The notes under the pieces: model-generated
What the model saw: only the letters and a program-made list of their open reading frames with translations
Told to the model about the DNA's origin: nothing
Databases searched by the model: none
In this document: positions 1 to 64,000 of the stretch, piece by piece
How the letters are laid out: each line of letters opens with the position of its first letter
Numbering within the stretch: position 1 is the first letter of the stretch
Assembly: GCA_964199315.1 (NCBI GenBank)
Contig: OZ116706.1
Span: 1,674,001 to 1,738,000 of the forward strand
Source: Orbicella franksi
Taxonomy: Eukaryota
DNA: 64,000 nt
Direction: 5' to 3'
Position numbers and translations under genes: made by a program

Positions 1-5
1 TTGTC

Positions 6-1635
6 CCCATGATATGGGACAATAGTTCTATTTTTAGAACAAATTGCGCCATCGCCTTCGGCACACGCGCGTACATGCTGCGAGGATTTTTGTGGATGTC
101 GCGCGGAGGAAATGGCGTCCGAAATTCCCGAAATCTTTCATGTTTTTGGCCCACAACTCAACGTGTTTACGTCTGTTGGAATTTTTCTTAAGTATTTTCG
201 TCGTAAGCTGCTCCACTTTGAGTGAAGTAAGACAGTGTCGAATTTAGGTATGTTCCGCTTTAAGCTTATATATATCGTTGACCAAATTGTGTTCCGACGG
301 ATGCTTCTTTTACATCAGCTGTACATTACTCCACTTTAAATTTCACCTATGTTGAAGATTAACAGCTTTTCCATTGCACAGCAAAAAACTAGCTGGATAT
401 ATTTAGATATAGCAGAGCTTCAGGACTTCATAGTTTCCTAGCTCCTCTTACCACACGCTTGCGAGGAATTTGCCAGTCTATCGCGACCGAAAAGTAAAAC
501 AAAATAATTGCTAGTTTGAGTTTCGCCTGAATTGTAAGCAACGCTTGATGTTTCATCAAGGCCCAATAACTTTACGTCCGCAGATACTGCTTAGTTTTAT
601 TCGTGTAAAAATCCAGTAAATTCTCTGTTGTCGATGAATGAGAGCGCCCGCCGATGCGTGTTTTGTACAGTCAGTAAACATGACAAATTATACTACCACC
701 GCACTTTCGTGTGATAGCGTACATCGAACTCAAACAATAACTCTATAGTTTTTAAATATGTTTAAGATTGATAAATGTTTGAGAACATATTAAAAGCTAA
801 GCTGAAAATATGCGAATAAAGCAGAAATAATCAGCAAAGTTACGATGACGCTTTCTTTAATCAACTTCGAATAACGATTTCGATTTTGTTGATCGAGTTA
901 TCAAAACTCCTTGTCTATTTCCATTTTAGCAGTGTAAAACTTCACTATGCTTATGTTGAAGAAACACACATGATGTTAGTAGCCTTTTTTGCGTTCGTGA
1001 AATTTGTTGCAGCATCTCAGCACAAAAGATAACGAAAGAAATCTTTGTCAAGATTTGTTGACAATTGAAAACACCGACTCGGACTCTAAAGTGCACGAGC
1101 TGCACTATGCAAATGAGCTAATTGTACGCGTCAGACTTTCCTTTCAAAAACTTTTGTAAACTCACCAAACACGCAAAAACAATAAGAAACCGTCAAAACA
1201 GGTTTTGGTTATGATTAACCACTGTCTGAGAAACTCACAAATTAACTCGATACCAGAGTAGAGAGTTTTCTTGCTATATTCTTAAGTCAGAACAAGCGCA
1301 AAAACATACGCGTAAGCTTACAACTAGCGCGAGCAGATCTTAATATTCATTCCCAGCGCGAGATTGAAGTCTTGTTTTCGACCCTGAAAAACCCACCTTT
1401 TCCGTTAGCTCAGAGCATATAACTACATATAAGCGCCCTGGTTCGTATTCCCTGCCATCGCTGTGAAAAATACGCAAGAGAATCTCGCAAGGTCTCTCAA
1501 CTCTCACCATTTGATCACGCAACGTGACAACATCCACGCGAGAGTCCCCGACATGTGCGTGGATCCGCGCGAATATATGACGTCAGGATGGCGCAATTTG
1601 TTCTAAAAATAGAAAAATTGTCCCATATCATAGGT
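6..1635. mobile_element. Non-autonomous DNA transposon-like element with inverted subterminal repeats (left end probably outside the window)
   Basis: 6-53 (cccatgatatgggacaatagttctatttttagaacaaattgcgccatc) is the reverse complement of 1588-1635 with about 3 mismatches; no coding capacity between them. Confidence 0.55.
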
Positions 1636-1743
1636 GCGCGCGGATCCCAAGACTTACGGTCTCCGCCCCCGATTATGGCTCCTGATACTAACCAATGATA
1701 CTTTATTCAGTAATTACCTCACAAAACTTCCCATGTCTGCTTA

Positions 1744-2015
1744 GGGTGCGTTTCTTTGGGAACATCCCAAATTGAATTCCTAAATCCGAAAACGGATTTT
1801 GCCATTCTTTACAGTAAACAGATGAACCTAAGATCTCTTAGATCGTGCATGGCATAACAGAGGAACTGATGAATCCTAACCCAGAATGAATCTATCAGTT
1901 CCTTTGATACACCATGGTCCGAGTGATCTTGGATTTATCTGCTTAGTAAAGAAACCCTAAATCCGTTTTTGGATTTAAGAAACCAATCTTAGATTTTCCC
2001 AAAGAAACCCACCCT
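1744..2015. mobile_element. MITE, probably PIF/Harbinger-type
   Basis: TIRs gggtgcgtttctttggga ... tcccaaagaaacccaccc, nested internal inverted repeats, TTA/TA flanks. Confidence 0.7.
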
Positions 2016-2172
2016 TATTAGTCAACACCAATTTGGATTTCGCGAGTACACTACATGTACCTTGACTTTGTTAGTAGAGGATCCTAAAGGAAAAATCTAA
2101 CTCGAATCAAATTGACAAAATTAAAATCTCCAAGTAGCAGGAATCAAACCAGTTGGCCAGTTCCCGGCTCTC

Positions 2173-2420
2173 AATAAATAAATAAATAAATTACGATATT
2201 TAGAGAGGAAGCCACATGCGGGTCCTCTAGGCTGGTGAGATTGTCATTTTTGGCGTTGGTTTTTGTGTAAGGAGGAAAACCGGAGAACCCGGAGAAAAAC
2301 CCTCGGAGCAAGGCGAGAACCAACACCAAACTGAGCCCACATATGGCACTGGGCAGGAATAGAACCCAGGCCGCATTGGTGAGAGGCGAAGGCTCTCACC
2401 ACTGCGCCATCCCTGCTCCC
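2173..2420 (-). mobile_element. tRNA-derived SINE
   Basis: Minus strand begins gggagcagggaTGGCGCAGTGGtgag (A box) ... GGTTCTATTCC (B box) and ends in a (TTTA)n tail at 2173-2190. Confidence 0.75.
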
Positions 2421-3479
2421 CTGAAAAAGTGGGGACGAATGAAAAAGTGGGCGGGCGAAAGAAAAACGAGCTGGGTCAGTGACAGAAAAAGGGACCTCCC
2501 CTTTTTTGCCTCTGACTCCGCTCGTTTTCTCGATCTTAGAGAGTCTTTCGAGAATAATTAATCTTCCAAAAATTAATTCACAGAAAATCTCCCTTTAACC
2601 AAACCCAGTGGGGTAGTAGCTGCCGCATGAATCGGCACCTGTCCAGTGATTTAACATATATAATAATGTCAATGGTGAGAAAATACAGTTAAAAAAGGAA
2701 ATACTCAAAGCAAGGGAACGGAACAAGTTATAAATTCGTTTAATGAAACCGCTTAATTTAGATGATTTTAACAATGCAGAGCAAATTAAAGAAGATATAT
2801 ATTTTTAGTACCAGTATGTTTTTTTTGGAAAAATCGCTCGCGCTTTGAGGTGGTTTTCATCAAACAGATAACGAATTGATTAATTTTCCCTCACCGCATT
2901 CGAATCAAACTAAGACCGCCATCACATTAATAACTAATTTGATAAGTGATAAGTTCCATCTTATCAAGCAGACAAAATAAATTACAACAGAGATTGATGG
3001 TGTTCACATACGTCGTATGAAATATGTTTTATATGTTTCGTTGGTATTCTTAGACAAACAGTGTACGTATTAGGGAATTCCCATTGAAATGATTCGTTTT
3101 AGTACTGTTTTACTGTACAAGTATTGTTTTATTTAGATTTAATGGTGGTTGCATCCTTTCCTCCTTGTCCATGTTCATTTTCTTCAATGCCAATCCCGTT
3201 TAGTCCAGCCTGCTCAGTAAACCATCACAATTTATCTCGGGGTTAAACTATACTTGTAGCACAAATTTCTTACTCAATTGAACCCAACAATTACTACATT
3301 TGGAAGGCCGAAATGAGGTGCCGATTTCCAAACAAATCCATTCTGGGACGAGGTGCTTTTTGCAACCCTTCTAGCGCTCGCAATTTAGCTTACTTCCAAT
3401 GAAGTTGTTTATGAAAGCAGCCCGGGCATGGCACTGAGACGTCTCGCAAGAAAATACGAGTGTCAAAGAAAAATGGAGA

Positions 3480-3672
3480 TCGTTTTCCTAAAGCTCCGTT
3501 TTCAAATTGTTTTCCGTCCACATGAAAATGAAAAGACGGCGTTTTCAAATTCCTCCGATTTGATTAGCGTTTTTGAAAAGCTCCGTTTTCATGAGGATTA
3601 GTGTGGACGGTAGGTCTAACCATAGAATAAAGTTGCGTTTTCAAATTCCTCCGGCGCGGTGTGGACGCTGCC
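3480..3672. mobile_element. Truncated MITE (one end only)
   Basis: Repeated gcgttttcaaattcctcc and aaagctccgttttca motifs ending in gtgtggacgctgcct. Confidence 0.45.
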
Positions 3673-4793
3673 TATGATAGACAAGCACTGTCATTCAATG
3701 CACTTGCTGTAAACCCTGGGGAGCTCTTTTTAGAGATTTCAAAACAAAATATATTAGATATAAAGCAAAGAAACAAAGCGGTGGACTCCAGCATATCCTC
3801 TAGAAAAAAAATGTATGCGCTGATAAATTTGATTGTAGAGATCCGCATCAAAACCTAACTGGGCAGATTTACGAGGCAAGAAGATATCTTTCAATAGATT
3901 CATTCTGTTCATACCAGTCACGGGTGTGAATTAATTTCGAAATCTGAACTTATGAACTTTCTCAGTACAAGCACCGTTCTTTGAAAATATACGAGCCATT
4001 ATATGATTAAAACTGAGAAGTTCCTCAGAGGAACCGGGTGTTACGATCGTTCTTTAAGACCCGAAAACTAGTCATTAAGCCAATTTAATTTAGACACCAT
4101 TTCTTTTAGTTTTCAAATTACATGAAAATCATAATAACACGGACCTTAACTTTGTTCACACACAAAAAATAGTTCGCCTGACTCGACGTTCGACTCGAAA
4201 TCCTGCGTGCCTTGACAGTTAGTTTATCCGCGAACAAAGAGCAATTTTACAATTACCATGATACCATTAGCCCCATCTATATAGCTCGGAGGGTATCTCT
4301 GGAAAGTATGAGCCATGAAATTCGGCCAAACCTCGAGCGATTTCGTTTTTTTTTTTTTTTTCAGCAGAAAGAGGAATATTCTCCAGGGCAAGAAACCTTG
4401 TCATGTTACTAACCATAAGAACGCTCTTGAAGAATCTGAATTCAAACAAATCAAAATGTCTATTTTAGACCAGTTATTCACTAATTTTAAACACCCGACC
4501 CGCGAGGAGGCGGTTTGCCGCATACAGGTAACAAATTGATTCCAATTAAGCCACAACTCACGCAAATCAAACTCTCACCGAAACTGTGAATAATTTATCG
4601 GCAAGGGGAAAGTTTGGTTTTATAAATTAATGTTCACGGGGTTTTAAAATTCATTTACATTACTCCCATTTTGTACAAAGCTAAATATGTCAATTACAGT
4701 GAACACTACTGATTACAAGTACTTGTTCTTTTTTTTTTTTTTTCTTTCATGTTGTATTCTTGCTTAGTCTAAGTTTGCAACGGAAAGGACTCT

Positions 4794-5990
4794 TTAAACT
4801 CGTTGTTCCCATATTTCTTCTTGTTTCTCATCCAGTTCTTCTGGCGGCTCTTCTGCGCGCTTTATGTTACACTTTTGGGTTTCTGTTTCAAGCGTACTTT
4901 CTTCTCCTTTGGAACACGCCGCACAAACGGTCGTGATTCCAATTCTAAAGTCTGCACTCATTGTGAACAAAATGAAAGGGTTTATAACATGTTTGAGATA
5001 ATAAAGAGCCAATGCTACGAGATCTATATATTTAAACGTAGTGTTGATTAATGAAGGATCAGCAAACTCGCGATATAGCATCGTAACTCCTCGTGGAAGG
5101 TGACAGATTTGAAACGCTATGACCAAAACAAGAAGCATCTTCACGAGCTTTTGTTTTCGTTTCACGCGCGCCACGCACGCCACTTGTAAGATTCCCGCGC
5201 ACGAAGCACGCGAGCTAAGCGACCTCTCTGCCTTTCCTGGAGTCAAGCTTTTTCCCGTTTGTTCCGCCACCTCGACAAGTATGTCACTTTTTGCTTTGAG
5301 CGTTTGGATGATACTCACATAAGCATAGCTCTGGATCATGAGCTGGGCCACAATGAAGACGACGACCAAGTAGATCTCGTATACTCTGCGATAAAGATCT
5401 GACCATTCGGGAAAGCAGTATGGTGTATCCTCGAAGAGCTGTACCTTCAGTGGAATAGCTAATGGTAGACCAGCGAAAACATAACAGATCAGCCAAATTC
5501 CCAAGTTAACGTATTTTATCTTCGAAGATGACAGTCGCATCTTGAAAGGTGTGACAGTGGCTCTGTAGCGTTCAAACGCAATGGTCGAATGCGTAATCAC
5601 CGAAACACAAACCATGACATCTTGGAGTGGAAGAATAATTCGGCAGAGAGCTTCTCCAAAGGGCCAGCCTTGTAGGTACAGATCAGCGATTCTCAAAGGT
5701 GCAGCAATAATGGCGACACCCAAATCCGCAGCGGCAATGTTCGCAATCAAGAGACCGCAAGGATTTCTTAGTCGCTTCCACTTCAAAATTGATCCCAGCA
5801 CCGACACGTTCCCGACGAAACCGAAAGCGAAGACCACAGCAAAAAATGCGATGACCATAATTTTGTAGGACAGTGGGTCGAACAGTTCTTCTTGGTTCGC
5901 TTCTTGCTCGCTGCCATTGCGTTCAGGTGTCATGGTTTGATTTGAAATCAAAATATCGCTGCTGAGATTGTTTAAAAGGGAGACTTCCAT
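4794..5990 (-). CDS. Class A (rhodopsin-like) GPCR, neuropeptide-receptor-like, 398 aa (GPCR-1)
   Basis: Intronless ORF with 7 hydrophobic segments; GN1.50, ADL2.50, WPFG in ECL1, C3.25, ERY, W4.50, C in ECL2, CxxP in TM6, NP in TM7. A splice acceptor (ttttttcttgcag) at 6081 marks a 5'UTR intron. Confidence 0.95.
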   Translation of the reverse strand: MEVSLLNNLSSDILISNQTMTPERNGSEQEANQEELFDPLSYKIMVIAFFAVVFAFGFVGNVSVLGSILKWKRLRNPCGLLIANIAAADLGVAIIAAPLRIADLYLQGWPFGEALCRIILPLQDVMVCVSVITHSTIAFERYRATVTPFKMRLSSSKIKYVNLGIWLICYVFAGLPLAIPLKVQLFEDTPYCFPEWSDLYRRVYEIYLVVVFIVAQLMIQSYAYVSIIQTLKAKSDILVEVAEQTGKSLTPGKAERSLSSRASCAGILQVACVARVKRKQKLVKMLLVLVIAFQICHLPRGVTMLYREFADPSLINTTFKYIDLVALALYYLKHVINPFILFTMSADFRIGITTVCAACSKGEESTLETETQKCNIKRAEEPPEELDEKQEEIWEQRV

Positions 5991-8900
5991 TTATTATTCA
6001 GTCGATTAGGTCGCCTCAAGTTGACAACTTCGGCTTATTACTTATTCACGAACCGGTAACTGTGTTTTTTCGTGAAAATTCTGCAAGAAAAAAAAACAGA
6101 ATTGCTGGTATCAGTTTTGGCCTTTAAATACTGATCGGTTATTCAAAATATAATTTTGAATTTGAAACCCGTACCGGCTGTGAGAGTCTGAGATCAGTTT
6201 AAAAAAGAGTTTATTTCCATAATTTCGTGGATAGTAATCTTGTCAATTCAACGGTAACCCTGCTAAGTAGACGTTTTACATGCATCAGTGGGAGATACTT
6301 TTGCCGCAAGAATTAATTTGTGAAACCAGTACGTTAACCCAAATTTTGAGGCCTATCAACACCATCCCTCAAAAGAACAAATAAAACCCGACGTAAAATA
6401 TTGAAAAAAAAATAGCCTTGTTTTTCAGGAAAAGTCTAAGCATATTACCTTTCTTTGAAAGATAAGTCTAAATTACTTGGCGTTTGAAATAACCAAACAA
6501 AATCCATCAATGAATGAATTTATTCAGTTGCATTCATTATCAATAACACGACGAAATTTGTTTGCTCCTGCGCAAAATTATCGACACTCGCAGAATATGA
6601 GGGGAGCAGGAATTAGGAGCGAATAACACTTCAACCCATATTTTTGAATCTGTCATAACAAAGTTATTAGTAAATAATATTCGGAGATTAAAATTACATC
6701 AATTAGTATTCAAAGAAGTATTTTCATGTTGTGTTGTATTGAACCATCAGACAGACCACAAAATGTACAAAAGTGAACTGCACCTCATGGCTTTAATATC
6801 TACTTTGGCTCTCTTTACAAATCACGCAGTTTTCCATTTTTAATAAAGCTATGTCTGAAAATTTGCAAAATATATAGACAAGTGTAAAAATATTGCTTTT
6901 ATCATGGCGAACCAAGCCTTTGAAGTTCGGCCGGAACAAAATTTCAAAGTGCATTATCTTTGTGCAAAGCACTATTCCGTCATGAAAGTGTTCGCAATTT
7001 TGACGAAGATTAACGAAAATTCGACAGTGCGAGGGCAGACTTAGGTAACTGGTTTCAGAAGGACGTCTTATTTCCGAAACTTGTAAAGAAACTATAATTG
7101 CGACAGCCCATCAGAAAACGTTTTTTTTTCTTTTCGGGGGGCGTAACTGTATAAACTAACATTTTTATACTGTTTAGTTTTCTTTCTTTTCGATCTTGTT
7201 TTTGTTTTTATCCTTATGACAGAAAGTATAAGTATAATCCTACCTCAGATGCCTCAGATGCCTTCCTGTGCAACGCACTTAGTGATCTATCACTGAACAA
7301 GTGTACCTGGTTTGTTTCTAAAATGAATACATGCCGCATACATATTTTGTGTTTCGTTTACAAAAAAAACCTTTTGGATCCTACGTCACTTAATTTCCTC
7401 CCAAATTTTGCCTTTCATTGGTTCAATGACGTATCAACATTCAACGTCTTTATCATTTACGGCAATGGACTAAGAAATGACGGACGGCGCGGCTTTCACC
7501 AGAGACAAGAGAACTATGCCAAACGCAAATTGCGAGTTATTTCCTTGTTTTAGGCGCGTCAGGTGAACCAAGCAATAATTGACAAACGACTAACTCCGTT
7601 CCTATACGATTGACACGTTCTGTATTCTAATTGTGTGTTTATTATTTAGGACAACTTCTCCTTTACTAACTAAACATTACTTATGTTAATGATAAATATT
7701 TTACAGAATGATTTAACAACTGAAGAGATATCGATATTAATCTAAGCTAGCAATATCATGACGACACATATTTCCTTCGCGAAACAGATTTAGTTTATAT
7801 CCTCTCTCTTTTTTTAGTTTAAAATCCCACACTGGTCGCTGAAAGGATATTGCAAGGAGATCTTTTAATTAATTTTAGTGTGTTGTAGTCATCCGCAATA
7901 AAACAAAAACCGTTTTCAATGATTACGAAGACAGATCAGGCTGATTTTTTATTGGAATATTCAGAATAAAAAGGATTAACTGTTTTTATTTTTTAATATC
8001 CCGTAAACTATTGACACGTGAATTGATTAGATGTCTATCAGCGATGTTAGCTGGTTCTTGCCCAACACTTCCTTCTAAATGAAAAGGTCTACTTTTCTGT
8101 GGCAAAACTATTATACATAAGCCATGCTTAATACAGACTTTAAAGCTAAAAAGGGAGCTCTACAATATATTTATTTATTGGTATTCCTTTACTGAACTTA
8201 GCAATAAACTTTCCCTTCTAGTAATTTCTAGTAACAAAACATTAAAAAAGAAAAGAAAAAACCGGGAAAAGCAAGTATACTAGAAGCAGTAAGCGGAAAT
8301 TAGTTTGAAGTCAAGAGGAAAGCAAATAATTTCTACGTCGCACGATAAAACGCCGAAATTGATATATACAGCGAAAAAAGGGGATTGGAACAAGCTCAAG
8401 TGCGATCAATTAAGTCTTGTTCATGATTAATCCAAGAAACGCATTCAAAAGCGTTAGAATGTTCCAGATTTCAAACGTGAATTGCCTTCAGAAGGTTTAT
8501 CGGTCTGCATTTTCAAATCAATCATTCAAACAAAAGAGAAAGTTTTGATTTTCACCGACGATTCAGATCCCATAATGGCTTTTCCAATCTTCTCAAAAAT
8601 TGCACCAAAATTCGAAGGAAAAGCGTACTGTGCCATTTTGTTTTCATAAGTCCTTGAAGATGCTTGAGTTCGTGATTTGTGAAATAGGCGCGTGCCTTTT
8701 GCAGGTGCAGTCATGCACGCATGTTCGTGCGCACGCACCCGTATGGGACAAATCAATACTTTGGAGCTCGAGGGGTTTACCACATCTCCTATGGGGCTCC
8801 GCTATGGTCTTCTGTTGTCGATTTGCTCCCTTCTTATTGCGGTTCCTGGTATCTTAGGAATCTGCATCCAGTTCTTTCTTCTATTGCCTTCCCTTTTTAA

Positions 8901-9842
8901 AACAGTCTTCCCCTCCCTCCCCCAGATCCTTACAAAGGTGAACTTTCTATAAAGAAAAAATAATGCGATGTTGAGCCGAGCTAGAGATAAGAGAAAAATA
9001 ATTCTGGAAATAACCTATAAATTCATTATGTGACAAGCGAAGCAAAGAAACTGAAATAGAGGCGGCTTCACGAAGCTATGCAATGTTAAGCCACACACGG
9101 AATTAACTCTGAGGTAATTTAGGCAGAACTGAGGCAAAATCGCACCGTGTTAACAGGTACGATGCACCGTGATCTAACGAAATAAACAATATGGCATCAA
9201 GTTTTTTGCGTCAATAAATTGCGTCAGTCAATTACGTCATTCATAACATTGTCAAAGGTATGAACATGTAAGTTTGAAGACGTCCCGAAAAAACATGATC
9301 TAACGAGGCACCAACAGTTGCATGATTCTACATCAACTATAATTTATAGCGGACGAGTTATGCGAACACTCACGTCCTAAATAATATTTCATCGAATTGT
9401 GACCATGTTTTTAACAAGTACGGACGAAACTGTGAACCAGGAGTTCACAAGACTATTACAACGCAGCTGCAATTTTGGTCGAACATCAAGAGACCCGCTA
9501 ATTTTTCCAAGTAAAAGGCCCGAGATTTTTATGCCGGGAGTGATAGGATCAGTTCGAGGAAAATCCAACCGTGTACGAAATGTCCCGGCCGAAGATTTCG
9601 CACGACGTTCTGTGATACTGCCGGTAAAAACTTCATCAGCTGCACACAATTTTCAGTAATTTCCCCAATAAGGTTTTTCTGTCAAATCTGAATTTGACTT
9701 CGACTGGTCAAAAGTTTTTGTAAGGGGCAGCTCGCCCCGTCTTATATTTGAGTTCAAACCGTTTCCCAGATTTACAGTTTTTCTCAAATGATTTGTAGTT
9801 ACTTGATTGACGATTTTCATTAAACGCAATTTTTTTTTCTCG

Positions 9843-10165
9843 TACCGTAAACTGCTTCTTATAAGCCCACCCCTCACCCCCGCCGCTTATAAACCCCTCC
9901 GGTTATAGGCCCATCTACCTGTAAACAAAATATCACTCCCGATTATAAGCTCCCCCGGATATAAGCCCCCTCTAGTTTAAAGTTTAATGAATTCGATTTA
10001 CTGTGATGTTTTAAAGTTTAATTAAAAACCAGTATACGAAAAACGTATTTTGAACAGCACTACTTTAGCTCATTTCGAAACGGGATTTTATACCCCTAAT
10101 TGTACGTCTTCCGGGATATAAGCCCCTCTGTTTATAAGCCCATCCAAAACCCCTTATGGAGTTAT
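9843..10165. mobile_element. Truncated MITE-like element with ATAAGCCC subterminal repeats
   Basis: Starts taccgta and carries about 7 copies of (t/a)tataagccc; no matching right end seen. Confidence 0.45.
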
Positions 10166-10321
10166 TTAAGGCTGGGCCGCGAGGGACCAGCAAACGGTTC
10201 AGCCAGCGAAACCAAGCAAGTGACATCAGCGTGCGCCGTTGGACAAATGAAGTATGCCAAATTAACTAGGTAATCTAGAACCCAGATTTCCCACGGCCAG
10301 GCGGAAAACAGAGCGAGGCTG

Positions 10322-10505
10322 GTTTTTATTTTTTTATTTTTTTATTTTTTATTTTTATTTTTATTTTTTGCATACAGCCACATTTTTTTATTGCAATATC
10401 TTACATTACATTACATACAAAAATTACCTACTACTTACAATGCCCACGTAACTTACAATTTAACGATACTAACAAAACTTACAATACTAACTACGGGAAT
10501 AGTTA
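10322..10505 (-). repeat. (TTTTTA)n tract plus probable LINE 3' tail
   Basis: An (AATAAA)n-like tail on the minus strand abuts low-complexity cttacaat/actaac sequence typical of LINE 3'UTR ends. Confidence 0.4.
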
Positions 10506-12945
10506 ACTAGTAACGCTCCCAGTGGCATGCAACCTCATTCCCAGGGTCTCTCATCTTCAGTTTATGATTGATCACTACTGGCTTGCAAACTCGCAAATTA
10601 ACCGATTGAGAGCGTGCGATTTTTACCGCGTCAAACAGAACCGTGATATATCAAAATATACCGTTCACTGAATGGATGAATAACCATAGGTAACACACAA
10701 TTTGATACATTGATTACTTAGCTAGTGGCTTTTGAAAAGTGTGTTGTTTGAATCAGTCTATATTGCTACAACTAACATGCGCTAAGCCGAGAGCTGCAAA
10801 TCGACGACTATTCAATCATGATGTCAGCCAGTTACGTTCAGATTCACGGATTTACAATATTCCATTAACTCGTTTCTTTACTGGAGGATTTTTACCCGTG
10901 CAAAATTACGGCTGGCTGTCTGCGGATTCAGTTTTGCGCACGTTAAATATGGCGAAATGCTAACGTGGTGACGTTTACTTTCAACATCTGATGGGAAGTC
11001 GGTTAACAAATAAGTGCTTGCGTTGCTTTCTGTTATATTTCCTACAAAATCTCCGTAAGATTTTTATCACGCTGGTTTTAGATTATGCAAAACTGCGTCA
11101 AACAAAAGCCTTTTTTTTATCGTTTTTATGACTTTTTTTGCGATTGTTTATTCCGTGCACAATTTCCTGTTGCCCAAACTTTCTGACTCGATAATGGCAC
11201 ACTTGCTGAGATGATAAAATTTCATTCACGATCACAGCATATATGAAATGTACATTTACACACATGACAACGATTTCAAAAAAGCCGATTCTCTTCAACA
11301 TCTTTTCTTAATTTTTAAATTTTATTATCTCGCGTTTCAAGGATTAAACATTATTACAGAGGAACTTTTTAACATTAGACTTCCACAAAGACATATTGTC
11401 TCACTACCATTAAAACTATTTAGTCAAACCCGTAACAAAATCTAAGTCTGTTTTTGACCCAAGCACAAATGTTCGGTTTGCTTCGTAAATATCGCCAAAT
11501 GATATTAATAGACATGTAATACACTGTTGATAAATACTTATTCTGATTTTATGTATATATCGGAACTAAACAATTTACTTATCTGTTTATTTATTTCCGA
11601 AACTTCAACCAAAGAGAGACAAACAACGTAAATTCAATCAGTGTACTTTACCGTAACCGAAAACAAAGGCTTTGGCGGTCACTCTTTGTAACAAGGTTTT
11701 CTAGTTTTGCTTCCAGCGCCGAGCGTATTGTACTTTCAGAACGGATGTGTATATTTCAAACAAACTCATTATTGACACGTAAAGAAAAAATCTTTAATTT
11801 CTTTAGCCTGATAGCGCGGAAGTAAATACTTTTTCAAGGAACTTTTTTAACGCGTAAATGCACGGAATATTCTGTTTATGAATCGTGATGATTTGATAAT
11901 GACTGAATTACGGAATGGATTTTTGACGCCAGAAAATTCGTCTAAATTGGCCAGACTAATCGACAAGTTTCGCTTCCTAACGGTACTAAACGAGAAACAA
12001 GTGGAAGTGTGTCACGAATTCACATTTATTTCAGAGGGTTTTCTGGTCGAGTTTTGGGAAAGTTAGAACAACCCGGAAAGGACTGGAACTAGGAAAACCA
12101 AGCACTCATTTGTCCAGCAACAAAATAGCGCTTTTATGTCTCAAATGTGACTTAATAAATGTTAGACGAGTTTTGTTTCACGAATTCACAGTTACTCGTC
12201 CTGATAGGATTCTCGTTCTCTAGTGTGAATACGGCCAATCTTGTTTTCGAGATGAATTGTCGCTCTGCCTGACATAAAAATTAAGGGCTTCCGGGACTGT
12301 AGCGATAATAGTGGATTAGTCACAGTACGAGCCACTGATAACGTTGTATAATTTTTTAACCTGACAGATTTGAATAAACATTTATTGAAGACTTTCAAGA
12401 CGGCGATAGGTTAATGAGTCTGTTACTTTCGTGCGAGCAAATTGAGGTTCTCCAACGAGATTATCCAGCAAACAATACAACGCTGGAAAAACAAAGGAGG
12501 TCCAACGAAAAAGCTTTTAGGCAAAATAATAACAAAGCTTCAACTGCGTAATTGCTCACCGAGCTATTTATCATCTGTGCGTATGGCTTAATAGAATGAT
12601 TGTTCGGAGTCAAACTCTGCCTGCGTATCATCACCGTATTTCTTCGAAATTTGGCTACTGAAGGTGCCCACAAAATCTTTTGGCCTGATATTAAATTCAA
12701 GATAGTTTATAAGGCGGCGAGAAAAGAAACTTTTCACCGCCATATTCGGAAGTTGGTTATCAGGAAATTGTTCAAGTACGTGGTTAAAATTGAATCAAAA
12801 TTAGGCGCTTTCTTTTCAATCTTTTGTTGATAGGTTGAAGGCAATGTCTTAAATAATATTCTCCTTGCTGGTGAACTGTGACAGTCAGAGGAAAGTTGCA
12901 GCGAGCGGTAACTCTCTCTCTCAGGGCCTGAAATACGAGAGTGCG

Positions 12946-13875
12946 ATGGATACAAATGTGTCTTTGTTCAACAATCGCTCATCGAATGACACATATCAAC
13001 CGGCGACAATCACTACAGTCCTTTTCGCGTTCGTGATAGCGACGGGTTTTCCAGGGAACGTCCTAATTGTGGTCGCGATTATCGCCCGTCAGCGACTCAG
13101 AACTCCTTGTTACTCTCTGGTTCTCAGCATTGCTATAGCGGACCTTGGCATGGCATTGATTGCCGCTCCCCAGCGCATTATAGAGAACTACATCGGCTGG
13201 CCCTTTGGTAAATTCTTGTGCAACTTCCTTGTGTCCATACCGGAGCTTTTTGTCAGCGTGTCTGTCATGACTCACACGGCAATCGCACTGGAAAGATACC
13301 GTGCAATTGTACAGCCGTTCAAGGGACGAATGTGCGTGAAGACAGCAAGAGTGGTTGTTGCCGCCATCTGGTTCGCTTGCTACATCACAGCAGCTTTACC
13401 TCAAGCTATCATGCTCGATCTCGTGCAAGACCCAGATGGAAAATTTTACTGTGTTCCGATGTTCCCCTCGATGGTTGTCCGTCGTGTTTACGAGTTTTAC
13501 CTCGTACTCGTGTTCATCGCCCTTCCGTTAATTTTTCAATCTTGGTGCTATGTTAACGTGTTCGTTTTTGCCAGACGAGAAATGAACCTCTCGAGGAAAA
13601 ACACCGATAATAAGGACGCATTTCAGCGTTGCAAGAAAAAGATTCGATTGGTCTTAGTTTTGGTTTCCCTTGTTGCCGTTTTTCAAATCTGTTCCATTCC
13701 TCGAGGTGTTTTAATGCTCATAAGAGAATTCGAAGGAGATGCCGTAATGTGGACAAACATGTTTTATTTTTATGCGGACGTGATTTCGCTTTTCGCTTAT
13801 TACATAAAGCATATGATAAATCCTGTAATTCTTTGGTCCACGAGTAGTGAGTTCCGATTTTGCTGCGGAAATTAA
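12946..13875 (+). CDS. Class A GPCR, neuropeptide-receptor-like, about 309 aa (GPCR-2)
   Basis: ORF 12865-13875; first ATG at 12946 (MDTNVS, N-glycosylation sequons); 7TM, GN, ADL, WPFG, ERY, FQICSIPRG, YYIKHMINP. Upstream acceptor ttttgttgatag at 12833. Confidence 0.93.
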   Translation: MDTNVSLFNNRSSNDTYQPATITTVLFAFVIATGFPGNVLIVVAIIARQRLRTPCYSLVLSIAIADLGMALIAAPQRIIENYIGWPFGKFLCNFLVSIPELFVSVSVMTHTAIALERYRAIVQPFKGRMCVKTARVVVAAIWFACYITAALPQAIMLDLVQDPDGKFYCVPMFPSMVVRRVYEFYLVLVFIALPLIFQSWCYVNVFVFARREMNLSRKNTDNKDAFQRCKKKIRLVLVLVSLVAVFQICSIPRGVLMLIREFEGDAVMWTNMFYFYADVISLFAYYIKHMINPVILWSTSSEFRFCCGN

Positions 13876-13956
13876 TTTACATTTGTTCAGTAATAGATAA
13901 CTGGAATTTGAAATATTAAAAACTAGTATTCCGACTCCATCTGCTCAGTTTGATTT

Positions 13957-13987
13957 TGTTGTTGTTGTTGTTGTTGTTGCTGTTGTC
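13957..13987. repeat. (GTT)n microsatellite
   Basis: Direct reading. Confidence 0.9.
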
Positions 13988-15032
13988 ATAATGTAACAAA
14001 AATGTTCAAAGAAAATGTCATATTTCAATGCCTGGAAAAATACCTTTTACTATAAACGTACGTAGTTAGTTAAAAAAAAAATACGCCCAAAACCCCATTT
14101 AATAAAATGAGCATAACTTTCTTCCAGTTTACTGGAAAAGAAAAAAGAGGATTAAAAAGACCAAACAAAAGAAAAAATTGTACAGCACGATCGTAACATA
14201 ATCATAGCAAATTATTTAAGAAAACAGTAAATAAATATCTAACAACAGCTCGATAGTTTATGTATTTTAATTTTTCACCTTAGCCTGAAACTCGGTGCTA
14301 GTGAGAGATTAATCGTAGAAATAAATCGTGAGAAAGATTGCAGTGAAATGCTAATTTGTCGTCTATTTTACTCGTTTAATATATTTTACAAGTAACTTGC
14401 TAATGGGATAAAAGAGCAGGTGAAATTCAAGGCACCAATTACAGTTAAAGTGTTCGTTGAACAAAATTATCATATAAATTATTGCATTATTCGATAATTT
14501 AAAATTGTCATAACTCTTGGACAATGAGTTTTTAATCTTTTTATCGGCCTGACTGGGCACTGAGAGGAGACTTTAACGACCTTAGTGACGTCACTGGGTT
14601 AATGAATAATGCGTCATACGTCAGTTTAAATTTGAAGACCGTGAGATTTCGTGTCCCCAAATCACTAAAATCAGATCTCAAAATTACTCCTTTTGAACTT
14701 AAAATACCCCCCGGTGCCATAACGAGCTTAAAATTGAAGTACGAACGGGAGAGCTTCTATCTTAGGGTTTATAAGTGTGGTACATACATTAAAAGGAAAT
14801 CAAAAAGAGTGAAGAAGAGGAAACGATCGCTCTCCAAACTGTACATATCGTCAAGCACTATTGTTCAAAGGAATTGTCTTGATAGTGAATGGGGTTTGAG
14901 GAAATGTTGTGAACAAAGCGGATTCTGAAGACGACGTGTTTTACTACTGAAAGGCAGTTTACCGGTCTGCGAAATATTCAATCCTCATACGATATGACAT
15001 GCTAAGATCTCCGCTATGAGGGATATATATAC

Positions 15033-15340
15033 TAGTTAGGCAACGCTCTCTCGTGGTATACCATGAATATCCCACGAGTGACTTGTATTTTCTCGGTATA
15101 CACATGAGCCTTAAGGCAAGTATGTATACTAAGAAAATACAAGTGACGAGTGGGATATTCCATGGTATACCACGAGAGAGCGTTGCATAACTATTTTATT
15201 CCATGCCATAGAGAATACAGTGGCCAACACAATCAATGCGATATACGCGGGGCGCATGATGGGAAGGTTGGATGTAAAACTGTCAAATATACAACGGCTT
15301 TCCTTTTTTCTGATTGGCTGTATGTCATGGTACAAAGTAA
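15033..15340 (+). mobile_element. Hairpin-plus-tail non-autonomous element
   Basis: Inverted arms 15033-15100 and 15122-15193, then a tail containing tgattggctg. Confidence 0.65.
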
Positions 15341-15944
15341 AATAGTCATTCTGCTTTCCCGATCAGTGGTTTACTCACAAAATTAACTGCTTTCAGAAAT
15401 TTCTATCGAAGAACAATTAATAATGATCTATGAGGACGTTCGGGGATGCAGAGTCCGACGCAAAAAGACGCATGGGGTATGATTGAGGATCCTGGAAAGA
15501 AATTAAAAACAAAAAACTTTGTACCGAGATTATTTACATCGTGTCGGCAAACTTCTGCGCGACTGTTTTAAATATCTTCCCGAAAGAAATCATTTCTAAC
15601 AACCCCAAATGTCGAAAACAAATTTTGAAGTTCATATAAAACAATTTAAAGTACTGGTGAAATGAAATTGACGATGAAATTTTACCCGTGTTTGCATCAT
15701 TTCTCTGAACTTTGAAATTTATTTTCTCGAGTGCCCATGGGAAATTGTTTTTGCTGTTATTTCAGGCAAATATTTATATCGTTAGCTTTTAGAAAATGCA
15801 AAAAGGACTGCAATATAGTTGAAATTATTATTGCACAAGTTTTGTCCACTAACATCTGAAATTGCTTTTTTGTCTTACGAACATTTATTTCAGGCATCAA
15901 AATCTAATACTGAAGATTTTACTGCAAAGACGAAATTTCTCTGA

Positions 15945-16330
15945 ACTTTGGTACACACGTAGGGTCAAGGAAGCTATTCGCATAAGACTTCACCCTAACA
16001 ACATCAACAGGGATAGTGCAATTGAAATTCCTGAAGCATGGATACCCACGATCAAGAAACACAACAACAGGAGAACGGTACAACAGCGGACCACTGAGGG
16101 AACAGCTACTCGCCCGAACAATGGAACAATAGGAGGATCGAAATGCACCAATCACAGCCGACCTTTGTGATATAAATGATACTGTGCAATCAGTCGACCT
16201 TGTCGCCTGAAGAAGACTAGCAGTAAGCAGTCGAAACGTCGCGATCTACATCTCAGTGACTACATCGTGAGACAAACGATAATACACTTTATTATTGCAT
16301 CTACCACGATGAATGACAACAACCTTTTCC
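15945..16330 (+). mobile_element. 3' end of a Penelope-like retroelement (GIY-YIG C-terminus plus terminal repeat)
   Basis: Translation WYTRRVKEAIRIRLHPNNINRDSAIEIPEAWIPTIKKH matches the C-terminal pattern of PLE GIY-YIG domains; followed by a hammerhead core. Confidence 0.75.
16202..16245 (+). ncRNA. Minimal type I hammerhead ribozyme motif
   Basis: Stem I gtcgc/gcgat; CTGAAGA core at 16207-16213; stem II GACT..GC/GC..AGTC; GAAA; palindromic stem III ACGT; cleavage triplet GTC ending at 16240. Confidence 0.7.
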
Positions 16331-16876
16331 AAAGACGAAATTTTCTAAAATTTTACTCGGCACAGCCCTATTCAGACGGGAAGGGGAGGCGGTTGGGCGG
16401 AAAATGCAACTGAACTCTTATTCACTTTTGTAGTATTTAAGTCTGAGGGAGGATAACACTTTTGAGTCATTTTTGGTGGTTTTCGAACGTTACTGAAAAG
16501 CCAAGAAATCCAAAATTGTGCCTGGCTTGGGTGTCATAGGGAAATAAGCACTCTTACTTACTCTAACCCACATAAAATGTAATGCCTTAATATCATATAT
16601 TTGATTTTGATTTCACCTCTGACACTCGAAGCTTCTGTCAGCAAAATATGTCATCAACTGAATGAATAGAATGAACTTTTTAAGCCGGAGGCGTCGTCTT
16701 GGTGGCGTAATTTTAACGCGATGCAAGATATTATTTGGTTCTGTTGCTATGGAATCCTGAGTCATCCTGACTTGTAATTTGAAAGAATTAAAGGCCATTT
16801 TGTGATCAAACTTCAGTTTTTTATCTTTTGTTTCTCGCCCAATTTATTGCTAACCGCTGCTTTCAGTTCGACAAAG

Positions 16877-17636
16877 TAGACCGGTTACAGACCGGTTTCA
16901 TTTTGCGTTGAAAAAGTAGCAAACTAAAATAGAAAAATGTTTACCATTTTCTTTTATTTTCTTCTCAATCGTATATGGAAGTGCCAGAAAGCCTGATGAC
17001 AAAAAAAAGTAAAGAGGACGAGCAAATTTCGCCAGGTTTAAGTTAAGCTCATCGCCGTTCGCGAGCAAAACGTCAGCAAACCAGTTACATTAAACGAATT
17101 AAAGTTTTCTTCTTTGCCATATAATAAACGTCTTATTAAACGAGCTAAGTCGGTCTGTATGGGAGAATCTTGACCTCGGTCGTGTGTACAGACCGAACGC
17201 AGTGAGGTCTGTACTCACGATCGAGGTCAAGATTCTCCCATACAGACCGACTTAGCTCGTTTAATAAGATGTTTATTATATGGCAAAGAAGAAAACTTTA
17301 ATTCGTTTAATGTAACTGGTTTGCTGACGTTTTGCTCGCGAACGGCGATGAGCTTAACTTAAACCTGACGAAATTTGCTCGTCCTCTTTACTTTTTGTGT
17401 TTTTTTTTTTCGTTGTCATTAAGCTTTTTTGCACTTCCATAAATGATTGACAAAAAAATAAAAGAAAATGGTGAACATTTTTGTATTTTGGTTTGCTACT
17501 TTTTCAACGCAAAATGAAACCGGTCTAGATGCCGGTCTAGATGGGAAAATCTAGACCGCGGCCAATATAGATTCCAGCCAATCAAATTCGTGAATTCGGT
17601 AGTTCCCAGTCCTTGTGAGACACAGCCATATAATAA
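16877..17636. mobile_element. Hairpin-plus-tail element extended into an approximately 640 bp palindrome
   Basis: 16889-17194 is the reverse complement of 17206-17526 with an 11-nt spacer; same family as 29619-30070. Confidence 0.8.
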
Positions 17637-18106
17637 GAGCTAAATAATGACTTGTATTAATAATATATATTGTGTATGTAATCTGAAAAAGGTCGTGCTT
17701 ATTGCATACTGAATTTTTTGATGAATTCGAACTTGAAACGGGCAGCTCAGTCCAATTCCCTCAAACATATTTCGCAGCATTTCCGATCCGGAATTCTGCT
17801 ACCATTACATTCTATTTACATCAGACAAATGCGCTGTCTCCTGACCACTGTATCTTCTCGTCAGTGCTGAGAACAGGTGTCATCACCTTGTCTGTTGTTG
17901 TTGTTGTACATGGGTTTTACCAAATACGGCAAGCCTGAGCCTTTTTTGTGATTTCTTATGACCTAGCTATTTCAGTCTTTAGGAAACTCATGCTACATTT
18001 TCTTTTATGTGTTAGCTGTTGGTGTAGTTCACTGCCAGTCAGGAGTCTCAGTGCCTTTAACTATATACTTTTCTCCTTGATTAACACGTACTGTGGCTTT
18101 ATAAGT

Positions 18107-19070
18107 TCATTTCAAGCGTTGTCTGAAAACACTGCTACTTGTAAAAATAATCAATGGATTAAGCACATGTTTGATGTAGTAAAGTATTAACGCTACCATG
18201 TCGATGTACATAAAAGCCAAACTCTCTGAAAAATTCCCGAATTCTCTTATCATCATTAATATACCGCGAGGAATATAACAAATTTGAAAAACAACAACAA
18301 GACTGGCGACCAATTCAACGAGACGACTCCTCCGTTTATATCGTACCAAGTCAAAGGATGTGTTCGCGCGATAGCGCTGGCATTCATCCAGAGAAGACCT
18401 CCTGTTGTCGTGGGTAGATCTGAATCTCGATTCAGTGCCGCGAACCCGAAAGCGATGAAAAATATCCACGCTCACCACTCGGCTCATGGAAGCATAAGCC
18501 CAAATCTGGACACTTATCGACAAGACGATGAACACCACAACGAGGTAAATTTTAAAAACGTAACGAAAAGTCGTCGACGGAAAACTAATCACGCAGTAAA
18601 TTTGACCATTCTGTTGTTCTGTCCGAGAAATAACAGCGATGGGCAAGGCTGTGGCAAAATAACAGCTAAACGATGTAACACAAATCACTGCTCTCGTAAT
18701 GGTCACAGAAATCTTGTTCATCATCGGTTTCACTATAGCCCAATACCTTTCCAAAGCTATTGTTGTGTGAGTCACGACGGACACGCACAAAAACATCTTG
18801 CAGAGGAGACAGGAACCTGCACATGAAGTCCCCGAAGGGCCAGTGCCGAGTGGTAGTAAATTTCCAAACTTCGCAGGGGAGCAGCTATAACAGCGACTGC
18901 CAGGTCCGCGATTGCGATATTCATTATCAGTAAATTGCAAGGAGTTCGCATTTATTTCCAGCGGATAATTGTTGCAATAATAATAGAGTTTCCTGTAAAT
19001 CCACAGAGAAATATGAAACTGTACAAAGTTGTTGCAATGATAAAGAATGGATTTTTAACGGGTCACATGT
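18107..19070 (-). pseudogene. Disrupted class A GPCR paralog (GPCR-3 pseudogene)
   Basis: TM1-TM2 (GFTGNS..IRWK*MRTPCNLLIMNIAIADL) has in-frame stops at 19063-19065 and 18952-18954; +1 frameshift near 18846 and -2 frameshift near 18786; TM3-TM7 is open to 18107; W4.50 is lost. Confidence 0.85.
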
Positions 19071-21343
19071 CCTGAGAGCTCAACAGAGACGACGATTCAG
19101 ACAATTTCTTTTCCACACTGCAATGTTTTTGCGAATCACATTTGTCGGGTCTTCACTGAACAGGTACGCCACATCAAGTGAATGACTAGATATTAATCTC
19201 ATTGAGAACTGTTCTCAATGATTGACCCTCGTCATTGGTGCCAGTGGATTTGTGAAGTGCAAATTAATTTTCACGCAAAAATGATTCTGTTTAATTATTC
19301 ACCACCATAGTGTGGGGAAAGCAAACTCAATTGCAAGGAAATGAACTAATAGAAGTCAGCAAGAGGATATATGACGATGATCCAAAAATAACTTCACTCA
19401 GGAGAGAACATAAAAAAAGGGATGAAAACTGCTGCACAGTTAAAGAAGTCGGGGGAAAAATGAAAGCAGCAAAATTTAACGAATTCATGGGTTGCGACTC
19501 TCGGGCGTGAAAATAATTGTTAAGCAAAGACGGACGAGACGTGATAACGCCGAGACCATAGGACGCACTGGGAATACAATATATTTGCAGTGGAGCTCTT
19601 CCGAACAAACAATTTTACTCTGACATTTAATTTTACATTTCGGTAATGATGCGACACTATTTTTCGAATAACGCACCTCCAGTTGAGTGAATATTGCAGC
19701 AAATTCACAAGCGCCAAGCCGCGAAGAGCATAAATTACAAGAGCTATATATTACAAGAGCTGTTATGATTTTGAGCTCGATATCGTTCACATTGAAAGAA
19801 AAATGTTTGGTTTCGATTAGTTGCATGAAACAATCATTCACTGTCAGTTCTGTTTATCACAGACCGGTTGATAAAAAGCTTCACTTGGAAAAAAAAAAAA
19901 AGCACGACAGTGGAGAAAGCTTTGAAAGCTTCACTGCATGATTTGGCGCCAAATTGATCCGTTTTAAAAATTTTGTTTGCGTTAAACCGTTGCGTTGCTG
20001 CTCCCGTACCAATAAACCCATGATAAATCAGTTTCTTCACTTGTGTCCTTGGCTTCTCGTGTGCTCAACAAATATTTCTTGCCACTAGCTATGCTTGTCA
20101 ACTCAGTTGGGCCATTTTCTAGTAAAACATTATGAAAAACAGCTTTGCTGCCTAGCTAAATTTTATCATTTGGCTGTGTTACGTTGGAATCCAACCTCGT
20201 ATTCCGCTCTCGTTAGGACACACACAACCCTGGAAGATCTTTAATAGAACGAGTAAAATTTGGAAAACATTCATTGGCGTGATGATGATGCCTGTCAGCT
20301 TTCACCACCGTCTTATCACAGGGAGTAAATTAAGGAATGAAAGAATGTGATTGAATAGTTTACCTTTGCCTCAAGTTGTCATCTCTTTCGCGAACTCAAT
20401 TCTTGACTTTCACTTTGGACCCTATCATGATTTTGCGAATTTCGGACCCGTCCTGCACTTTTAGGGACAGCCGCTGTAAAACCATACCGCCCTTTCATAG
20501 CGCCAAACCGCTGACAGATACAATGTTTTACGATGGATTCTCTAGCTCGGTTCTCTCTCGGCCAACTGGCAAAGCGTTAGACGAATAAACGGTAAACTCT
20601 CTACCGGAGAAGTTGTTTTGTAAGATCGGAATTGAAATCATCCTTGACAGAGGTGAGTCAGTGGTATTTTATGTTAAAATCATGTTTATTTGGTTGCACA
20701 TATGTTAAGGGCGCATGCAAAGAATTCATTTCAAGTGTATCGACTGCCTGTTTTGTTTCGGTCGAATGCCCCAGTGGAAATCGAAATAATGCTAATCATA
20801 TCTGTAATTGAAAACACATTGTGACAATAACTCAACTTTTTGTTTCTTCAGTAATCAACAACAATTTAATCAAGTTTAACAACATTATCCTGATTGTACC
20901 TGTTTGAGTTTTTCATGAGAAATGATATAGACAGATGAATGTCCAGATTTTCAATGACAGGTATTTAGAAAACTTTGAGTTTAAAGTCAGTTGTTTGGTT
21001 CTTCTTCTAACAAGTTTTTGTTAGCTACATCAAAGCAGACTTTTGCGCTGTCGAGGGTCTAATCAGGGGCTTCTGTTATTTCACTTGCTTGTGCTCAATG
21101 TTCCTTTCTCTGATCGTAGAAAGGAACAGGTGCATAAAACATTATTTTAATATATATATGGAAATAAGCATTGGCCAAGCTTTCAAAAATGTTATTGTTA
21201 ATGTTTATTGGATTGTTACCAAAATATCTAAAATGGATTTTTATCTTTTTTTTTTACAACCAAAAAGAAAGTTCTTCAAAAGCGTTGTAAGTGTTCGTTT
21301 CCGTTGCAAAATTTGATTTTTAGTGACTTGCTACGATTCCATA

Positions 21344-21654
21344 TTATAAAATAACTGAGCTACTACACGCGCTCTCATTGGTCGATAGGTGTGTTTGGAT
21401 GAGAGTATGTAAATACGGTTTTGACGTTTTAGATTCGCGCGTCTTTTTGAGAATTATTTTATAAAAGCAATAGAGCACTTTTTCCGTGTTTACATAGCCT
21501 CATCTAAACACTCGAGGGGCTGCGAGAATTCTCGAATTTTATGCAAACTCTAGACTACGTCTCGGATTTGCATAACTGTCTCGAATATTCTCCCAACCCT
21601 CCTCGTGCTTAGACGAGGCTATGTAAACACGGAAAAAGTGTTTTATTGCTTAAA
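21344..21654 (-). mobile_element. Hairpin-plus-tail non-autonomous element
   Basis: Inverted arms delimit 21465-21651; the tail ends in ttattttataa on the minus strand. Confidence 0.65.
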
Positions 21655-22137
21655 TTTATCATACTTGTTCGTTTAAAGGATGTTGGATGACTATTTCATG
21701 TGATATTTTGCACTTTCATAAAAATCTGCGTCATTGCAATAAAAATTTATAATTCACATAGGCAAAACCTGACCCACTCACTCACTTTTGAAATCGCAAT
21801 AAAATATCCAGATCTTATTAATACACAGTGTTGCTCGAAGAATTTATGAACACTGCACATCAAACTATAAAATAAACAAACAGAACCACTCTAAAAAACA
21901 CAAGGAAAAAAAAACAGAAACAAACAAAAAACAACATCGCCCGAGTTTGTAACGCGATTTGTTACCTCTAGTTAAACATCTAAAACTTATTGATTTGTAG
22001 CAACATTCACTGAATCGCGTGACAAATTAAAGGAGACGGATTAACTGAGCAAATTACCTAAGCTTAACATTTTTGATCTTGATGGTTAGTACGTTTTTCG
22101 CAAGATCAAAATGGAGTAAAAAGTCTCGACAAAGTCT

Positions 22138-22720
22138 GTGTCCGAACCTAGTGGCCTATCAGATCGGTACAGCTGTCTTAATTTCCCAATAGCGCAACAC
22201 AGGGACCACACCCGGGGTACCCCTAATATGGGCCATAAGAAGGTATGTGCGGCCCCAAAGGGTATGGTTTTTCAGCCGTTTAGGTCATAGATAGGGTATT
22301 GATTTTGGCCATTTCGGTAAAAAATAGGGTATGGATTTTGCCTTGTGGTCTTGATATGGGTATGCGTTTAAAAAGAAGCTACTTTTTCATCATTATCGAA
22401 AAGACCATCAAAAAAGCCCTTCACAAATTATGTTTAACATTGGTCTGATCTAGGGAACTAATTATAAAGCAGGTCTGAATTGAAACAGGGTATTGATTTA
22501 AGGGTCAGGTAATAAATAGGGTATCGAATTTTTGGTCAAGTCATCATAAATAGGGTAGGGAAAATCGCAGCTTTTGGTCGTAAATAGGGTAAGGGTTTTG
22601 GGAAGCGGGCCGCACACCCCCATCTAATTTTTCTGGGAGTACCCCCTGGGGGACCACAGCCTGGGCTGGAACCCGGACCGTGCTAGATCCGGAGTCTAGC
22701 GTACAGTCAAGGTACTTACC
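22138..22720 (-). mobile_element. Internally deleted tRNA/CORE-like SINE interrupted by a MITE
   Basis: Both flanks of the 22211-22650 insert match the SINE at 41618-41910 (ctgataggccact 3' end; ccgggttccagccc B-box head). Confidence 0.55.
22211..22650. mobile_element. hAT-type MITE
   Basis: TIRs cccggggtaccc ... gggagtaccccctggg; 8-bp target duplication ggaccaca at 22203-22210 and 22651-22658. Confidence 0.75.
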
Positions 22721-23108
22721 TTGATCTTCTCTTGGCCACACTGTCTCCCACAAGTTTAAATAATTGTATTCTCATTGTCATTATTTATCTATGCGATGGT
22801 CACGAATGGCTGTGCACTCCCACAGAAATAGGATGTCTCGTGACGACCACGAAAATGAAGAGTATGTGGGCTATTTTAATGGTTTTTACATGAAGAAATT
22901 GACATTTTCAACATGGCGAACGATTGACGTGGCTCAAAGAGCAAAATATATTTCGAACTACCGCGTTTTACAGCTTTAAGAATTTATACAGTTTGTATAC
23001 GTTTACTTATACGTGATGTCTTGTCTTACTCTTCTCGTTATTCCAACACATTTCTAGCCTTAGCGAGTCAAATTTCCCGGAATCATACGGACTGCTTAGC
23101 ACGTCTTT

Positions 23109-23549
23109 AGAACCTTTCCTGAGTCAACGACATTTTCCCACGTACAATTATCACGTCACATGTTTCAATTGAAACTTGAAACTCGATCATGTTTCACTCA
23201 AACTCTGAGAACTTTAATGTACCAGATCACCTTTCCTGAGTCAAGATCACCTTTCCAGTACCAGATCACCTTTCCTGAGAACCTTTCCTGAGTCAACGAC
23301 ATTTTCCCACGTACTATTATCACGTCACATGTTTCAATTGAAACTTGAAACTCGATCATGTTTCACTCAAACTCTGAGAACTTTAATGTACCAGATCACC
23401 TTTCCTGAGTCAAGATCACCTTTCCTGAGAACCTTTCCTGAGTCAACGACATTTTCCCACGTACTATTATCACGTCACATGTTTCAATTGAAACTTTAAA
23501 CTCGATCATTTTTCACTCAAACTCTGAGAACTTTAATGTACCAGATCAC
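23109..23549. repeat. Tandem triplication (169, 150 and 122 bp units)
   Basis: Copies start at 23109, 23278 and 23428 and share a near-identical approximately 122 bp core. Confidence 0.9.
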
Positions 23550-26092
23550 AGATTGCTTTTAATTTGCCAATCAAATTGAAGTGATCTTACACTTTAACAA
23601 AATGGATATCATAAGCGTTATTGACGAAATAATTTTGGCTCTGTGAGAAGATATCAGTTTATCTCAGTTGACCACCTTACTAACCCTTTTATTTTTGCAT
23701 GGGCTGCTTTCTTTTCATGTCCGAGCCTGAGTGTGTGGGGGTTGGGAAAGCGGAAGTCTCCCCTGAACCCTCTGTGTCCCTAGAAGTCTCCACTCAATAG
23801 TAATCAAGACGGGCAGTCAACTCGTTTACCTTATTGACAGTAGTTTACAGTAAAATACCCTTTGAAAACATGGCTCCCATAAAAACGTCAGGTTGGGTAA
23901 TTGGAAATTGGCATAACAAATTGGAGGCGCCACACATCTCTCAGAAGGCTTAACAGAACAACGAACAAACAACAGAAAGATCGAGGAGGACTTTTAAGGA
24001 CCCTTAAAACGATAGAGGTGCGTGAAACAGGGAACCAATGAAATTACAGGTTCTGAAGACACGCGTGGCCTCGGCCAAAAACCTCCCTGAGAAATTTCAG
24101 AAAAAGCCGCAAAGTTTGGTTTCTGCAGCTTAAATCCTATTTAAGTAAGGTAAGTTTGAAATCATCGCGGGCACTTTTTCAGGCTAAGTAGAATTTATGT
24201 TCCTTTTCCAAAAGGTTAATATTTCACCGCGAACGTAAGGTGGCAAACTAACGTGACAGTTTCCTTTTGAGTTAGTACGAGAAACTGCTTGTTCCCAATC
24301 ACAGTATAAACTCAAATTTGTGATACATTTCCGTGAAAGCAAAATCTCACCGTCATCGAATAAACTGTAAATTTTAAGCCATTTCTATTGCTTTTCGGTA
24401 AATCGAACTCCAAACTATCTGTTATAATATTTTCCTGGTTCCACGGTTCAGTTTATTTTCAATAGTAAACATTAAGAACGAGTATTTGCAGAGTCTGAGT
24501 ATTAAAAAACAACATCGTTGGCTTTTAGCAAAGCATGAATATACAGGGAAACAGGACCAATATACGTCTTTATAACGTATGCAAAGTAACTTGAAAAAAC
24601 ACCGAAAGATAGGATCAAAATTACAGGAACAAAACACGCATGTCGCTTCTCGGCTAATCTTCAGCCTGCTGTCCAAAATTTAATTTACGTTAGATATGAA
24701 TGAATAAGTTTAAAGAGACCGCTTACTTTAATTTTTCTTTTCTTTTTGGTGTAGAGTACTGAGAATTTAATTTTTTTTCCTGAAACTTCCGTCAGGTCCA
24801 ACATCAACGGGAACATATGCCAAACAGACTGCCAATCACACGAAGATACCAGAACAATTTTGAATTATATATAACACACAGGCTGAACATAATAAACGCA
24901 ATTAGTCACAGTCGGCTCAATTCTGTCAATATGCTCCCCTTTTTTGGTTATAATTGTTTAAAGAAAAGCCCTTTAATTCCACGTTGTTTACAGTGTCTAC
25001 AACGGGGGCGGACACGTTCAACATTTCAGATAACAAAGAAATAAAGACCTCGTTCCAATTCTCAGCCAATTTTCCCGCGTCGTACACGTGGTGAAATTAC
25101 TTGGAGGATCGTAATGGATCAAAATTGCTTTCATCCATCTTGAATTTTCTGCACTGAAGCTTCCTTTCAGTGAATACGCAAAACAAAATTTCATTACTTC
25201 TGTTGTCATGACATGGAAAGGCGTGTTATTAAACTAAACTAAATTGATTTGAAGGCGGGAAGTGCGACAAACGAGCAAACAATAACATGTATTGCCTAAA
25301 GCTTATCTTCCTCAGCAGCCGGGGTTGATGAAAGGAAATCAAACGTTTTAAGAATGTCACAAATACGAGGCGAGAAAGAGACACATTGGACGTTTTGAAA
25401 AGTGTTTCACTTAGAACTGAGAAGAAAATTTTTAGTAGAAAAATATAATCTCATTTATCTATAATCATATACAATGAGAATGGTAGCTCATTTCCTTTCG
25501 GAACATCCTAATATTTAACTAAGAAGTACAATTTATTTTTAACCTTTTTCGGCAGGTATTCGTGGGATTTGAAGATTAAATCTACTAATTTATCAATAGA
25601 CAGGATCTTTGGTTACAGCTACGTTCTATAGCATCAAAACAAAGGCACATAAATTGAGCAATTGCTTAGGATTGCTTTAGTATGAAATGTCAAGCCACAC
25701 CTCCAGCCTGAATGAATATCTCAAACAAACAAAGTTTGCATGATGTTTTCTTTTGATACAATATTGGACCGAAAAGGACGGTTTTACTTGATTTTAAAAT
25801 TTCAGACTGATAAATGGCGGAAGCAGTCATTCATAATTTAGGGAGCGCGTACGTGTTAAAGAAATAATAAAACTGTCAGAATTGTGGGAGAAATTTAGTT
25901 GCGGTAAGCCACTTCAATTCTGTTGTTTCTTTATTGGCAGGCATTCCACATTAAACGAGATTGCTTTATTCTGACGAAGCAGGTGGTTACACACAGCTGT
26001 AAATGCAAAACGTGCCTCTTTGTTATACTAGGAACTGATGTTATGTTAAACTTTGCACAGTTGCGGAAAAAGACACTGGAAACCCACTGAAA

Positions 26093-27151
26093 ATGCCGGA
26101 GCAAAACTTCAGCGAGATGAAAAACGGATCCTTGACAAACATGAGATCTTCCTACGCTCTGCTAGCACCTCCATTATTTAGTTTGATCATTGTAGTTGGA
26201 TTTGTCGGAAACGCGCTGCTTATTTACACTGTGCTTCGCTGGAAAGATATGAGAACCCCATGCAACTATCTCATCGCCAACAATGCAGTGGCAGATCTTT
26301 GTGTGGTGCTTTTGGCAGCTCCCTTGAGGATCGTGGAAATTTACTACGGATGGCCGCTGGGCAAATTCATTTGCCGTCTTCTTGCACCAACACAGGATGT
26401 TTTTGTTGTGGTGTCTGTTCTAACTTACACGATAATCGCCTGGGAAAGACACAGGGCCGTTATCACACCTTTTAAAGCCAAACTAACTTTAAAGAGCGTA
26501 ACTATCTCTGCTATATTTATGTGGGTAGTTGCCTATCTTGGCACCGGCTTGCCCATTGCCTTATCTCTAGACGTGATAACGATTCAAGGAAAGTCTCTAT
26601 GCTTAGCGTCCTTTGGATCGGACATTTCCCGGCAGATCTACGAATCTTACCTGGTAGCGTTTTTTATAGCACTACCCCTTTTTCTGCAAACGTTTTGCTA
26701 TTCTAGACTCCTTCACCACTTAAGGCGGAAGAACTCCTTCCAGAGGTCGTTTAGAGACTCTACCAGGTCAGACAACCGGGGCAGAAAGAACAAAAGAAGA
26801 CGACTGATTCGGGTGACAATAATTCTCATCATCTTTTTCCAAGTTTGTTACATTCCAAGAGGAGTTATCATGTTACTTTACGAGTTCGCGCGTGGCGTAA
26901 CGACAAATGTGTATTTTAAATATACCAACCTCGTTTTTCTGGCTTTGTATTATGTAAAACATGTTATTAATCCGATCATTTTGTTTACTGTAAGTACGGA
27001 TTTTCGTTCGCGCTTTCCGTGTAGAGTTGCAAATTCCTCGCCCACATTTTCTTCTTTCAAAAAGGTTTTCTCGTATCGAAAATCGTCGCGAAACACTTTG
27101 TGCGGAGGAAGCGAGAATGAGCATATAATTAACAAAGAGACCGTACTGTGA
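26093..27151 (+). CDS. Class A GPCR, neuropeptide-receptor-like, 352 aa (GPCR-4)
   Basis: Intronless 7TM ORF; GN, ADL, WPLG, C3.25, WERH (DRY variant), FQVCYIPRG, YYVKHVINP. Acceptor tttattggcag at about 25940 upstream. Confidence 0.95.
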   Translation: MPEQNFSEMKNGSLTNMRSSYALLAPPLFSLIIVVGFVGNALLIYTVLRWKDMRTPCNYLIANNAVADLCVVLLAAPLRIVEIYYGWPLGKFICRLLAPTQDVFVVVSVLTYTIIAWERHRAVITPFKAKLTLKSVTISAIFMWVVAYLGTGLPIALSLDVITIQGKSLCLASFGSDISRQIYESYLVAFFIALPLFLQTFCYSRLLHHLRRKNSFQRSFRDSTRSDNRGRKNKRRRLIRVTIILIIFFQVCYIPRGVIMLLYEFARGVTTNVYFKYTNLVFLALYYVKHVINPIILFTVSTDFRSRFPCRVANSSPTFSSFKKVFSYRKSSRNTLCGGSENEHIINKETVL

Positions 27152-29139
27152 TAAACGTGTTAAAATAACAGGAAAAGTATATTCTTAAAAGATTGTCACT
27201 GATCGTCCTTTTCTTTTTTTATTGCGAAAAAATATAGAATGTCATTTTTTTCTATCTAGCATACATTTGTACAAAGTATATTGCGTGTCTTTGAAGCCAT
27301 TGAAAAACTGTCGTGGTTTGTGGCGTTGATTTGCATTCAAATTGCTTGTCTCTATTAATTAAAACTGCTAGGAGCAAACACTCACTAAAATATTGACTGC
27401 AAAAATAAACACGTATACAAAGGCAATCGAAACGTTTCAGTTCTCTGCCAATTGATGTGTATCCAAATTGGTGTTTGGGGTCGTTTTTGCAGAAAGCAAT
27501 TTCCTCCCAGCTGAACTTTGAGGGGTTTTTGAGTAAACCACGCGTGATACTTGTCAAATAGCTAAATAGCTTCCAACAGCTGCAGACGGCTGGAAGATCC
27601 TTTGTAGTTCTCGAAGGTAATTTTCGTAAACTATGAAGTGGTTTGTGCTTCATTAACCCGTAACCAGGTTACGGAATTAACACTATACGATTTTCCATAT
27701 CCTCTTTCAGTCTTAATCTCCATAATCCGAAGGACCCTATTTCAGATATTCGTGTCTGCACGCTTAAAATTCTAACTAAATCTAGTAATCATTCAGTACC
27801 CTACCTTAGAGCAAAATGTAAAACATATACCTTAACTTATTATAGGAAATTAACGTTACTGTTAATTAAGGCATTCGAAATTAACACGACTTAAATTAAT
27901 GCGAACTGAAGGAATATTGCTACCCAATAAAGGAAACTGACGGGAAAGAGTTGCTAAAATTTCAAAATGAGGGAATTCAACGCGACTTATTACTCAAAGG
28001 AACAAATATTTTAAATAAGAGTAAATTCCCAAATGCAAGCGATATTCATGGAATTGTTTCTAAACGTATAGAGGCTTAGCGAAGCAATCTTGCCACTTCA
28101 AGCTTTCTTTACAGTGTCCTTATTACCGGTGGATCTCTACCCTGATAAAATCATGCTTTTTCCTTTTTCTGCTCTAAGCCATTCGTAAAATTCCTTCATG
28201 AGCTTGGCGTGACAAGGTTTCGAGAATTTGGAAAGAAAATAATAATGACAATTAAGGTCACGGAAGTTTACGTTCCACTTTTCAATGACACGGAAATTAA
28301 CGTGAACAGAAATCACTCCGACTTATACATTGACGCGAATTTCGTCAATTAATTTCATGAGGCGTTTTTTTGATATTTTATCAGGAGGGAAACCCTTTTT
28401 CGAATCAGAACTTACTCCCGAGTGCGGCTTATACCAAGACAAATATGATTACTCAGTCTCAGGCCCAACTGCAGAATTTTGAGAATCGCGTGAATTTGCT
28501 GAGCCGAATTGGGGTCATTATTTCAACAACGCGCCCCTTTTTTCTTCGGTTGACAAAAGTCACATTTCCTACGGGTAAATATTTGGTGCCTACAATTATG
28601 TAGCTGCTATTGATTTTTGGTGCTAGGGATTTGTTTGCACACGTGGTGTTCATCTGTAGCTGGCAGCTAGTTACTGAGTCGTATATAAAGAGTCGCGGAA
28701 TTCACAAACCACTCACTGAGAAGAACAAACTTTGTTATATCAACAAGGGCGTTTCCTTTGTCTTCAGCTTACTAAGCTGCATCTTTTAAGGGTAAATATT
28801 GCTTCTCTTCTAGTCAATTATGTACGCAATATTTATTTAGAGTCATAGACATCATCCATTGCACGCCCTGTGTCATACTGACTCCCGCTCAGCCTTCAAC
28901 TTCAGCTGATCACAAATTGTCCCGGGAAATGGCTAAGGAACAAACTAACAATCCCCTTGTGAATCTACAGGAGATGCGAGAAAATTGCGCGATTTTGTGT
29001 GGCGGAATGAGAGAATATTTTTACGTTCCTACTCGCACGCTAGGTGATAGACTACCTAGCCAAACTGGCCCTCCATAAATGACAAAAAGACATCTGCAGA
29101 TTTCCCCTATATGAAGGAAAACAGGTTTATATATCACAT

Positions 29140-29482
29140 TAGGGGCTTAAGAATAATCCACGACGGCGACGGCGAGGACAACGTCGACTAAAAAATGATT
29201 TTATATTTTACCTAAGAATCTCGCGGTACCCTGAAGTCATTTACTTTGTTTATCGCTGTCAAAGCTATCACGAAACTGAATCTAGGACACATCGACAAAT
29301 TCGAGATAAAAATTTAGAAAATTAGCCGTCGTGGTTCACGTTCTCCAGACAACGCAGAATTTGGTCATTTTACGGCAAAGAAATGTACAAAGAATTATAG
29401 CGCACTTGCACAGCCATTGTTATCACTAAAGCTTTTGTTTAGCGACGTTGCCGTTGCCGTCGTGGTTTTCTTAAGCTTCCTA
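29140..29482. mobile_element. MITE
   Basis: TIRs taggggcttaagaa..acgacggcgacggc / gccgttgccgtcgt..ttcttaagcttccta. Confidence 0.7.
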
Positions 29483-29618
29483 TAAAATATCCACTCAACG
29501 GTTGCAACACAAAACACGGTTCAAGTTGATTTTAGAAACATATTGGGTAACAGATCTCTTTAAGTTACTATATTTTAGCGGATAGCGTCTACATTTTACT
29601 GGTCAGTTTGTATTTAGC

Positions 29619-30070
29619 TCATTAACCGAGCAGGAGGTCTGTATGGGGAAAATCCTGACCGAAGTCGTGAGTACAGACCGAACGCAGTGAGGTCAGTGCA
29701 CACGACCGAGGTCAAGATTCTCCCACATAGACCGACTAAGCTCGGTTAATAAGATGTTTATCATATGGCAAACAAGAAAAAATTAATTCGTTTAATGTAA
29801 CTGGTTTGTACTAGCTCACATTTTGCTTGTGGACCTTACAAAGTTTGCTCGTCCTCTTTACCTTTTTTTCCTCATCAGGCTTTTCGTCATTTCCACTAAA
29901 AACAGTCAATATTTTTGTATTTTAGTTTGCAACATTTCAACTGCAAAACGTAATCGGTCTTGATGCCGGTCTAGATGAGAAAATCTAGAACGCGGTCAAT
30001 ATCGATTTCAGCCAATCAAATTCGTGAATTCGGTAGTTACCAGTCCTTGTGAAACACAGCCAAATAATAA
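29619..30070 (+). mobile_element. Hairpin-plus-tail non-autonomous element (canonical-length copy)
   Basis: Approximately 65-bp arms around cgaacgcagtgag; tail homologous to 17268-17636, ending ccaaataataa. Confidence 0.75.
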
Positions 30071-32970
30071 CTAGCGATAATACACCAAATCTAGTCTCGT
30101 AAATTATGCCAACACTATAACATCTCGTAAAATATACAGCGGAATGCCGAATTTTCCAACCTCCCAGGGAAACGAAAATTGGTCTGGTGTTCGACTGAGT
30201 GGAGAGAAACGACTTTTGGTTCGAGTTATCGAGAGGATCGAAAAATCGAGGGTGACCCACTACGATAAAACTGATATCGTTCAGGTAGAAAGGGTTTATT
30301 TTGGGCCGCTTTTCAGACGCAGATACGTGGCCAAAACGTTACGTGACCATTGAAACGGGTGCAAACGAGGAAGAATTTCCAGAAAATTTGACCGATGCCG
30401 AGGTTTCGAAATGCATGCAAATCTGTCAGCTGAAATTTCAAAAATTCCCGAAGAAATACGTGGGACGGATAATCTCCGGCGAACGAATTTCGGAATTTAA
30501 GTGTTTACCATCGAGAAGTTGGCTTTCTCTTTAATCAAAATTTGGGGAAAGACCGGGAAAAAATCCAAATTCTGGTGCAGTCATTCAGAAAATCATGTTC
30601 GATTAATCATTGTCAGCAGTTTCCGAAATTGAAGTTGGCGGTTTTTGTTCGTGGCTAGTCTTACGCAGTTTGTCTTCGTCCCGATCAAGGGACTAATCAG
30701 AGACCTTTCTGCTTATTAGACTTGCAAGTATATTTAGTAACTTATTGATCCATATACAATGAGGAAAAATCTACAGTTTGCAATTCTCATCAATGTCTAC
30801 TTTTCAGTTTTTAAGTATTTAATTCTGTTTTTCAAATGCACAAACATATATTCCTATTGATATTCAGGACTTATAGACGCTAAAAAGACGTATAGACAGA
30901 AAAATCCATCCTGCTAAGATAGAGCAAAAACAATTTTATAGCATAGTGGTTTTTTTGACCAAATCAAGACCAGTTTGATACGCTCGATTTGTTTTTTCAT
31001 ATCAACTTTCCTTAATTAAGTTATGGTATCACTGAGCATAAAATCACGTCTTTCTAAGTTAGTTTCTAAAGTGAAACACCTAAATATTTCAGATGAATTT
31101 TTAAATGTCTACGGTAGAAGAAAGAAAAAATCCTGGAGAAATCTCTTACCTGTCTAACACAGAGAAACTCAGTGGGGTTCGCTGTCGCGCGATCTTTGAG
31201 ATGTTATCCAGTAAGTAATTCGTCTGCCAATCAGTTATAAGAATTAATTTCATGTTAATAAATGACTTTGATGATAGAAAGCAAGTTGGGAGATTATCGT
31301 TTCGACATGAGAAGTGGACGGCTTTTATTGGGGAAGGGGGGTGGGGGCGGGTTTGAGGTGTCATATCTAATCTACTAAAACCTTTGCAGTAAAGGTTCCG
31401 ATGTTATGTGAGAAGGTGAATACGTGCAAGGGGTTGTGCAGCTGGTTTTCGCTTCTCTACAAACCTGAGTCAAGTAGTACAAAAAACTAAGGCCGGCACT
31501 CAGAGTGATGAATAAAACTAAAAGCAACAGATAAAAAATTCGATAAAAATTCGAATGGAATGTAAAAAGTACTAATTCTACAATGCTCTCAAATAAGGTA
31601 GAAAAAAAACGACGAATTCTGTAAAAAAAAAGACGAAATTTAGCACGACCAGCACGACAAAATACTTTGCCTAAAGAGACAGTCGCCTCATCAAAATTTT
31701 TGCGAGGGATAAATGAACAGCCACTTAAGTTTTAAGGAAAGTTTCTGCTGATTTTGATAATCCAAATGAACGAGTGCTTTCCTTTCTTTTTATTGTTCAG
31801 TTCTCAGTAAAAGAAATAGAATACACTTTCTTCGAGAAAACAAGATTCGTGGATCGGTTTTGGGAGAACCATAAAAAGTTGTACATCAGTCGATCAAAAC
31901 AGCAGCAGCCTGTAGCTCGTTCTCCAATTCGTGTTTTAGTCTGTTATCGGATACAAACACGAAAAATGTTTTCTATGTGTTAAGAAATTTCATTTCTCTA
32001 GAGCAAGAGGTTAATGGAGTGACCTGGACTTCCATAAGTGAGGCTATCGATGCACATAAATGAAGGATATAAAAATTTCGGATTTGTTTTACCCCACAAC
32101 TGTGTAAAATACAGATAGGAAATAATATCTCACCGTTACTGAAGGAAATGCTTCACCGAGTTCGTTGTTAGGTAAGGATGTTTTTCAGCACTAACAGCAG
32201 CTGTAAAATGTGATTTCTTGGCGGATTGTTAGTCACTTCCAAAGTAATTTGAGGAGCAAATCAGTATTTCACATGAGCGATCCTGAAAAATTGGCTTCAA
32301 ATAACAAAGTCTGGGAGTTCTGAATTTGATCTTCAGGAGACGGCCTATTAACTGTTTGTGGGGCTGATACCGAATCGATTATACTCTTTGTAGCAAATTT
32401 TCGGTAATTAGGCTGAGATTCGACCAGGGCCAGCTGCACTCTGTAAATAAGTTACCTATTTCATATTCAAAACTACATGCGACGGAAGTGTCCTAAACGC
32501 CCAAAGAGAGATTGCAGATAAATCAACAGTTTGCACTGTTGTGGTTATTTAAAATTTTTGCTATTTTTGCTGATTTTTACCTTTTTTTTACATGGAGAAA
32601 CGTTTAGTTTGAACATCGAGCTTTGGTTAATAGTTGAAGAATATAACTTTACTGACACCTTTAGCATAACAACAGTTATTAATTCCTTCGACTAACAACC
32701 AAGAAATCTCCTTTTTTTGGAAATCGATATTTTCTTCATCTCTCTCTCTATTTGGATTGCGGAATATCGACATGTTTCCCTGCTACCTGGCTGTGCTGTA
32801 TACAACTTAGTTCTTGGAAGAAAACTAGGATACTCTAACAGAAAACGTGTTTGTTAACTTCAGGATTTGGAAGTTCATAGTGCGATAAACAACAGCTGTG
32901 ACACCAAAGGGTGTCATGTTTGCGCCGATTCCTTTTAAAGTACGTATTGTGAATTGTGCTAGCTTGGTAA

Positions 32971-33148
32971 TGGGGCATTTCTGAGTTACCTTGTAAAACG
33001 AGTTTCCGTGCAAAACCGTTCACATAAAAATGAGTTTGATTTTATACATGAAAACGAACCTGTTGGGCGGAACACATTTTCACATGAATGGTTTCGCACG
33101 AATATTCGTTTTGACACACAGGAAGAAGGCAACACTCGGAAATGGCCT
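32971..33148. mobile_element. Short MITE
   Basis: TIRs gggcatttctgagtt ... ctcggaaatggcc. Confidence 0.55.
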
Positions 33149-33397
33149 TTTGGGTATGGCTTATAAAAGAAACATCTTTATTTTATATTCTTTGTCAGGA
33201 GCTGATGACTCTTCCCACAAGATTAAAAGATCCAAATATCTTCCCTACGGATCCTTACCTTGAAAGAGGGTATATGTCAGGTACACTACTCGGAAGGGAG
33301 ACAGTGAAATCATATGGTAGAGAAAAAAAATACAGACACGCACACACTTAAATTGCAGCTGGCATATTCTGCGGCACTCCGAGGTGATCACAATAAT

Positions 33398-33710
33398 AGG
33401 GCCATTTATACGAGGAAAATAAGCCGCGGCTTACATAAGACGCGAACTGGTCCATTTACATGAGCGCGGCTTATATAAGACGCGAAGTGCCCGTATAAAT
33501 GGTTCACGGCTAAGTCGTGACTTAAGCCTCGCTTTTGTGTTGGTTGTCATAGTGTGAGTTCGCCTCCTACGTAAGCCGCAAACCGTAGCCGTGATACCAT
33601 TTATGCGAGTGGTTTCGTGTCTTATATTAGCCGCGGCTTATTTAAGCCGAGCTCAAAACCTTGTCTTACGCGACTTGTGTAAGCCGCGGCTTATTTTTCT
33701 CGTATAAATG
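33398..33710. mobile_element. MITE
   Basis: Approximately 37-bp TIR catttatacgaggaaaataagccgcggcttac / gtaagccgcggcttatttttctcgtataaatg. Confidence 0.75.
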
Positions 33711-33711
33711 A

Positions 33712-34150
33712 AATGGTTTCGAGTGCAATTTGGAAAAAAACATAACCAAATTTGTAGTCTGAAAAATTTACTAGAGCTTATTTATTCCAAATTACACAAG
33801 AATAATCATGTGATTATTTGTTAATAATATACTCTCGACAATAGACTATTGAAGGTCTTTGCATTGTCTATTTAGGCAGGTTGCAAACCTCCGATCGTGC
33901 TCTTCGCAACTCTTTGAAAATCTTAGTGATCTTCGAGGGTGCTCGGAAAACGTATAATTATCTTCGGCTATCTTTGGAGGGCTTTGTGAATTTTGACTTC
34001 TTTCGAAATATACCTCGGATGACCGTCGATACTTTTAGTTTGTCTTCGTAATAACTTCGGATATCTTCGTTGTAATTTTCACTGGTGTTACACTTGAACT
34101 GCACTGCTCTTAACCAAAAAGAATTGAGTTATTTTTTCTAATGTATTATT
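33712..34150 (+). mobile_element. Degenerate hairpin-plus-tail element
   Basis: Short imperfect hairpin (atggtttcgagtgcaatttgg ... ccaaattacacaagaataatcat); tail bracketed by taataatata / tgtattatta. Confidence 0.4.
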
Positions 34151-35231
34151 AGTCTGAAAATAGCTGCGTCTAGCCCTGCTAGATTAGGAACAAAGGGGCT
34201 TGGTCTAGAAACAGAGAAAAAAACGACAGCAACAAAAGCAAGCGCCTTTGTCAAGCAAACTTTTATTGAGGTGCTGCTTAACTTATCAGTAAGTTATTTG
34301 CTCTTGAGTAACATCAGTTGGTCATATAAACAATGATATTGATTATAAATTGATGATAAAATTTGAAAATTTGAAACGAGATTGAATCAGATCTAACTCA
34401 AGCTCATCGAGATACGTTTGAAAGGCAAGAGGCAGACCACCAAATTCTTGCCAATTCTGTAAGTTACAGGACACATACTTCTATTCAACTACAAGTATTT
34501 TAAAAATCAGTTACTCACCCCGATCCCAGTCAGTAATTTTAGTAGATGCTGCCCTTTATGTAAGGCGCAATAAAAATTCAGATTTCTGAGGGCAAAACAC
34601 ACATTTCTCTCCAGTGATCAAATTCAATTCTCATTACAAATTGCGATACGTTCCTTTAACGTTATTTCTGAGAAACTGGAAATACATCAACACATATACT
34701 TTGTTGCGGATCTTTTTTTTTTTCTCACCACCTTGACGCTTGACAATCACTGATATGGTATCGACAGGCGAGAAGATTGGGCTCGTTGCAGATCTTGGGG
34801 CTGGTATTCTACAATTTAAACTCACTTGGCGAGATCAGAAAATTGAGAAAGTTTTTTAATCATTCACCAAAAAGGGACTACCGTAAAAAAATATCTAATA
34901 ATTGTTCTTCAAGCTGAAGTCAGCAAGGATACTCTCAGTTGCATGGCAACAACGCTGACTACAAAACAAAGACCGTGGGCTCGGATGAACCTCAGAAACC
35001 AGTGGGCCACTACCTCTCTGCAACTTCCGACTTCTTTTATCAGTTATAAACAGTAAAACACTATCGTATATAAAATTAGAGGCATTGCTGACCCGTTGAT
35101 TTTTGTTTTAAGAAGGCCTTGATGGGATTTAACAAGTCTGGTTTTAACTGATGGCTGAGACTTGTCGAAAATTTTAGCGGTCGGATAAGAAATGACGCGT
35201 TTTTTTTTTTAACTGATCGTTGAGATCTGAT

Positions 35232-35485
35232 TGAGAGGCTTTCCCTTGAGTGTCGAAAAGTAATTGCTTTTGCATCACCACGCTACACGATTGGCTTAAA
35301 AAAAAATCTTGCCACTTTTTTTATCCAATCAGAAGTAAAACACTCACGTTTTCCCGCGCTTCGCGACAGCTACTTGTATTTACTACGAGTTTTGATTGGT
35401 TCACTCGATTGTCTGTGTTCTTTGTGGCTGGCCAGAGTTATTGCTTTGGGTTTGGTTTTACGACACTCAATTGACAACGGCTCTA
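35232..35485. mobile_element. MITE (same family as 55255-55399)
   Basis: TIR ..ttgagtgtcg / cgacactcaattgacaacggctcta. Confidence 0.6.
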
Positions 35486-36551
35486 TCTGCACCGAAGATA
35501 ATCTGCTCTATCTGCCGAGATGAGATTTGGCCCGAACGCGACACATGAGGATAATTAGTTTTTGAATTGTGATCACCATGCGCACAGCGGCGGTCAATTT
35601 TGCTTTGGGGTACACCGGTGAGAATTGACTTTACGAGAGAAAAAACCTAAGTTGCCCACCCCCAAGAGCAGCTTCATTGTTGTGCCGAAAATGTTCCGAA
35701 CAACGGCGACGATTTTGCCTCGGCTTCGGACGAAGTCCCTCAGGGCTACCAAGAACAAAAGGCTATTCAATTTTACTTGATGTGAGATGTTGAGCCGGAA
35801 CAAAAGACCATTTCTTAATACGCCTAAGAAATGGCTGAAACTTTAAGACATAACTGAGGTTTTAGAAACCCTATTCAGTTAGCACGGACAGTTCCGAGAT
35901 GTGGTTGCCAACCAAACAATAGTTTTGAAGAGAAAATACAGGAGGAATATAGAATGATTGCACTACTAACTAACAAACTAAAGCCCATTGAATACTAACT
36001 TCATAAATATTTCGCCTATTACACATTCTGCTAGACTACCAAAATGCGCAAATTGTAAAACCTAGCATATTTGAGTTGACTCAGCTTGATACAACCACGT
36101 CGTTCGAAGCGGGGTCCAGGGCCGTAGACAGTAGGAAGCAAATCGGGGCACTTGACTTTTTTTCGGTGGGGGAAAGTAAAACACTGCTAAATACTTAGAA
36201 AGAGAATTTAACCATAGACATTGCCTCAGCCAATTTTTTTTTTTTTCTGGTTACGACCCCGGGCTCAAGTATTTTCGTCTCCCACGAAAGAGTCTGAGAT
36301 TCGAGCCAAGATTGCTTTGACGTGTTGTCTCTGATGATTGGTTATCACTCGCACGCGAAATTCGTAACCTAGCAACAGCCAATCAACAACGCCACCTCTA
36401 AAGAGCCACGCCAACTTAATGGAATCTTTTCTGCTAGAATCTCAGACGTTTCTCTAGCGGGCGATGAAAATAAACGTGCAAAGAGCCTTTTCTTTTAACT
36501 CAGACTGGGATTGATTTCACATGTTGTATCACATTACACTTATGCTAACAG

Positions 36552-43431
<6,880 letters not shown>

Positions 43432-43931
43432 AACTTCAACGATCGCACCAACGCTAGAAATACTCGTAACACGAACAATATGCTGCTATCACTCGGGAGA
43501 AAACGACGAAATAAAATCTGCTGAGGCCCAAGAAATATTACAAAGTCGCCATGATTGATTCCGTGGCCGACAGAAGACTGGACCAGACCATTTTAGTGTG
43601 TTCTATTTTTGGAACCGGAAATTGCAAGGCATGACGAAATACATGGCACTTTCATGACCACTCCATAAGTGATGCAGAGGCCATCAGAGAATTTCGTCTA
43701 TCGTCTTGTTCTTTTGATAAGCAAAAAGGCTTTATCGGTGGCAATTTTGTCAGTGAACTAAGTCAACCAAGTAAAACCGGGAGGAAGACACTTCGTTGCC
43801 AGGCAAGAAGACGTTCCGCTCTGAATTTTTAACCGCTGGTCAAGACAGAAACTTGCTGACTACGAAGAAACCGGAATATTCTGCTGTCTCACACCTTTTC
43901 ATTTTGTGCAGTTAATTGTATCACAGAAACG
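43432..43931. promoter_or_regulatory. Probable bidirectional promoter, MK2 / ankyrin gene
   Basis: CpG-rich 500 bp between divergent ATGs; ETS-like accggaaat near 43613 and YY1-like cgccatgat near 43547. Confidence 0.5.
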
Positions 43932-43958
43932 ATGAATAACTCCATCGGAAGACGAGTG
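43932..43958 (+). CDS. Putative first coding exon (MNNSIGRRV) of the ankyrin gene
   Basis: ATG followed by a phase-0 GTAAGT donor at 43959, matching the phase-0 acceptor at 48646; intervening exons cannot be excluded. Confidence 0.5.
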
Positions 43959-44591
43959 GTAAGTTTTGAAAGATTCATTATTTTGTATTGTAATTGTAAG
44001 TCAAAACTTCAGGTACCGCGCAGCTTACCGAATTTGTAGGTTTGACTCCATAGGTTCTATTTCTCGATTTGTTATTTCTGGAAGGTTGGTGGTGGTTTGA
44101 TTTTTCAGTTCAATAATGACGTGTCTCTGATCATGACCGGGTTGTACATGTACGTACATGTAATAAATAAATAAATAAATATACATTTACATTTATTTAT
44201 ATACATTTACATTACATGATCATTTTTGTCGTGACCGCAAATGATTACAGGGTTGATCAAGCTCAGAGACCAAGTCAAAATTTCTGTGATCATGTTTAAA
44301 CACGCCTCTTCGATTGCCTGAAATCGCAGTTTACAGAAAATAGAACTATGTTCCAGTGCTTTCAATAAAATGTGGAGCAGATTGCTACCCTGGCACAGTC
44401 TCTGTCAGAGAGCAATAGGAGCGGCTTATAACAGCTTCCTTTTGAGGGTCAGTTCTGGAAACTGCTAACTAAACATATTTACAGATGGCAATTCGCCGGA
44501 ACTTAAACGGGCACCGGGTCCTATTGAAAGCACTCATTCTCCACACCTTATGATCATTTTTAATTTTTTGCTATCATCTGTGATCATATTA

Positions 44592-45004
44592 AGGCCTGTC
44601 CAAACGGGAAATGTTTGGCGACCAAACACCATCAAACATTGTTTGGTGACCAAACATTTTACCATTTGGCCACCTTGTTTGGTGCTGTTTGATCGTGTTT
44701 GATCATGTTTGGTCGTGTTTGATAAAACTTGAAGGCCATCAAACATTCGATCAAACAACTTAAAACATTTCTTTTGTTCTCATGTTTGATGGGCGATGTT
44801 TTGTTCGTTTGGACAGCCGTATCAAACATGTTTGGCGCGTGCATGCGTACCACAGTTGCTCAGCAGCTTGCATCCATAGTTTGATCTGTGTTTGATCAAA
44901 CATGTTTTAACCGTTTGGCCACTCACTTCAACATCAGCATGTTTGGTCACCAAACAATGTTTGATGATGTTTGGTTGCCAAACATTTCCCGTTTGGACAG
45001 GCCT
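44592..45004. mobile_element. PIF/Harbinger-type MITE
   Basis: Approximately 70-bp near-perfect TIRs aggcctgtccaaacgggaaatgtttgg...; TTA target duplication on both sides. Confidence 0.85.
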
Positions 45005-46289
45005 TTAAAGCAGCTCAACAATTGCTACTTGTAAGATGAAAACTTATCACATAAGCTTACATGTATACCATAAATATATAATTGATCAGGTTTCTTGCAT
45101 TCTTCCCTGGCTCATGGATTTTTGAGCAAAAAATAGACTGCTTGTAGTCCATTATAGACCACTCTTTCTATAGGTTTACCGGTGCATTAAACGTATGCAG
45201 GATGTTTGGAGAATATGAGAAAAGCTTGTGATTTTCAAACTTTTTGTGTATCCTTCTAACAAAGAGTGGCCCCAATGAAATAATTATAATAAAGTTTGTC
45301 AAAGAGAGGAAAATGTATTGTACTTTCATGATCAAGTTACTTATTCTCAGATGAGATGAGGCAGCAAACCAATCACAACAGCTGAAAGAATAAATTCAAA
45401 GGCTCAGCTCTAAACAGAAAATCCACAGAAAAAGCAACAAAAGCTTTTAGCCTATCAGTAAGGCTATCAGTAAAAGTACTGAAATGAATGTGTATTAATA
45501 GATTTTAAAATATTTTGACAAGGCAATGCAGGAATTTGTTGCTGGAATCAGTCTTGACTACAATATTATGGTCAGTGTAAAATGAAGACTGCGGACTGTA
45601 CATGTAACCAGGGGGTAAAATGCAGACTTAAGTACTTTAGTAACTGAATTGTATTACCATTTCCATCATTGCAGGGGTTTCAATAAGTTCTGAAGTAGGA
45701 GGTTGCACTTCAGGGGTCGTAAGGTCCCTCCCCCTAGGGGGGTATGAGGGCATGCTCCCCCCAAAAATTTTGGAATCTAGAAGCCTGGAAATGCCATTTC
45801 CTGCATTCTGGTATCAAATCCAGTACTAAATATTGATTAAGTAACAACAGCATTACTGACAACTGTATTTAGTTTTTCAAGTGAAATTCAATTTTAATAT
45901 AAGGATAGCGTAAACCATAGAATACTGAATCTTGGGAATTTTTTCATTACATACAGTATACAGCAATGTGAAGCATTTGCAGATGCACAGCTGAAGTCCA
46001 GACGTATTGCATCAAATGAAACAGGAAAACAATGTTTAGAAAAAATATGAAAGTTTATCTTGCTATGTTGTTGTTGTCTTACTGTCAGTCTATGGTCACA
46101 ACCATTACTGATTTCCACATGTTTCCATGACTTTTAAAAGCTACTAAAAACAGCTTGTTACCTAAAAAAGGTATTTAAACTACTGCAGCATTGGGTAAAT
46201 AAAGGACTTTTAGCCAAGGACATGTTAGCCAGCATGAAGCAATATAACGCTTTGCCAGACTGTTACTACAGAGTATAATGCACACAATG

Positions 46290-47446
46290 TTAGTCATAAT
46301 CGTTGTCCGACTCAAAAGTGCTATCTGAGTCACTGTCTCCACCAACTGGTAGTTTCATCTTTGCTGTAGTAGCATTAACCTCCAGTTGAAGCTGATCTTC
46401 CTCCTTAATCTGAACTACTTTGCTGTCATCAATATTCTCAGGCTCTTCATCTTCAGTTGGAAAAACAATGGTAATAATTTAGTTTACATACCTGTTCATT
46501 CTGTTTCCGGTCTTGATCTTTTATTAAATTATGCTAAAATACTGCCACCTCCCACACGTTTATGGCTTGGTTCCATTGTTGGAGCACATGCAAATGTGAT
46601 CAAGGCGAGAATTGACACCAGTCCCTCTCCCCTGCATTGAGAGCTAACCATAAACAGGCCACCAACTGAAGCATTAGGCAGGCTAACCTGAGTGATATTC
46701 AGTCTAATCAGAATGCAGGCTTTCACTGTGATTTGCCTTAATAACCCATTTTATGGTCAGCACTCAAATAATGGAAATAATATGATGTATACTTAAAACA
46801 TCTGCAGTCTGCATTTTACCCCTGCTCTGCAGTCTGCATTATACCCTCAGTTTGCATTTTATCCCCGTTTTACAATCTGCAGTCTGCAGTCCACAGTGTG
46901 CATTTTACACTGACCACTTGACTATAGTGATGCCTGATGCCTGGAACTTAAACAGACCTACCTACCTAGTACTGTAGACTGGGTTTCTTTTGGTCTTCAA
47001 TGGCACATATCATATGGGAGGGCAGAGTCCACCCCGTACCTATAATACTTGGTAGTGCTGAGTACAGGGGACAATGAGACATGTTTGATGCAATTTTTAG
47101 TGCGTTAAAAAAGTTTAATTTGCTCCAAGGTCTGGACTGACATGGGGTAATGAAATCATGAACATTAGTATTTTGGCATCTTTGTACCAGTTCTTTTCTT
47201 CATATACTTCATAATTATTCATTCAGAACTCTTTCAATGCTCTTTCATAATTCACTGATATTCATTCATAACTCTTTGAATTATTATGTCTTGATGTCGA
47301 GAAATCTGCTCTCTTGGTTTGCCTTGATTTTTCTGTGACATTAGCAAACCATTAAACTCATCAACAAAAGATGAGCTTGAGAAATGGTGCCTAAAAGGGT
47401 GGAGGAGCCATAAGCAATCCACGACATGACAACATCCATGACAACC
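46290..47446 (-). pseudogene. Spliced fossil gene with CpG-decay stops (possible SWIM-finger or transposon-derived protein)
   Basis: Exon A 47446-46966 (phase 0 to 1) and exon B 46736-46492 (phase 1 to 0) join via GT-AG with no frameshift; 12 stops, 9 of them TGA; an open acidic tail follows at 46478-46290. Confidence 0.6.
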
Positions 47447-48404
47447 CTGTGAATTGAACACACACAGTTTTGTGGCCCTTACTCAAATATTAAAATATTT
47501 AGTCTTAGAAAAGTCTATACTTAATATATTTTTTCTTATTTCGTATCAGCATACGTAAATAGCGCTATAAAAGTAATTAAATTACATATAATAATAAGGA
47601 CAAAAATAATAATATTATCGTTATTATTATTATATTATTATTATTTTTATTATTACACTTGTTCCCTGCTAAACTGGACGTTTAGCTCAGATTCCCTCTC
47701 TCCCCCTCCCCCCCCCCGGTTAATGTCCGTTTGGAATATTGCTTAAGCCTCATTATAAAGATACTAATCTTCCTTGTATGTACGTATATGCCGCTTGATT
47801 TAATCTAACTTAAGGTGGCTGAAAACAGTTTCCAGCACTTATCAAGATGTAGATTTTGATGAGTCTTTATAACCACTCTTTATTAGTTGATGCTACAATC
47901 ATAGTATCCAAAAACTGCTAAATCATTAGTGAATACGTTATCATTTTCGTGACACAATAGGTTACCATAGTAATGATATGATCTGATGAGAACACCCTTA
48001 ATTTTAGCGTTCACTGCTCCTAACTCAAAAACGAGCCCGGTACGTCACCCCCACTTTTTAGACCTTTTTGTGGTTTACAACAGTCAGTACTGTATTCTCG
48101 TAGAAATTAAGAATCTGTCTTACCGAGGTTTCTAACAGCTAAAAGTTGCACATGGTCAACACAACATAAGCCATTTAGTTCCTGTCACTTGGTCAAAGCT
48201 TAGTCACTTTATAAACAGGTTTTGAATCCTAAGACATTTTTACAAGAGTATAAATCAATTGACTTCTCTCCACTAATGGACAATACGTACTTTTAAAGAC
48301 TTGTTTTGTTTTTTTCGTAACAACTTGTTCCTGATTCTGCTATTGTTTAATTGATTCTATCGTTTTACGTATTCTCATATTTTATCTTTTACTAGTTGAC
48401 ACTA

Positions 48405-48580
48405 TACAGTTGCGCCCTGCTGTTTCGAACTCTCAGGGGATGCGAAATAGTTCGAAATAGTGGGAGCTCGAAATGGCCGATAGTAAATGAATGAAGGGCA
48501 AATCCAAGGGAAATAGTTTTCTGTTCGAAATAACGAGGAATTCGAAACAACCGAGTTCGAATTAGCGGGGTCCAACAGTA
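48405..48580. mobile_element. Tc1/mariner (pogo-like) MITE
   Basis: TAcagttg ... caacagTA ends with internal ttcgaa repeats. Confidence 0.55.
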
Positions 48581-48646
48581 TTGTTATTGTTGCTAATGAA
48601 CTGTGAGGTTTCGATTAAGTTAAACTGTGTATTTATTATTTTTTAG

Positions 48647-51600
48647 CTGCCCTTGAAAAGTTTGGCCTTTAATTTATTGACTACACCAAACAAAGAAACT
48701 GGTTTAAGCTGCCTACAATCAGCGTGCATTGAAGGAGACGTCGAGACTGTCAGCGCAATCTTAAACTATAGTCCGGACAAACTTGACAGTGCCATAGCTT
48801 TTAGTTTGAAGATTGGACGCAACGCAACCCATTTTGCTGGCAAATCTATTTACACTGTCTTGCGTCAGCAAGATTCTAAAGAGCATAAGCAGATCAGCGG
48901 ATTCGTTGAAAAAGTTACAAAGCATTTCCAGTCCCAATCCCTTCTACATTTGGCCGCAAAGAAGGGTCAGGTCGAGCATCTTCGCAGGTTACTAGAATGT
49001 GGTGAGCATGTTGATTCAATGTCGCCTGACCTCTGTGCGGATAGAGAGACACCCCTGATGTTGGCAGCCGGTTTTAATGAGGTAGACGTTGTTGAGTTTC
49101 TTGTTGAAAAAGGTGCTTCGCTAGAGATGCAAGATGCTGAGGGATGTAGTGCACTACACCATGCTGCGATGAGTGGCAAAATTGGCAATATACTACGCTT
49201 ATTAGAGTTTGGAGCCAATGTTTTAAGAGGAAATTACGACCAAATAACAGCCATTCATATGGCTGCTGAAAAGGGTCACATAGAGGCTGTCCGCCTTCTT
49301 CTAGAGCATGGTGCAGATGCTAAGAAAGCTAACTACTATGGAATGACTCCGCTGATGTCAGCTGCGCAAAAGGGCCACTTACAAATTATCCAGTTGCTGC
49401 TAAAGAATGGTGGAAGTTTAACCCTAGGCGACGAAGAAGGTCGGTTACCTTTACATTTTGCTGCTGAAGAAGACCAAACAGATGTAGTCAAATTTATTCT
49501 TGAAAAAAATGGGAGTGTGTTGACAAAGACTTCTAACGGGGACACAGTCCTCCACTTGGCCACTCGTCTGGAGTTAGTCCAGTATCTTGTTGAGCAAGGA
49601 GCTGACGTTCCTGCAAGGAACTCCTACGGTAGAACACCGTTACATGCCGCTGCCAGCAAGGGTCAATCTAATACAATCGTCTATCTTTTAGATCAAGGTG
49701 CTGATGTGAACGCACGAGACGAATCTGGTTGCTCAGCATTGTTCTTTGCTGTTCATGGACGCTATGCCGATGCCGCTAAGGTTTTGATTGAAAGAGAATG
49801 CGATTTGAAGCTAATAAACAGGGCCGGTCCTTTTCTTAACGAAAATCTGTTCGAAATAGCTGCCGCACAAGGGCTGACGAATATTTTGAGACATCTTATT
49901 GACAAAGGTCTTTCCAAGACCGTTGATGACGTCAACAGATATGGCGAAACGCCTCTGATGCAAGCGGCAAGAGGCGGACATTGTGATACGGTCGCTTTTC
50001 TTTTAGAGCAAGGAGCTAACGTCAATGGGAGCAAAGGCTCAAAAACACATAGTTTAGAAGATAATTGTGTTCATCACAGCCACAGCGACGGAGAAGACAG
50101 TGAGGAAGACGATGAATTTACAAGGTACCACTTTGGAAGCCAAGAAATCTCTCCCTTGTATTACGCCTTGGAAGCGGGTCATACTGAAGTGGCTAAACTC
50201 CTAATAGAACGAGGAGCTGATACTTCGAACTCGGAAAGTGAAGACAACCCTCTTGCAGAGCTTGCAGCTAGGCATTGTTCCCTTGATATTCTTCAACTGC
50301 TTCCCGATCAGAAAAACGTCAATTTAGACAATTTGGAGAATGGCGAAACTTTGTTGACCTCAGCAACTTACCGTGAGGACTTCGACTCCATTCCAGCTCT
50401 TTTAGAGAAGGGTGTGGATATAAATGCAAGGAATAGGTCAGGCGACACAGCTCTTTCCTGTCTTCTCCAGTTCGCACCACGCCCTCGTGCAATGGAACTC
50501 GCCAAGCTCCTTATTTCATATGGTGCTGATATCGATATGAGGAACGACCGAGGTGAAACTCCTCTTCAAATAGCGTGTTCCACAAACTTCGACAAAGTAG
50601 CTGAGCTTCTTCTTGAACTGGGTTGTGAACCGAACGTTAAGAATGATTATTCTTATTCTCCTCTTCACCATGCTGCACAAAACAACAATGGAAAACTTGT
50701 TGAGATGTTACTTCAGTGCGGTGCTGATATCAAGATTAAAACTAAAGACGAGCAGACACCCTTGCATATAGCTGCAAATTCAGATGGGCTCCACGCAGCC
50801 CAAGTGCTTTTGGAACACGGTGCTGAGTTGGAAGCCATGGACTCGTCAGGTCATACACCTCTTGCTGCGGCAGCAGCTTGTGCTAACTTGCGTATGGTCC
50901 AACTGTTGATGAAACATGGAAGCAGTGTTCATGGGAAGGACAATTCGGGAAAGACTCCTCTGTTACTTGCTGTAGAACGTTTGCGCTATGGGGACCAAGA
51001 GACGGATAAAATCACCCTTATCAAGACATTGTTGGATCATGGAAGCCTTGTGAACGCCATTGATGAGTTTGGCAGGTCTCCTCTTCATTATGTTTATCAT
51101 GCCCCAAGGGAATGCTGTGATCTCCTCTTACAATATGGAGGTGATGTCAATTTACCAGACATGAACAAAGAGACGCCTTTGCATTTTGTAGCAATGGATG
51201 GAGACACAAGCTGCATCGAGTGGCTTCTTCAGCAAGGTGCCAACGTGGAGGCCTCGGACAAGGAAAGTCGTACCCCTCTCCACGCAGCCGCATACGGGGG
51301 CAACAACAGTTCTCTTGAGTTGCTGATTCAACATGGTGCCGATGTTCAGTTAGCTGACAAAATGGGCTGGCTTCCTCTGCACTTTGCTGCTTCCGGAGGA
51401 CATTTTGGTGCTGCCGAAGTTTTGTTCCAACATGGAAGTGATCTTGGAGCTGGTGACGACAAAGGGAGGACTGTCCTTTATCTGGCAGTTAAAAGCGGTT
51501 GCCGAGAGCTGATTGAATTTCTTATCAACCATGGGAGTGACGTTAACACAAAAGATCTAAGTGGACGTACAATTCTTGAAGCAATAGATGATTGTAATTT

Positions 51601-53426
51601 GTGGAGCTTGGAGTGGAACGTTCTGGAAACGTACCTTGAGAATGGAGGTGACAAGAGGGTTGTGGATGAGATAACTGGTCGGACCACTCTTCACTATGCT
51701 GCAGTGTCCAAAAGTGTCGCTACTATTGACAATCTGATAAACGACGGATTGGCCCTTGAAGCAAGGGACAAAAATGGGGACACTCCTCTACACCGAGCGG
51801 CAGCAAGGGGAACTCCAGAAATGATACAGCAACTTGTTGATAGAGGAGCGGACTTAACTGCTGTCAATAACAGAGGACAGACTCCATTTCTAGTGAGTCT
51901 TTCTACAAACAACAAGGAAGGAGCAAAGATTCTACTGAAACATGGAAGCAACGTGCAGGTGGCAGATAAAAATGGCAACACAGCTCTTCATTCTGCTGTA
52001 TTCTTGCCAAGTCTTGCGAAGCTGATAGTAAAGAATGGTGGAGATGTTAATGCAACGAATGTAGCCGGTTGCACTCCTCTTCACCGGGCTGCGTACTATA
52101 CCTATTCAAACGTTGTTTTTAGGATTTTGTTGAAGGCAGGAGCAGATGTTCATTGCCGAGATAAGCATGGAAATACACCCCTCCACATAGCTATTACAAG
52201 AGCTAGAGAAGACGTTGCCAGAACGCTCATTGAAAACGGAAGTGATGTCCTCGCTGCTAATATACAGGGAAGAACTTGCCTGCATATGACGACTTGTTTT
52301 GGCGCCTATGGTTTAGTGGCAAAACTAATTCAACTCGGAGTGCAAGTAAATGCTGTTGATGAGCTGGGCTGTACCCCTCTTCATCTTGGTGTGCAAGCAA
52401 ATGACACGATGGTGACAAGAGCTCTGTTGAAGCATGGCAGCAATTCCGAGGCTGAGGATTATAAAGGAAGTACAGCCCTCCATGTAGGCTGTTGTTCGGG
52501 GAGCAAAGACGCTGTGTCAGTTTTGATTGATCACGGAAGGTAAGACGGCAATGAATTATGTTTTTTCGTTATTGTTTTGTTTTGTTGTTGTTGTTTCGTA
52601 TTTTGTTTTTTCTTTTTTGTGTTTACTTATTATTAGTGTTTCCTGGGGTTCGATCCGATAATTCAGGGAGGTCAAAGATTCTTCAATCAAGAAATTGACG
52701 TACTGAAATATGGGAGAGATCGAACAGTGATGGTAAAGCTTTGTAGAAATGGCTCGGGTTCCCATTGCAAATATCGTTTGAAAGTGTAATTAAGAAGACG
52801 TGAAGTTAAAACTGACCGAGTATGCACTTGTGATCTTCATATGTCAATTTCTGGGCAAATGTCTGTTGTTTCATTTGATATTATCTTAAATGGACCAGAT
52901 TAATTGTGGTTTTATTTGTAGTAATCTCGAGGCTCAAGACGAAAAAGGATGCACTCCGCTTCACATCTGCGCAGTTTTTGATGAGAAACGTACTGCTCGT
53001 GTACTTGTTGAACGAGGAGCAAATTTGGAGGCTAGAGACAACGAAGAAAGTACTCCTCTCCATCTGGCTTCGGCCTTCAGTGATGTGGAAATGGTTAGTC
53101 TGTTTCTTGAACACGGAGCGAGTGTCAAGTCCAGAGATTCTGAAGGCAGTATTGCCCTCCATACAGCTGCTGCATTTGGCAAGACAGAAATCGTGCGGTT
53201 GTTAATTGATGCAGGCAGTGATTGCAATGCCGTTGATGGTATTGGAAACACACCGCTGCACGTGTCCGCGGGCTCTGGTCATGTGGAAGTAGTTCGTCTG
53301 TTGATTGACAAAGGAGCAGACATGTACGCAGTCAACAAGGAAGGGTTTACTCCTTCTAGATGTGCTAAATTGTTTGGTCACAAGGAAGTGGAGCAGTGTA
53401 TTGAGGAAAGACACTGCTCTGAATGA
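48647..53426 (+). CDS. Large ankyrin-repeat-only protein (about 40 repeats, about 1470 aa)
   Basis: Exon 48647-52539 (3893 nt) is spliced (AG|GTAAG donor, tttgtAG acceptor, phase 2) to exon 52922-53426, restoring HGS-NLEAQD; continuous TPLHxAA..G..D/N repeats; no other domain seen. Confidence 0.92.
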
Positions 53427-55254
53427 AAGCCGTGACAATGATCTTAACGTGAATGGATACGTGCACATGTAAGACTTTCCTTCATTTGACATTTTAACCA
53501 GCTCATGAACAGCTTGTGCTAGTCATTGAAATTGAGAAAATCGTGGTATTTATACAATGATATCTTCTGTAGTAACCGTTCTAGAAGATGACATACTAAG
53601 TAACATTCTAGATTGATAACTTTTATATATAATGTTATACGTTTTGGCCAGTGCCAGAAAATATATCTAATTTGCAATAGCCGCGATGATCATTTTCACA
53701 TTGGAAATCAGGCATATGGTTTAGAGAAGGCAGCATGTTTAAGAAATCAATTTCTGAAGTTTCAGCTCCTCTAGAATCATAATTGCATGTGTGTGGCATG
53801 ATAGATGAAATTTACTTTAAAATGATTTAATTTAACAACAGAATCCGTTTTCTATTTACCCAATTAAATCACATGACTTAACTGTGTCAGGGCAAGAGCC
53901 TTCATGAATAAGGTCTTCTCTTTTTGTGCGTTCTTAATGGCGAGATATTCGTTGGTGGTAAATGTAAAATAGATGTAATATTGCTGTGGTGTTTTGTGTG
54001 TTAAACTATTTAGCCGCGTCTGCTAGTTACCAAAATTTGAAAACTTTGAGACTTTGCGTTTGATTGAAATTGATGAATAAACACCACATAAAAAAACTGC
54101 TCAATAGCTTTGACCTGAATAATCGCACACTGTGGTTTCTTCCACAGGCTTAAAGTTAGCACTGCTTTTAAATAGCCTTCTTGTGATCGGCCGCAATGAC
54201 ATTTTACATATGTCATGTAATAGGTCACAGATTACGCTTGGCACTGCCTTTGAATATGGTTCGGATAGTCTTAAAGACGGTCTAAGCAAGAAATCATATA
54301 GATTGTAATGTGGTCAAAAGTAACTGGTCTTATCGCAGTCTTATTATTATTATTTTGTTAATTTTAGATATTTTAGAGGACACGTAAGACATTTGTATTT
54401 GGTATACTACTCTATACAGGGGAAAAAAAATTGACGGAGCTATACAATAAAGATTTTTGCTTTACCGTGTATCTTGATTGAGTAAACAAATTCAGCCAAT
54501 TTACTTACTTGTGCTGAAAATTCAGGAAATCAGAATAGTAGAACGGCGTCTAATTGGCTAATGCCTCTGAATTTCAGTACAGTAGAATTTATGCACGGCT
54601 ACTTTAGAGGAATGAATCCTTTGTCGTTTCTTTTGCCTGAAAACACAACACGCGTGCTTCAACTTGGCGTTATGTGGCAAGAACAAGTTGTTAGTTCTTC
54701 CAGTTTTCGTACCCGAGTGAGAGTGCACACGCGTGAAGCCTCATCCACAAGACCCCTTGCAAATTCATTTGATTGTTTTGCTTCAGACTCCGAGCGATGA
54801 TTACAAGAGTCAATCTATCCTATCCGATGTTACTGTGTTATTTATCAAACCATCTCCGGGGTCCTTTGCCGCAATTCAAAGCTAAGGCACTTAAGTACCG
54901 CGAGCTGACGTGCATAGTTTCAGACGAGTTGACGCGAGTGAATCTAGAAATAAGTCCCTGCAGCTGTTCAATTATAGTGTGTTTGTAGTATGTTTTATGG
55001 GCAATTAGGATCGAATGTACTAGGCGTTTTAGACCAGAACGCTATTTACGACGAAATCCTGGGAAAAGACCCGTAAAATAAAACGACTTTGCAAACGACC
55101 ACCTCCTGTCTTCAGTGTTTCAGTTTACAGCTCAACTGTGCACAAAATATGGCGGAAACATAACTCAAAATTATGCACGTTTCCTGCTTCAGTATTACCC
55201 AAACTTGAATTCAACCAGTTTATTTTCAATGTAAATACCATTTAACTCTTTACG

Positions 55255-55399
55255 TAGAGTGGTTTTCAATTGTGTGTCGTAGAACCAAAACCAAACAAAC
55301 TACGTAGAAATAAGACTCTCAGCCAATCTCAAACCATAGTAAAACCAAAACCAAAATAACTGCCTGATTACTTTTGACACTCAATTGAAAACCGTTCTA
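55255..55399. mobile_element. MITE
   Basis: TIRs tagagtggttttcaattgtgtgtc / gacactcaattgaaaaccgttcta. Confidence 0.7.
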
Positions 55400-58079
55400 C
55401 CAGTCGACCAACTATGGAGTCTAAAAATGGCAGATTTGGTACCATTTAGATACAAAACATGATCAATAACGCACCCAACTTAGTGTTCGAAATGTTGAAA
55501 CCCTTGTATGCTCAATTCAGAGCGGGTTATATTGTGGACCAGGTATGAAAATTTGCACGAGCGTAACAGTTACTATTTTAAGTGAACGTGGTTGATATTT
55601 ACGATTTTCATGACGTCAGAGGACTGAAGTAACACGCCCACGGTACCACTTTCTAAGCCATTATTTGCAAGCACTTTTTCCAAACCTTTCCACTAGATCG
55701 GCATAATGATCCGTAAAGTTGGTATGACAAAAACGTATGGACTTTCACTTGCATTTGATACTTGTTCACGGTGCCCTTGCGGTCCGTACGAATTGTTATT
55801 GCCCGTCGAGCCAAACATATCAGACAAATATTATTTTCCCGTCTGGTCCGGCAACTCAGTCGATAAGTGGGCAGCCTATGTCTGATAAGACCTAAAAAAA
55901 TAAAATATTCTCAAAAGGAGTTTGAAATCCTAATCAGTTCCTTTAGTCGAAATTGGCTAAGACCGGTGAAACATGAAACACTAGGAAAGTTTCGTCATCA
56001 TTCACGAGGACGAAAGTAATTTTACAACACATTCTAAACGTCTACTTAAATGAACGCCTATGAATTTATTCAGTTCAAAACAAAAATATGTAAGCACATT
56101 CAGAAGTAAAAATAATAACATTTGTAGATACCCTTCTGGATAATCATCTTTTACAATGATTTGGAATCTTAGTGCTGGTATATTTTTAAGCTGGCCTTAT
56201 CATGTTAGAAAGGATCCATTTGTTATCAACGTGAAATTGTAAGCACGTAAATTAGCATAAAATTGACTAATTGAGGAAGTGTTTTTTGATCTCTTTTGCG
56301 ATATATAAGGAGTATTGCCTAGAGAGCTACACTTCATAACGACATTAAATGTATTTTTCAACGTGTCATTTTTATTATTAAAAAGTTCATTTGTAATTAA
56401 GTAATTGTTATTTTGAATTCAGAACTAAATTTGACTAGTGAGGTGGCTTGCAGCCAAGGAAAAATAATCCTTTTTTACACTCTGGTCTCTTCTAAATTCC
56501 TTATCTATCATGATAAATAACACATTCGACCTCGTTGATTGGTCGATAATTTGCATATCACCTGGAATACGCAGTTTAATAACTTATATTGAGAGATCTG
56601 AGTGGATTGACACCCAATATATTATCGACAGGAGAAGGCCGTTTGCTCAGTGTCAATTTCACATCGAGAAAAACTATACGTCTCGGCAGACAATTCTGTC
56701 CCAGCACATCAAAAACGAAACATGTCACTTTGAAGAAACGGCAAGAGTTCCTTTCAGCACTGAAGAAAAAGGAAAGGTTAGTGGAAGGGTTATCGGTTTT
56801 CATATCTGTATGCAGACTTATATTGTTTGTAACATGCAACATGGCTAACTTTCGTCGCTAAGTAAATGTACTTCAGCCGCCCAGCTGCTGGGTTCGGATC
56901 TGACTTTAAACTAGAATTCAAAGGAAAATTTCAAAAAGTAAGAATAGGAAATTCGCTTCAATAGAGCTGGCCGATGGAGAAAGACTATTTTTGAGTTTTA
57001 GTCTGGTAGGAAGAATAATGGTGTGACTGTTGCAGTTTAAAAGGACTTTTTTTGCAGTCTTTCATTAAAACATCACCATACTGGTCATTAACGGATAAGT
57101 GTGTGCGATCTGGGAACCGAAAAATATGAAAGACAAAGTGTTATCGAACTTACAGGATTCAGGGAAATGACGCAAACAAAGGAATACAATCTTCTATTTC
57201 TTTCGACCTCAGCAGAAATAACCGCCTCTTCGCATAAATTATATCTTGATGTTACTTTTCTCGGTTAAGAATATAAAATTACAAAATATTCTAACTGTGT
57301 TTTTGTTACTTGTGTGAGACGCACTTAAGTTAATAAATTAGTAAATAACCGTAGCGTATAATTAGTGGAAGACAGAGAGACTTTCATATAAGTTATTCAG
57401 ATGCGTACAGTTGGAATCAGTTCGAAAACGGACCTAATTTATCAACCCTTATCTGAGACACGCTTGAGTTAATAAATGTCGTATTCCAATTAAATAACTA
57501 CCGTATGATGAGTGCGAGAAATCGAGTCACGAGTAACCGCTTCGTATTAGTTCATCTAGATGCGTTCAGTTTGAATCAGTTTCAAAACGGACCTAAATTA
57601 CCAGTTTGATAAGTACTGAGTATAATATTAATAATGATATAAAATAGGTTAATTCGTTATATTAGCATTAATATCGCAAAATGTGGCTGACTTAAAGTAC
57701 TTCAGCGATATTTTAATTAGTCCCTTCTGATAAATTTGCAAGTTGATTTCCAGTTGCGCCTCCAAGAATCTTAGTCATTTTATCACTCCTTTTTGGTCTT
57801 TGTTTTCGTTCTCTTCTCTTCCCATTTGACTTCTTCTCAACTTCGACCTCTATTCAACTTTAAAGAGCAGCTGCTCTGTTAGTATGTTGTAAAGTTCATG
57901 CAGATGTTTAACATTGATTTTCCTACAGACTGCTTTCTTTGGATAAAGGGTTTTTTTAATTTACCACGAACTTTTTCTTCAGACTCGAGTTTTGTAGTTA
58001 ACAAAGAACTCGGGATTTTAGCAACAATAAGCCGATTTCACGAAAGATAACTATGAATCGAGGCATTTATTCCTTTTTT

Positions 58080-58083
<4 letters not shown>

Positions 58084-58117
<34 letters not shown>
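58084..58117. repeat. (GA)n microsatellite
   Basis: Direct reading. Confidence 0.9.
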
Positions 58118-58120
<3 letters not shown>

Positions 58121-58124
58121 TTGC

Positions 58125-58680
58125 GCCCAAATTCTCCTTATTTCGTATAGTGTGATCGTCGGGCTGAGGGTAGTTTTGAAAAGAACTGTTTTCAGTGACT
58201 GACGTTTCGACAACCTGAGCGGAAGTCATCAGAGTCAGAGTCAGAGTCAAGTGTATTGTGTTTGTCGTGATCAGTCGATGGCGTTATAAGTCTGGTTCGT
58301 TGAAAGTGGTTGGTCAGTTTAGCCATAATTGTATTGGCTGTAAGACTCGTGTAAAGTTTGTCAGCAGTCATTGGTCGGTTCGAGTAAGTTTCGATCCGTC
58401 TGTTGTTAGTCAAATTAAGACGGTCTGTTTGAGGTCCGCTTGTCGGTTTCGTTTGTGCCGAGAATAAGTCGTTTGTAAGGTGCAAGTATAGCTGTTGCCT
58501 AAACTGACCAATCACTTTCAACGGACCAGACTTGTAAAATCATCGACTGACAGGTTGACGAAACGTCAGTCACCAACAACAAGCACTTCTTTCCAGAACA
58601 TCCCTCACACAGATGATCACTCTATGTATACGATCTACTGATCATGATACTCCTGGGTTCAAACTAGTTACTATATTCTT
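58125..58680. mobile_element. Penelope-like element end with an inverted partial terminal repeat
   Basis: The minus-strand copy (58125-58325) and plus-strand copy (58497-58680) share aaactgaccaa(c/t)cactttcaacg..ccagactt and gaaacgtcagtcac. Confidence 0.65.
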
Positions 58681-58766
58681 CTTCGTCATTTGTTGTGAAC
58701 TAAATACTACTAAATGCATACACTAGATGAATCAAAAGCAAACAACCGAACTTGTAAACGAATTCC

Positions 58767-58805
58767 CAACTGAAGATGATCGTTCAACGATCGAAACATG
58801 TCTTG
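58767..58805 (+). ncRNA. Minimal type I hammerhead ribozyme motif
   Basis: caa-CTGAAGA-t-GATCG(ttcaa)CGATC-GAAA-CATGT-C-ttg: perfect stem II, palindromic stem III ACATGT, GTC triplet ending at 58802, 3-bp stem I. Confidence 0.7.
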
Positions 58806-59094
58806 TTTTAAACTTAAAGTTGTTGTCCATTTCTTAAAAAAAGCAAATATGCGTTTTTCGAATCCAACTTGGAACTCACATTATGTATCACCTGAGAGGT
58901 GATTATCATGAATCGGAGTGATTTATTACAACAACACCCGTAAAGACCATTTCAGGCTCAAAATGGTGTTAAAATTATGTATGAGAAAGGTCTGGCTCAG
59001 CACTAAACTGATAGACGTTTTCAAACCCCTTTAAAGATTTCAACAACTCGATAATGGGTTATCCGCCAAGTTGTTTGTAGACTGTGTAAATAGT

Positions 59095-59520
59095 TCGTGA
59101 TTGGTTCTCCGCGCGCCTATTTGTCACGTAATCGGCGTACGGTCACATGGGTGTCCAATTACAGGTATCCAATTTGAACTGTTTGTAATTGGAAACCTGC
59201 AATTGGATACCCACGTGATTCGTACGTCAATTACGCGCGCTTTAATGGCTTCCTTTGCAATGTTACCTACAGTTTTCAAAACTTGTGAAAACCGCTTCAG
59301 ACGTTTTCTCTCAAAAGAAGTTCTCAAAAAGACATTTTTAATTCCGAAATTTGTTATAGATACGATTAATTAGTAAATTGACCTCGTGTCGTACAATTCA
59401 TGGAGTAATCGTGCTCTTAATGTCAAATCGACCTCGCGCTTCGCGCTACGCGCTCGTCCGATTTTGAAATTACTTGCGCGATTACTCCCTATTATACTCG
59501 GTCCAACTACTATTACTTAG
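59095..59520 (-). mobile_element. Hairpin-plus-tail element
   Basis: Hairpin at about 59369-59515 (gagtaatcg..aaatcg / cgattttgaaatt..cgattactcc); tail extends toward 59095 and contains gtgattggtt. Confidence 0.5.
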
Positions 59521-59608
59521 CGGACAAATATTGTACCGAGAATAACTTTAAGTATATTACTGTCCTTTTAGCATTTTCTAAAAGCTAAAGATATAAATAG
59601 CTGCATGA

Positions 59609-60342
59609 AACCCCATTTACACGTGCTAAAAAATCGGCACGCCACGTCAAATTTTTGACACCGTGTCCAAACCATTTCAGCACTGCACTACCCATTTACA
59701 CCACCAAAAACTAAAGTGTTTCTCCTACTGGGCACGGTTCCAATTTTTAATTGGCACCCCTGATTTCCGTCTGTTTTTTTTTTCCCGGGAAATGGCGGAT
59801 AGACAACAAGCAATCACTTTTCATCGCACGCTAAGCGTAAAATGGCAGACACGTAGCGGTATGAGAATTTCCCAGTTACCAGAGATAAATTTCAATTCTT
59901 TTTGGGATCGAGGGTGAAATAATGCGACCAGATACCACAATGCACCGAGCTGTTAGTGTTGAGCGCCCACAACTCTATTAAAGCTTTGGTGGCCAGGTCG
60001 GGCCTGTTTATTCCACGGTTTTCAGGTTTTTCCTCTGCGAATGGGAACGTGTTTGGGCCTCTCAGGCCACCATTTTTGTGGCACTTACGCATGCGCCAGG
60101 GTTGTTTTTTGACAAAAAGGCCTGGAACAGGAGGGGAGAGCATTTATACGAACGGAAATCTCAGCACGGTGTCTCGATTACCCGTGGCGAGACTACCTCT
60201 TGCGGCACCTCAAACATTTTGGGCACTGGTGCCACATTTCATTTGGGACCGCTAGGTTCACACGTGCCGTGCCCAAAAAAGTCAGCACGGTGCCAAAAAT
60301 ATACCGTGCCGTGTCGATTTTTTAGCGCGTGTAAATAGGGTT
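59609..60342. mobile_element. PIF/Harbinger-type non-autonomous element, 734 bp
   Basis: TIRs aaccccatttacacgtgctaaaaaatcggcacg / cgtgtcgattttttagcgcgtgtaaatagggtt; TGA 3-bp duplication on both sides. Confidence 0.8.
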
Positions 60343-63313
60343 TGAAATAACGCCAAAAACAATTTCCCGTGGGAACTCAAGAAAATAAATTTCACTGAAA
60401 GCTTAGAGAAATTGTGCAAACACAGTTAAAATTTTACCATCAGTTTCATTTCACCATTACTATTCAAGTGTTTTATATGAATTTCAAAATTTGTTTTCGA
60501 CATAATTTGGTGTTGATAGAAATGATTTCTCTTGAAAATATAGTTAAAACAGTCGGACAAAAGTTTGTAATACTAACTGCAAATAAACTCGGTATAAAGT
60601 TTTTGTCCATTAGTAACTCGAACTTCTAGTGGATTTCCTCTTTCCTCTGAACTGGCTTCTCATTTCATCATTCACTTATTCTACTGTCAATCTCTGTAAA
60701 ACGATTGTAGCTGAACATATATGTACTTTGTGTACTCTGAACGTTCAGTGAACGTTTCGACGTGATTTTTGCCCAATGTAAAGCGAAATTAAATGCGGTT
60801 TGTATTTGTAACGTTAGACTTAGGTATGATTTTAAATTTGAGCCAGTCTGATCTTTCATAGAATCAAATTCAAAGCTTACTGGTGTTCCAGGTGGCGTTC
60901 ACTACACTCAGTCACCATGGTCGATACACAGACAGCACACAAACTTCATCACAGTTGCCGTTTGAATTGTGGCTACATAGAAAGCACGTTTATTTCCGAT
61001 CCCTGTATCGCAGGGTCAACGGTCCTAATGGCTTGCAAGACGTAACGAAATTGGTTAGCCTCAAATTCGAAAGCGCTAATTCTGGCAAAGTTGTTAACTT
61101 TTGTTGCCACGTTCGACAACCGTCGGTGGTAGACAGTGCCGAGCATTAAAAGTCGTTGAGAGTCAGTGAGATATTAAAAGCGAGGAAGACAATTATACAA
61201 GCCTATTGAAAACTCATGGCCAAAAAGAACAAATTTTTCTTTGCCTTCGTAAGTAATTAGAAAGCTATTGACTGACAATGCATAAAGCGACTTTGGAATG
61301 CTCAAAAAGGAACTTTGAATACCAAAGATGTTATTTTCTACGACTGACGCTATTGGTCCAAACCAATTCCTAATCTGGATGCAGCCTGGTGATAATCCCA
61401 CTAAGTGTGATATAATTAAACCTTTTTGAGTGCCCCTTTCAAATACCTGCTAAACTGACTGTAGAAGCGTTTTGTACCCACTGATAAGGTGAAAGATCTG
61501 AATGCAGACAAGCAGATGTTACTGTCGACCTGATGCGGGATCACTAAAAGTGTTTGAATCCGTGACAGCTTGGCAGCTTTTATAGTTAACCACGCATTTT
61601 AGGGCTGATGTTCTTACCATAAGTAAAACAGCGTTTTAATGAAGTCCTTGTCCGAAACTCGTCTGGCTATAGAATCAGGTAGGTCTGTAGGTTAACCCCT
61701 TCTGTGTCATAATTTACGTTCAGTTATTGAGAAACAAATCGAATTTGCGCTTACGTCGACTGAATGTCGGTGTACTCCCTGCTAGCAGTTGTTTTCTTTG
61801 TGAAACTACTACTACTGACAGCGTATGACGTTATCTTCAACTCAGGGAAAAGAAAACATTTCGCAAAAATAAAAAAAGATTTAAGCGAGTCGGATTGTGA
61901 ACTTCTCAGTATCATTTCAGCAATCAGGGGGAGTATGAGCCTTTTTTGACATAAATTTAGTTCGGCTTAAAAAGGACTTGATAGCAGGAGATGATGATGT
62001 CCTTGATAGCAAGAGAAAATGTTGCCATCGAATCGAAATCCTCCTTTTAAATAACATGTGCAAATTCACTAAGTTTAAAAAGTCAGACTTCATGTCCTAA
62101 GTCTCTTTATTTTGTTATCTTGACTCAGTTTAACTGCCGATGCGCCCTCTAAAGAAGCATCTCACATTTCAGCGAATTGTATGTGTCAGAATTCACCAAA
62201 CCGGTTTAAGACGCGTTTAACACTTACCTATAGGAGAATATTTCTTCTAGAGTATCGGAAAAAAAGCTAGTCGGCTGCGTCTACACATATGTCCAAGTTA
62301 AAAGAAATGTTAGCGTAGATTTTAATTGCACTTCAGTTCATTTGCCACAATCGTTGCCTTCTTTGAAGCCTTATAAAATAAATTTCATGTGGAGTTTTCC
62401 GTCATACTCAGAGATAAACGTTCTTTAATCCTTCGCCCGAAACTCAAGGCAACGCAACTGCTTATTAAATAATTACAATATACATTTTGGAGAAATATTT
62501 TCCAGCTACAGTCTTTCAAACTCGTTATGAACTATAATATACCAGGATTATCAGGATAAATAAATGTCCCATAATGTTACGGGTGTTCAAATTCTAAATC
62601 AAAAACTCATCCTGATCTTTCCTACCCCAAAAAATATATAATGAGAAACAAAATATATATATGAAGTAAGCACCATATTTATTGGACCGGTCAAATTAAA
62701 CTGATAAGTACGTTTCACTATTTAGACAAATTTGAAGGAAACGTTGACACGAGATTAGCGGGGTTTTTTGCATGAATTGCGTTCTAAGGCATTTGGAACC
62801 GGTGCTGGCTATTTTCTGCGACTTTAAAATTAAAGTAGTGTTCTTCTTCTAGCTTCAAGGGTACTTACTTGACTTCCGTATGTAAGTGCAGTGTGAGAGT
62901 TCATGAGTACAAGTCAGTACTACTTTACTTATATCGAATTTCGCGCGAACTTAATTGCGCGATTTTAGCTAAGCAATATTTCACGAGGTTTTAATTCCTC
63001 CATTTAAAGAAGACTTTAAAAAAAGGAACATTAAATTTCGATTAAGTACATCAACAAAGATTGTATTTTCATAAACTTCACAGAGGTAATAAAGCATGAT
63101 ACAATATACCATACTGAGGTATTTGAAAAAGAACAGTTTTTCAAATAACGTACAAAACACATTTAATCAGTCATCCGCTTGTACGACAGTTATAGCAGAT
63201 TTCGTAGCTGAGTCATCCAGATCTTCAAAGCGATTATCCGAGGGAAGTTTCTCTCCTAAAAACATCGGCAACAACAACTTGATGATGGCGGCAAATTGAT
63301 GATGGTGGTAGCG

Positions 63314-63526
63314 AGGCAGTGTGGCCGAGTGGTTTAGGGCGCTGGTGTTGTAATCCGGAGGTCCCGGGTTCAAGGCCTCCACCCTGCAACCAGCGCGATT
63401 TGTTTCTCGGTGATCCCGAGTTCAAATCCTCGGTCACGCTTTGCAAATAGCCAACTGGTCTGCCTCCCGCCAGTTGGGATTTTTAACTATTATACGTTTA
63501 TTTGAAATATTTGTTTTCTTTGTTTC

Positions 63527-63545
<19 letters not shown>
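63314..63545 (+). mobile_element. tRNA-derived SINE
   Basis: A box TGGCCGAGTGG, B box GGTTCAAGGCC, then a non-tRNA body (aaatagccaactggtctgcctcccgccagttggga). Confidence 0.7.
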
Positions 63546-63565
<20 letters not shown>

Positions 63566-64000
63566 CAGCTAAGTGCATGGCCACCATAAATAGATTTACA
63601 TTTACAATTTTTTACATTGTACGCTTGTAGAATACGAGCAGTGTTTTGTTTTCGTGAGTCCTAAATTTCGCGATTTTTGGCAATTCGCAAAACACGCGAA
63701 AGTCGTGACAAAATAGTAGCGAAAATAAGTACGAATCTCAGCTATCAAACGAAAATAACATCTGGTCCAAAAATAAGATTAATTATGTAAACCAATTTTG
63801 TTCACAATCCACGCACCAGCAGCGAAATTAAAGAGAATTCATACAAACGTAAATTAAAATGCGCACTTCAATCCACCACGCGATTAAACTGTCCTAACAT
63901 ATATCAAAATATGACTACAGCTTTAAGCGTTATCGATTGTGAACAGACGCAGAGCAACATGGACTCTAGCTGTTTTATATAACAGAGAAAACGAAAGAAA

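Follow-up and report, generated by a model that had tools for sequence, protein, structure and literature searches.

The window (the whole 64,000-nucleotide stretch of Orbicella franksi DNA that was analysed) contains an ankyrin-repeat gene on the plus strand, and the sequence under study, positions 46290-47446, lies inside its first intron. The gene opens with a short exon that carries an ATG at 43932, and its second exon is in the frame of an ankyrin-repeat open reading frame (ORF) of 1296 codons with a start at 48653. The extent of the intron is read from the sequence of both ends and from RNA: the splice joint (43957 to 48646, cut +1) is supported by two independent sets of RNA contigs, X1 and X5, and by 11 raw X23 polyA reads. 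An earlier, first-pass annotation of this DNA had placed its reading antisense within an ankyrin intron, and in this respect it was correct.

A minus-strand gene, which by eye from its sequence we take to be MAPKAPK-like, has its first coding exon at about 43210-43431 and a further exon at 40474-40677, and its start near 43431 is divergent from that of the ankyrin gene. The region between the two genes, 43000-44000, is a divergent promoter region; its CpG observed/expected ratio (o/e) is 1.09, and it is flanked by two CpG-poor gene bodies (0.22-0.38 at 39-43 kb and about 0.2 at 45-47.5 kb). Further upstream of the MAPKAPK-like gene there are four clustered intronless ORFs on both strands (4794-5990, 12865-13875, 18107-18940 and 26093-27151), presumably rhodopsin-type GPCRs, again named by eye. 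Within the intron, 44479-45069 is a repeat with an internal 10/20-bp periodicity (TGTTTGATCG) and overlapping open frames on both strands, and the RNA contig sets are deep there. The features of the locus are as follows, in window coordinates.

43932-43958, plus strand: ankyrin exon 1, from the ATG to the exon end
43959-48646, plus strand: ankyrin intron 1, phase 0, GT..AG
from 48647, plus strand: ankyrin exon 2
47342-47455, minus strand: R1, the final ~115 bp (3' end) of an unclassified interspersed repeat of ~395 bp
46917-47341, no strand: unique intron sequence, 425 bp
46635-46915 (or 46916), minus strand: left part of R2, a MITE-like element with terminal inverted repeat (TIR) GGTCAGTGTAAAA and GGGTAAAATGCAGACTGCAG subrepeats
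45672-46634, minus strand: hAT transposon relic, 963 bp, truncated and internally deleted, inside R2
46467-46634, minus strand: S1, a segment internal to the relic
46293-46458, minus strand: last ~56 codons of the hAT transposase ORF, still open, with its stop (TAA) at 46290-46292
45672-46289, minus strand: 3' non-coding part of the relic, ending in GAAACCCCTG
45570-45671, minus strand: right part of R2, with the second terminal inverted repeat

Reading the minus strand through its stops, the first-pass annotation had proposed a three-part gene, once spliced and inactivated mainly through CGA-to-TGA deamination, made of a part A (47446-46967), a part B (46737-46519) and an open acidic tail (46478-46293). 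The letters had been read accurately: all the quoted peptide strings are present in the translation, the 12 stops in 233 codons are indeed nine TGA, two TAA and one TAG, and the tail is open for 62 codons (46293-46478) before its TAA. The claimed continuity of frame holds only if an intron is assumed, as A, B and the tail use three different minus-strand frames and the reading changes frame twice. It had also been said that the total number of stops is not below random, which is borne out by a density of 0.0515 per codon against a background of 0.061; of the 3550 contiguous readings of 242 codons in 45000-47500, 1203 have no more than 12 stops. Other frames of the same DNA have longer open stretches (77 aa at 46969-47199 and 73 aa at 46532-46750), and the intron holds 15 open stretches of 62 codons against 10.0 +/- 2.8 expected under a first-order Markov model. 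An open stretch of 62 codons is unremarkable in this intron.

Several of these parts are members of repeats in the own genome. The beginning of A, including the string GCHGCCHVVDCLWLLHPFRHHFSSSSFVDEFN, comes from R1, and a translated own-genome search with the first open piece of A found at least 45 places that match residues 10-52, most of them with an in-frame TAG. At the DNA level R1 is 74-81% identical to L020-L024, and the copies have in common a 395-bp unit in which they are 82-89% alike. A CxH motif in A had been likened to the second half of a SWIM finger, a likeness that dissolves once the family is considered: the motif sits in R1, the family reads G-C-H-G-Y-P-x-C-S-V-stop in that frame, and its other copies have GCHGYP.C and a TAG there. 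The second "CCH" of the window copy stems from a local duplication of GTTGTCATG, no SWIM CxCxnCxH motif occurs in a coding frame and the Pfam search was blank at E up to 10. The SWIM resemblance is thus accidental and falls within a non-coding repeat. The remainder of A, which separates the R1 fragment from R2 by 425 bp (R1 lying further upstream on the minus strand), matches only itself in own-genome DNA and protein searches, has no match to related contigs, shows no coding signal and carries seven stops in the frame of the earlier reading.

What had been taken for the intron, together with the first ~34 codons of exon B, is the left part of R2. This element has at least 90 own-genome matches at 72-81% identity, nine of whose copies were aligned, and inverted arms at 45547-45598 and 46887-46938. 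When 45672-46634 is removed in silico, R2 aligns unbroken across the junction in three paralogous copies (L002, L005 and L006), and 45672-46634 is therefore a discrete insertion into R2. In these respects R2, which is called MITE-like by structure and copy number, resembles the MITE-like nonautonomous elements that carry nested insertions: its length is about 390 bp, it has terminal inverted repeats and a high copy number, a second element lies within it, and its paralogs display the uninterrupted empty site. A tRNA scan of the R1 and R2 loci found no tRNA and no tRNA-like head. Elsewhere in the genome, about a dozen R2 copies lie ~10-15 kb apart on the chromosome that also carries the window, at G000:C9:12.46-12.64 Mb (L003, L004, L007-L010), each with adjoining inverted partial copies, in what looks like a tandemly duplicated repeat-bearing unit.

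The inserted 963 bp have termini CAGGGG...CCCCTG and are flanked by a 5-bp direct duplication (CATTG on the plus strand). Elements of the hAT superfamily usually have an 8-bp target-site duplication; here, judged against the uninterrupted R2 copies, only the 5-bp duplication is found. The inverted ends amount to the 6 bp CAGGGG/CCCCTG, or 12 nt at 92% with the flanks counted in, and other copies show no matching terminus. Co-linear copies, each with deletions of its own, exist at C3:14.33 Mb and on L046 and L047, and L029 is co-linear as well. The 3' non-coding part is 83-84% identical to L047 and L046 and 84% to the C3 copy, and three copies stop at the same 3' point (...GAAACCCCTG, window position 45672/3). 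A subterminal segment, 45706-45818, is found again at other genomic sites, ~340 nt downstream from long transposase ORFs (e.g., C1:12647585/12647921). Relative to L029, the window copy has lost 234 nt (L029 168-401), which encode RSTLRGD...VQVEIS. At the other side, the L047, C3 and L046 copies extend beyond the 5' end of the window copy by about 190 nt, and a CAGGGG 5' end was sought in these three and not found; the window copy is either a shorter unit that was mobilised as such or a truncation that leaves R2 seemingly cleanly interrupted. Two other origins for the copies were considered and set aside: the C3:14.33 Mb copy as a segmental duplication of the ankyrin locus (within 40 kb, only the element is common to the two) and L047 as the orthologous locus (no synteny beyond the element).

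The final ~39 codons of exon B come from S1, a segment of the same insertion. S1 is common to L029, L046, L047 and the C3 copy at 73-92% identity, and in the own genome the C3 copy alone matches. Profile search, tblastn and tblastx found no match of S1 to the transposase profile or to the long transposase ORFs, and the idea, formed by eye, that it might be the "SNAWPERG..." part of the dimerisation region gained no support from these searches.

With these pieces in place, the proposed gene loses its unity. Exon B spans the junction between the hAT relic and R2 and cannot be one ancestral exon, and the A-B-tail reading as a whole draws on at least four unrelated sources (the R1 fragment, unique intron DNA, the MITE-like R2 and the hAT relic inserted into R2) that were put together by nested insertion. 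As the exons proposed, A and B have no homolog in Pfam or in own-genome DNA and protein searches. The seven open pieces gave no Pfam match at E up to 10, and an Rfam search of 43900-48700 returned only two sub-threshold chance matches, to sn2991 and to a CRISPR repeat. The proposed junction of A and B does have GT and AG dinucleotides, as a spliced gene would require, but no RNA joint uses them and there is no polyA coverage. The nested-repeat anatomy already contradicts a model in which one gene was spliced across these parts; what was called a "hidden spliced fossil gene" is a reading pieced together over unrelated stretches of mobile DNA in the ankyrin intron.

The tail is the one part with a coding ancestry. 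A full HMMER scan (phmmer) of its 62 residues against 1.84 billion proteins returned four relatives at E-values of 1e-5 to 8e-18, namely P0002 (77% identity, 67 aa), P0003 (130 aa; 74% identity over its C-terminal 58 residues), P0004 (69%) and P0005 (73%). The matches are to the C-terminal ends of predicted peptides from coral metagenome contigs, at 69-77% identity. A further match, P0001 (2406 aa, 27 short stretches), was set aside as a low-complexity acidic match, and an ESM Atlas search was uninformative (best score 0.78, low recognition). The own genome has many matches to the N-terminal part of P0003 (RSTLRGDMLEALMQTLINGP...), and several lie within long ORFs of 615-917 aa that contain DUF4371, zf-C17orf113 and Dimer_Tnp_hAT (27.2 bits in L033, cut-off 21.4). 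These own-genome transposases likewise have an acidic C-terminal tail, in which the motif ...DSD..SAFESDxD(Y/F) recurs, and a profile of their C-termini retrieves P0003 at E 1e-21. The profile does not detect the window tail directly, and the link runs via P0003, L044 and L047. On L044, a coral metagenome scaffold of 10 kb, a nearly full-length transposase frame ends with the P0002 tail (...LSLPVSNAWPERG...DDMLEALMQ...EISETEDEEPENIYD...SAFESDNDYD), and the tail closes a transposase frame on L047 as well. The window itself aligns to L044 over 46458-46137 only, at 78%.

These observations show that the acidic tail is a genuine coding fossil, homologous to the extreme C-terminus of hAT-superfamily transposases. 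The guess of a transposon-encoded sequence is correct, in this form, for the tail. The dimerisation domain PF05699 is found in relatives (at 27.2 bits in L033, as above, and as a weak match in the gene that immediately precedes the tail on L044 and on L045); in the window there is no Pfam match to it, and the ~234 nt that encode it in L029 are absent. The window thus contains a relic derived from a hAT transposase gene and not a domain-bearing member, and the gene was destroyed here by truncation and internal deletion, not by stop codons. Set beside hAT transposons with DUF4371 and a C-terminal dimerisation region (PF14291, PF05699), the relic, whose ends read CAGGGG/CCCCTG, is alike in the homology of its tail and in a 3' subterminal sequence that is found beyond long transposase ORFs. 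It is unlike them in that the catalytic and dimerisation regions are gone and ~56 codons are left, the duplication is of 5 and not 8 bp, the inverted ends are very short and S1 is absent from the long ORFs.

Could the tail, too, be a chance pattern, so that AT-rich intron DNA without any coding ancestry accounts for everything? The stop density and the ORF-length statistics are those of such DNA, and the blank Pfam result for all pieces and the low atlas score are what it would give. Chance does not readily yield matches at the E-values given above among 1.8 billion proteins, however, nor a tail that coincides with the C-terminus of a transposase frame on both L044 and L047, nor co-linear DNA homology that continues through the 3' flank. 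The tail homology already contradicts this explanation, which we consider extremely improbable.

A different question is whether the tail is alive, either as the terminal exon of an antisense gene that is not annotated or as an exapted transposase fragment. Its 62 open codons, the pyrimidine-rich run and AG that precede it and the fact that related tails were called as small ORFs in several metagenome assemblies would all fit an exon. In the RNA evidence, which comes from one read query and from raw-read runs that bear another organism code than the best DNA matches, the raw polyA depth is nevertheless zero over 46055-46448 where neighbouring exons have 6-25, and the AG before the tail takes part in no RNA joint. 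The RNA contigs cover 44978-47587 in a single unspliced stretch whose depth is even; pre-mRNA or DNA carry-over would look like this. Conservation of the tail does not exceed that of its surroundings (84-88% identity to related copies, against 81-90% for the non-coding 3' flank), chance alone predicts open stretches of this length, and ~234 nt of the coding sequence upstream of it are deleted. A living exon is therefore very unlikely, and the tail would be open by chance and evolving neutrally. We also considered the tail as the terminal exon of a gene on the minus strand, one whose body would explain the CpG-poor block described below; this was rejected, since the block lies in a plus-strand intron and such a gene has neither coverage nor a joint. 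The conservation of the tail, the polyA depth and the splice joints gave no evidence of function.

There remains the composition of the stops, from which the idea of a gene erased by CpG deamination had come. The segment 46290-47446 is indeed CpG-poor, with o/e values of 0.22 for CpG, 1.44 for TpG and 1.37 for CpA (whole window: 0.93, 1.10 and 1.10). The depletion forms one block of 2.4 kb, 45070-47455, with sharp edges inside the intron; within it every component has a CpG o/e of 0.09-0.29, repeat and unique sequence alike, and 47456-48646 and the promoter region 43000-43958 have about 0.9-1.2. CpG depletion is thus regional and extends over the whole intron block. RNA-contig depth is very high within the CpG-normal flanks, at 47631-48024, 48419-48615 and 44479-45069, and these stretches are probably younger, abundant repeats that have yet to lose their CpGs.

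Nine TGA among 12 stops corresponds to a nominal binomial p of 0.014-0.031 on local composition, in a test that was chosen post hoc, and the bias is not particular to the proposed reading: frame +0 has 12 TGA among 18 stops and frame -1 has 16 among 29. An excess of TpG lifts TGA in any frame, so the TGA excess requires no coding history. The four TGA codons in B can be compared with nine paralogous R2 copies or with copies of the hAT relic. Two are TGA in 9/9 R2 copies, and the third is TGG in most of them, TAG in three and CGG in one. The fourth (46600-46602) reads CGA in two copies, L046 and L047, and TGA in the other two (L029 and the C3 copy); it is a real CpG-to-TpG site, in a segment without a demonstrable coding frame. 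Three of the four testable TGAs were accordingly never CGA, being ancestrally TGA or TGG. The real ORFs of the 64-kb window use CGA for 0.84% of their codons, which predicts about two per 233 codons and not nine, a number that would be about 5 times the real-ORF usage. CpG decay is thus real in this DNA, as had been claimed, but it is regional, and a loss of Arg codons from CGA to TGA does not explain the stops. For the three-part spliced host or orphan gene, the nine TGAs of 12, the CpG-poor surroundings and the CGA of two related copies at 46600-46602 have to be set against the ancestral states of the other three codons, a background-level stop density and the origin of A, "intron", B and tail in different repeats; we regard it as almost certainly wrong.

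The decay can also be followed between copies. In four pairwise comparisons, summed and with overlapping sites, 28 positions have CG in the related copy and TG or CA in the window copy, and four positions show the reverse. The window copy has 3-6 CpGs where other copies have 11-17. In Cnidaria, CpG depletion with TpG gain serves as the accepted proxy for germline methylation (PMC8857923). The pattern here is like that of cnidarian gene-body CpG methylation and decay in that a block low in CpG and high in TpG and CpA lies inside a transcribed gene, with the divergent promoter (43-44 kb) retaining a CpG o/e of about 1.1. It is unlike it in the sharp intron-internal edges of the depletion at 45070 and 47455, and methylation is here read from composition. 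We infer that germline methylation may have caused the loss of CpGs in 45070-47455. The block coincides with an old nested transposon cluster in a part of the intron that is otherwise CpG-normal. That methylation was aimed at old transposon insertions in this coral is unlikely; ordinary gene-body methylation, with the block flanked on each side by younger insertions that have not decayed, would be the alternative. Exaptation of the tail as an antisense micro-exon is less likely still than such targeted methylation.

Taken together, the evidence points, with a probability of about 0.9, to 46290-47446 being non-coding DNA of ankyrin intron 1 that consists of nested mobile-element insertions and in which the tail is the sole piece of coding ancestry. 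Under this reading, the ~390-bp MITE-like R2 would have landed in the ankyrin intron, a nonautonomous element of the hAT superfamily would then have inserted into R2, and the hAT element would later have lost about 234 nt that encode the end of the dimerisation region. The block 45070-47455 has lost CpGs to TpG and CpA, as expected for a germline-methylated cnidarian gene body, and this loss raises TGA among the stops in several frames and so gave rise to the pattern that the earlier reader noticed.

The locus is ordinary genome debris: nested transposon relics in CpG decay. It carries a caution for invertebrate introns that are depleted in CpG and rich in TpG, where an excess of TGA and a plausible GT/AG pair can make stacked repeats mimic a "fossil gene". 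The hAT relic in a MITE in intron 1 of an ankyrin gene also provides an example that is dated by nesting, and the loss of CpG to TpG and CpA relative to its sister copies could serve to calibrate CpG decay in coral gene bodies. More complete relatives were encountered elsewhere in the own genome. Apparently intact hAT-type ORFs of 887-917 aa with DUF4371 and zf-C17orf113 lie at G000:C1:12645500-12653500 (L042) and G000:C10:8043500-8051500 (L043), and three near-identical 615-aa copies, 8.2 kb apart, lie at C10:2.526-2.543 Mb; all of these may be recently active or domesticated. The transposase ORF of L042 adjoins a rhodopsin-type GPCR ORF.
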